Assembly: GCA_024137785.1 (NCBI GenBank)
Contig: JAHRHZ010000222.1
Span: forward strand, 36,952,277-37,016,276
Direction: 5' to 3'
Source: Ginglymostoma cirratum
Taxonomy: Eukaryota
Length of the DNA stretch: 64,000 bases
The position numbers were made by a program, and so were the translations under genes. The notes under the pieces are model-generated. The model searched no databases and was not told where the DNA came from. It worked only from the letters and a program-made list of their open reading frames with translations. This document shows positions 1 to 64,000 of the stretch, piece by piece (the first letter of the stretch is position 1; every line of letters starts with the position of its first letter).

Positions 1-15
1 CATTTCTACCCATAG

Positions 16-69
16 ATCTATGAACTTTGGATGTATTTGGTTACTGAAGAATATGCTCCCTGCCTGTGA
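16..69 (+). CDS. Candidate terminal coding exon of an unidentified upstream gene (IYELWMYLVTEEYAPCL*)
   Basis: Pyrimidine-rich acceptor ttctacccatag at 4-15, then 17 codons and TGA, followed by AT-rich UTR-like sequence with AATAAA motifs. Protein not recognised; another frame is also open. Confidence 0.2.
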   Translation: MYELWMYLVTEEYAPCL

Positions 70-1149
70 TTAAGAAGTTGAAACTTCTGTATGGTGCCTC
101 AACAATTGTGCTGAAAGAACCAGTTATATTTCCCTTACAGTTACTTTCCAACTTGCCTTATTGTTTAAATAAAAACAATCTTCTAATTGTTATACATTAC
201 TGGAAATACACTGATATTTTTAGAGCTCAAAAGTATATCATTAAGCAGAGGCAGGACTTGACATTAACACTGTTTTTCTGGCATTATAATGATATTTTTA
301 GATTTGGAAATCTGTAAATAGTACTATTTTCTAGGATTCAATATGGAAGTTACATGTATTTTGCTATAACCTTCCGACAACATTAAAGAAGTTCCAAAAA
401 ATGGAAACAGATTATAATCTAAAAAAGTCAACTGCAAATTTTACACCCAAATAAACCTTCTTTTTAACCTCATTATTCTTCCTTTTGTTCCCCTTCCCTG
501 AAGTCGATACTCATTTATGGCCTGTGAGCTCATTGGACAGTGGTGGCCCAGATGGTGAAGTATGGCAAGTTATTTTAACGTGACAAATGAAAGAACCTAT
601 TTCATTCAGGAAGTTACCACTATCTTTGGTTTTCCAGAAATTGACAATGACAAAAAGCACATGATCACTTAGTAGACTGAGACTATGAAATAATTTGAAA
701 CAGTTTATCTAAGTGTGAGAATACAAATTCTTACAATTATGTCATTGGCTGTAGTTAATTTGATCAAATTGGAGTCACATTTGTAGTCAATCTCACTATC
801 CAATTTGTAAATAATTCTGATGCAATAGCAGAATTATTATTAGCAAACAATATAATATCATTCTGGAAAATACTTGACAAAGCACAGATCAGACTGTTTC
901 CTTCTCTGGCTCCAGTTCCGGGGTTAGGATTTAAGGCAATATTATATACCTGCTAGACTCTCTCAATATTTTCACAACACTTCACTCCCTGCGCCAAACA
1001 TGGAACTTGATTCCATTCTTCCCATTTCTTCACCTCCATTACACATGTTCTGATAATACAATCTTTCATACCACTACTCCCAGAATGTCTTTCTGTTCCT
1101 GTTGCCCACTCATGCCAATGTGGTAAATGATGTCCCTTCAGGCAATGAT

Positions 1150-1440
1150 AAAGGCTACATCCATCTCCAAGACCTGGCCAACTGAATGTTGGCCAGTAAA
1201 GAGACCGGTAACACTTGCACCAGACAGCGATCACCTCCAATAAGAATAATTCTAACCATCTCCCCATGAAATTCAAGCCATTACCACCAGTGAATCCCCA
1301 CTATCAGCATCATGGGCACTACCATTGAACCAAAACTAAATGGATCTGCCATATAAAAACAACAGTTAAGAGTAGATAAAGATATGAATTTTGAACTCAC
1401 TTCCTGATCTTTCAAAGCAGTCCAGCATCAGTCTTAATAT
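1150..1440 (+). mobile_element. Decayed LINE RT fragment (CR1-group, same family as 61210-61680)
   Basis: tctaaccatctcccc...gaatccccactatcagcatcatggg...accattgaaccaaaact aligns by eye with 61475-61570. Confidence 0.55.
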
Positions 1441-3399
1441 GAAACCTCCTGATCTGGCATATCCTCCACTCTACCATTACAATTTAACTGAGGATACCAA
1501 CCCTAGAACACTGACCCATGTTCCTGACAGGAATTTTTAGGACGGATATCTAAAAAAAAGTTGTCAAAGAGCTTGGTTTTATATAATCTCTTAAAGAGCA
1601 AGACAGAGCTGAAGAGCTTAAGCTGAGGAATTCCAGTTTTTTTTAGGTCAAGACAATTGAAGACATGATCACCATCATAGCCCAGTGAGCACCAGGAGTA
1701 AAGAATAAGAAAGGCTTATGCTACAAAGTTTTGGCTGAGCTTAGGTTTAAAGAAACCGGTCTATTAGAGCTAAAATTTACCTAACCTGTTTGAGAATAAC
1801 ACCAAAATGTATTAAACAAACAATTTTATTTAGTCAAGAACCACAATTCGCAAATATTAGCAATTTCATATAATCAATTGTACCCTAAAAAAAACTGCCA
1901 CATCAGAATTATAGTCAAATTAAGCAATTGTTTTAAATTGTTTCAAGTTAAAGTATCAAAATAACCTTTGCCGGCTTCTCACTTGGTATAAATATATGAA
2001 CTTGTCAAATGCAAATTATACGTATAAAACGTACACAATTTTTAAGTAGTCATACTCTCGAGGTGAAGATTAATAAACAGTGACTGAGGTATATGATATA
2101 ATTTGTCTTGTATCATTCAGTTACTAAAATGCAGAAACAATTTTTAAAAAAGCAGGAATTGGAATTTTTTTTCAATTGAAAAGGTCAAAAGTACAATGCA
2201 ATTTAAAATGTCAACAAGTATATTAGTTGAAAATATGTTATTTATTGTAAAACTGTATTCACTAAACATTGGAAACTCTTTAAATGACTCATACTTTTGA
2301 CTAATTTAGGAAAAATAACTGCCCTTGATTGATCGTATTTACTGAAGTGGCATCTTGAACTTTCTGGGTTGACTAAAATTCAGCTTCAGTTAAGCCAGGA
2401 AAAGAATAAGTACCCCAGTTGCATTGTTCAATATGATGATTTCATTTTTGTCAAAAAAACCTTTCAAAAAATGGTACCATGTCTGTTAAATGTGTATGTA
2501 CGTTTCCCTTCCTCATTCATTGCCCTGCATAGTACCCATACTCAATAAATTCTCAAACACGGAGAATGCCCTGTTGTCTAAACACTTGTTTTATTATTTT
2601 GTTGATAAATATGATTAAATGAAATTGTTAGAACAATAAGATAATGAAAGTGACGCAAATGAGTTCCTTCAAAGAGCAACCTGCCTTATCTTTGACTTTT
2701 TTTATAAGACGATGTCACTTCTCATTGTACAGTGACACAGCTGGTTATCTTTCTGGATCGGAATATGCCTCATTAAAGTTACGGTCAAGGCATTAAATAT
2801 TCATCTTTCACACTGGTAGCTTGCTGAACAATTAACTACTGTACAGATTCCATATCAGTCTAATTGACTGTAATGATTTAAGTAGCATGAATTTGGTAAA
2901 TTTGCAATTACTGTTGATTTTGATGGGCAGAGCAATTACAACTTTTTGGTAAGGGTCTCTACAGGAGAAAGTTGCTAATGGTGCAGTGTGAGTAAAAGGC
3001 ATTTGTCATGACCTTTAGGAATTTCTGCAGCAGAATGCATATTACCATGTAGATGCAATCACTTCAATGGTACTAATGTTCAGGAAATTATGCCGAATGC
3101 CTGGTATAGCTTAATTATATACTCTCTTGTTCCCACTCAATTAATCCCAACTAGAAACTCTCTTTACTTCGTCTGCAGTCACCTTACTCTGCCTTCTAAA
3201 CCTTTAATGAGTTAATAATCGTAAAGTTGAGTCTTTTTCTTTTAATGTACAACGGTACCCTTTCATGATATAATTTTACCTGTTGTTTTGAGCCCAGAAG
3301 ATGCGCCACTGCATATGCTTTCTGAAAGATATCTGCCAAACATACACACAGGTAAATAGGACTTGCACCACATGTTTGATGGAAATTACTGTTCACAAT

Positions 3400-3910
3400 A
3401 TACACTTCTATTCATTTACAAATTTACAGACATTTTCATTAATCCCTCTATTCAAACCAATAAAAAAGATTAGCAACCATGGTCCTAACACAGAGTCTTA
3501 TGGAACTTCTCTTGTGACCAAGTCCAATTCAGTCCCACTTTGATCACTGAAAACCCTCTTGATTTAAAGTTTCCAATCAAGTACCTTTTCAGCATAATCT
3601 GCAGTGCACTATGATCTGATCTTTAGCAATCGCCATCAATGCAACATCTCATTAAAAGCATTTTAGAAATTAACATGTACAACTTTAACTATCATCATTC
3701 ACTATTCTGCCCACATCCTGAAAGAACTCAATCAAGTTAGTGATGCACGACCTCCATTTCCTGAAGTCATGTTGGGAATCCCTAATAACTGCTGAACTCT
3801 ACAAGAATCATAAATCACTTTCTGTACAAAGTCATCTAGCAGGTTCCCTACAACCTGCTATCAGACAGATGGGCCACAACTTCCCATGGTCTAATTGCTT
3901 CTTAAATAAA
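3400..3910 (-). mobile_element. Old CR1/L2-type RT fragment
   Basis: Minus strand near 3480-3520 reads VTREVP*DSVLGP (degenerate GVPQGSVLGP); an upstream DF.KAF-like motif lies near 3655-3670. Confidence 0.6.
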
Positions 3911-4479
3911 GTGACAACCTACTAGAATCAGATCAGGCCTCAGTAAGTTCTTGCTGTCCCACAGTATGCGATTAAAATCAGATTTATGGTGTCTTTGTTT
4001 CATATTATCAAAGCACGAGCCCTCAAGATGACAAAACTAATGTTTTATTCTTATTTAGATAAATCAACTTTTTTGAAGTAGGAGTAAGTAGTTTTTGATC
4101 TATTGTTATTGTTTGCTTTCAATGGGACTACTTTTCCAACTTCATGTTGTAAGCAGATAGTTGGAAAATGAAATGCAGCATGAGCAAGGCATGAATGTTG
4201 AAATTTGCCCCTCATATTCCTTTGTACACGTACAGGAAAACATGCAAGGAAGTTAATCAAAGAAATTAGACTGTCAACTTAATTTTCAAATGTACACTCA
4301 GGATACTATTTCATTTCTCTTCTCCTGACTTCTCCAATGTTGCAAAATTTTCAAATTGCTCGTTTAATATTCAGATTAAATACCTCATCTAATAACTTGA
4401 TGAACTGACTTCATTTTTCCAAGTAAATATTGGGAAAACAGAATCTATTGTTTTTGGATATTTTCAAATCAACCCATGC

Positions 4480-4575
4480 AGAGATAGTATTACACACCTC
4501 TGGAGCAGGTGGGGCTTGAACCTAGGCTTTTTGACCCAGAGGTAGGAACACTACCACTACAACACAAGGACCCTT
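4480..4575 (-). mobile_element. tRNA-derived SINE head
   Basis: Minus strand gtagtggtagtgttcctacc...taggttcaagcccc (A-box/B-box like); related copies at ~5195-5290, ~44465-44560 and ~51795-51860. Confidence 0.65.
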
Positions 4576-4599
4576 CCATTGTTTTTGGTCCCTATTCCA

Positions 4600-5440
4600 A
4601 ACTCCATTCCACATTTCCCGACTTCATCTCTCAGTACTGGCAACAGTCTGAGGTCTAGCCAGACTTTCCAACCATGTAATATTGTCCTCAAGGTGGGATT
4701 CTGAACCTATATTTGCTCTATTACTAAAACTGCCTTTTCCCACCTCAATAACATCACTTGTCTTTGAACTTGTCTCAAAGCATTTGTTGCTGAAAATCTC
4801 ACTTGTGCCTTTATTTCTTCTACTCGTGACTATTCCAAAGCACTCCTGCTAGTCTCTGTAATTTTGAGGTTTATGAAAAATTCTGTTGACTATGTTTTAT
4901 CTTGTAGCAAATCCCATTCCTCTATCACCCTTTTGGCTTGCTGGCTTACACTGGTTCCAGATCAAAAAGTATCTTAATTTTAACATCCTTATTTTTGTTT
5001 TTCTTGCCTTTTCGTAGCTCAATAATTTCCTTCAGCCCATAATCTGCTGAGATATCACAAATGAGCATTGCTGATTTTAATCACTCCACCTTTGGTGGCA
5101 GTGTCTTCTGTTGCTTTGTCCCTAAGCATCGGAATTAGCTCCCTCCATCTCTGCATCTCACTTTCCTTTTTCAATGATTTTCATCATTCTGTTTGGACAC
5201 ATTATGGTACAGCTCCAGACCAGTTGGGGCTTGAACCTCAACTGGCTGGCTAAGAGGTATATATACTACCACAAGACCATCAGAGCCCCAGTTAAGACGC
5301 TCTTTAAAAATATCTGTTTGGCCAAGCTTTTGGCCATCTGACCTAATATCCCCTCCTGTGTCCTGACTGGTTTTACAATGTGTTTGTGAAGCGGCTTGGG
5401 ACATTTTAGTATGTTAATAATATTTAACCAAAAGTTGTTG
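4600..5440 (+). mobile_element. L2-like LINE 3' region, interrupted by a SINE head at ~5195-5290
   Basis: 4790-4860 translates ENLTCAFISSTRDYSKALLLVS, resembling L2 ETLIHAFVTSRLDYSNALLAGL; L2-type tail gtgaagcggcttgggacatttt...aaagttgttg. Confidence 0.7.
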
Positions 5441-8341
5441 CTTCTGTACATAACTCCAGTGGTAATTAGAACTGACAAGTTCCCTATAGGTCAAACGGCC
5501 TCTTGGTTGCTACAATTTCTATGATTCTTTTAGCTGTGAATGAAATTTACCATGAATGAAAAATGAATGTGAACCTGTTTCTCTCCAATATATTCTCATT
5601 GCCTCTGGCTTTTTCTCTTAACCCCTTTGTGTGCGTTCAATTAACAAGTCCCAGGGCCTACATTCAGCATCTCTGGCACCACCTGCTGGCTTTGAGAAGA
5701 TTTCTGCAGTTGTCAGTCCTGTGTGAAAGTAACTGGCCAAAAATGAGGCTCGTACTTTATCTTTTGAAATGAATTTAATCATTTTCTCTAGCAACTTCAG
5801 GATCATTTTAAGCACATTTGCTTAAAAGGGAAAAAAAAAATCTTTGTTTTGGTTTCTTTTGTCAAAAGCTTGGAGAGTTAGCCTGAAACAAAACGTTCTT
5901 GGATTATTACAAAGCAGTGGCTATTGTAAGCAATTAAGGGTAGAAATACAAAGACTGCAGAAAAAATAGAGCTATCCAATTCAGAAGCTGTCCTGCAACT
6001 TGACACTAATCTCAGCAGGGCCATCTGAAAGAGGATCAAGGCCAGGAACACCACCTTGCATGTGAAGGGAGACAACATCTAAAATTGTGTCAATTCACTC
6101 AGCTCCCACACACTCACTCTGGTAGATTATCCAGCAAAATAAGCAAAGGCCTAGCAGAATGCCATCCACTTATTTGACAAAGCTAAAACATTGTTATATG
6201 TCAGTGTTTGTTCAATGAAGAATTGACTCAATTCAGAAAAGAAACTTAACATTTTATATAAAGAGATTAGATGGAATTCTTCCTATTGCTGTACAACATA
6301 GAACTGTGCACACATCACTGTACCAGCTATTACTTTATTGGAACCCAGTCAGAAACAAGTTTTTATCTTAGACAGAGTACATTCAAATACAGAATGGGTT
6401 TCCTTACTAATTCAGGAAGCTATTTTGATGTTTAACAATTAAGATATGGTCATTTTAACAGTAAATAATTATATGACTGCTGGAATTCAGGGTCGTAAAC
6501 TGGAGACAATTAGTAATGTATAGCTGGGATATTGTTGTCCCTGAGAAATGTTTATATTTATTAATAGTCAAGGCAGTATTTAGTGTTCACTGCGTAAGTT
6601 GTTTGCATTCTGCACTGGAAACTGAGCTCCAGTACGACAGATAAGGACAAGATTGGCTTTGACAAGTTGCAGCTTTGAAATTTAGATTTAGATGTCCTGA
6701 ATTAGATGTTAATACTGCCCACATACGACATGGTAATCTATTCATTATGTAACAGGATTACCACAGTTCAACAAATCAGGACATTCAAATGTGTACACTA
6801 TAGGTGGAAATGCGTTCAAATCTAGTACTTGGTAAATGGAATTGGCTGTTACCTTGTAATTTCTCTTTTCCGACCTTCCATTAGAAGCACAGCCCTAAGT
6901 ACAACAAGTCCCCAAGGTTGAACGACCTCTAACACAGTTCATGTAACTAGGATACCATGTATAAATAAAAAGTGATTGACTGGTTCATTGATTCATTTCG
7001 TTTACTGAATCAGTTCTTGACACGTTCAAAGGCTTAGCATTTTCAATAGCTCAACAGTATTTATTAATCTGAATTTCTTCATAGGGAGATGGATAATTGG
7101 AAACAATATAAAAGGACATAATTCCACAACAAATGCATTTTAATTAATTGTTGTACGCTATTGGAAAGAATATTTGTAATATTACCTCATCTGTTGTGTT
7201 GTGTGCATTACTGTGGGTCCATTGGTTTGTTCAAGTGTGAATCTTGTGTGCCAAATGAAAATATAAGTGACACAGAGTGAAATCTTTAATGTGGGTTTAT
7301 AGAAGGAAAGCAAGACAAAATTAATGCAAGGCTGAAAGATAAATTCTAAACAACAGAGGAAGACCAGCAAAATCTGCCAAAATATTTGTTTAAATTGAAT
7401 ACTACAGCTTATTGTGGACTATAAATTGACAAAAACTATCTTCAATGGAGCTTTTCAAGGATCTAATTATGGTCAACAGGACTATGCATTATATTATAGT
7501 ATAAATGTATGTGAGGGTAACTAGATAGGCATATGATGGAGAAAGAATTAGTTTTATTCTCTCTGAGCTATATGAGAGAGGAGAGGGGAGAATTGTTTGA
7601 ACCATAAACACTGATAAATATCAGTGGTCAATTTCCACGCTCTACATTCTATGTGATAACATTCCAAGTTCTGTTCATGAGTTTCTAACCTCTTCTCATT
7701 AATCACCACATCATTACATATAATTATTTCTGCTTTGAAGATCTACTTTTATTTCAGAACATTTTTAACTCCAGGGTATTCTTTGAGAAAACTAAAATGT
7801 TGCTATTTCATCTGTTTCCATATCTGTTCCCCTTCCTTTGCAAACACAGTAGATTACTTTTGGGTGAAGATGGGTCCAAGCTGGTTTATATTGTCACCCA
7901 TGCAATTTTCTACATGTACTCCAGCAATGAATGAGAAGTACAAATTATCACAGATACACAAATCTCAAATTATTACAAAAGCTGAAAAGAATTTTTAAAA
8001 TCTTTGCTTAGTTACTTTCACCAACTTTTATACAAAGAGAATCTCTTCGAGGGAAAGGCTAAATGACTGAATTTGGGATATTTAATCTGCTTTAAATTTG
8101 AGAGAAATTTAGTAAACCACAAGCTTTTAAATTAAATTTAAGGAGACATTTTTGGTCGGTTGACTGGGTAGTTGAAAGTTGGCGAGAAAAAGAGAACTGA
8201 AGGTGATGAGAACTATGCATTATACTACTTGTGGGTAAATGTGCAAGAGATTATTTGTGAAATTAGAAAGAGAAATGAACAAACGAGAGTTCCACAATCA
8301 TGTGTTCTGTGTCCTCTGTGTTCTACACAATTCATTCCAAA

Positions 8342-8528
8342 CATGATGTGGAGGTACCGGTGTTGGACTGGAATGGACAATGTCAAAAATCATACAACAC
8401 CAGATTACTGTCCAGCAGGTTTATTTGAAATCACCAGCTTTCGGAGCCCCTGAAGAGACAACGCTCTGAAAGCTGGTGATTTCAAATAAATCTGTTGGAC
8501 TATAACCTGGTGTCATGTGACTTTTGAC
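8342..8528. mobile_element. Penelope-derived short inverted-repeat element (MER6-like) with decayed hammerhead core
   Basis: Imperfect ~65 bp inverted arms (about 8381-8447 and 8463-8529); centre ctgaagagacaacgctctgaaagct; possible TSD cattccaaa (8333-8341) / cataccaaa (8529-8537). Confidence 0.7.
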
Positions 8529-8759
8529 CATACCAAATAAGGAAGAGAGCAATTTCTTGCAATTTCAACGTTTGTTGATGACACTAAGTGACCAGTTGAT
8601 TAATGGCAAGTTTGTTCATAGCATTCAAGAGAATCTAGACATTAAAGTATATGACCTAAGAAACAGTGAACAGATTTTAACATCTGTGAATACATGGCAT
8701 TGCATACTGGTACAGGAAACATGCAGACCAAACAATACCTGCTGAACATCTTTTAAGAC

Positions 8760-8905
8760 TATTTGCACAGCCAGTATTGATCTTTTTGTATGCTCACAGT
8801 AGTTTCAAGAAGGCAGCTCACTACTATTTACCCAAGGACAAGTATAGACGGGCAAAAAAAAAGCCTTGCCAGCAATGTTCCTATCCCATGAACAAATAAA
8901 GAATA
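8760..8905 (+). mobile_element. LINE 3' tail fragment
   Basis: ttcaagaaggcagctcac...gacgggcaa...ccagcaatg...atcccatgaacaaataaa resembles the tails of the SINEs at 15720-15783 and 45100-45165. Confidence 0.55.
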
Positions 8906-8989
8906 ATTCACCCACTCATTCAGTGGGAGCGCCCTATGAAGCTAAGGATAATCTAGTACTAGATAATACCTAATATGATTACAAATTAA

Positions 8990-9505
8990 AACTACATGTG
9001 GAATATTGTGTGCAGTTTTCATCTCACTACCTACGAAAAGGCTTATTTGCCACAGGGCAAGTGCAGCAGAGGTTCACCAGGACTGTCCTATTAGGGGAGA
9101 ATAGTTTGGCAGGGCCTGTATTCACTAGAGTTTAGAGCCATGAGGGGGGAATGATTGAAATATATAAAATTAACACATGACTCAACAGACTAGATACATG
9201 AAGACTATTTTCATTGGTGGGGGAGAATCAGAGAATACAATCTCTGGGTATAAGGTAGATATTTTGAATTAAGATTAGGAAAAATCTATTCACTCAAAAG
9301 GTAGTGAACCTGTGAAACTCTTTATCACAGAGAATGTGGAAGTCAATTCGCTGAATATATTCAAGAAGAATTTTGAGTTTATTTTAGATTTTAAAGGTTT
9401 CAAGGTGTATAGGGGGAAGCTGGAATATTTGATAGGCATGATCATATGGTGGAGCAGGTTCTAAGGACCAAATGACTCACTCCTGCTCCTACTTCCTATG
9501 TTTCT
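8990..9505 (+). mobile_element. CR1/HER-like LINE 3' fragment
   Basis: EYCVQF...LRK...VQQRFTR motif; 3' end ggaccaaatgactcactcctgctcctacttcctatgtttct. Confidence 0.85.
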
Positions 9506-9514
9506 AAAACATGT

Positions 9515-11009
9515 AAAGTGGAATCTTAAAGGGGTCTGAGTGACATAGGCTATGGTGAGATTTGTAGCAGAATCAAATGAGAAGTCCAATGAGACCATCT
9601 TGACATCAGAAAGATCTCATTGCATCTTTTATGCTTTTGCCGAACAAGTTGAGTTTCTTGCTGGGCAATGGTGAATGCAACTTGCTTCATTAATATTTAC
9701 CCTCTTGTCTTATGATACATGTTGAACATGTTAAAATTCTCAACTCAGAACCCTGAACGGTTATCTGGTGAATTTAGCTCACCCTGAGGAGCCACTATGA
9801 TACTTAACACCAATAAACATCTCAGAATACCATCCGGGGCACCAGCCATATGTATCTCTCGGCCACAAATTTTGGCGTCCAACGTTTGCCAACACTTGAA
9901 GACCATCATGGTACCTGTAATCCCCATGCAAGGCATTCAGAGAGAACAGACTTGCATTGGAGGAAGGGAGAAGAGACTCAGGAACCCACTCTATGAGAAT
10001 GGGGGCAAGGAGGGTTTAACAATCGTGGAAGGGACAACACTATCTGCAAGGGGGTGACAGTAAAGCATCGATGGGGGATCATGTGGAATGTCACTCATCC
10101 ACAGTCAGGCGCACCCTGGTTTCAAGCAGATCACAGTATTTTTGACACTTGGCATGGTCACCACTTTTGCCTGAGGCAGGGGTTTGGTGTGGAGGTGTGG
10201 GTATGACTAGATGGGCACAGGTGCTCACATTGATAGCTTGTATGGGGAAGCACAAAGCCTATGGGGATCTTGGGAAGGGTTACATGAAAAAGGATCTGGA
10301 TGTTCAGAGCCTCATCAACATTTAGAGATAATAGCTGGAATCCATTGGCCAAAGGGTGCCCCTTCATCATGCTGGAAATCAAAAGAATGCAAAAGGAAGA
10401 GAAATGACTGTGACCACACTCCGGTTGAGTGGGGTAAGCAACTTGACCACCATGAAGGGAAACAACATTTCACACATATTGTGTAGGACACTGGCTTGTG
10501 GGACCCTGATCCCTGGTGACCATAATGCATTAAGTCCCCTCAGGATCTGGTGGTATGTGCACCTTGCCTGGCTCTCTGGGAAGAGAGCACCTCGGCTTTG
10601 CACCAACCCCGTGACCAGAACCTCCAGGTCTCTGTTGGAGAATAGTGTTGCCATCTTCCCCTTCTCCAACATGTTCAAATGTCATCCTTCACTGAGTAGG
10701 GCAGCTTTGGAATGCCTGTGCTTGCCCAGTGCACAGCAGCATCTTGAATGCACCATATGCTCCAGGGATGTCGGTCTTCCAGCAGATACATGGTGTGTGG
10801 CGAGTTTGTTTCTTGGAGCAGTACATGGTAAGATGGGGATAGAATTGGATGTGAGGAATGCTACAGGGGCTGAGTAGATAGTTAATGAGGTGCATTTGGT
10901 AAAATACAGTGAGAAATCTTGCCGGGCATCTCAGCATAAATTCTTCCAAAATCTTGCTGGAAAACACAACACAACTCATGTCTAGCTGAAAAGATATAAG
11001 GTTCAGCCC
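9515..11009 (-). mobile_element. Non-autonomous PIF/Harbinger-derived element with Myb/SANT-like ORF remnant
   Basis: ORF 10379-10678(-) MLEKGKMATLFSNRDLEVLVTGLVQSRGALFPE resembles the Harbinger ORF2/NAIF1-type Myb/SANT N-terminus; right end gttcagccc is TIR-like; subterminal sequence shared with 18741, 46990 and 49107. Confidence 0.65.
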
Positions 11010-12559
11010 CATAGAGGAGATGATTGTATTTCTTACCCTCTGAGCAGTTGTCCCAATTTTAACAATTCCAACAGCAGTTCTTTTAGTGTGTTTTAATATG
11101 TAGAAGGTTATTTAATAGGCTAATAAAGACAGTTACATTGATGCATTGGAAACTAACTCAAAATTATGGCAAGAATAACCTTAGGACATAAAACTTGAAG
11201 AACACGGAAATATAAGAACACAAACTAATTTCTCTTCAATGAAGGAATCAATGGTAATAAAATGTGTAGATATTAAGAATGTTATCACATTCTGATGATT
11301 TAAGTTTCTTAAGTAAAGATTAATTTGGGCATAAGTCAACTAGTTTTAGAACATTTTACATTGGTATTGTTCTGTCTGTACTCTTGTTTGGCTAGAAATT
11401 TCAACCATTATAGAACAGGCTTTAAAACATTTTTCTTTTTCATTTTCAATGTTGGAATTTTATATTTGGAGAGTTTGTTTCGTACGCCTCAAGCTAAATA
11501 CATGTTTTCTATATATAATTAAAATGTTTGAAATGATAAAAAATTAAGAACTAAAAACTTAGAGCTGCCATCTTCACTCTTATCAAATAAATGTTTGTTA
11601 CCTCTTCATGTATTTTACTTCCTTCAATAATAAAAATAATTTATCCTATCATCTGCAATAAATGTTAATTAAACAATAGTTCAATATTTGAGGATAGATA
11701 GATAGATATAAAAACCTTCACTTCAATCTTCATTACCCTTTCGTTAAATTTCAATTATATTTGCTATCAAAGTGCTAACACATCTTTAAACCTGTTATTC
11801 CTTTGTCAGGGTTATACAAAAAGGTACTAAGAGTGAAACAGATGTCATAATTACACACTTATTCAGAACATTTTACACTCATTCTCTGAGGAATTTGCAG
11901 ATGAGCTGAGCACGTTCTTAAATTAATTTGGTGACAGTGCACTGCTGCTGTGATTCATTACGCTCATACAATCTGTTGTAGTTCTTTTATGTGTGACAGA
12001 ATCATATTAGTACTGAAATTTAACGAGGATATTATTTATCAGTAAAATGCCAGCAGACAATAGAATAGCTTTCTTCTTTAAATGTTTCTCTCTGAAAATC
12101 ACAATCCAATAAGGAAATTGATAATCAGTAAAATAATGCATCAGCATTCATTCTACAAAAGCCAGATGTTTGCCCTTTCATCGTCTGTTTCAGGTATTCG
12201 TATCTAATTAGTTTTAAGGTGAGAATATTGTGAATAGATGAGCATTTTGTTGGAAATTCAGCAAACGTAAAGATTCACCATTAAATAGGCACAATTTTTA
12301 AGGAATTTAGTTTCTAAATACATTGCTTTGCACTTGCTTTTGGTTTTACCAAGCAATTTGTGATTTTTCAAGTTATTATCACATGGCAAAATGAAACTAA
12401 CAATGGAAATTACAATTTCTGTGGCATATTGCATTCATAGTGAACTTTAGAGTCGTACTGCAAGAAATTTGATGATGGGCATTTGGTAGGACAACACTTG
12501 AAAATTGTGGAGAAAGGACCAGACAAGGGAAAGGCCCCAAGACAGGCAGTCAGCAATAC

Positions 12560-12730
12560 ATAGAGGAGCAGGTGACAGGAAAACCCTGACACAAAAAAAG
12601 TACAATCTTCACCCAAAGAATGGTGAGTCTGTGGAATTCTTCGCCACAGAAAGCCATTGAAGCTGAAATGTTGAATGTTTTCAAGAAGGAGTTAGATATA
12701 GTTCTTGGGGCTAAAGAGAGAAATGGAAAC
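12560..12730 (+). mobile_element. CR1-like LINE 3' fragment
   Basis: ttcacccaaagaatggtgagtctgtggaattct...ttcaagaaggagttagatata (FTQRMVSLWNS...FKKELD). Confidence 0.8.
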
Positions 12731-13521
12731 GGTACTGAAAAATCAATTCCCACTCTTCCCGGGTCATCACATTAAGTTACGATTTAATAAAGTAAGTAAC
12801 ATTCCCCAATTTACTGGACTTTCAAATCCAAATTGATCAAAAGCATAAACCAGTCTTAGGTATTGAACAAGAATCAGTATTTATCACAAGTAATTAGACT
12901 GCAGTTACAGGTGAACAGTTATAGACTGACGGCAGATAATGCTACTAATCTCCTTATAAACTCCTGGTTATGGACATACAGACAGAAATACTGACAGGAT
13001 AAGATAGATTATGTACAGGGTGGAATAAACTAGAATGACAGTTTAGTAATCTTTGTTCACTAGGTGGAGGTGATTCTTGTAACCTTTCTAATGGCCAGTG
13101 CTCTGCTTCAGATGTCTTTCTCCAAATGTTTCCATTTCTTGAGGAAAGACACAGGGTGCTGGGTCCTTTATAAAAGCCCTCTGACTTATCAGTTACAAGT
13201 CACCACTTCTCACAACAGGTGGAGAAAAGTTAAAACTGGTTTTCTTCAGGTTTACGGTGAGTTTTGAATGTCGAGGAAAGGGAAACTGCTCCTGAGACAG
13301 AGGAGAACTGAACACTTCCATCCCTCTTTCTAACTTGTTCCCAGCTCCAATCTGAGAATGAGTTACATATGTTGGGCAAGCAAAATTGTCTCTTTCATAG
13401 ACCAGTCAACTTCTTGTCACCAGCAAAAGCTACACTTGTACACTTCCTTAACTCCAATCATCTGTAACACAATATTCAATTACAGCTTATTCAGACAGTT
13501 TTTTTTAAACAATATCTTGCA
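12731..13521. mobile_element. Possible solo LTR or unclassified interspersed repeat
   Basis: Begins abruptly where the CR1 fragment stops, is non-coding, contains tttatc/tttataa motifs (minus-strand polyA/TATA-like) and ends in CA. No TSD confirmed. Confidence 0.25.
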
Positions 13522-14424
13522 TCGGTGCCAGTTTATTTATTTTTCAAAACAGCAGCTGGCCTTTCAAGTACTTTCTTCAAACAGCTCTCTCATTTCAGTC
13601 CAAAGTTTTTTAGAAACCATAAAATTAAAAGACACGATCCTTACACCACAGACATTAATTTTATTCCATTGGCCATGGAGACCAGCACTGCCATGAATCT
13701 CATTGTTTTGTCCTTTGTTTTCACTAGGATTGTTTTTGAATGTTTCCACTCCACTGTTCAGTTTCTGGGCAAGTCAGAATTCATGTACACTCCGTCCACA
13801 TTGTGCTGAAGGCAATGTGCCGGTCAGCACAAGAGTCATATAGATCAAATCATTATGGAGCTTGCAACCAAAGATTACCAAACTGCCTTTCCAAGCATTC
13901 CACCCTGTCCATGATGGGTGTGGAGTGTGGGAGTATGGAGTGTGAAGTGTGGAAGGAGGAGCAAAACGGGATTACTGTTTTAGTTAGCAGCATTATACTG
14001 ACAGTTTGTAACTGTTTACCTCTAGATGGATACTAATTACTTACAATAAATAGCGATTCTTTTTCAGAAACTCGGCCTATGTTTTCTATAAATCTGGGTC
14101 TGAACATTAGATGAATTGGAGAACTTTGCATTTATTTAACTTTTGTGACATATCTGGTAATAGTGGGGCACGATTTCCAGAGTGGTACCCTAGTGAGTTG
14201 TAACAATGATAATTTTCAAACAGAAAATCACGTTGAAAATCAAGTTTTCATGGCACTGGTTAGATAGATGAGGATGGAGTGAAGATATGGGTTGATATTA
14301 TGTTTAATAGGCATCCCAGTTACCTTCCCAAGAAATGCAGCTTATTAGTGTGAAACTCAGATCCCATATAATCAATGAGATCAAGAGGCACCTACATAGT
14401 AACACCCAAATTGCAGTTATGAAT

Positions 14425-15000
14425 GAATGATTTATGTGTTGTCACGTATACCTTGAAGATAATGAAAAGTATTTTGTTGCCACAATCCGGCGCCATTTTG
14501 AGTTACAATAAGGATAAAAAGAAATTACTTCAATAAGAGAGCAAACTAACATTTCAAGTTTAAATAATTCTTCATCAGATCTCCATCATTTGTTGTTTTC
14601 AGTACAGATTCCAGCATATGCAGTAATTTGTTCTTGCTTAAATAAGAGCTCACCTTCTAATCAAATTTGGTCTCAAGCACAACTTCAGAGCTTCTGCAGA
14701 ATGTTTCAGTCCTCAAGGAGTCTCGGTCCGGGAACAGCGACGATGATGCTGCTGCCGCAAGGAGACCCCAGCTCTGCTGCTGCTACTGCCTCGCTAACAC
14801 CAAGAGTCCGGTCTCCGGGCACCACAACCACTGCCTGGTCCATGTTGCAGCTACCGCCCCAGCCTCGAAGATGAAGAAGAAAGGGAGAAGAAAAGAAAAA
14901 AAAACAAAATTTTCTTTGGAGAAAATGATGCCACTGGCCTGGAGTGAACAGACTCCAACAATCCCGGACACTACCTACTTTACCAGAATAATTTGCATAA
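14425..15000. repeat. Unclassified interspersed repeat with embedded Penelope-derived tail (~14575-14640)
   Basis: GC/CpG-richer block (ccggcgccattttg, gctgctgccgc); tgttttcagtacagattccagcatatgcagtaatttg matches 28200-28240. Confidence 0.4.
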
Positions 15001-15524
15001 AGTTATACCTTGAGGGTCTAATATCTGTAATTCAACCCTTGGTGAGTGCTTCAACAAGCCAATCAGGGATCATGTCAAGATTGGGTTGATGATTGTCAAA
15101 CAAGAAAAAAATCACAAAGAGTGGAAACGTGCATGCTGGCCCACATAATATTTTTCAGGTCTTGCAAGTCACTATTAAGACAGAAACTGTTACCTAATCA
15201 TTCAAAACAAAAACGCAGAATATCTAATTCCAGCAATTGAAGAGAAAAATTATTTGTTCTGGCGTCGATTCTGAAACAAAAAAAAGCAATACACCAGATA
15301 CAGGGCAAGATCTTACAATAAGGCCACATTCAAAGTGACTCAAAGTAAAATCGAGGAAATCTTTGCATGGCAAAGACAATAAATTTGACAGTTTTCAAAA
15401 CATTTTAAATTTGATCAAAATATCCTTGTAGAATTAATTAATTCAATGAAACACAGACATTAATTTTATTTGACTTATCAGTCTTTTGTCTTTTACGTAT
15501 TTCAAGATGTCAGCTTTGAAACCA

Positions 15525-15783
15525 TGGGGAGGTGATGGCCTGGTGGTCTTACCACTGGGCTGTTAATCCAGAGACCCAGGTGATGTTCTGGGCACCCAGG
15601 TTTGAATCCTATCACGGCAGATTGTGGAATTTGGATTCAATAAAAACCTACTACCTTATCTGGTCTGGCCGACATGTGACTCCAGACCAACAGCAATGTG
15701 GCTGACCATTAAATGCCCTGTGGGCAATTAGGGATGGGCAATAAATGTTGACCTATCCCTCATCCTGTGAATGAATAAAAAAA
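15525..15783 (+). mobile_element. tRNA-derived SINE (SacSINE1/Deu-like shark family)
   Basis: A-box tggcctggtgg, B-box ggtttgaatcc, LINE-like tail gggcaattagggatgggcaataaatg and A-run; paralogous to 44826-45165. Confidence 0.8.
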
Positions 15784-16519
15784 ATTCTCTATACCACTAC
15801 ATTACTGCATGTTTTAATAGCATAGAAGTCCCCATTCGATTGTGCTTTTATCTTGTATAATTCTTTATTCTGATCAAATAGTTAGTGAAAATGATCTGGA
15901 ATTTGATGTGAAGTTACATTCAGTGAAAATCAAGTTTTGAAGAACATATGCACTAGTTTTTTTTTAAACTGGAAATTGATTGCTCCCACAAAACTGACAA
16001 GATCTTGTCAACTAAGTTAGTCCTCAAAGCAGGTTTCTGCCAACTACATTGATTTGAAAGTGTTCGTGGAAATGCTAATGATGAAATATTTCAGCATAAA
16101 TACACTAAAGAGACTTTGAATTTGTTTTTACTTTCTCAATTTTATATAAAAAAAGGACTAATATATCAGACTATAATTCACAAATGTTTAGGCATACCTT
16201 TTAAAAGTCATTAATTTAAAATTAGGTTGCTCATAGATAGAGAAGTGGCACTATGATTGAAATATACAAATTACGATAAATCCATTTTCAGCTGTACTAA
16301 TCAAACTCTAACAATTTAGGTGTCTTAAATATATCAAAATGTATTTTTGTTTCTTTCAAAAGTGAGAAAACCTTGCCTGATGAGTGGTACATTTTTGTAA
16401 TATGCAAATGAGTAAATATAATCAGATCAAAATCATCGCAATTTTTGAAACAGTGGTTATTTGCATGTAGATCTTTAATTGAGTCTACAGTTCAAACTCT
16501 TTTGATAATTTTAAAATAG

Positions 16520-17760
16520 AGGAACATCTTAAGGCACTTCAAAGATCATAAGAAAACCAAAAAGACATAGAGCCAAAGAAGGTGCATGGATTAATTGTGA
16601 AAAGCTTGGTTAAAGAGCTTGACTTTATTCAGACTCTGAACAGGAAGAGAGGAGATAAGGTCAGTGGTTTTCAGGGGTAATTACAGGGCATTGAGCCTAA
16701 TACATTGAAGGTACAGCTACCAATGGAAGAAGCAAGAGGGGATAGAATGTCAGTGGGGAGGTTATAGAGAAGAAAATTCATTTTGGGTTCAAATAGGCTT
16801 TGAATAGTCTCATTCTGCCATGACAATGGTTAGGGAGGAGAACGGAACCATGAGTAGGTATGGGATTACAGGTGGAAGCCGAAGGTGATAGTTTCTTTTC
16901 CAATAATTAGCTGCAGGTTACTCAGGTTCAATCAATAAACAAGCAGTTTGATTGCAACAGAGTTAAGACAGGTGCTGAGAAGGTAGCACTAAGGGACATT
17001 AATATACAAGTGAAAGTTGATTCTGTATTTGTGGATTGTTTGGGAGCAATGTAAACATCAGATCCAAGGAAGAACTCCCAAGGTAAGAATGCAAAGGAAA
17101 GTGTTTGGCTGAGATATTGAGTACCTTGAAGCTGGTAAAAGTGGAACTACATGAAAACAGTCAACAACAATTTGAATTAGTATCATATCTCTACACAGGA
17201 AATCTCCCCAACATGTTGCGTATGGGCACGTTCAAACAAAAATTTACATGCATTAGGGTAGAAATCTTGGTCAGTAATGTGGGTTTTGAAATAGGACTTA
17301 AAAAGTAACAAAGAAATTTTGAGAAAAAGTAGTTTACGCAAAGAATTCAAAGTTCATGACACAGCTTGACAACCCTGAGGTACAGGAAGTAGGGATGGAC
17401 ACAAGAAAAGATTTGGAGGACTAAACAATGTGGGAAAGGTTTGTTCAGCTGTACCAAAAGCTCCAAAACAGTGAAGTCTGTTACACTGACACTGTGATCA
17501 ATGTCATGGTGAATTACTTTGGATTGGGCTGCTGAAGTGTGATCAGGAGAGTGGAAACACAATTAGGAGATTCAGATAGGCCAAGGCAGGAGAAATGAGC
17601 AGAGATTGGGAATGTAGCATAATATTGTAGCATGAAAAGATTGGATTGGAGGTGAGCTAACAGTCTGCAAATATAGAGGAAGTTGAAGTTTTGAGATGAG
17701 AATGATGATGGTGGTGGTTTTGAAAGGGAAACTGACAAAGTCTGAGGTGAGGCAAACATT
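16520..17760 (-). mobile_element. Old L2-like LINE fragments
   Basis: Purine-rich plus strand; aaagcttggttaaagagcttgacttt...gagcctaatacattgaagg is the reverse complement of the L2 tail type at 5300-5340 and similar to 1560-1680. Confidence 0.55.
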
Positions 17761-18740
17761 CACAATGTCAAATTTGTGAATGATAGAAATTTAATCATTC
17801 TGCCTCTTGATTTTTACGTTACAACAACCTGTATTGAGGTAAGGAAAAGTCCCTATACATCCATTTATCTCTCTGGAAAGTTTCAAAACAAACTTCTTAC
17901 AGCCAAACACTGTTGAACTCATTGGGAGCTCTTAGCAGAGTGCATCAGTGAAGTAAAATAGATAGGTATAAGGAAGTTTTTAACCTGTACGCAAACCGAA
18001 ACAGTCAAAGAAACTTCGGTCCATAATGTTCAGTGGCACGTGAGCTGATACTCTCGTAACTTAATCAATGGGGTTTGGCTGGAATCCTCACTGAGGCACA
18101 ATCATTGCTTAAAATGTGGTAGATCTGAGGAAAAAACATCTTGTAATTTCCATGGCTACCTCTGTATAATAGTAATGAGTATCTATCCAAGGAAAGCTGC
18201 AAAAGACCATAATTAATTCTTATTGCAAATAACACATATCTAAAAAAATGTTAAGTTTTGATGAACTCTTTAAGAAAATAATGAGGTGTTTTGATTAAAG
18301 AAATGCTTCGCTAAGCTTTATAGTTACATGAAAAAGACAATTTACAACTTTGAAAGAAATAATTTATTGGAGCCATGTTATAATAAAATGTATGTTTCAG
18401 ATTTTGTTCCAGTTATTAACATTTTCTTACTGTTTTATGTGAACTGTTAAAACCATCCAGTGGACAGAGCTCAGTGCGTGGCTTCTGTTCACTTTATCGG
18501 ACTGGCTTCAGGGATTTCTGTAACCTGCAGTACTTTCACAGCTTTTCCACTATTTGCTGAAAGCTGAGGTAAGACACTGGCAGACAGTAAGAGCACTTCA
18601 AAGTGATTCCAGTGGATGTATGTCTAAAAAGAATTTGAGCCATATTTATCAAGTCTCTAAAAGTTATTTGAGTGACAACGGTTTATTACCCCATAATTTT
18701 CAAAATTATTTTGGTCTTACTGCAAAGATGTATACAACGA

Positions 18741-21700
18741 ATTGAATTCAATCATATTTTGGCAAAGTGTCATTTTTGCTGTGTTTCATGGAGAGTTTGT
18801 CTCCACAAGGCCTAGTGAGCTATCCCGAGCGATTATTGTCTTATTATCTATATACCACATGCCTATAGCACCCCTCTCGTTGATTCTAGTTCTCCCACTC
18901 ATCATAGCCAGAAGAACTTGTCACTGCCAGGATACAACAACAGACACCAACCCTGAATGGCCTCTGCAATGCCCGCTCACTTAGGACACCTGAACACTTT
19001 CCATCCACCTGCAGTGGCAATAACAGCTTTGCCACCTACAATCCTTCGTTTTGTCACTGCAGCAGAAAGCAGCCCATAACAGGGCCAAAAGGGCCAGGGC
19101 AGCATAACATTCTGCTCCCCTTCCCCCAACAACAACCAGAGGATCTTGGTCCTCTCCAGGACTGCACCTGTGATGATGCAGAAGTATTCATGGCCCGGCA
19201 TGGGTCCCTGTTGTGTAACTCTCTCATTACCACCATTGTGTATTTAATGTAAGCATGTCACAACTTCCATCTCATTTCTTCTTTGCAGGTAGAAGCAACA
19301 TGTCCACAATGGCTGCAGTGAAGGGATCCAACCAGGAAGACATGCCCTGTTCCACCTATGAGCATGAATGCCTCAGTGGAAGCGTCCTTCTGCACCCTCA
19401 CCAGCTCAGTTCTTGGCACCTTGGAATGGCACATCTAGCAAGTTTGGGAGCACAAGCTCATTCTTATAAATGCGCAAACTCACTCTTGGTAAGTGCACAA
19501 ACAGACACAGGAACGACAGGCAGATTGTATTGGAGGCATGAAAGAAACTAACGCAAAGACTGCACCATTGCAGCAATGCCATGGTGACCCTGCTGCTTCA
19601 GGAGTATGATAGCCTGTCTGTCATCATGGATGGGTTGGCAGTTGCCATGGACAGCCAGATACAACACACTGAGTCTGCTGGATATGCAAATTTGTCTGGC
19701 CTCTATCACCTAGCCACTGGCTCTCAGCACCAAATACAAAATTACAGGGATAAGGGACACTGAGCTCATTCCAGGTGCCCCTGCGTCACAAGAAGACAGG
19801 GTGGTGCTAGTAGGCACCCACGACGATACACTCATCACGTCTAGACCCTCTAGACAAAGATGCCACCAGGGTTGCCCAAGCAAACCTCCAAGGCCAATAT
19901 CTCCTACTGAAGGCCAGGTGCTCGCCACCCCAGGTGTGGAGCTTGGGTCTCCATAGAGACATAGTCTGGGGCGTTGGGGGGTGGGGGGGTGGGTTGCGGC
20001 AGTGCAGGTGGTGGTGGGAGGCTGCAGAGGGAAGAAAGAAGATAACCTACTGAGGGTTCCTTGATCGCACTATATTCATTTTAAATAAATTCTCATTTTT
20101 GTAAATAGCTATTCTGTTCTCAGCATCATCTGCAAACCTGCAAATGCAACATTGACAGTCATAAACGCAGGAACATAGAAACAAAAGCAGGCCATTCAGC
20201 CCCTCCAGCCTGTCCCACCATTCATTGAGATTAAGTCTGATCTGCGGTCTAACTCCAGATACTTGCCTTTGGCCTATATCTCTTAACGCCTTTGCTTAAC
20301 AAAAACGTATCTATCTCAGATTTAAAACTAACAACTGATCCAGCATCCACTGCCATTTGTGGAAGTGAGTTACAAATATTTACCACCCTTGGTGTAGAAG
20401 TGATTCCTGACATTTCTCCTGAATGGTCATTAGCTTTTTTGATTATTTTCTACACCTTTTCATGACATTTTCATGACATTTAAAGGATCTCTGTACCCCC
20501 AAGTCACTCTGGACATCCACTGTATTTAATTTCATACCATCTAGAAAGTTCCCTGGTCTGTTCTTTTTCTGTCCAAAATGGATAACCTCACATTTGCGTT
20601 CATAGACCTCCATCTGCGTGTTTTGCACATTCACTCAGTCTTTCAACACCCCTTTGTAATTTTACGCTATCATCTCCACAGTGTACGATGTTGCCTAACT
20701 TTGTGTCATCTGCAAATTTGACATAGTCATATGTCCATCATCTAAATAATTAATAATCTGAATAACTGAGGCCCTAACACAGATCCTTGTGGAACACCAC
20801 TGGTCACATGCTGCCAATTTGAGTACCTACCCATTATCCCTACTCTGTCATCTACCACTCAACCAATTTCCAGTCATGTCAGTAATTTACCCTCAAGTCC
20901 ATGGGGTTCTACCTTAGTTAACAATCCCTTATGCGGGACTTTATCAAATGTCTTCTGAAAGTTCATGTAAACGGCACCCTGTCCACCACCTTAGTCACCT
21001 CTTTTAAAAATTCAATGAGGTTTATCAGGTATGACCTACCAGTAATAAACCCACACTGGCACTCCCTGAATTGCTGAATTTTTTTCAAGGTGTTCAGTTA
21101 CCCCATACTTGATTATATACTCCAAACAATTATCCCACCACACATGTTTGGCTAACTTGTCTGTACTTCTTGGTTTTCCTCTTTTGTGCTCTATGAAGTT
21201 AGAGTGACATATGCAATTTTTCAATCCAGAGAGGTGACCCCTGTGTCTAGGGAACTCTGAAAGATTATAGTTAGAGTGTCTACAATGTGTTCCCCTACTT
21301 TCTTTAACACTCCTCAGCTGGAAACCATCAAGTCCTGGGGATTTGTTACTCTTTAATTCCATTGATTTCTTTATTACTGATGTTTCACTTAGGTTAATTT
21401 GACTTAGTCCCGGTTCCCGATCCACTATTAATTTCCTCGGGATTTCGAGCAAGCTATCTCCTCTTCTATTGTAAGTACTAAGGTAAAATAATGATTCAAC
21501 TTGTCTGTCATTTCCCCATAGTCATTGATAATATCCCCACTTTCAGTCTTTAGTGGGCCAACGTTACTCCTGATGACCTGCTTTCCTTTTATGTAACTAT
21601 AAATTTTTATTGATTTTGACATCCCTGGCAAGGGATGCAAGGGGCAAGCTGCAATTGTCAGGTACCTGTTCTGCCTTTCATGTTGGATATTCTCAGCATC

Positions 21701-21960
21701 TAGTTTCTGTCCAGTGCAGCGTAGAGTAGAATATTAATCAGGTGGAATTAGGTTGAAATGAGTGTGTTAATGAGAGATAATCCTCATTAACAAGCCTGTT
21801 TCCACTCACAAGCAAGAATCTTGTCTCAACATCCAGAACTCTACTGGAAAATTAAACTTGTTTCTCTTGATGTCGAGAAAGGTTTTGTTCGACATCTATT
21901 GCAAATCTTCCAGATTTCTGCCACAGCCCATTCAGTTCAGCACCTGGGAAGATTCTTTCT
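18741..21960 (+). mobile_element. Harbinger-derived element interrupted by a CR1 insertion
   Basis: Left end matches the 46990/49107 subterminal sequence; 19062-19110 reads QKAAHNRAKRARA (Myb/SANT C-terminal EK.AHN..ER motif) after a tcactgcag acceptor; right end 21700-21960 resembles the reverse complement of 9515-9700 and 33460-33700. Confidence 0.55.
20165..21632 (-). mobile_element. CR1-like LINE with internally deleted RT region and 3' end
   Basis: ORF fragments LKSNKSPGLDGFQLR, VGPLKTESGDII, KCEVIHFG; minus-strand GVPQGSVLGPQ at ~20765-20800; 3' end gaacatagaaacaaaagcaggccattcagccc. Confidence 0.9.
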
Positions 21961-22730
21961 GAAGTATTTGTTCAATGATTCTGCCAGTTCCTTATTCTCC
22001 ATCATTATTTCACCCATTTCTGTCATAAATGGTCCCGTATTTACTTTCACTAAACTCTTCCTATCTAGATCCTATAGAAATGTGAAAACAATGTATTTGC
22101 AAATACCTTTGCTCCACTACCCCATTTATATTCTTATTTTCTAAATATGAAGAAACCTACTTACTTTTCTTACCAACCTTCCAATGATTTGCATTGAAAT
22201 TCAAGAACCAGTGCTATGCCATTCTGCAACTTATTGCATTTTAATTGAAGAACCTCTGGATCAGCAGTTCATGTGCCTGCATTTAAACAGAAGGCCATGC
22301 TGTAATAACCTTTAGTTCTGAAACTGAGATCAGAAGTCACATTACATTGTCCGATGGCAGCTTCATTTCAGGCTAGGGAGAACATGTGGCAGCACCGGGA
22401 CAAAAATGGTACAAAGCAAAGAACATAAAAAAATCAGAAATGAAACAAAACACCATCAACACAACAACAACAACATCAGTTCACCACAACTGCACCTATT
22501 CCTTTTGGTGAGTCTGTCGCAATGCCAGATGCTAGGTATATATTGACATGACTAAGAGTCAGCATTAACAAGTAAAACCAGGGTATACCACAGACCACAA
22601 GACCATAAAAAATAGGCAGAGGAGTAGGCTGAGATAAGAGGTACTGCAGATCCTGGAGAATCCGAGATAACAAGGCGTGGGGCTGGATGAACACAGCAGG
22701 CCAAGCAGCATCATAGGAGCAGGAAAACTT

Positions 22731-22758
22731 GACGTTTCGGGCCTAGACCCTTCATCAG
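22731..22758 (-). ncRNA. Minimal type I hammerhead ribozyme-like core
   Basis: CUGAUGA-A-GGGU(CUAG)GCCC-GAAA-CGUC; stem I only about 3 bp; activity untested. Confidence 0.6.
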
Positions 22759-22788
22759 AAATTCATCAGAAATCAGCCATTTCTGATG

Positions 22789-23188
22789 NNNNNNNNNNNN
22801 NNNNNNNNNNNNNNNNNNNNNNNNNNNNNNNNNNNNNNNNNNNNNNNNNNNNNNNNNNNNNNNNNNNNNNNNNNNNNNNNNNNNNNNNNNNNNNNNNNNN
22901 NNNNNNNNNNNNNNNNNNNNNNNNNNNNNNNNNNNNNNNNNNNNNNNNNNNNNNNNNNNNNNNNNNNNNNNNNNNNNNNNNNNNNNNNNNNNNNNNNNNN
23001 NNNNNNNNNNNNNNNNNNNNNNNNNNNNNNNNNNNNNNNNNNNNNNNNNNNNNNNNNNNNNNNNNNNNNNNNNNNNNNNNNNNNNNNNNNNNNNNNNNNN
23101 NNNNNNNNNNNNNNNNNNNNNNNNNNNNNNNNNNNNNNNNNNNNNNNNNNNNNNNNNNNNNNNNNNNNNNNNNNNNNNNNNNNNNNNN
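22789..23188. other. Assembly gap (400 N)
   Basis: Run of N. Confidence 1.
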
Positions 23189-23218
23189 CATCAGAAATGG
23201 CTGATTTCTGATGAATTT

Positions 23219-23246
23219 CTGATGAAGGGTCTAGGCCCGAAACGTC
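23219..23246 (+). ncRNA. Minimal type I hammerhead ribozyme-like core
   Basis: ctgatga a gggtctaggccc gaaa cgtc; predicted cleavage after C23246 (GUC). Confidence 0.6.
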
Positions 23247-23979
23247 AAGTTTTCCTGCTCCTATGATGCTGCTTGGCCTGCTGTGTTCATCCAGCCCCAC
23301 GCCTTGTTATCTGAGAGGAGTAGGCTGTTTGGCTCCTCAAGCCTGCTTCACCATTCAATAGGATCATGGCTGATCTGACATCCCTCATGTCCTCTTTCCT
23401 ACGTTTTCTGCATAAACCTCGATTCCCCCACTAATCAAGAATCCATTTATCTGAGACTTAGATGTCAACAAGGACTCTGCCTCGACAACTTTCTGTGACA
23501 GAAAGACTTGTAACCTTCTGAGAAAAGAAATTCCTCCTCATCTTAGTTTTAAATTGGTCACCCTTTATCCGAGACTATGCCCTCTGGTCCTAAACTCTCC
23601 CATGAGTGGAAACATCCTTTCAGCATTTACCCCGTCAAGGTTCTTATGAACCCTTTATATTTCAATGAAATCATTTCTCATTCTTGTTATAAATTGATAT
23701 CCTTATCCAGTATGGCCTAAATGTAATTCTAAACTAGTAATAAAGACTACATCCTTCTAACTACTGAAAGCATCATGTTAAAGATAGAGCTCAGTGATCC
23801 CACAACTGACCGACACACGTTATTTCAATTATGCAAGATTAAGGCAAAATACCAACTGGTTAAACAGAGACAAGTCTGGCTGTGTTATTCAGACTAATTA
23901 TTACAGTGCCCCTGTTTCAATTGATGTCCCAAAGATTTTATTTCATGAATTCCTCTTTTGCGAATGTATGGACAAGGCT

Positions 23980-24194
23980 GTGGGACTGGAGGAACACCGC
24001 AGGTCAGGCACCATCAAAGGAGCAAGAAAGTTGACATTTTGGGTCATGACCCTTTTTCAGAGCCTTTCTCTGAAGAAGGGTCCCAACCCGAAACGTCAAC
24101 TTCCCTGCTCCTTTGATGCTGCCTGACCTGCTGTGTTCCTCCAGTTCCACACTATGTTATCTCCGACTCCAGCATCTGCAGTTTTTGGTATCTC
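23980..24194. mobile_element. Gap-free Penelope-derived inverted-repeat element (~215 bp)
   Basis: Arms about 23980-24062 and 24068-24152; TSD tatggacaaggct (23967-23979) / tatggccaaggct (24195-24207). Confidence 0.85.
24070..24097 (+). ncRNA. Hammerhead-like core
   Basis: ctgaaga a gggtcccaaccc gaaa cgtc; stem II GGGU/ACCC is kept with a different loop; the minus-strand partner (24033-24060) is mutated. Confidence 0.55.
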
Positions 24195-26544
24195 TATGGC
24201 CAAGGCTAGTATTTACTGTACATTCCTTATTTGACGTTGACCTAATCAGTTAGTTGAGGGATCACTGATCTCTATCTTTAGCATGATGCCTTCAGTAGTT
24301 AGAAACATGTCGTCCCTTGTTGTAGCTGCAGGTCAGGAATCACATCTAGATCTTATTGCATAAGGATATCAATTAACTAAGTGGGGCATTATGATAATCT
24401 AGCAGTTGCAAAGTCAACATCACTGAAACCAGCTTCTTTTTATCCTAGATTTATATTTTGAATTAAATCTAAATTCTGGTGAAAATTGAGCCCTGACTCA
24501 GAATACTTTGTGTAAGCCTCTGACATACTAATTCGGTCATGTAACCATTCAGTTAGCATAGCCTATGATCACTAATAACCGAAATATGTTATGTCAGCCA
24601 ACAAATGTATGAAAATGCGTGAGAGGATACAATTTGATGATGTCACTTTGTTTACACAATATCCTCACATTGCTCCTCTGAGCAATCAGTAAAGCTGCTG
24701 AACGACACGTCCTGATTTGAGTCATCCTGTATACTTCAAACCGGAGGGCCAGTACAACCAACACATTCATTTTCCAGCGGTATTGAAATATTACTGTTTT
24801 CTCCTCCGAGTTGTCTAAATAATGTACTTTACTGCAATTTCTCTTTATATAAGCAATCAAGTTTTGCACAATCTATGTACAATTAACAATTAAAATGTTA
24901 AAACACTTATTGAAACGTAGGCATCACTGATTTGTCTACTTTGCTACAACCTTAATGTAGTTGTTTTTCCTGCTATCATTGCCAATTTTGTTTATGGCTG
25001 TCCAATGCAAATGCCAATCCCTCAGTTCATCTAACTAAACTCTGGGCTCCATTTTCTAATGTTATCAGCTGATAAAATGTGTATAGAACTGGAATGAGCC
25101 AAACTACTGGAATATCTTCCTTGCGGAAATATTTATCCAATAGCTTGGCTGAAAACCTTAATGGAACCAAAGTTCAGTACCACGAAGTGGCGTGCCAGGC
25201 AACAAAAGCATGCCTTGATCCTGTGACCACAGAGGTGTGAGACGAGCACCACTAAAGCAGCAGCATAATTTATAATAGGAGACAAGACAATTACTGTATC
25301 TCATAACTATGTGCATTTTAATACTTGTCTATGAATCTTATTAAAGCCAGTATCTAGTAAATGAGCTTGATAATCAATGTTATATTGAATAATAGACCAA
25401 ACAACAATTAAACGACTTCAAAATCCAATATCCTAATCATAGCAAATATCTGGTCTGTGCACTACTGTTGACAAGTTGAGCTTATATTGCTATAGACAGC
25501 TTGGGGCTGCTTGGTGCACAGTAGCTTCAGAACGCTCCAGTTATGACAGTATCAATACAAGAGGGACCAGAAAGAAGGTCAAGTTTGAGACAAATGAAGA
25601 TAAAGTGAAACCTTTAAGCAACCATCAAAGAAACTGAGCTATGTCAGACAAGCAGTCACTCAAAACAAACACGGTGAAAAATCTCTGCAATAGATAACAA
25701 ATATTGTGTCAAGTTCTTATTTTCATTCCCATATGACCTACAATCTGATGAGATTAATATTCAGCTTTTTCTGAAAGGGAAATCCTAAGTGCCCTTTTTG
25801 TTATGTTCCCAGCCCAGATGGGAGGGAAATAGGGTTGATTTATTCTGCATTCTCATTTGAGTTATATATTTCACACATATCTCAGATAATTCTATTGAAC
25901 ACATGCTGCATACGGCACTCAAGTGAATATCAGTGCAGCAGGAGAAAGGCAGTGGTACTGGCTGCCTGTTTAGAGCCCAGAGCATACGTTTGGTTTAAAA
26001 TTTATGCTGGTTCACTCTGAAAGCTGTCTGACACTCATTTATTTTGTGATCAGATTTAATTTTTATTTTATTGCAGTGATAACAGACAGCATATGGGCAA
26101 AGAGGAAGATGAATTTACCACAGAGCTGCTCTCTGCGAGTGCTGTTTAGACAAGCGGCCAAAGACTAGCTGAACCAAAGTTTCACCCCATTGGCAGAGAA
26201 CAGTTTTTTGTCCAGTTATACCATTCCGGTCTCATAATCAAAGTGCGCAGGGTTCAAACTTCACTGCAGGCTGGGTCCCTGGCCTTGTATACTGTGATCC
26301 TGTTAAACACAGCCCATTCCCACCTGCTCTACCCAACTGCCTATCACTAATCTTGTTGATTGAGAAAGCCCAGAAACAAGACTAAGAACCTTGTGTAAAT
26401 GATTCACACTGTGATCTGCTACAACACTAATTTAGCTGCTGTTCTCCAAAAGAAGTATGTGACTGGACACAAGCAAAACTTTATTGACTTGACAGGAGTG
26501 CTTTTTGATGGGCAGAAATAACTTTTGAATAAGTTTTTAACTAT

Positions 26545-26878
26545 GAAATCACAGAATTCCTACAGTGCACAAGAGGCCATTCAGCCCATTGAATCCATGC
26601 CTATCCTCTGATGATCATCCCAAACAGACTTCCCCTGTTATCCTATCCCCATGACCCAGCATTGATCATGGATAACTCCCCTATCTCTCACATCCCTGAA
26701 CACTATGGACAATTTAGCATGGCCAAACCACTTAAAACTGCACATCTTTGAGGGAACCCATGTAGACATGAGGAGAATGTGCAAACTTCGCACAAACAGT
26801 CACTCAAAGCTAGAATCAAACCCAGGTCCCTGGCTCTGTGTGGAAGCAGTGCTAACTATTAAGCCACCATATCACCCA
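26545..26878 (-). mobile_element. Older HE1-type V-SINE
   Basis: Aligns by eye along its length with 36940-37268, with an internal deletion. Confidence 0.85.
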
Positions 26879-27140
26879 ATGATGTCCAAGATCAGCAAAC
26901 CAGATTCTTTTTTGTTTCAGATTACATGCTATACATTAATACAAGGGGTGGAACCCCTTCACCCTCTTTTCCCCTTATTTTCTCCTTTCATAACTAACCC
27001 ACTCTCATCCTTCAGCTCCACAACTTCTGCAGGTCACTGTAAAAGTAAAAGCAGTGCAGGGTCCCCAACATGGTTTTCCATTCTTCAGTCCTGACAGATG
27101 CTCAATGCCTCTTCACACAACATAATTGCAATGGGAAACA

Positions 27141-28110
27141 GGGTTGAATTTCGGGGAGTTTAATGGAATGTTTCTCTTTGTGAATTTGGTTAAATTATCT
27201 ATCTCAGATCTGTATTGTTCACATAATTATGAATGCATCATGTCCTTCTGCCACTGTGCTCATGCTATCATGTGCCCACCAGCAGCAAAATGCTTGCCAG
27301 TCCTGAGACCTCCCAGTGTACACACAGCAGATACCACAGTTAAATCCTACCTGTGCCTTGTGCCAAATGCTACCTGTTTGTCTGAAGTAGGAACCTGGAT
27401 TGGTGTAGTGTTCAGAGTTTGGAGAAACGTGTGGCAATGCTGCAAGAAAATTAATGACCTACTGTGCTCTGTAAGGATTAGTGGCAGCATCATCTTTCCG
27501 CTACCTCACAATTACTCTAACTCCGCTAATGCAACTGGCTTGCATCATGTTCATTGTCTATGCAACATCTTCCCTCAAAGCCTGTCAACCACCCCATTCT
27601 CCCTAAGTACCTACCCTTCCTACCGTCTTGTGCTTCCCACATACTCATTTGAATCATCTCACTACTTTTCCGGATAGATGAAAGGCCAACACACTGACTG
27701 ACCTTAGTCCCCAGTAATTCATTGCTGTCAAACATGGCACATTTCCTGGCTATCTTTACATACGAAGGTAAGGCAAGCCAAAGTAAGAAATGTTATGAAG
27801 ATCTAAGTAGGCACAAACTGAGTGAGTGGTAAGAAAGCAACCTAAGAGCTGTGAGATGAATGCTCTACCAATGACATGAGATGGGTACCTCTCCCTATAT
27901 GCAAAGTGGCTTGGCAGCAGCCTTGCAATGCAAGGTATCAGTGAGCAAAGTGCATTATTGAAATGTTGAACTATATCAGTGAGGGTCCCAAATGTGGTCT
28001 GATAATGTTGTGAGGTTGATTGGTATTTGCCAATACCATTGTCTCTCCATTGTCTGGTAAAATGGCAAACTGTATGTACATGAGGTGAGAATAAGCCATA
28101 ATGAGATGTT
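27141..28110 (+). mobile_element. Harbinger-derived fragment with Myb/SANT-like remnant
   Basis: Starts gggttgaatttc (TIR-like); translates SEVGTWIGVVFRVWRNVWQCCKKINDLLCSVR (Myb/SANT helix R...QC.KK.NDL). Confidence 0.6.
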
Positions 28111-28129
28111 AATACATGCAAATAGAATT

Positions 28130-28245
28130 ACCTAGACTCCAAATGTTAGCTTGCTTGCTTTCCATGGATACTGCCTTACCTGCAGTGATTTCCAGCATTT
28201 TTTGTTTTCAGTACAGATTCCGGTGTCTGCAGTAATTTGCACCAA
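28130..28245 (+). mobile_element. Penelope-derived tail fragment
   Basis: gactccaaatgttagc...ctgccttacctgcagtgatttccagcatttttgttttcagtacagattcc; shared with 14575-14640. Confidence 0.5.
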
Positions 28246-29027
28246 CAAACAGGCCTCTTGCTGCTTACCAGTGAGATTCTTGTCTTGCCAATAAAACCTT
28301 AAGTAGAAAATCAGGCTTGATTTTCCCTCAACACTAAGAATCTCATTTTTCCAATATTGCTGCATTTTACCAACTGAATCCCATTACCCACATTATTCAG
28401 AGGTGGTAACATTGTGCCCCTAATGGCAGTTGTGTTGGGAATGACAGTCCAACAAATTGTGTCTAACTTGATTTACTTTGCTACACCATCTCATTGCAGT
28501 CAATTGGCTGGGCTCTGTGCTGAACTTTCAGATCATTATGGAATTGGATGTAATGGAGCTCAAACTTTTTTTACTCATTACAAATACTTGATTTTATCCA
28601 TTGAAAAATTGGTATTATGTGGTCTAATCAGAGGAATAAGGTGTGGGGTTTAGGATAAATATGGAATTTCTGTGTGGTGGGGAAGGAAGCATTAGATATA
28701 TAAATGTATTTATGTAAGTGTATTTACAATGATTTAACTTCCTTATACAGTTTTTTAAAAATACACTACTTGACAATTGCTTCATATTTTATCGAACAAT
28801 TACTTGACATTTAAAAAATATTCCATGATACATGTTCCTTTCCCATGTTAGATGATAATCTATGTTGTAAGATGAGGTCTACAATCAGACAAGTGAACAG
28901 TAACTGGTTTTATCAAGCAGAACACTAGAAAGCAAGGGAGAAAGCAAGTCTGAGGCCCTACACACTCAGCCTCCAGGTCTATCATTATAATTACATAACT
29001 CCTTACACACATGCTCAATAGTTATAA

Positions 29028-29245
29028 TCGGTTAGCTCAGTTGACTGGATTGCTGATTTATGAAGTAGAGTGACACCAAGAGTGTTGGTGGAATTCCCAT
29101 CACAGCTGAGATTACCATGAAGGACTTTCCTTCTTAACCTCTCCCCTCACCTGAAGCGTAGTGACCCTCAGGTGAAAACCACCTTCCGTTGTCTCTCAAA
29201 TGAGAGAGCAGCCCAATGATCTGGTAAGACTGTGGAAACATTACC
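29028..29245 (+). mobile_element. tRNA-derived SINE
   Basis: A-box tagctcagttg and degenerate B-box ggaattcc, followed by body ctcccctcacctgaagcgtagtgaccctcagg. Confidence 0.6.
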
Positions 29246-29299
29246 CATAATTAACAGTTTACTCCACACCTCTCCAATTTGTTCACTGTACAGTCATTC

Positions 29300-31880
29300 A
29301 GATTTAACCATCAATATTGAATACTTTACTTGAGGACAATGATGAACTCTACATGGTTCTCCTTGGAGGGGTTACATTTTGGCAGATCGGGGTTCCATCA
29401 TCTGACGAGAATCTGAATACAATTGTAGTTGTACTAATTCATCACTCTGATGAGCTTGAATCTGATCTGGAGTGAATGAAAGCACCTCTGGATCCATAGT
29501 AGGAGGACAGTCGCAGATGCATGAATTACAGGCGGCTCCTTTATGTAGATCAAGATCCCAGGGATGTCAGGAAAACATCACTTTCACAATCATAAAAAAT
29601 AGAAGACTTTCCAAATGGGCCTTCTGTGGTTCCTTCATTGGGAGTGGGATTATGAAATTCCTTTGCAGTGCCTTGATCTGCACAATTTACAGCAAATGGG
29701 AATGTAGCAAGATGAGTCAATCAGTCACTCACTGACTATCTTAATCTCACCCAAGATTTTGGACTGGTCAGATGCTTAGGGCTGAAATTCTACATCTTGT
29801 CCACATTTTTCTTTCCAATTCTTCCTTCAACATCTAACCAGTCATTTTGAATTCACTTTCATTCATGAAAACTTACTTTTCCAAAGTAGTCTTCTGCAAT
29901 CTTAAAAGATTTCTTTTCTCACTCTCAAGAGTTTCTTTTTTCAGAAGTAAAATCATCACTTGTTGATTAAACAGAATGCTTTCCTCAGCTATTAATTCAC
30001 AGATCTTCAAGGTCTGAATACTTCAGGAAGAGACAGACATCTTCCACCATTAAAGCATCTTTCTTTTATCAATTTCTGAAAAACAGCGATTGTCTCTGTG
30101 CATCACTTACGGAAGTGATCCGTGATCTTTTCCTTTCCAATTGCAAAATTCCTGATTGTTGCTCTTGCCACTTTCCTGTGGATCTACATCAACTCTTCCT
30201 GTTCATTGACATCCTGTTAACCTGACCGTTCATTTGAACAACAGCCAGTTGGTCACTGCTACTGGAGTGTGAGATTGGAGGTCTTGGTTCTCTTTTTGGT
30301 AACATCTCAAGTTGTGGCTGTAAACATTTGCTTTTGTTAAGAAATTATTCCTTTTCAGCCTTTGAGGCTTATAAGTGTTATGTGAATGCTGACAGCTGGG
30401 CTTTTAGTTTAGAAGTCTCTTTTAGCTAATGAGACTTCTTCCATTCTTGCTTAATTTTATTAGGTTCTTATCAATTTCATCCTTACCTTTGTGCATTTGT
30501 AAAGTAATCATCAGCTGTATCAGCATGTAACTTCAATATTTATGAGCCTGTACTGAAGTTTGGAGACTTTCTCTGCAATTGATTGAAGAATCTCTTCAAA
30601 TTCCACAATCTGACGCATCAGATATTGTGACGACATTGCTATCTGTAGAAAAGTCTAAAGCTTTGCTAGTGTTCGTTTGTGGGTGAAGAACTATAAGCTT
30701 CTCTCCATCCGCTAAGCATGAAAACATCTTTGCTTGTCTTCCAAAGATTCATTAGCATCTGTGGCAGATCCTTTCTCTGCCACTTTGCTGAAGGAGTAAA
30801 CAAAGGTCAAGAGTAGCCTCTTGGGGGCTGGTCACCTTCATTTCCCCTCTTTTCCAATCAGTTTCAGCTTCCCTTCTGATAGGAATTAGTGATCTGCACC
30901 ATCTTCCTGTGGTCCTTGGGAAAAGATTTCTGTAGTGGAAGTTAATTTACAGTGAAATGATTCAACTTCAGGTACTTCTGTAACGGCTGAACAAGGAATA
31001 TTCAAAGCCACACAAGTGTCTGTGGCTTATGCAAGGTACACGGTAATCAGGAATGACATACAGAATACCAGTGATGTAATGAAATGTAACAATCATCTAT
31101 CTTTGCACATTCTGGAATGGAACTCAGACCATTACGTTGAGTGTTAGATCCTTGAAAAGCGTCGTACTTCAGGCATGATGAAATGCATGGAAAAAAATGG
31201 ACACTGGAAATCTTTTTTCTTTGTTTCTTTACTGTCAACCACAACATTTGTCTTGAGGGCTGAGTCTGTTATATCGGAGTACCAGAAATTTTCAATGTGT
31301 CTGTCTCATCCTGATACCAAAAATCATCTTGTGGGTCTCTCTCATCCCCAAGGAGAACTTGTCGTTCTGCACAGCACCTTCTAATCCTTGGTCATTCACA
31401 AACATTTGTGCTGCTGACCCAGCCCTGCAATGGTTTTCCTCCTGCATTTACGAGCCTTTGTATTACTAGCCTGGCAAAATTCCCAGTGGGGTTCTATAAT
31501 AGTTGCAACAATATCCTCTTTCTTCCCATGTTTTCTGCTGGTGAAGTTTCTGCAAACTCTGGTATTTTCAGTTGCTCTTGTAGATGTACTCTCCATCATC
31601 TAGACTTATCGTTCTTCAGTGTGCTGCATCCCCTGCTTGTTGGCTTTTTGCTTCTTTTATGCCCTAAGTGTTAGGCTGTGCTGTGGACCTTATCCCCAGG
31701 CTCACCAAGCATTGGGTCTGCTGGGGTCTTTTCACCCAAAATTTTCTCATTGTTGCCTGGCTGATGTCTTCCTGCTTTCCAAGTCTGGAATTCTTCCAGG
31801 TAGCCCTTGCCGTTTGACTGCTGACTTGATGTCTTGGATCCTTGCACCGCTGCCATCAAGTAGCGAGATCATATCTACAC
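29300..31880 (-). pseudogene. Decayed large exon-like region encoding a disordered plus coiled-coil-like protein
   Basis: Purine-rich minus strand with E/K/Q/L-rich pieces in shifting frames: MRQIVEFEEILQSIAEKVSKLQYRL, ETSKLKAQLSAF, WQEQQSGILQLERKRS, ELIAEESILFNQQVMILLLKKETLESEKRNLLRLQK, MLKEELERK. Many stops; no TE motif recognised; acceptor-like AG near 31875-31881. Confidence 0.4.
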
Positions 31881-33459
31881 TTGGGTGAGTAAACAGTAAC
31901 AGACTTTGTTAAATACCATACAGTGCACTCAGAAGGGTGGGAGAGAGCCTGCCCAAGAACCAACACACTCAGGTCCCAGTTCCAACTTGTTCTGACATCC
32001 TTATGATCAGTTCCTTATTTGCATGCTCAGTAGCTATTATTTGAAGGATGACACATTTAACCCTTTGTAGTTAACTCCATAGTGTGAATTTTCAACTTGC
32101 AACCACCAAATAGAACTGATGTTGCGATTCAGCCATGAATTATCGAAGTTTCCAGCTTTTTTTTATTTCTATTGAAAATATGAAACAATATTCCGAATGG
32201 GCAATAAGTTCAGCTTAGCCCCCAGTTGTGTAATTCATCTGGAAAAGAATGCAATAATTCAACAATGCTTACCTCACTAATAACAAAACTTAAGTATCTG
32301 ACCCAAAAGAAAGTTACAATAACATTTTGCATCCTTAAAGATACAAATATTGATAAATAAAAATGTTGAAGGAAGAGGCCATTCAGGAACTCCTGATCTT
32401 TATTTATGGAACATAGTATGAAGTCATGAATAACTAAGCTCAATAATTTTCAAGGAACAATAACATTTACATATTATTTTATACAAAAATATATTCAATC
32501 ATTAGTTAGAAATGTATTTTTTACCACAGATATATTTGAATGCACAGCGAGGACAAAAAAGATCTGTTTTGGAATGGGCCCTATTTGGAGATTGCCAATT
32601 GGTGAATTGAATGGAGGACCTTAGGTTGAAATAATATTCCCTGTATTTTGCAGGGAGATTGTTTTCAGCTTAAAGTGTGGCAACATCATTTGATGAAACA
32701 ACGTTTCTCCAAACAATTCTTTGACAAAAGTGAGAAACATGAAGAATCTTTCCCTCATGCTGATCAGTCTGAGCAGGTTACAAAATCCACAATTCATAAA
32801 GATCCATAAAATATTCCCATATCAATATTCTGCATACAATCAATATACAGCGAGAAATTTAATTTTTAATGACTTCTGGCAATGTTGGATTTTTTTTATT
32901 TGCTTTGACTGCTGGAAAAGAACTTATTGGGGAGAAAAGCTTATGTCAGTTTGTTGTCCAGTATCTGCCTGCTCAGGACTGAGACAATATCAGATCTTCC
33001 CAGATTTTGAATTACCATTGCAGATTGAACAGGCAGTTTTGCATCCAAAGAATGAGGACAGGAGGAGGCAGATCTTAAGACACTGCAATGGACTTAAGCC
33101 TGAGCTTGTGAGGCAGAATACCACACCGCCTGGCAGATAAAGAATTCTAGACTTGATTGAAAAAAAATTATGGATCTGAACCCATTCTATAAATGCTATA
33201 ATTTTAGTGTCTGCGTAGTACTCTGTATTTTCACTCCAAATATACAAAAGTGTAACGCCCATAGGAGTCTACTGAGACCATTCTTTTTTGGAGGATTACA
33301 GAGGATCACTCAAGATATGGGTACGATGGGAACGAATGCAAAGGAAGGAACTGAACAAATGGTTTAATCAAAGTTTCAGGAGTGAGATTCCTGGAGGGAA
33401 TACTCTACAGATGAGTCTGATTTTGGGACTGCCACATTTCAGATTCTGTACTATGTATC

Positions 33460-34958
33460 AGGCTGAATTTTCCTAACCCCCAAATAGCGTAGGCAATACC
33501 AGGTCTTGGGGAAATATGGCTAGATTGGAAAAATTAGATTTTTGAAATAGAGGGAAAAGAATCTGATTTTACACCCAAGGTTTGAATAGTGAAATGAGAA
33601 TCTCACTAGTGAGGGTGAGAAGCCTGTTGGCATGCTTTTACATCTTATTAGTACTTAATCTCACCTTAGTTATATGCAATCTCCTATGCTCCCGTACGCT
33701 GGAGACAAACTAGATGGTAAGAATTTCTGAAATGAAAAATCAGAGCAGGTGGCTCCAGTTCACCACTTGCTCCAATTAGCCCAGAAATTCCCAGCATCTC
33801 GAGGTACACTCCATGGACAGCGACCAACAACAACCCCATCCACAAAGATTGGTATCAGACATGCAGCCGCATCATCAAACCATCATGGCACATTTCAGAA
33901 TAATTTGGGGTACAGCTCACCAATTCAGTTCTGCTCTTCAGAGCAGACAAATACCTTAATTTGCAATAGTCCTATCAGGCCACTTCACACACATGGACCG
34001 GCACACACCTCATGCAAAGGAACGGGGTGTCACTAAGGTCTCTTAGCGTGCTCTCTTAGTGCTTACTCAGTCTCCAACTTGAACGCTCTCAGCATCTCTG
34101 CCTTGCCTTTTTACAAATTGCTGCATCATTCAGAACTTAGAGGCTCAACATACTTCCATTTTACTTTACTTCTCAGTACAGACACAAAGCCCAGCATCTT
34201 GTCACATCTCGCAGCAGTGATCAATCAAGGGTATGGATATGTTACTGTACAACATTCATGAATATACTGCTACTTTACAACATCACTTGTTCAACTGATA
34301 TTGTGACTGCAATGACAAAGATACACAGGCTGCGTGCCCTTAGTGTCACATAATGTTTGTACTCAGTTTAAGGGAGTGTTACTCTTTCCTTGACATCTAG
34401 TGTAGTATAGTATCTTGTCATTGTTCAGGACTGACCATGGTCTGATGCTATTTCCATTTTGGAACGATAGCCTTGACTGATGAGAGGCCGGACCCCTTAA
34501 ATATCTCTGATCAGCTCCCAGCTAACTTACCACTAATCTTTTGTTGTTTGAACCGGACTTGCAGCTGTGACCATGGCCCACTCCCCAGACTGTAATGATA
34601 CAGGATCTCTAAACCTGACCAACCCTATTGCCTGAATGTGTCCAAGCCACTGAATTGATATCAGAATTTGCCCTTGACTTCCTGTGCCACAACTCCCTGA
34701 CGAACAACAAACTTGATTAAGGACCACAGCACTTAGACTTTGAGAATTGACCATTTGATTGAAGCACATTCACTATGTTTCCTATTGTGGTACATGTGCA
34801 AGTGTGACATTGAAGTAATGTAGTGCCTTACTCAGGTGGTCCATATATAAGGAAAGCAGCATTAACTGTATGAGATAACACACTAGAGCTCACAGGAAGA
34901 AACCTACAGTGAATCCCCTGAAATTGACTCCTGGGCAATTTTGGGCAAATTTCAGCCC
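33460..34958 (-). mobile_element. Harbinger-like non-autonomous element with both termini
   Basis: Left aggctgaattt (33460) and right aaatttcagccc (34947-34958); identical 3 bp flanks ATC (33457-59 and 34959-61); 33500-33700 resembles the reverse complement of 21720-21960. Confidence 0.55.
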
Positions 34959-36939
34959 ATCATGCATAAGCACTTGATTTTAAACTTTAAAAAAAAAAGC
35001 ATGTTACAATCTAATCAACATAATATAATGAAAACTTCGGATATATTTGAATTTTTCTGTGATTGAGTAGGGAAGAATAGCTTATATTTTATCAGCCATT
35101 AATTGAATTTCTTTCCCCACTTGGTACATTTTCCTTCCCCATATTGGTTGTGAATTTTTAATCTCATTAAATGTGTCAATTTTTGGGAACTGATCATTCA
35201 AGATTCATTGACTCATCTCCACATTAATTCAAGCAATGCTGATCCCCAAGTAGAAAATATGATGAGAAGAACTTTACAATCAAAATTGCACACAGTTTCA
35301 AGATGCAGCTGCATAGCTGCTTTTGCCAAATTCACAATAACAATTGTAGCAGATTAACTCTGGCTCCATTTAGGTAATCTGATCTTGGTTTACTAAACTA
35401 AAATACAGCAAAACAGTCTGCAGAAGTATTATTCTAAGAAAATGAAATGACTATTTCATGTTATTTATTTATGAGAGGCTAATTTCATTACTTCAACCAT
35501 AATATAATAAAAAAAAGAGAGCTACTATCTCTGAAATTTCTTTAGGTGGCTCTCCATCTTTAGCAAATTAATGTTTGGTCTCATCCAACTGTTCTGTTAT
35601 GAGTCTGTTACTGAATCAGGCAAGGGTGACAAACTCTTTTTTTTAAAAGCTGAATATCTTTTGAGTGTTCAGTAGAAACTTCTCCTATTGAAGTGCCTTT
35701 GAAAAAAGACTTCTGTAAACACGTAAAACTGCAGCACCTCATAAAGAACCAGGGATTACTAAAATTGTCTCCAACATCTTCCAAGATTATGGGATAGAAT
35801 TTCCATTTACTTACATGAGCATCATCAGTGTAATCCAAGTGGAATTGGCCAGGCCAGCAGAACAGATCAGGGAATTATCAACATAAGGATGTTCAGAATA
35901 CTAGATTTTCTTAGACATTCTTTTATGACAGTTCAAAATTCAATTTCCCCAAATCAGGTCCCAGTCACAAAACCGAACAGGTTGGGTTGCAAGATTCTGA
36001 CAAATACACTGCTTTGGGAAAGTCTGTCGAGTTGTACACATTTGTTTTGGTGGCTAGGCAATTACAGAGACATTTCAAAAGATTTCTCATATCAAAAAAT
36101 GCTCAATTCATCAAGAAATTAATGTACACCAACAAAACTGCTAAATGGTTAAGTGTTTTTAAAAAGTGGCTTTAGATCAAGTTACTCACAGAAAGAGTGC
36201 TGGAATCCCTTACGAATGTTATTTTTTGTTGATTATCCCATGTCCAGGTGTGTTAGAAAATCTGCACCAGTTTATAGCTTTAAAATACATCAAGGAATAC
36301 CATTCATAAGCATGTAAAATTTGAGTTTCCAAGATTGAATTGTTATTCAAAAGACAAGTGTTGACTTATACACGAGTAATAATTTTGAGACGGTGAAAAC
36401 CATCCTCTTCCATTGTCTCACTATTGCAGAGCTGCCAGGTCACAGACTATTCCCATCAACTCTGCCCCAAAAGTAATTCAAAAGGAACCAAAATGATTTC
36501 AGTACTGCATTTATATCTATGAAAATCTTTGAACTGGACGTGTTTCTGCTGGTCTTTCTTGGTACCATGTTGCCATGTTAGAAGGCAGGAGCGGCTAGAA
36601 CATAGAACACACCAAAGAGAAAGCAGCCTTCCCAATACATGCAGATGCTGACAGACACAAGGATTTGAAACAATGTCTGCAAGGGTGTGCTGATCTATGA
36701 TTCTATCAATCAGCAAGTTCACTTCAGGACGGGTTTGTCTTCAGCGATAAACAGATTGGCCAATAAAGAGAAAAGAATTTGGATTTGTTGGCTAAAAGCC
36801 ATGGGTTGACTTGTACATGAAATCAACCATAACTTGAGTATACATAACATTTCTTTAATGGAAAAAATAAGCAATTATATTCTGTAATACTGCACAATTG
36901 TACTGGTTCAAGGAATATTTTATGTTGCGGTTATTTTTC

Positions 36940-37268
36940 ACAGAATTCACAGAATCCCTACAGTGTGGAAACAGGCCCTTCGGCCCAATGAGTCCACATC
37001 GAACCTCAGAGCATCCCACCCAGACCCACCCCCCAACAACCCACCTAACCTACACCACCCTGAACACTACGGGCAATTTAGCATGGCCAATCCACCTAAC
37101 CGGCACATCTTTGGACTGTGGGAGGAAACCGGAGCACCTGGAGGAAACCCACGCAGACACGGGGAGAATGATCAAACTCCACACAGACAGACGCCCGAGG
37201 CTGGAATCGAACCCAGGTCCCTGGCGCTGTGAGGCAGCAGTGCTAACCACTGAGCCACCGTGCCACCC
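36940..37268 (-). mobile_element. HE1-type V-SINE, full length, relatively young
   Basis: A-box tggctcagtgg, B-box ggttcgattcc, V-core gtgtggagtttg..ttctccccgtgtctgcgtgggtttcctcc, HER/CR1-like tail gggccgaagggcctgtttccacactgtagggattctgtg; CpGs retained. Confidence 0.95.
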
Positions 37269-37541
37269 AATGTATTTTCAATAATTTGTAATTTGTAATT
37301 TCCAATGTTATGTAAATGTATTTTCACAAATTTCAATTGTAATCCAACTGACCCAACTTCAAGCTGAACATCCTGATAATATTCAAAGCAGAAAATGTAT
37401 CCTATTACTTCAAGTCTAATGAGATAGCAGGAACTGCAGATGCTGGAGAATCTGAAATAACAAGGTGCAGAGCTGGATGCACACAGCAGGCCAAGCAGCA
37501 TCAGAGGAGCAGGAAGGCTGATGTTTCAGGCCTAGACCCTG

Positions 37542-37941
37542 NNNNNNNNNNNNNNNNNNNNNNNNNNNNNNNNNNNNNNNNNNNNNNNNNNNNNNNNNNN
37601 NNNNNNNNNNNNNNNNNNNNNNNNNNNNNNNNNNNNNNNNNNNNNNNNNNNNNNNNNNNNNNNNNNNNNNNNNNNNNNNNNNNNNNNNNNNNNNNNNNNN
37701 NNNNNNNNNNNNNNNNNNNNNNNNNNNNNNNNNNNNNNNNNNNNNNNNNNNNNNNNNNNNNNNNNNNNNNNNNNNNNNNNNNNNNNNNNNNNNNNNNNNN
37801 NNNNNNNNNNNNNNNNNNNNNNNNNNNNNNNNNNNNNNNNNNNNNNNNNNNNNNNNNNNNNNNNNNNNNNNNNNNNNNNNNNNNNNNNNNNNNNNNNNNN
37901 NNNNNNNNNNNNNNNNNNNNNNNNNNNNNNNNNNNNNNNNN
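37542..37941. other. Assembly gap (400 N)
   Basis: Run of N. Confidence 1.
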
Positions 37942-39338
37942 GTTTATGTTGAATGCACTGTGTGACCGCATTTGAAGCGTGCTGCATTATGCAATATCTG
38001 ACACTTGATCACTTATTGCAATGATGCCTCGATCTTATTGTTATCAGCCTCAATCCCTGCACTGATTTTTTTTAACTTTACTGCTGTAAGCCACCAGGTG
38101 TCCTGGTTGAATTGTTGAATCCTTTTTTTGTCCTTGCTCATCTTCTGACACGTTGAATAGTGCTGCTTTGGCATGTGCACAAGTGAGAATGAGTGTTGAA
38201 GTACCTGAGTGAGTTTCCATTGAATAATTTTCATTTAAAAAACATTCATCTTGTAAAGTGGTTTGCTATGCAGCATTTTATAAAATCAAGTTCGAGGTTT
38301 GTTTCCTTTAGTGCTGAAATTGTTTGTTTAAGAGTAAAAGTGTCATGGGGTCACGACTAAGTGTCAGGTAATGCTTTGTCATGTCCTGGCTCAGCTTTCT
38401 TTTGTGGCTGAGGTTTGCATGCTGAATTTGGATAAGGTATGATCGTAGAGCCTTAGTTTAGAAAATGTGGGAAGCCAGTCTCCCAGGTATTCAGCTGTCT
38501 TATCGATAAGTTTTGTTGTTTGACATGGTTTGATCTAAGTTAGGCTGTGTAAACCATAACAGGATAATTGAAAGTAATATCTTGACTCATTTTTGCTCTG
38601 TTCATGTTTAAAAAGCATTGAGCTTCTCCGCAAGATTTGTGTGTTCTGGATTTTGTCTGCTGTATTTATTCCTTTTTTATAAGCACACAATTTCTATTAA
38701 CATTTGCAAGAATTTATTTATCAGGTATTTCTCCATTTCCATGTAACAGTTTTTATAATCTGGATTAGTTTTTTGAATATTTTGGAGCTACAGTAATTTT
38801 TTAAATGTGTATTCCTTGGATTTTTAGGGTTTGATAAGATTGCTTGCGCATATTTAGATAACACTGTTGAAGATCCTGCAGGCAAAAGTAAAAAGTGTAA
38901 AATAATTGTGTAGTTTATATTTTTCTCACTCCTCCAGGTACTATGACTGTGCAACTAAGTGCACTTGCTTCCATTTTGCCTCTTTCTCTCTAATTATTTA
39001 ATCAGAAACCTATGGGTTTCCAGAAAAGAAAATATTACATTGAGTACCGTGGACTTAACGCAGCAACTATTAGCCACTCAGGCCACACTGATGTAAACCT
39101 GTAGAACCTGATTTGCCTGGGACCTGTAAAAAGGAGCAGTTTATGACCAGTGCAGTTTTCCAGTAAACAAGTCATGAGAGTTGACTTTTGAGAAGACAGC
39201 CCAGAAATTTGAGATATTATTTCAATAGTTAAAATAATTGTTGCTGAAATACATTATCACTCTGAAAGATGACTGAGAATTTGGTGTAACATGAAACCAC
39301 AGAAATGACAATTGGAAACCAATTTCTGAAGACCCTTT

Positions 39339-39366
39339 CTGAAGAAGGGTCTAGGCCCGAAACGTC
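39339..39366 (+). ncRNA. Hammerhead-like core
   Basis: ctgaaga a gggtctaggccc gaaa cgtc. Confidence 0.55.
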
Positions 39367-42300
39367 AGCCTTCCTGCTCCTCTGATGCTGCTTGGCCTGC
39401 TCTGTTCATCCACTTCAAGTCTACTATTCTGATTCAAAATTATTCTTCCATGTAACTCAGAGGAGCAAATTTTATGCCAACTGTCAGGTAGTTATATCTT
39501 CTAAATTAAATGAAATAAAATGATTTTCTACACCAGAATATTGTCTGAAGTTAGAGTTCTGAATTGGTGCCTGGATAAAATGATTGATAGGTAAATGGAG
39601 TTAGGTAAGCTGTTTCATTACAACTTGATTCAAGTAGCATGAATTGACCATGATACATTTGTTTAATGGGCAGGGTACATGAAGGAAGCTTTAGATCTAT
39701 CTGAGCTGTTGGGGATCAACTATTTCCTAGTTTATTGTTTCCTGCCTCATTCCTTATTGATTTTATTTCAGTTGGTCACTGGTCATTAGTTTGAACTATA
39801 TGTTGGTTTAATTAAATGTAGGTTGGCAGAGCATGCAAAAAATAATTTCAAGATTTGCTGTGCAAACCATTGTAGTTAACTTTTTAAATTGCTTCTCAAC
39901 AAATACATCCTTTATTCTGATACTATCTTTTATGATCAGAAATATACATATACTTTAATTAAGGATGAAAAATCACATCCATATAATGCATTTCTGTTTC
40001 AGTCTCTATACTTGTTCCAGTCAAAACACACAATATTTCCTTCCAAATCCCTTGGCTTCTTTTTAAATAAATTCTACAAAACTATTAGGTCAAAACATAA
40101 AGTATCTAAACAGATGGCACAAAGCCTTTCTTCTGATGTCAAAAAGTTCCTCAGAGAAAACCCTTCCAGGCTACTGAAAGCTTGGCACATTTTTTTTAAG
40201 TTTCAAAAAATACAGCAGCAATTGAGTTGTGAAAATGTTCTTAGGCTCTTTTTAATGTCACAGTCTGTTGTTGGAGATTATGTTGAATTATTCAGGGTTA
40301 AATCAAACACATTTCTGCAGATGGAAAATTGGCACACGCACAGCATCATGCTGCAGAAAGCTTAACAAAGCCTCGAGCCGCTACAGCTGTTTTACTTTGT
40401 TTCAGAGAAATCCAAGGCGTGCTATAGGAAATACATAATAGAGCAAACAAAAACTCTTCAACAGAGAAATTAAATGAGGAATAATCCATCAATTCTAACC
40501 AGTGCTTCACAAGTACAAATTCAGTATTTACCCTATAAACCAGTCCTTAATGTCTAACCAATCAGCTGGATCCATACACATAACAGTTAATATCTAAAAT
40601 GTTGATGAAATGTTTTCCAGTCAATTCGCATGACAAAAAGCAATCACAATGATAAACACACCTCGGGCCACATTTAACTTACTTTGATATTATCAGAGGG
40701 CAGAAGAGCGTATGGTGGGGTGATGCATTTTGCATAGTGCTTTTAACTGACGGGGCATTGAAGCTCAAATCCACATCTAATGGATGAAAACAGTTCTTTA
40801 TGATTCTTTATTCTGGATCATATTGTAGAACAGAACTCTTGTGGAAAGCTCCATCTTGATGAGCAACATTTCCCCATTGGAGGAGGACTCAAAGTTAGAT
40901 ATTCAGTCTTCTATACATCACATTCAATTTGCAAAGAAAACCAAAAGAATTAATCCCAGATAATCTCATGAGAATGCGCTAACAGGATTTATACTGTTTA
41001 AGATAATTTTGGGGACAGCCAGTGCAATTGCACATATCAGATTAAGTAAGACTAATCTCATTCCACAGAATAGTCCTTTTTGGAAGACTAGGAGAGTACT
41101 TTACAGACCTTAGACTATCTCACAAAATGATCTACCTAATTGAGAATGAGATAGACTCAGTCCTGTCAAGGAGTGGGAACAATTCTGCAAAGGGAAGATA
41201 AATCATCAATTAATCCTCATCCAATGAGGCCAGCTCTTAGAGAAGTCCGCAAGAAAATTAATGTTGCACATTAGATCATATTGGGAGTATGGCATAAGGA
41301 AGCTTTTAGAATAGCAGCAATGTCACTTACATCACCATTTATCAGAACTTTCCCACTGCCAGTACTCATCAAATTTGTGAGATTCATTTGGTATTTCATT
41401 TCTTATTCCAACACCAATCAGATTCACATAGGCTCCAATTTATTTGAAAACTTGAAAAGATTCAAGAGAAATTGTTCCATTTAGGTTGGAAAACAAGCAC
41501 GATTTTGTGTTTTTTAAAATATTTTATATATTTTTTAAAATGTTTCAGAATATTTTGATTTTCTTCTCACCTATGGGTTCAACTGGCCTGTTTCATATCT
41601 GTGAAAGATTAATTTCAATTAATAATGCTATAGAGTTAATCTTTTTATGATTATACAAAAATCTTTATTTTCATTTTCTATTGATATAATTTACAAATTT
41701 TGTTCTCTTCTTTTCAATTTTTTGCTTTTATGATTTTGTTAAAATATTTCTATTTCTTATCAACCAAATGTGAATGGCGTAGTTATTCACTGAAGGGGAA
41801 GCAATGTTGAGGGAAGAATAATTCATTCTTTTAAATGGGATGTAATAACAAAACTTAGACTCAATGTTAATATTTTTATAAACATTATTGTCTTGGAAGT
41901 TCGAGGGGGCTTGAGTGAAGTCTCCCTCTTACGAGGCCACTCAGTGAAGTCAGTTACACCAAGTCATCCCATGATCCCAGAATGAATGACTGAGTGACCC
42001 CATTGCAAATGGTAACCTGCATTCCCAGAATACTTCTCCAGCATCAGATGTTTTTGATCACCCATTAGCTGGAATGAAATCTTGGTCCCAAGTTTGAAGT
42101 GAAACCACTTTGGCACCAGTAAACCAGCCAAAAAGGGAGAAAATTGAATCTTAAAGCTTCACATGTCAGTAGGAAACTTGACATCTTCAAAACAAAATTG
42201 TAAAATACATTTCAGTTTCAGTTCATCAAATTTTCTTAAAGGAAGAGAGCACTTAGAAAAACGTAATTGTGCACATCCATACTTTCATTTTTTATTTTAA

Positions 42301-43329
42301 CAGCATTTTGTTTTCAATAAAATTTAGATCTATTTCATTGAAGCCTTGTAGCTTCAGTTTGCCCTTCTGTGTATGTAATTAGTTTGATTTCATGAATCAT
42401 TCAAGGGTAAATTTGCTGTGTTATTTCTTCATCGTGCCTCTTATTCCATTAACCTTCTTACTCAGTCTCCATCTCCCTCAGCTTATTCACATCTCCTTTT
42501 GACACCAGGTTTTCTGGATATCATAAATTTTAATGACACTTAACCTTTCTTTCCATTGGGACAGTTTCATAGCGTGGTTCTCATTTTGTCATGTTTTATT
42601 GCATGATTGTAGTTTCACTCTACAAACAGCCGTTTCGATTCCTCTAAAACCATTTCTTTTTAAGAATGAGTCCATCTTCATGCAATGCTGACTTGAAATT
42701 TGTATAATGTATGAAAACATTATAAAATTCCTGCTTCTACTATTTTGATTAAACCTTTTAAAATAAACAATTAAATGACACTGTTAGAACAATAGACAGA
42801 GGAATTCATTTGTACGCTAATATTCTGAGTTTAATTTCAAGGAGTGCATCCTTATTTTCACCCAGTGTTTATCCGTTTTCTCCTTTAGATATCATCCTCA
42901 GTGGTTTCTCTCAATCTTAATTTCCCAACAAACATTCCTTCAATTTCCCTCTGAACATCCCTGTAATCCTCCATACTTACATTCTATGTATTCTCCTATT
43001 TATTTCCTTTGCATTCTGATCCTATACATCCTTGAGTCCACATTCTAACTTCTTCCTCCACCCTCCACTGATATCCTATGTGATGCAGGTCCCAATTTTC
43101 TTTGAACATTTATAAATATAAGATCCAGGAATCAGTACAATCTTGATAGACCTATACTGATTCACTGGGCAGGTAATGCAATGTGTTGCTGCCAGCACAA
43201 CCCACGTGGCATTCTTCAATTATATCAAAAACAAAAACTGTGCAGGTCATTGCCAGTGTTTTCTGCATTATTGTTTGCCCTGGATAATTGATACAAGCTT
43301 GAATAATGTTACCCAAATGCATTCCCTGA

Positions 43330-43952
43330 AATGGTAAAGAGATGCATGAGTATAGCTTTATAGGACATTAGTTGGGCCACACTTGGAATATTGCATACAG
43401 TTCTGGTAACCACACTGCCAGAAGGATGTGGATGCTTTGGAAAGGGTACAGAAATGGTTTACCAGGATGTTGCCTGGAATGGAGGATTTTAGCTGTGAAG
43501 AAAGGTTGGATAGACTGGGTTTGTTTTTACTGGAACACAAAAGGTTGAGGGGTGACCTGATAGAAGTTTACAAGATTGTGAATAGCATGGATACAGTAGA
43601 AAGTATGATGCTGTTTTCCAGGGTAGAGGGGTCAAATACTAGGGGACACAGGTTGAAGGTGCAAGGTTGGTGGGGGGAGGTAAGGAGGTGGGGGGAGATT
43701 GTCTAAAAGAGATGTGCAAGGCAATCTTTTACACACAAAGGGCAGTGGGTGCCTGGATAGCATTGCCAGAGGTGGTGGTGGAAGCAGATGTAATAGCAGC
43801 ATTCATGAAACACTTGGATAAATACATGAATAGGAATAGAGGGATACAGATCTTGTAAGTGAAGACTGTATAGTATGGAAGGGCAAAATGTGTTGGTGCG
43901 GACTTGGAGTGCTGAAGGGCCGGTTCCTATTCTGTATTATTCTTTGTTCTTT
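43330..43952 (+). mobile_element. CR1/HER LINE 3' fragment
   Basis: YRTLVGPHLEYCIQFW*PHCQKDVDALERVQKWFTRMLPG...LRGDLIEVYKI; tail tgctgaagggccggttcctattctgtattattctttgttcttt. Confidence 0.92.
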
Positions 43953-44079
43953 GTGTAACCAGTGCAATAATCTTTCATCATTTCCAATTGTGGGTATCTT
44001 TATGAACTGAGTTACCACAAGTACAATAAAACCAAACTGTAGTGGCTGTTTTCAGGGACACTTTGTATCTCAAGAGCAC

Positions 44080-44825
44080 ATAAACAGAAATAAGTCCTTG
44101 AGCCTATTCTACCATTTGGTTAGATTATGCATGATATGCAGCTTAACGCTATCTACCTGTCAGAACTTAAAAATCTATCAGTTTCAGTTCTAGAATTTCA
44201 TATGACTTAGCGTCAGCAACTGTATAAGGGAAAGAGCTCCAAATTTCCACTAACTTTATGTGAAGATGTGTTTCCTGACTCACACCTGAATAGCCTGATC
44301 TAATAATTGGTTATGCTGTCTTCTGCTGAAAACCTTAGTAAAGTTTTGCTCTGACAAATTCTCAATGCATCTGAATTAGACCACCACGTGATCTTCTCTG
44401 CTCAAGACAATATAAGCCTCTTGCATGCAATCTTCCTCATAGATACTTTCTCATCAACCTGCTCAAAGATGTCATTACACACCTCTGGGACAGATGGGAC
44501 TTGAACCTAGGCCTCCAAGTTCAGAGCCAGGGACACTACAAGTGAGTCATGAGAGTCCCCCAGTTCCTTATAATTAACTCTCCTAGCTCCAGTATTGTTT
44601 TGGTGAATCTGCACTGCAGCTCCTCAGAAGCCAACATATCTTTCCAGAACTGTTGCACTAAAAATTAAACATAGTCTTCTGGATGAGATCCAACCGAAGC
44701 AATTGTAACATAACATCCATTCCTTTGCATTCTTAGATACATGACAAATTCCATTAACGTTTATAATTTTATTTTCACCTATTGATCAGCTTTATATCAT
44801 ATTTGTACCTACCCTCCCTAAATTG
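44080..44825 (-). mobile_element. Old CR1-like 3' fragment containing a SINE head (~44465-44560)
   Basis: aaacagaaataagtccttgagcc...; ggtgaatctgcactgcagctcctc is the reverse complement of E.VQ.RFT. Confidence 0.65.
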
Positions 44826-45165
44826 GGGAGAATATGGCCTAATGGTATTATTGCTGGACTGTTAATCCAGAGACCCAGGGTATGGTCTGGGGACCCTGGT
44901 TCAAATCTTATGACAGCAGATAGTGGAATTTGAATTCAATAAATAAAAAGCAGGAATTAATGACGACCGTCATTGATTATTGGAAAAAAAAGCATCTGGT
45001 ACACGAGTACACTTTAGATAAGGAATCTGCCATCCTTACCTGGCTGGGCCTATATGTGATTTCAGACCCACAGCAATGCGGTTGACTCTTAACTGCCGTT
45101 TGGGCAATTAGGGATGGGCAATGAATGCTGGCCCAGCTAGCGATGCCCTCAACCTGTGATTTTTT
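44826..45165 (+). mobile_element. tRNA-derived SINE, same family as 15525-15783
   Basis: tggcctaatggtattattgctggactgttaatccagagaccc...ggttcaaatc; tail gggcaattagggatgggcaatgaatgctggcc. Confidence 0.8.
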
Positions 45166-45569
45166 TTTAAAGTTGTGCTGCTGATAGCTTTTTACAATTT
45201 GGTTTATCTTCCTTTGCTCCAGAAAAGGACTGTCTTACATTTTCCATATAAAGTTCCATGGGGGAATTTAATATTGGCACCAGGAGTCTTATTTCCTGGT
45301 AGAAGACTAGGCACAAATGTTGCTTCTTTTCAGGAAGACTCATGGCAACAGCAAGGACAGGGCTCCAGGCCAACAAAAGCTGCTAACCAATCAGAGGTCA
45401 ACAGCTCCCCATGGCTCAGGAGCAATCCCAGGCAGGTGATGACTGCTGCCAGTAATATACCCACTGAGGCCCAGGACCCATGTCACAGGTTAATGTTGGC
45501 AGAAAGGGAATCACATGGGTCATGTGGGAATGGGATTTGACAGCAAGGACAGAAAAGTAACCCTTAAGA

Positions 45570-45940
45570 TTATGCCCTCTGGTCCCAGAATCACTGACAA
45601 GGAGAAACAACCTCTCTACACATACCTTATTAAACCCTCTAATAAGCTTATATGTTTCAGAAGGTCTCCTCTCATTCTCCTAATCTCCGATGAGTGCAGA
45701 CCCACTTACCCACCCCACTTCATAACAAAATCCCTCCATGAACTGCCTACAATGTCAATACATCTTTCCTCAGATAAGGGGACCAAAACTATCCGCAGTA
45801 TTCCAGCTGTGGTCTGACCAGTGCATTGTATACTTTTAGTAAGACTTCCTTATTTTTATAATCCACATAATCCATTGAAATATAGGCCAACATTCCCTTT
45901 ACTTTCTGTACTATCTGCTGACCTTGCGTGCTAACTTTGA
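45570..45940 (-). mobile_element. CR1-like RT C-terminal fragment
   Basis: ggaccaaaactatccgcagtattccagctgtggtctgaccagtgc reads LVRPQLEYCG*FWSP on the minus strand. Confidence 0.8.
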
Positions 45941-46279
45941 GCTACATTGGAAATATTGTATAACAATGAAGCAGTTGAGGTCATTTAAAAGCCAATGTTT
46001 AAATGCTAAACCTCAAATAATTGAAGCATGGAACATTTTTTCCAATTGGACAACAACTCAGCAGGGTCAATGAGGTGAGAATACAGTGTGATGGGTATCA
46101 TGAATCTAACAAGCTGGAAAAGTTTTCAGTCAGTGTAACTAGAGAGCAGCAGCAATGGCCAGGCTTCTGTTCAAAACACTTTTTCCTTTGTGTGACTGCT
46201 TTTACTGCTTTACAGAAGACCACCAACTCTCATTTTTCTACTTTACCTGTTTAATGCCTCATTAACCTTCAACTAGTCT

Positions 46280-46640
46280 TCACCATGCAACTGGAACAAC
46301 TATTGCAGCTCCATGTTTCATCTCTGCTGAAGTTCCAGAGCAGAAACTCCTGGTCAACTCCTCCCACAGAAACACGAGCTGACTTCTCCAAAGCTATGGG
46401 CCCAGACAAAGGACAAACAAGATGATCACCGAGCTCTACCTGAAAGAGGCTTCCAGCAGAGATTCTGCGTACAAAAGATCAGCTGCTTCAATATACAAAC
46501 ACTTCACGAGCCACAGGTTATTATGACAGGTTGCTCCTGACATCTGCAGACTCTGGGGATAAGATCCCTATTGCAATCGAACACACTGCCATGTGATTAT
46601 CGTGGCCAATAAGCTGTCTGTCACTGGAGGACAGCCCACA
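46280..46640 (+). mobile_element. Possible Harbinger transposase N-terminal remnant
   Basis: Broken frames give QVAPDICRLW...IIVANKLSVT, reminiscent of the HARBI1-like QVV.DIC.LL...LPVAVKVT segment. Highly degraded. Confidence 0.3.
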
Positions 46641-46989
46641 TCAATCCCTAGGGTGTCTGTCTCTCTGTGTTGTGCTAGAAGAGATAGCAGAAAGGTGAGG
46701 GCGCCTGTAATAATTTATGTACAGAGGATGAAAGAATATCATTTGTGGAGGGTGAATGAGAGGCATACGTCTGCTAGGGCAATGGTGTATGGTAGATTTT
46801 GACCACAGCTCACCCTGGAGTAAGATCTATCTGCTAGATTTGTAACTACCATACTCTTCCCTGCTAGTGATCTACTGGCCTAGTGTGGCAGAGGTAATCC
46901 TAATGAGAAGAGGCTCTTTTCTTAAATAAGGTTTAGTTTATTGCATGATAGCAACTAGGTGCAATGTCCATTGTTTTGACAGACATTAG

Positions 46990-47240
46990 ACTGAATTTTA
47001 TCAGAAATTGGTTTTGTGTCAATTGTATCAATTTTGTGAGTTTCATAGAAAGTTTCTCTTGAAGAGTCCTTGCAGGTTTTATCAACACACTGTTCTCAGC
47101 AACTCACCTCATTAGCAATGCACCATGCTGTCATTTGTCCTATGTTGCTTCTCACCTGAGATGGAAGGACTCATCACTGCTGGGACCTCCTGTTGGAGGC
47201 ACCATTTTTAAAATGCAATTGTACACCAGGGTCAAGTGCT
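46990..47240 (+). mobile_element. Harbinger-derived terminal fragment
   Basis: gactgaattttatcagaaattgg...ctcacctcattagc matches the starts at 18741 and 49107 and the reverse complement of 10870-11009. Confidence 0.5.
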
Positions 47241-47289
47241 GACAGTCTGAAGCTGCCTTGCACTGTACCTGGTTGTCAAGAATTGAAAC

Positions 47290-47575
47290 AGAGACAGAGT
47301 TATACGTCTCTATACGTCCATCCAAGTCTGGTCCACAATGACCAGGCATCCCAATCTGACCTAGTCCCATTTGCCAACATTTGGCCGTGCAACCCTCTAA
47401 TCCCTTTATATTCATATACACATCCAGACTGGCCGTGCTAAATTGCCCATAGTGCTCAGGGATGTGTAGATTAGGTGGGTTATAGGGGGATGGGTCTGGG
47501 TGGGATGCTCTGAGGGTCAGTGTGGCCCCATGTTGGGCCGAAGGACCTGTTTCCTCACTGTAGGTGTTCTATGTT
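47290..47575. mobile_element. CR1/HER 3' end (minus, ~47290-47425) fused to an HE1 SINE 3' half (plus, ~47428-47575)
   Basis: ccaatctgacctagtcccatttgccaacatttggcc, then ggccgtgctaaattgcccatagtg...gggccgaaggacctgtttcctcactgtagg. Confidence 0.8.
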
Positions 47576-49106
47576 CCAGTATTGTGGCCAAAGATCAAAA
47601 TGAGTCTATTAATGAAAATGTGGCTGCATCAACCCAGCTTGCAAAGAGGAGTCTCTGTATGGAGTCTGATTTCTGGTAGCTTCATTGAAGAGGCAGCAGG
47701 CATGCATCCAAAGCATCTTATTCCAGAAAGGAGGAGGAGAGAAAACTGTATCAATTTTCCTTCACAAAAATGCAAAACAAGTCAGTCCAGGTTTTAAGGT
47801 TGGAAATCTGGTATTATAGGTCGTAAACTCAAACTTGAGTGGTAGTATCCAAAATCTAACATGGTTAGGCATAGTCAGAGCACTATCGTTACCTTTCAAG
47901 ATTTGGTCAATACTGTACGAAACACAAAGTCTAAAAATAAGAGCATATCCATATTCATAAATAGTCTGTACAATAGGAAACTAATTTTTGTTCTTGAGAC
48001 AATCAAGAGTGGTTTGTGTTAACATCAAAGAAATGCGAATTTGCAAATAGTTACATCAGGACCATGACATTAAGTTAAGGGCGCTTGTGCAAAACAGACT
48101 CAAACATTAGCTGCATAGTTACCCTTTCCTCAGGAAAATGTATATCTCCCAGGACAGAAATAGAGAAATAATGATTTAATTCATTGGTGACATGTACCAA
48201 AATATTGTCCCTTTATAACCTTACTAACTGTAAACACCATTAAAGTACAGTTGAGCCCATTACAATTGATGCTAGAGTTGAAGATCATTCTTCTACCGTA
48301 AACATAGTAAAAGCTACTTAATGTGATTACATGTGTGTGGCCTCCTTTGCTGGCATGCACGGTTTCCGTGACTCCATGAAGTAAACATTGGACAACATTG
48401 TGGTTGGTATTAGTAAAGTTTTGAAATGATGAAGGCATGAACAATGTATAAATATTCATTTTATTTCAAGTTAATAGCAAGGTACAGAATCCAAAAAGAT
48501 GTTGCAAGCAAGAAGTTTCTATAAATAAGTTTCTATGAAAGAAGACTGTTAATGTACTACAAATGTTTAACAGACTTTTATAAACAAGATGTCTGTGATA
48601 TCAAAATTAAACGTTGGCAGAACTTAACATCTAACATTACAACCATTATACTGAATATATATTGCGTGTGTATGAATAAATGACCTCAAAAGAACCTTTT
48701 AGGACAGGTTTCACAAGTTAAATGACTGTATTAGAATGAGTATTTCTGCAGTTGAGCCTGATAATGTTTTGTATCTTAGTGTTTAAATAAAAGTCTGCAG
48801 ATTTAAGAATACCAGCAAATTCATAGCCACAGAAAAATTGAGTTTACTGGCAGGAATTCTTAAAGTTTAAATGAACAATACTAATATAGATTAACTATTG
48901 TGCATTAAACATGAGACAGTTGAGGTCTGGTGCTATGCAGGGGACATACAAGAAATAGGTATGCAATCAATGAGCATTGTACCTACACTTTCCAAAACTT
49001 GACCTGATTTAACGGTAGGCTTTGAATTACAGTGCAAGCTATTAATAAGGAATTCCTTTATACATGGATCATTTGCCCATAAATAAAAGCCATCAGTAAA
49101 AATTTA

Positions 49107-49900
49107 GGGTGAAGTCTCAATTTGTTTTGGCTAGGCCTGAGTTGTGTCGAGTTGTCCCTGCAAAGGTGAGCAGGTTTTTTCGTCATATTTTACCAGTCTT
49201 GCCTCATTAACTACCAACCTGTCCTTATGGCATCCCTCATATCCGATTCCAGCCCAGTTTTACCACATGCCATTCCCAGAACATCTTGACATTTAGTGGA
49301 TATTCCAAAATACACCACCATTCCATGGTCCCCCCACAACCTTTAAATGCCTGTTGTGGACCCATCAATCTAGAGTTGCCCTGCATGATTCCTGATATTT
49401 TCCCTGGCCATGGCAGACAGGGGAAACTGGTGCCATACTTTATGGAGGGACCTAGAGTGCTGTTGGATTGTGTGGTGTGAGACCCCCTCTTCCCCCAGGA
49501 CCAGCAGTGAAGGGTTCAGCACCAGATCATGCCAGCCTGGTCCAAGGTTGACATCCAGGTTGAAGCAGTCTCAGCCTGTCTGGAGGACGGCCGTATAGGA
49601 AGAAGGTCAATTACCGTCTCCATTCCAACAGGGAAAAGTGCTACCATCTCCTCTCTGATAGTTTACCTTTGCTGCTGTTTCCACCTCCCATCAAGGTTCA
49701 TGCTCTACCACTCTCCCTATTGTCTCAACATCTTCCTCACTCACCATTACCTATGCCAAACCTCAACACCACAAATGCTGTAATGCCCCCTGTGCTGTGA
49801 ACACACTCACTTGGAATACCACCCACTTGCATCAAAAGTAATTGCTGTGTCACCCTCTTTCATCTCCCACAATATCTTCCTCTGACTCATTCTCTGAGGA
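49107..49900 (+). mobile_element. Harbinger-derived fragment with Myb/SANT-like exon
   Basis: From 49410, with frameshifts: MADRGKLVPYFM-RDL-VLLDCVV...LFPQDQQ*RVQHQIMPAWSKVDIQVEAVS, then aggaagaaggtcaattac (RKKVN). Confidence 0.65.
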
Positions 49901-51350
49901 ACCTCAAATCTGCATTCCCACCTACCGCTGATAATCTTTCATTCTTTTGCCAGCCAAGAATCTTTCCACCTCTTCCTTAAAAGGATTCAAAGACTCTGCT
50001 TCTGCCACCTTTTCAGGAAGTCAGTTCCAAAGTCTTTCAACCATCCTAATTCTGCTTCATCTCTATTTTAAAGTAGTTCCCCTTCAATGTTCCTGGTCGC
50101 ACAGCCCTCAGAGGGATCATTTAACAACAGGTGAAACTGGGGACTTAAATGCCCTCATTTTTAAGACAGTGTTTCCTGTGTTTGCACAATATCAGGTCTA
50201 GTCCATTCTGCTCTCTGGTCAGTTCTACAACATGCTGTTCTAAGAAATTATCCATAAAACATTTTATGAATGCCTCATTTAGAATGTGTTAGCCCATCTA
50301 ACATTAATATATAGATTAAAATCTCTCATAATAATCACCATCCCGTTCTGACAGGCTCTCATTGTTTCTCCGTTATGCTCTGCCTTATTGTGTGGAAGCT
50401 GTTAGAGAACTCCCAGAAGTGACTTCCTGCCTTTATGATTTCTCATCTCTGCTCTGTTTCTACATCCTGGTTTCCTGAACTTGGGTCATACCTCTCTCTG
50501 GTGCTAATGCAATCATTAATTACCAGAGCCATCCCTCCACCATTCTCTAGTTTCCTGTCCTTCCTAAGTGGCTTGTACACTTCAAGATTCTGGCACCAAT
50601 CCATGTCATCTTACAGCCATTTCTCTGTCATGACTACGAGACCATATTTATCTGCTTCTATTTGCAATTCATCAGGTTTGTTTAAAATGCTACATGTATT
50701 CAGATACAGAGGCTTCAATTTTTTGTTTTATTTTACCCTCTCGCCTTATCAGTTGATTTACTCTTTTTATGTACCCTCTATCCCTTATTATAATGGCCTG
50801 TTCGTCACCTCCAAAAATATTACCTTTCCTTTTTGCCTTATTTCTATTCTTTGATTTATTACACTTTCTGAAATTTGATCTGTTGCCTCACACTATTAAG
50901 TTTAAGCAGTTCTTTTACTTCCTTAATTATGCTGTTCATAAAAACGCCAATTCCCACAGAGTTCATATGGAGACAGTGGCAATGGCTCAAATCCAACTTT
51001 CCCAAATGCCCCACAAATTAGAATCAACTACTCCCAGACCATTCTTTCAGCCATGCATTCAGCTCTTTAATACAACTTGCTCCATGACACATTGCACATG
51101 GTGGCCAAGAGTTTATGACATTTGACAGGGTTCTGCTTCTTAAATTTTGTGCCTAGCTCCTAATATTAGCTTTCCAGAAGCTTTTTCTTTGTCCTGCCTA
51201 TGTTGTTGGTATCTACATGGCCCATGATGATTGGATTCTATGCCCTGACCCCACCTCCATCAGAAGTCCAGCCCTGGCACTGGGCAGACAACACAGCCAA
51301 ATGGATTCTCATTTCTGCATCAATCCCTCTGACTATACTGTACTTACTTG
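49900..51350 (-). mobile_element. CR1-like LINE fragments (3' part and 5'/endonuclease-side part)
   Basis: tctttccacctcttccttaaaaggattcaaagactctgcttc (CR1 3'); tctaagaaatt...tgaatgc and atgctacatgtattcagatacag are typical of the APE region. Confidence 0.7.
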
Positions 51351-51359
51351 CTGCCATGC

Positions 51360-51640
51360 AATAAACTACATCCTTTTACAATAAGAGCCTATTCTTGATA
51401 AGACTCAGTTGTAATTGATCCTTCACCACTGTCAACCAACTACAGTCTTAGATACAGACAAAGGACAGAGGATTGCTGCCAGCACAAACACCACAAATCC
51501 CCACAGTGAAGTCTCAGTGACCGCCCTTGACATCAAGGCAGAGTATGACTGAGCGTGGTTTCAAGGAGCCCAAACAAGTGAAGTAAAAGAGATTCTGGGG
51601 GAAGTACTTCCACCTCATCCAAAGAAAGATGCTTGCTTGC
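51360..51640 (+). mobile_element. LINE RT fragment
   Basis: gtgaccgcccttgacatcaaggcagagtatgactgagcgtgg reads VTALDIKAEYD*AW (LDIKAAFDRVW motif). Confidence 0.6.
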
Positions 51641-51869
51641 TAGATGTTAAACCAGATGTCAGTCTGTTGTTGAATTAGAACTCTGGACCTTTTCCTTAGG
51701 ATAGAGTTAATTGACTAAACAACCACACAATACAAATTTGTATCACCTGTTACTTTTTAAAATATAATTTCACTCAATCTTTTCAGATATGAAAAGACGC
51801 ACCTCCAGAGCATGTGGGATTTGAAGCCAAATGCAGGGGCACTACCATTGCGCCACAAGATCGCTATAA

Positions 51870-51951
51870 ATAACAAGAACGGATTTGAACCTAATCAGGT
51901 GGAGCACAATAGATAAATAGTCAATCAACTTAACCTCTTGCCCACCAAATT
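51870..51951 (-). pseudogene. tRNA-Ser(GCT)-like pseudogene
   Basis: Minus strand GGTGGGCAAGAGGTTAAGTTGATTGACTATTTATCTATTGTGCTCCACCTGATTAGGTTCAAATCC is colinear with vertebrate tRNA-Ser-GCT as recalled (GGTGGCCGAGTGGTTAAGGCGATGGACTGCTAATCCATTGTGCTCTGCACGCGTGGGTTCGAATCC); anticodon and stems mutated. Confidence 0.65.
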
Positions 51952-53299
51952 TACAGAGTCATTTAATCAATTCACCCTAGTCAGTAACCTAACTTTGCTA
52001 TGCAGATTCCTTCCACTTCTTGAAATAAATCTTTGAAGAAATACAATCTTTGAACCAAAACTAATGAAAATTCTTCTATGTTGCACTTTGTAATACAATG
52101 AACCAATGAATTCCCATATTCTATCTTTTAAAAGTTTATTTTTACTCGCAGAAAATCCCTATAAAGTAACTGAAGAGAAAATAATATTATCATTATTCTT
52201 AACACTCTTATACTTAGTCATCAGAACACAAGGTGACCCTCTTTGAGGACATCCAATAATGTCTCAAGGCAAGCATTTCCCTTTGTAAAACAGTCTAACG
52301 AATGATAATCTGTACTGTCCCATTTTACTTAATGCCCCTCCTTTCTTTACAACATTTCCTTCTCACTAAGAAGGTCGATCCTAAACTCTTTATTTCTCAG
52401 TGATAACACTTTGCCAATTGAACATTATCTCACTGACTTATGTAACATTTTATGGGAAAATTTTTCCAGATCACCTCTTATATAACATTTCCTTCAAATT
52501 ATACAAGTATATCCTCATATCTATTGCTATCATCCATGCCATTTTAATTTTCATGATATCCCAGGTCAATAGACAACATTTGCAATTCGTTCCCACCAAG
52601 AGTATGATAAACTCTGCTGTACTAGATGACACATTTGGAAGTTTGGCATGTGGGACATTGCTAAAAAGGAAGAGCTTCATATGTTTAAGGTCACGCACCG
52701 CTGAACACTTAATTGTGCATATTTCTGAAGTTAATTGCTTTAATATTTTATTTCATCTCAAAATTTCCATAACTGCGCCATGTTTCACCATAGTACTAAA
52801 TTCCATTCTGAGTGCTCAACCAGTTTAACTGTCCAATCAAATTCCTACACTGATCTGTTACTCCTCTGGATGCAAAATCATCTTTCTGATTTTTCGAGAT
52901 GAGATTTACATTTCCATGTACAATTGCAGATCCAAAGATACTCCCAACTTATTTTATTTAATATCTAAGTTTATATATTCAAATGCCCCAGAAGCCTGGC
53001 TTTCAATCTTAAATTCCTTTTTTACTTTATCTTTCGCACAATGTTCAAATTCCAAAGGATCTTTCTAAAGAAAAGTTCTTGTTATCCATTGACTTACATC
53101 CATTGTGGGTTCCTGCAGTTGGGAAATCCATTCTAATATCTTGATCATCGAGTTCATCTTTGAAATCCTGAGCCATTATTCTGACCTCAGTCTTAAAAAT
53201 CTCATCATGGAACTCTTTCCTGTGTATATCTGTCTGTATGGTCTAATGCAGAATTTAAATATGCAGAAGGCCCAAAGTTATTTTATTTCTTTCTCCCTC

Positions 53300-56040
53300 T
53301 AGCATCAGGTCATTACAGACATGAAGGGAAATTAAGGTTAACCAAAGAAGTATTCACATTATGAATAAGGAAAGGAGCTGTAGTGTACATTGGGTTGCGA
53401 AATCCTATACCTTTTTACTCCTTCCACCCATGAGCTCTCCTTTCCACAAAAAAAGTGTGTCTTTGCGGAAAGTGTCCCTATTTGACTGCTCTAGCTGCCT
53501 TCCTGCACTATCACTACCTGCTGGTAATAGTCCTGACACACTGCTCAAACTCCCTTGCTAAGTGCCCTCCCTCACTACTGCCACTTGGAGGCTCTGTTAC
53601 ACATGTCCCTGCTTGAAACCTGCTATCTTGGCAAGTACACACAGTAAAAAGTGACCATTTGCTATGCAGTTGCATGATTAACAGGTTCAATTGTGCCATG
53701 ATGGCTCGAATGCTCAAGTTCCCATTCCTAGCACTATTCTCTTCTTGCATCAAATGGTAAAGTTGGCATGATATTCAGCATTTGCTTGAGAAGACTTTCT
53801 CAGCTTTTATCATCCACTTCCTTCCAAAGTGATCTAGGCTTTGTTGTTTAAGTTTCCATCACTGGAAACTCCGCCCTGCACCATGTTCCTGAGCAGAAGT
53901 AGATCTCCTCAGACCAGATGCATCCCTCGGATTCGCAACACACAGGTCACTCCAGGCTTCCATGTCACTATGCAACCCCACTCTTCTCAAGCAAGCATGT
54001 ACTGACACTTCAGGTTCTGCAGTATCTCTCAATGAGATGCTGCCTTCACACCAGTCACCAGACCTCCACAAGTACAAAAACAGGCTCAGTCCCGTTATTA
54101 CAAAATTCAAGGACTGTAAATTCCATTGCACGAACCTCCAGATATCTCTGGGTGACTAGGAATTCAATGCTGAATGAAGCCACTTTCCTACTTTGGCCAA
54201 AATATACTTGTTTCCATTCAGATAGAAGTCATCAATGTCAGCAGCCATCCTGGACCAGTATGATTGCTCACTGGTCAGGGCAGTTGTATTTTATGTCGCT
54301 TGGTGTCCTATTTGATCAGGTGCTACTCCCAAAAATTGGTACATGAGACTGTCGGGAAGGATAAGTTGATTCACCTCTCTCTCCTTTTCATGAATCCGCT
54401 GTTAGATGGCTCAATATTCCTCCCTGAACCTTTTCTAGCACCTCAACAGTTTCCATACCTATTTGGACTCCCTCATCAGTTGGCAGATGTGGCGGATGTT
54501 GGACCTTCCAGTAACGGTGCAGTCTACTGACACCTGAAATTGTTCGAGTTTCTCTTTCAAGATAGATGCTAAATGTGAAACCACAGATGCTCTACTTGTC
54601 TGAACCTTGCTTAGATCTCACACATAGGTACATCAGTGACAACTGGCTGAATCTTAGTCCGAATGTCTGAGGGTTTTGGGACTGGAATGCTACTTTTGAA
54701 TTGGGGCAGGGGCAGGGTGACACTCAGAGCTCATTCTTGCCAGGCAGGAATAGGTTTCCTCCAATGGTCAGTCTTTCAATTGAGGGCATTGGCATGGGCA
54801 TTACTTTTGTCTGCCTTGTATTGCGTATGAATTCAGTGGACAATTTGGATTTCTGGTGCTTCAATCTTTGGCTGATATTAGAAAGCAGCTGAGTAGTTTG
54901 TTGTTTGAAAATACTTCAAATTCAACAGTGATCAGAAAGTCCCTTAATTTGTGGAAAATTAGTCACCGCTAAGCTAGCAGTTTGAGTCTTATAGATGAGT
55001 AATGCTCGATTTGTTTCTCATCTGACTTTAGAATTCAAATGGCATAAGCAAAAACCATCTTTTTCTGCCCTTGAATCGCTGACAGTACCACTCCTAGGTG
55101 AAAGAAACTAACATATGTTTCCGATATGAAGGAGTATGGAAATCTGGGTAGTGAAATACAGGTGATGAGGCAAGATTCTGCTAGAGGGCACATATGAAGA
55201 TGTCCATGATATATCGCGTCTCGTATATCTTTTCCAACCACTTCTGTAGCATTCTCTGATTTCCTCAGCACATTGTGGAGTGGGATGAGCAGCTTACACA
55301 ACACTAACCTCCTCAAGTAGTAGCTACACCAAAGGAACCTATGTAGTTCAACCCCTGAATGAGGTCTGGGCCACTCCTCCACTGCTTGAATTTTCTCTTC
55401 ACCAGGAATAAAGACTTATTTTATAACAATGTGCTCAAGGTTCTGTACTTCTGGCTGGGAAGTTTCACATTTCCTTAGTTTAACTCAAGGTAAACTGTGA
55501 CAAGCAGGTTCTGGTGGTATTTTATCTTTCAATTGTTTCCTTGAACATCAAGCTGAAGATGAGTATGTTATACACAATAAAGGACTGAAAATTTAGGTTG
55601 TTAACCTAAGTTACCCCCTCACACAAATGAAGGTACCAGGGCAATACAGAGCCCAAACTGTATTCTTGTGTATTTGCAAAGTTCCAAGGCGCACGTTCAA
55701 AATGCTACATTTTCAATGTTTTGCTCAGCAACAGATAGCTGGTGATAACCATGGACCAAATCGAGACTAAAAAAAAGCTTCCGTTCCTTCTGAAATGCAA
55801 GTTACTTTGGCGCCTACTTTCAGTTGCTGTCCTCTATGGCTACTATACTTCTGTATCACTTTGTCCATCTTGTGTCAGCCCTTTATCTATCATAATTTGA
55901 CGGTGCTAATTGTATGCAAACTGCAAGGTGCTTGATCACTTTTTACAATGTGTTCAGACTCTGTCGCTGTGATTAGAGACACTTAACAGTTAGGAACACA
56001 CCCAGATGGTCTGGCTGCCAAGCTGTAAAATTACTTTTTC
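53300..56040 (-). mobile_element. Ty3/Gypsy pol remnant lying between the Copia IN and RT
   Basis: FFSLDLVHGYHQ (~55745-55778), LGVVLSAIQGQKKMVFAYA (RNase H), IQYKADKSNAHANAL (~54780-54828), QLILPDSL...DQIGHQ (integrase zinc finger, ~54295-54370); order RT-RH-IN. Confidence 0.8.
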
Positions 56041-56838
56041 TCCTGTTATTGCCTATAACTGTACTGAAATACTTTCACTTTTTGTAATAGACCATGCTGC
56101 TGAACTAAAATTTATATCTGATGGCCTTATAAGATGTATTAAGGCTGAGCAAATTTTCCCTAAATCTCAACCTTAATGCATGCAGGACATTCGACCATTC
56201 AAAAAAAAAGGAGTCAGTTGTCGTCTTGTCTCCAATTGGATGATGGTCACTCATTACCAAAAGAAGTTCTGGATTTCTTCCAAAAAACAATGGATATGTG
56301 TACACTCTAAACATTTACAGTGAGTTATTTGTACGAGTTATCTGCCATATCATGGCAGGTACTAATTTGTAACTTGAATCATTTTATGGATCATCTCATT
56401 TACCTCTGTTTTCTTTTGCATGTTTGATTGTTAAAGAGACTTTCTGCTGCCATGTTTATTACTGTGAGGTTCATATTTTCACATATATCCATAAATTAAT
56501 AATTGGCACATTTCAACCAACCGTCAGTGAGGAACTTAGCTGGCATTCCAAGTCTGGTCCCTAACCATGATCTTGTCTACGATTACGCCTTTTCATTTAC
56601 TATTTATTATTGTAGACTGGCTGAATTCCCTGATTAGGCATCATACTCATGTTTGGCTCAAAAAAAATCTAGTTACCACGTCTATAAAGCACAAAAAGAT
56701 TTTTTTTCTCTCTCAAGAGCCCATACTTTCAAGTCTATTGCCATAGATTCATTAAAGTCTCTAGCCAATAGAAGACTCTATATGGGTCATGGTGGTGAGG
56801 TTGTTGATTTGCTCGCCGAGCTGGCTTGTTTCTGTTCA

Positions 56839-56872
56839 GACATTCCGTCACCACGCTAGGTGACATCACCAG
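56839..56872 (-). ncRNA. Mutated hammerhead core in the Penelope 3' pLTR
   Basis: CUGGUGA-U-GUCACC(UAGCGU)GGUGAC-GGAA-UGUC: perfect 6 bp stem II, three substitutions from CUGAUGA/GAAACGUC. Confidence 0.55.
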
Positions 56873-59212
56873 TGGAGCCTCCGATAAAGCGATGCTATTC
56901 TATTCCGTTTGGAATTTATACTGTCTGGTCCATTATGGTGAGTACTGTCATTTCCGGTTTTGATCTGTATGGGTTTCTGTATATATGGCGTCCAATTCTA
57001 TATGTTTGTTGATTGAAGTATGGGTGGAGAACCATGCCTCTAGGAATTCCCGTGTGTGTCTATGTTTGACTTGGGCTACTATGGTTACTTTGTCCCAGTT
57101 AAACTGATGGCCTTTGTTGTTTGAATGTACAGATATTAAGGAGAGTTCATCGTGCCGTTTTGTTGTGAGCTGATGTTCGTGTATTCTGATGGCTAGTTTC
57201 CTTCCTGTCTGTCCAATGTAATGTTTGTGGCAGTCTTTACATGGTACTTTGTAAACCACGTTCGTTCTGCATGTTGTGGGAATGGAGTCTGGGCTTATGG
57301 GTGGCCCATAAGCCCACTTAGGAGTCTTGTTGTCAGTTCTGATATGTTCTTGATGTAGGGAAGTGTGGTAAGTGTGTCAAGGCATACTGTGTCCTCCTGT
57401 TGTTATTTGTTGTGTAGGCATCTGTGGATGAAGTTGTGGGAATATGCATTCCAGGCGAGGATTTTGTATAAGTGTTCTTCCTCTTCCTGGCGTAATTCTG
57501 GAGTGTTGCAGTGCGCCCTGGCCCGTTTAAATATTGTCCTAATGCAGCTTTGTTTGAGGACGTTGGGGTGGTTACTGTGGAAGCTGAGGATCTGATCAAT
57601 GTGGGTAGCTTTTCCGTACACTGAGGTTTGGAACTCCCTGTTTGTCAATCACTCTATTGTCCAGAAACAGAAGTTGATTGTTGGTTTCTTCTTCGTCTGT
57701 GAATTTAATCCCTGTGAATACGCTGTTGATGAGGTGGTGGGTCTCTTTTAATTTGTTGCGTTTAATAATGACAAATGTGTTGTCTATGTACCGGATCCAC
57801 AGTTTAGGTTGAATGTGGGGGAGGGTGGTGTGTTCGAGTCTTTGCATGACTGCTTCTGCGATGAGTACTGAGATGGGTGACCCCATTGCTGTACCGTTGA
57901 TCTGTTTGTATATTTGACCATTAAAAACAAAGTGTGTGGTGAGGCTGAGGTCTAGTACTTTAAGTATGTTGTCCTGGCTGATGGAGTTACTGGTCTGTGC
58001 TGCTGTTTCCTCTAGTAATGTGGCCACTGTTTTCTTTGGCTAGTGGGATATCAATTGATGTGAATAAAGCTGTGACATCAAAGGATACCATAATCTCGTC
58101 GTCGCTGATTTTTTTATGTTCTTAAGGGTATCGAGGAAATCTTGGGTTGAGTGGATAGAATGAGGTGATCTGTCTACTAGGTGTTTCAATCTCTGCTGTA
58201 GGTCCTTGGCCAGTTTGTGTGAAGGTGTGCCCAGTAGGGAGACAATAGGTCTGAGAGGGATGTCTGGTTTATGTACTTTAGACAGTCCTGAGAAGCAGGG
58301 GTGTTTGTGTCTTCTAGTTTCATTCTCATGAAGTCTGTCTTGGTTACCTGCCCTGCATTCATTAGTCGCTTCAGTGTCTGGATGATCCTATTACCGCGTT
58401 GCGGTGCTGGGTCCATTGCCACCTCTTGGTAAGTGGTTGTACCTGCAAGCAAAGTCTGTGCTTTCTTAACGTAGTCTGGTTTGTTCATAATGACGGTCAT
58501 GCGCCCTTTTTCGGCTGGTAGGATTATGATGTTCTTGTCTTACCTGAGTCTGTCTAGTGCTTTTCTCTCTGCTGTGTTCAGGTTGTCCCCTTTGTTCCTT
58601 TTGTGTAGCGTGGGGATTATAGTTTGTTGTGTTTCGTCCGTGAGTTTGTTGTCTTTTAATGTATTCTCTAGAACGGCCATGAAGTCTGCTCTGTTCGCAA
58701 TATTGTGATTATAGTTCAGTCCGAGTAATAGGACAGCTTTCTCAGTTTCTGTGAGCTGTCTGTTAGATAGGTTTCTTTATCCATGTGTCTGGTTTGTTGT
58801 TGTCCTTGTTTTTGTTGTGGATCAGTTTGGTGAGTTTCTCCTGTAGCTCGTGTCTCTTCTTAGTTTTGGTTTTATGTTGATTGACGGTGATGGCCTGTTC
58901 TAGGGTTGTAGACCATTGCTGGTTCATTGAGTTTAGGTACTTGGATTTTTGGCGTGCAATTTCTCGTCACTACCTGTGGAGTTGGTTATGGGCATCATTA
59001 ATCACTGCTCATAGTATTCTGTATCCGTTCTGCTCAGCTGTTTTATATGCCTGTGGGATGTTGACTGGAGGTTTATATTTCACACTGTGGGCAGTACTTG
59101 GTTCCTGAGGCATTCGTGGAGGAAGTGAAGTTATTCGAGGATAGAGCCCAGTCGGTTGGCAAAGTTTTCCCATTGTCTGGCAATTTTTGGGGTGTTATGC
59201 TCATAGTTGTCT

Positions 59213-59367
59213 AAAGTATTGGCAAAGATCTGTAGCTTGGGTTCTGGATGAGGTTGTTGACTTGCTCGTCGAGCCGGCTCGTTTTTGTTCAGATGTAACA
59301 AGCCAGCTCGACGAGCAAGTCAACAGCCTCATCCACAATCTGAGTTACAGATCTTTGCCAAAACTTT
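59213..59367. repeat. Imperfect hairpin at the Penelope 5' end (inverted pLTR)
   Basis: ttggcaaagatctgtagc...gctcgtcgagc pairs with gctcgacgagc...tacagatctttgccaa. Confidence 0.85.
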
Positions 59368-61209
59368 TCAGGATCATGAGGGAATCCTCCTAATTGTTTC
59401 TTTACATATATCACATTTATTACTGTAAGCTGAGTGCCCTAATCATCACTTACTCCTGTACCTTTTACTTAGACTTTTAATATGTGATAGGAAGAATAGG
59501 CAAACTACCAAAATGGTTTTGAGATATTTAGCCTTTGTTCATTTAAATCCATATTTCCGAGTTCCAGTGCCACCTGTACAATATTTTGATTTGAGAAATT
59601 AGGTCTGTTAATGGAATATAATTATGTCCGGATTGTGTTGAACTGTAAATTCACTGACTTCCCAAAAAACAATTACCTTTTCATGTTCTATTATCAAGTT
59701 CATTTGAGCATATTTTTTCATAGTTGGCCTACTTAACAGTAAGGGTATTTCACTTGTCACAGCATCTGTGATAGTAAAATAGTTTTTCCCACCTATTTTA
59801 CAAGGAATCACTGCTCTTTTGAATGAATTTAGCATGTGATCATCCCCAAATCTGGAACCAATGCAGCTAGTAAATTCCTTAACGTTATTTTAGGTGCTTA
59901 CCATCTGAAGAGTCTGGTTTTAACCAATCTGGTCCACACATCATGGACATGCATCCATTGTCCAAAACTATGCAATTGAACAAGTCCCCAACTAAAAAGT
60001 TAATTACTAATCCCAGGTTCCTTGTTGTGTTGACAACTCCCTCTGCCTAATCAGTATGACTATCTACTCTTTCCAAACCATCTGTATCATGTGTAATTTC
60101 AAAACTCTTATTGTACAATCTAGGACAATGGTACTTCTGGTCATGTATAAAACACCCTGTTTACCAGTCCCTTGGACATTCCCAGGGTTCATTCTTCTGT
60201 CGTGGTTCCCTGGTTCCTGCGTCTGTTACAATTTCCAAACGTATCCTCTACCCTTACTCCATCTAGTTAAGATTATTCTTTTGTACAGATGCTTGTGACC
60301 TATGTCTGGACAGTCTTACCTTTCTGCTGCTATTGAATCCTCCCTTCTTTCTGGCCTGCTGCATGTCCCATTTGAGCCGTGAAAACCACTGGGAATGAAA
60401 GTTATCCCCAAATTTCTTATTGAGATTTTGAACATCTGTTCCAACAATGTGTTTCCATCTGAAAATCTGTCTCTAGTAAACACTACAGTCAATCCAAGTA
60501 CAACAATTTAAAACAGCCCAACAATTTAAAGGCAAGCACCAAGTCAGGAACCTCTATATATTCACGATTGGAAAAATTTAATTCAATTCCATTTTACGAT
60601 CTTCTATAGAGTAACCTGCTGGCTTTCCGAATTTATCAAAGTCTGACCAAGTTTCATATGTATTTAATGGATTTTTTTTGTATGTTTTGTCCATATACAT
60701 TAACTAACTTACAGTAATCTTCCTCAGAGCATAATTTTCAAAGCTCCATCTCTGAGATTACAATACACCTGAACCTGTTTCTTGTAGGAAGTGGAAGTGT
60801 CAAAGCTACACCTTATTTCTTTTACTTGAGCAAGGAGACTATCCCTATCCATAACTCTAATTAATTTTTCCATTCATCGTAAACTTTACTTTTACAGCAC
60901 CACAGTGAGGAATGATATCACGACACTTTGCACCTGGTTTCAGCCATTCTTTTAAAAAGGAACTCAAATATGCAATTTTCCAACAGAGAAAAAAAGTCCA
61001 ATTTTCATCTTCAGACACCTATCCTTACTTACCAATGGTAAGTTGGATCTCAGCCAGCTGGTGAATTAGAACTTTCGTCAATTGACTCTATCACAAAAAG
61101 AAAACTTGTCTGAACAGCCACACAGCTCATACAACACCCTCAGACAATAACTTAAATAATTAATACCAGCCAGCAACTTAACTTTTACTATCCTTATATT
61201 AGAGACCAA

Positions 61210-61680
61210 ACATCTCAGTCCCAAAGCATCACTGCAGGAGTTCCTCTGGGTATTGTCCTAGTCTCAACCATCTTCAGTTGCTGTAATGTTCTTCCTTCCT
61301 TCAAAAGGTCAAAGGTGGGGATGTTCACTGATGACCATCATGTTTGGGATCATTAGCAATTCCTCTGATATTGATGCACTCTTTATCCACATGCAGCAAG
61401 ATCTGCGCAATATTCAAACATGGGCTGACAAGTGACAGGTAGTTGCTTGCAATGACCTTCCCCAAAAAGTGGGAATCTAATCATCTCTCTTTGACATTAC
61501 AAGTCATCATCATCGCTTAATCCCCCACCATTTGTATCCTCGGGGGTTATCACTAACCAATAAGTGAACCAGGCCAGTTGTAAAGATACTGTGGGCACCA
61601 AAGCAGGTTGGACACAAGGAATTTGAAGAAATTAATTCACCACCTAACAATCTGAAAGTCTGTCCATCATCTACAACTCG
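61210..61680 (+). mobile_element. LINE RT fragment (CR1-group)
   Basis: AGVPLGIVLVSTIFSC, GMFTDD, MQQDLRNIQTWADK*QV. Confidence 0.8.
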
Positions 61681-62744
61681 TGTATCATGGACTGGGGCTA
61701 GGATCCCTACATTGTCGAACCAAAATGCTGGCTGCTCTGTTTCCTCAACAGCCCCACCAGGAGGGACGTTGGTGCTGATGCAGCCTGGGGTCCCACAAGG
61801 TCATTTCAATATTAAGGTGCCCTCAGAGGTACGGATGTAAATTGCAAATTGTAAGGAGAAAGGTGCCATTAGGGGGAGAAGAGGGAGGTAGAGAGCAGGA
61901 AGATGGGCTCCTGGAAAAAGTAAATTAAGAATTAAATTTAAACTAATGATTAAATCTGAGGCTTGCACCCTTATTACAAGATTGAAAAGAGGGATGTGAA
62001 TTGCCCACCCACCATCCCATCCCAGTTACCGCCAGAAGCAAACAGGTTTCGGTTTGAAACATTGAATAACACCGAAAGCACAGAAATCCATCAGTTTTTC
62101 CAGTTCAAAGTTCCCTCCATAATACTAGACTGCTTGAATTTGGCATGGAGTCAGAACTATACCTGAATATAATGGACACTGAAGCAGTGAGATTTTAGGA
62201 ACTGCCAAATGGCCTCAGGGTCTGTTATTACGTAGAAAGGTCATGAGTGCCGGAGACAACAGTATAAAATCTTAAGTTTCAATAGGCACAGCGATGCTCT
62301 ACTTTTGAAAACAATATATTTGTAGGATTCCTTAAAAAGAGAGCCATTTAATCTTAGGAGAAGTTAAGCTTTTAAAAAATGTGTCTCATGGAGCAGGGAA
62401 AGTCGGACATAGGGTGAGTGGACCAAACAGAGTGCATTACTGGTGTTCAGTGGTTGGAGAATGCTTTCAACAGACGCAAAAAATGCTGTACACATACAAA
62501 AGCAATTACATATTGAGATAATGGTCTAATAATCAATCACATCCCAGGGAATAATTAACTCTGTGGGTTAATTAATAAAACTATAAAGCATGTTTGTAAG
62601 ATATGAAGCAGATATCAAAGCAAACCAACGGAATTCTTTGTGTGCAGCTTGCAAACCAATGGCAGACAACTGGCAGGCAGAGTCACAACACTGAAGACAC
62701 ACAACACATTCAGTTCTTAAAGGGGCACTCTCTTAAAGGTAAAA

Positions 62745-63200
62745 ACACATAGGAACATACGACTAAGGAACCGAATAGATCATTCGGCTCCTCAAACCTG
62801 CTCTGCTATTTGGTAAGATCATGGCTTGCCTGATTACAGCCTCAATTCTACTTTTCTGTCACCCCTTAAATTCTTTGACTCATTTGTTAATCAAAAACGC
62901 GTCCAATTCAGATTTAAGAAATATTCAATAAACTTGCGTTCACTCCTCTCTTGGGAAGACAATTCTGTAGATTAGTGACCAAATGAGGAAAAATGTCCTC
63001 ATCTCCATCTTAAATGGGAGAACTCCTTTTTAAATTGTGTCATTGATGCAAGAGTCTCCACATGGGAAATTTTCTCTCATTATTAACCCTGTCAAGTCAT
63101 GAAGAATCATTTATGTTTCAATAATATCCCCTCTAAATTTCAGCCCAAGCATTCTAAATCTTGCTCCATATTTATCCCGAAAACTCAGGATAAGAGGGAT
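62745..63200 (-). mobile_element. CR1-like 3' fragment
   Basis: catagga...cattcggctcctcaaacctgctctgctatttggtaagatcatggct; similar to 23315-23690. Confidence 0.8.
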
Positions 63201-63889
63201 GTCTAGATCAGATTTTTTTAAAATCTAAAGGTTTGCATCTGTTCACTTTCTATTGAATACAACTGTCTTATGATGTCTTCTTTTGTTATGATCAGTGTTT
63301 TATATCTAAGTGTCCATTATGAATAATAAGCATACCTGTATGCTATTGAGGACGAAGTAACTATGAAAGTCTTGCGGACTGTTACCCCAGTCCATGAGCC
63401 TGAAGCTGAGAGTTCAATTTCTATTCCAGGGCTAGATTTTCAAGGATGGGGAGTTGATGATTTGGCCAAACCTGCAAATCCTTCCAACACACACTAACAG
63501 GAGATTGGTTAGAGTAAGAGAGATTTGTGGACAGTCATGTAATGGAAAGGAAGATGAAGCTTCTACCATCGCTAGCAATGGCCCCCAGATCGCACCATGT
63601 ATTTATAATATGTAAGGCGCATGTCACCACACCAAATGCTGACTTACTGCGTGAATCGCGTGAACTGTAACACACCATCAGGAGGTCAAAGAGGATTTCA
63701 GTCGTTGCCTGCTTTATGTCAATGCAGAAAATACTGTATCAGAATAGTGTGCGCAGGCTAAAACTGAAGTGGACTTTATTCAATGCTGAACAGTACAAAA
63801 ATGCAGTAATATATAGCCACGTATAAGGAGTACAATTATGAAAAACAGTCAATATAGAATTTGTATCTTTAAGACACAAGTTTGTTATT

Positions 63890-64000
63890 GAGTCATTGAG
63901 TCATATAACACAGAAACAGATCCTTCTGTCCAACTTGTCCATGCTGACTAGATTTCCCAAACTAAACTAGTCCTATTTGCCTGCATTTGGCCCATATTTC
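63890..64000 (-). mobile_element. HER/CR1 LINE 3' end, running off the window
   Basis: gagtcattgagtcatataacacagaaacagatccttctgtccaact...ctagtcctatttgcctgcatttggcccat. Confidence 0.8.

Follow-up and report, generated by a model that had tools for sequence, protein, structure and literature searches.

Head-to-head leader copies of a Penelope-like retrotransposon in Ginglymostoma cirratum and their possible origin by priming on both DNA strands

Endonuclease-positive (EN+) Penelope-like elements (PLEs) with a Neptune-type linker contain a single ORF, in which the RT is followed by a C-terminal GIY-YIG domain and which carries a DKG motif and a CX2-5CxxC linker, together with a pLTR. Their copies are described as 5' truncated, with a truncated copy inverted head to head, a 30-40 bp tail at one end only, and a TSD, and their palindromes break assemblies (PMC8557442, PMC3846280). 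How the inverted ends and the one-sided tails arise is treated as an unsettled question in the PMC papers cited here. Metazoan PLEs can also carry minimal hammerheads, mostly as single dispersed copies. These have a type I core with an extra base between positions 9 and 10.1, a G10.1-C11.1 pair, and a palindrome at 15.2-16.2 without a loop 3 (PMC4209133). According to the same source, such hammerheads show no cleavage as monomers and low cleavage as dimers, and opposite-strand pairs 100-700 bp apart are already known from Schistosoma.

In vitro data come from the protein of Poseidon from the anole, Anolis carolinensis, a PLE of another clade. This protein cuts and extends both strands and is predicted to form a dimer; RT starts at two internal sites, which define the tail, and no difference in start site was seen between strands (PMC11167929). 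The Poseidon leader has a hammerhead near the ORF start whose cleavage site leaves no mark in the products; some minimal hammerheads depend on the element's protein, and hammerhead cleavage is not needed by Poseidon (PMC11167929). A further relative is the non-LTR retrozyme, a small, non-coding, PLE-related element with a type I hammerhead (PMC7229834; bioRxiv 10.64898/2026.07.22.740005). The elements described below share the properties listed for EN+ PLEs and, with metazoan minimal hammerheads, the features of the core and the palindrome, the mostly single, dispersed occurrence and the opposite-strand pairs; with Poseidon they share two internal RT starts, putative here, and the unmarked leader hammerhead, and with retrozymes their small size, lack of coding sequence, hammerhead type and PLE kinship.

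Three fold-back elements and the element behind them

The window, i.e. the whole stretch of 64,000 nt that was analysed (G000:C222:36952277-37016276 of a 4.36 Gb genome), contains three elements built of inverted arms. Positions within an arm are numbered with C3 of the hammerhead as 0, so that +28 is the first base past the cleavage site. Element 1 (22632-23313) lies between two copies of a 14-bp TSD, AGAGGAGTAGGCTG (22618-22631 and 23314-23327). Its tailed arm, on the minus strand at 22632-22762, covers leader positions -4 to +128, and its tailless arm, on the plus strand at 23215-23313, covers -4 to +94. Element 2 (23980-24194) is flanked by a 13-bp TSD with one mismatch, TATGG(A/C)CAAGGCT (23967-23979 and 24195-24207), and consists of a tailless minus-strand arm (23980-24061, -1 to +82) and a tailed plus-strand arm (24069-24194, -1 to +125). 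It is nested in an older inverted repeat at 23692-24374, whose arms of about 120 nt are 78-87% alike and which has one weak further match in the genome. Element 3 (37419-39411) has a 12-bp TSD, ACTTCAAGTCTA (37407-37418 and 39412-39423), and its tailed minus-strand arm (37419-37541, +7 to +128) is cut by a 400-N gap. The inverted arms of elements 1 and 2, and TSDs of 12-14 bp that differ in sequence among all three elements, are thus as originally predicted. In all three, the arms are unequal: a tail of about 33 nt is present on one arm only.

Two of the elements are affected by the assembly. Element 1 contains a gap of 400 N at the hairpin apex (22789-23188), and the 124 nt on its two sides are exact reverse complements of each other. 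Since the contig ends on both sides already cross the apex loop, in opposite orientations, element 1 is probably about 255 bp long rather than 682, and the gap is probably a placeholder. Ten of the 11 gaps of 400 N in the genome sample described below lie within 500 nt of the end of an arm or body. Four DNA contig sets compared with 22300-24600 cover the repeats and hardly touch the unique flanks; among them are joints at the -3/-4 point between arms placed head to head, which derive from other loci. In element 3, the plus-strand sequence 37942-39379 has no differences over 1,438 nt from a second locus (G000:C267:4595069 onward), where the counterpart has no gap and leads into an arm of that locus. 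The two sequences first differ at 39380, from which the locus-specific remainder of the tailless arm of element 3 extends to +75 (39380-39411, plus strand). Capture of host DNA at insertion was considered and rejected, because the two arms of this element differ by about 6% (94% complementary) while the 1,438 nt are identical. From this comparison of loci, the most economical and a probable reading of the interior is a mis-join at the arm that both loci have in common, although a very recent conversion could also have produced the identity. The predicted TSDs and gap-cut left arm of element 3 stand, but the hammerhead at 39339-39366 most likely belongs to the other locus. Leader palindromes break and mis-join this assembly, and the lengths and contents of such elements need to be checked against long reads.

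The genome was searched with an RT-thumb/GIY-YIG protein (137,650 first-look candidates, 150 of them scored). In longer copies, the arm is preceded by a frame for an RT thumb and GIY-YIG and by a 3' UTR rich in pyrimidines. In one copy the frame is open for 811 codons, matches RVT_1 (E 1.8e-8), and contains a DKG motif and, between RT and EN, the linker CNRRKCYTC (CX4CX2C), which falls within the Neptune-clade pattern CX2-5CxxC as given in PMC8557442. Its GIY-YIG match (E 2.8e-4, 21.6 bits) is just below the cut-off of 22.6 bits, and that of a second copy is above it. The first 58 or so codons of this frame are an inverted piece read in frame; a tailless arm lies behind the frame, an inverted tailed arm in front of it, and a 13-bp TSD around the whole. 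In 6 of the 25 loci with the front part of the ORF, the sense arm continues through the tail into the ORF, with an ATG at +166. Leader positions -4 to +128 recur behind the 3' UTR. Because the leader both runs into the ORF and repeats behind it, the arm corresponds to the 5' leader and pLTR of an autonomous element.

Other genomic copies accordingly have the arrangement of an EN+ PLE, namely a single ORF, joined to the repeat, for RT with GIY-YIG at its C-terminus (the window copies contain leader only), a pLTR before and after the ORF in partial tandems or inverted copies, and a tail of 30-40 bp on one end only. Judged by this continuity, and by the linker for its clade, the arms are the leader of an abundant autonomous Neptune-type PLE, and the hairpins are very probably by-products of that leader. 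The Penelope origin that had been proposed for the fold-back elements is therefore borne out.

The window also contains traces of other families. A second Penelope-like family is represented at 56796-58540 (minus strand) and 59200-59380 by an RT fragment (PF00078), a GIY-YIG-like frame (56948-57376), a decayed hammerhead (56872-56839, stem II of 6 bp), and a short fold-back of its own end at 59200-59380. A fold-back of a third family at 8382-8528 has arms of 66 nt that are 85% complementary and a decayed hammerhead-like motif ending in GAAAGCU, in which the palindrome AGCU replaces ACGU. Two short copies at 14578-14630 and 28187-28239 are similar to the end of the tail in yet another pLTR family, and two copies of a SINE-like repeat (26672-26881 and 47427-47573) are 78-88% alike. 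The minus-strand frame at 27756-28127 has a weak Pfam match to DncV_C (E 8.5e-5, 22.9 bits against a cut-off of 28.4) that is likely due to chance.

Hammerhead motifs in the arms

The predicted motif, CUGA(U/A)GA-A-GGGU-N4-(G/A)CCC-GAAACGUC, is present in the window with C17 at 23246, 22731 (minus strand), 24097 and 39366. It is intact in both arms of element 1 (22731-22758, minus strand, and 23219-23246, plus strand). In element 2 the core of the tailed arm is intact (24070-24097, stem I of 1 bp), and the left, tailless arm, on the minus strand, holds a dead version (24060-24033; G8A, G12A, C15.2U); the tailed arm of element 3 has a motif with CpG decay. The expectation that each complete arm would hold an intact or mutated motif was thus correct, with the qualification that one of them is dead. 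The sequence has the core CUGANGA / GAAA / UH, the extra base at 9/10, the G10.1-C11.1 pair and the palindromic 15.2-16.2 of minimal PLE hammerheads, and these features place it among the minimal hammerheads of type I, with ACGU as the palindrome, as had been suggested. Stem I, given earlier as 1-3 bp, is 1-2 bp in two subfamilies but 4 bp in the subfamily of element 1 and 6 bp in the two copies of that element; across genomic copies helix I is 3-4 bp in one subfamily and mostly 2 bp in the other two, compared with about 4-5 bp in minimal PLE hammerheads.

The genome sample comprised 155 stretches of 10 kb (1,055,664 readable bases, 1.06 Mb). Sampling was non-random: among the first 97 stretches, 47 consist entirely of N, and the 58 added later were chosen next to stretches that could be read. 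Within it the motif occurs 71 times, versus none in three shuffles, and is therefore more frequent than expected by chance. The original prediction had looked to hammerhead covariance models for a check, but the motif is missed by Rfam, whose models gave six matches at E<=10, none of them a hammerhead. A second check was covariation in stem II: the stem is kept across families, once through a two-sided change (GGGUC/GACCC to GGAUC/GAUCC). A third concerned an excess of core conservation across copies. The first sample held 53 arms, of which 5 window arms and 2 of distant families were omitted. Among the remaining 46, variants shared by a subfamily number none in the core versus 20 in the rest of the arm, and private core changes number 8 versus 9.7 expected. 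An apparent excess of conservation (1.8% versus 6.3%) disappeared once shared variants were removed and bases were matched. Judged from these substitution patterns, the core is selected in the source elements and decays neutrally in the copies after insertion. Mutations have hit the CpGs of the motif in 13-21% of copies, and the motif is intact in 55 of the 106 arms that span it; in the least decayed subfamily, 44 of 63 arms retain it.

The caveat that pairing between arms would compete with the ribozyme fold holds in the folding predictions. For element 2, the hairpin has a predicted energy of -139.5 kcal/mol, forcing the hammerhead costs 34.4 kcal/mol, and the predicted probability of stem II is 0, also for a transcript truncated shortly after C17; this competition would abolish the fold. 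In the leader of element 1 alone, stem II is predicted to form at less than 10%. The further suggestion that the elements cut host transcripts in either orientation finds no support: the hairpin is predicted to outcompete the fold, and among 34 TSD-flanked pairs (see below) an intact motif is missing from 20, present in one arm of 10, and present in both arms of 4. Young solo arms might still cut a host transcript, but nothing in the sequences points to it. A Pfam scan of 73 of the 90 window ORFs of at least 85 aa, in which short exons would escape, found no host exon, and thus no sign that the elements are intronic; it gave one RT match and one weak match.

Ends, pairs and the mode of insertion

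In the genome sample, 170 of 190 arms pass the filter (identity of at least 83%, length of at least 30 nt), a density of one arm per 6 kb of readable sequence. Scaled from a sample that favours readable regions, this would correspond very roughly to some hundreds of thousands of arms genome-wide. The 3' ends fall into two classes, around +94 and +128, with 71 of 167 at +86 to +101 and 72 of 167 at +120 or beyond, and 0-9 further element bases past the tail. A third apparent end at +77 is an artefact of an alignment break at a subfamily difference. The 5' ends (n=144) are divided among positions -8 to -1 (52), 0 to 95 (52), and -20 or further up (40); the first class is a pile-up, compared with 0.68 starts per nt elsewhere in the arm. 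Only one arm starts at the ribozyme cleavage site and five start within +28 to +30 (P 0.055), which argues against cleavage as the event that sets the cDNA end and agrees with the dispensability of cleavage in the anole system. A cluster at +28 to +34 in the first sample had suggested such a role and was not significant in the larger one.

Head-to-head combinations of arms within 4 kb number 66, and 34 of these have a TSD, versus none of 259 mismatched flank pairs used as a control. The 32 without a TSD at the threshold are mostly non-adjacent combinations, and among the few adjacent ones are cases of two tailless arms next to a gap or a break in the alignment. TSDs are 13-15 bp in 24 of the 34 pairs, with a peak at 14; they are 64% AT and free of repeats, and the insertion bias to microsatellites published for elements with a Neptune-type linker is absent from the TSDs of these pairs. 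Every one of the 34 pairs combines one tailed and one tailless arm, an outcome with an expectation of about 0.49^34 under random pairing. The pairs, 22 of them compact and 12 with UTR or ORF bodies, range from 93 bp to more than 3 kb, and the window hairpins are thus the short end of a continuum. In the 18 compact pairs that are gap-free, all 18 junctions are distinct; each hairpin was therefore made anew. Diagnostic subfamily sites agree between the arms of an insertion in 372 of 420 cases, versus 73% for random arms of the same family. The one clear exception is L217 (6441-7708), whose arms are of different subfamilies (7 of 17 diagnostic sites agree) around an internal gap, with a 9-bp TSD, and come either from two RNAs or from a false pair. 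Two further pairs are unusual in other ways. In L078 (4997-8110), which is TSD-flanked, 2.4 kb between UTR-bearing arms are unlike the reference body and represent either a later insertion or captured sequence. Both arms of L191 (5406-6089) start at -92 and enclose a palindromic piece of 281 nt with ends from the 5' region of the ORF, which suggests a template switch.

The full explanation that best accounts for these regularities, and that is judged likely, is that the hairpins are dead-end insertions of a leader that the RT-endonuclease copied two times, with one copy primed on each strand of a staggered cut. A TATA-like TATTTA in the 3' UTR would direct transcription to start 31 nt downstream, at the A of CCATTTC, and the RNA would begin 4 nt before the hammerhead. 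Among 44 body-bearing copies (4 further ones were unparsed), TATTTA lies exactly 31 nt upstream of the A at -4 in 39, representing all three subfamilies, and CCATTTC-like sequence surrounds that A in 40. By consensus and spacing, the former is TATA-like and the latter initiator-like. Together with the end positions, these motifs make an RNA start at -4 probable. Putative TATA and initiator sequences are reported for Adineta pLTRs (PMC3846280), whereas the promoter of D. virilis Penelope is described as internal and TATA-less (PMC2377424), unlike the start site proposed here. A protein dimer would then nick both strands about 14 nt apart, and cDNA would be primed by each 3' end, one at +128 and the other at +94. 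If these cDNA starts were used in the 5' leader copy, each cDNA would run off the RNA end or stop early, giving at most about 130 nt, and the two short cDNA ends would be joined head to head into a compact hairpin; their use in the downstream leader copy would give longer, ORF-bearing arms. Compact hairpins lack the TATA-like box and thus are not expected to be transcribed from a promoter of their own. Because the arms usually overlap in sequence, they would derive from one RNA copied twice or from two RNAs of one source. For the priming step itself, the pair data and the analogy to the anole protein tilt the balance somewhat toward use of both strands. The one-tail rule has no counterpart in the anole assay, in which no difference in RT start site was seen between the strands.

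The main rival to two-strand priming is the self-priming model of PMC3846280, proposed there for Adineta Penelope with an antisense template: one cDNA (or the antisense template) forms a fold-back from which the second arm is synthesized, and one end then loses its tail through endonuclease trimming, in keeping with PMC8557442, where the tail is ascribed to EN-mediated resolution. The shared subfamily alleles of arms within an insertion are as it would predict, as are microhomologies of 2-4 nt at five junctions and short templated palindromes at others. The reach of the arms in the 26 gap-free pairs (8 gapped ones were left out) bears on both models. The tailless arm extends further 5' in 13, by at least 8 nt in each, the tailed arm in 6, and 7 are ties. 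In the 13, each arm holds sequence absent from the other, so that neither can have been copied from its partner; the arms of L243 even abut without overlap (-7 to 94 and 95 to 125). A single folded cDNA would need further template switches to produce such arms. However, the 6 pairs with a longer tailed arm and the 7 ties also fit a snap-back. Self-priming is, on this evidence, doubtful as the general route. A different reading concerns the 5' pile-up, which could mark a structural stop or an endonuclease cut at ATT before the hammerhead, the remaining ends being ordinary 5' truncation plus inversion. The anole enzyme prefers 5'-ATT-3' at the ORF-pLTR junction (PMC11167929), and the pile-up lies on ATTT. 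Against it stand the constant distance of 31 nt from the TATA-like box, kept in three subfamilies, and the many copies that pass the point, including the 40 that start at -20 or beyond; this reading seems distinctly unlikely.

The original prediction had instead been of non-autonomous, retrozyme-like Penelope derivatives. Spelled out, these would form a separate family that is transcribed, has its RNA processed by hammerheads acting as dimers, multiplies as a hairpin unit, and cuts host RNA on both strands. The motif on both strands of element 1, the invariance of the core across subfamilies, the preserved stem II and the many intact arms of the least decayed subfamily are what such a unit would display. 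However, the arms are the leader of an autonomous element, no internal junction is shared among the 18 gap-free compact hairpins, and same-strand (head-to-tail) neighbours within 400 nt involve only 5 of 170 arms, 110-369 nt apart and none abutting. The neutral decay of the core and of its CpGs, the majority of pairs without an intact motif, the predicted loss of stem II in the hairpin, and the scarcity of arms starting at the cleavage site are equally at odds with it, and propagation as a unit is highly improbable. Movement of a MITE by a DNA transposase, for which the inverted arms and the peak of TSD length could speak, can be set aside almost with certainty, as had been anticipated: the arms are unequal by the tail in every pair, 102 of 170 arms lie outside TSD-flanked pairs, and the arms are continuous with an RT/GIY-YIG ORF in cis. 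Under two-strand priming, the leader hairpins would be a fossil record of an obligate process in PLEs, with a dimer, a stagger of about 14 nt, two internal starts, and a transcript begun at an upstream TATA/initiator; the chances of this broader statement appear evenly balanced. If true, one rule would explain the inverted pLTR, the one-sided tail and the strong-stop-like solo copies.

Relation to known systems

The published literature already describes minimal hammerheads of PLEs, opposite-strand pairs, inverted pLTRs and one-sided tails (PMC4209133, PMC3846280, PMC8557442). A literature search that left most subscription journals outside its scope found no paper on two-strand priming for PLEs or on this family, and none of the papers on Penelope-like elements and twin priming, as judged by title or the start of the abstract, dealt with PLE mechanism. 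On the ribozyme and mobile-element side the family is ordinary, each part being known from PLEs, and its value is mechanistic. It offers countable rules (one tail per pair, a stagger of about 14 bp, a fixed 5' point under a TATA-like box, and arms incapable of being copies of each other) that are testable in the existing in vitro system.

Non-LTR retrozymes form head-to-tail units of about 170-400 nt with canonical hammerheads and circular RNAs (PMC7229834; bioRxiv 10.64898/2026.07.22.740005), whereas the window elements are head-to-head pieces of a leader with minimal motifs and unique junctions. Compared with the hammerheads of PMC4209133, those described here have a helix II of only 4 bp and a helix I of 1-4 bp, and are recognized as sequence motifs. 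The ORF of the Poseidon element PAc starts at stem II (PMC11167929), and that of the present element at +166, beyond both 3' end sites. Finally, EN+ PLEs in Adineta have TSDs of 8-10 bp (PMC3846280/PMC8557442), versus mostly 13-15 bp here. Relative to the EN+ PLEs as described in these sources, the present family shows no targeting of microsatellites in its TSDs, has its TATA-like box upstream of the short arm and not inside it, and has left a great number of insertions that consist of the leader alone, for which there is a fixed 5' point.
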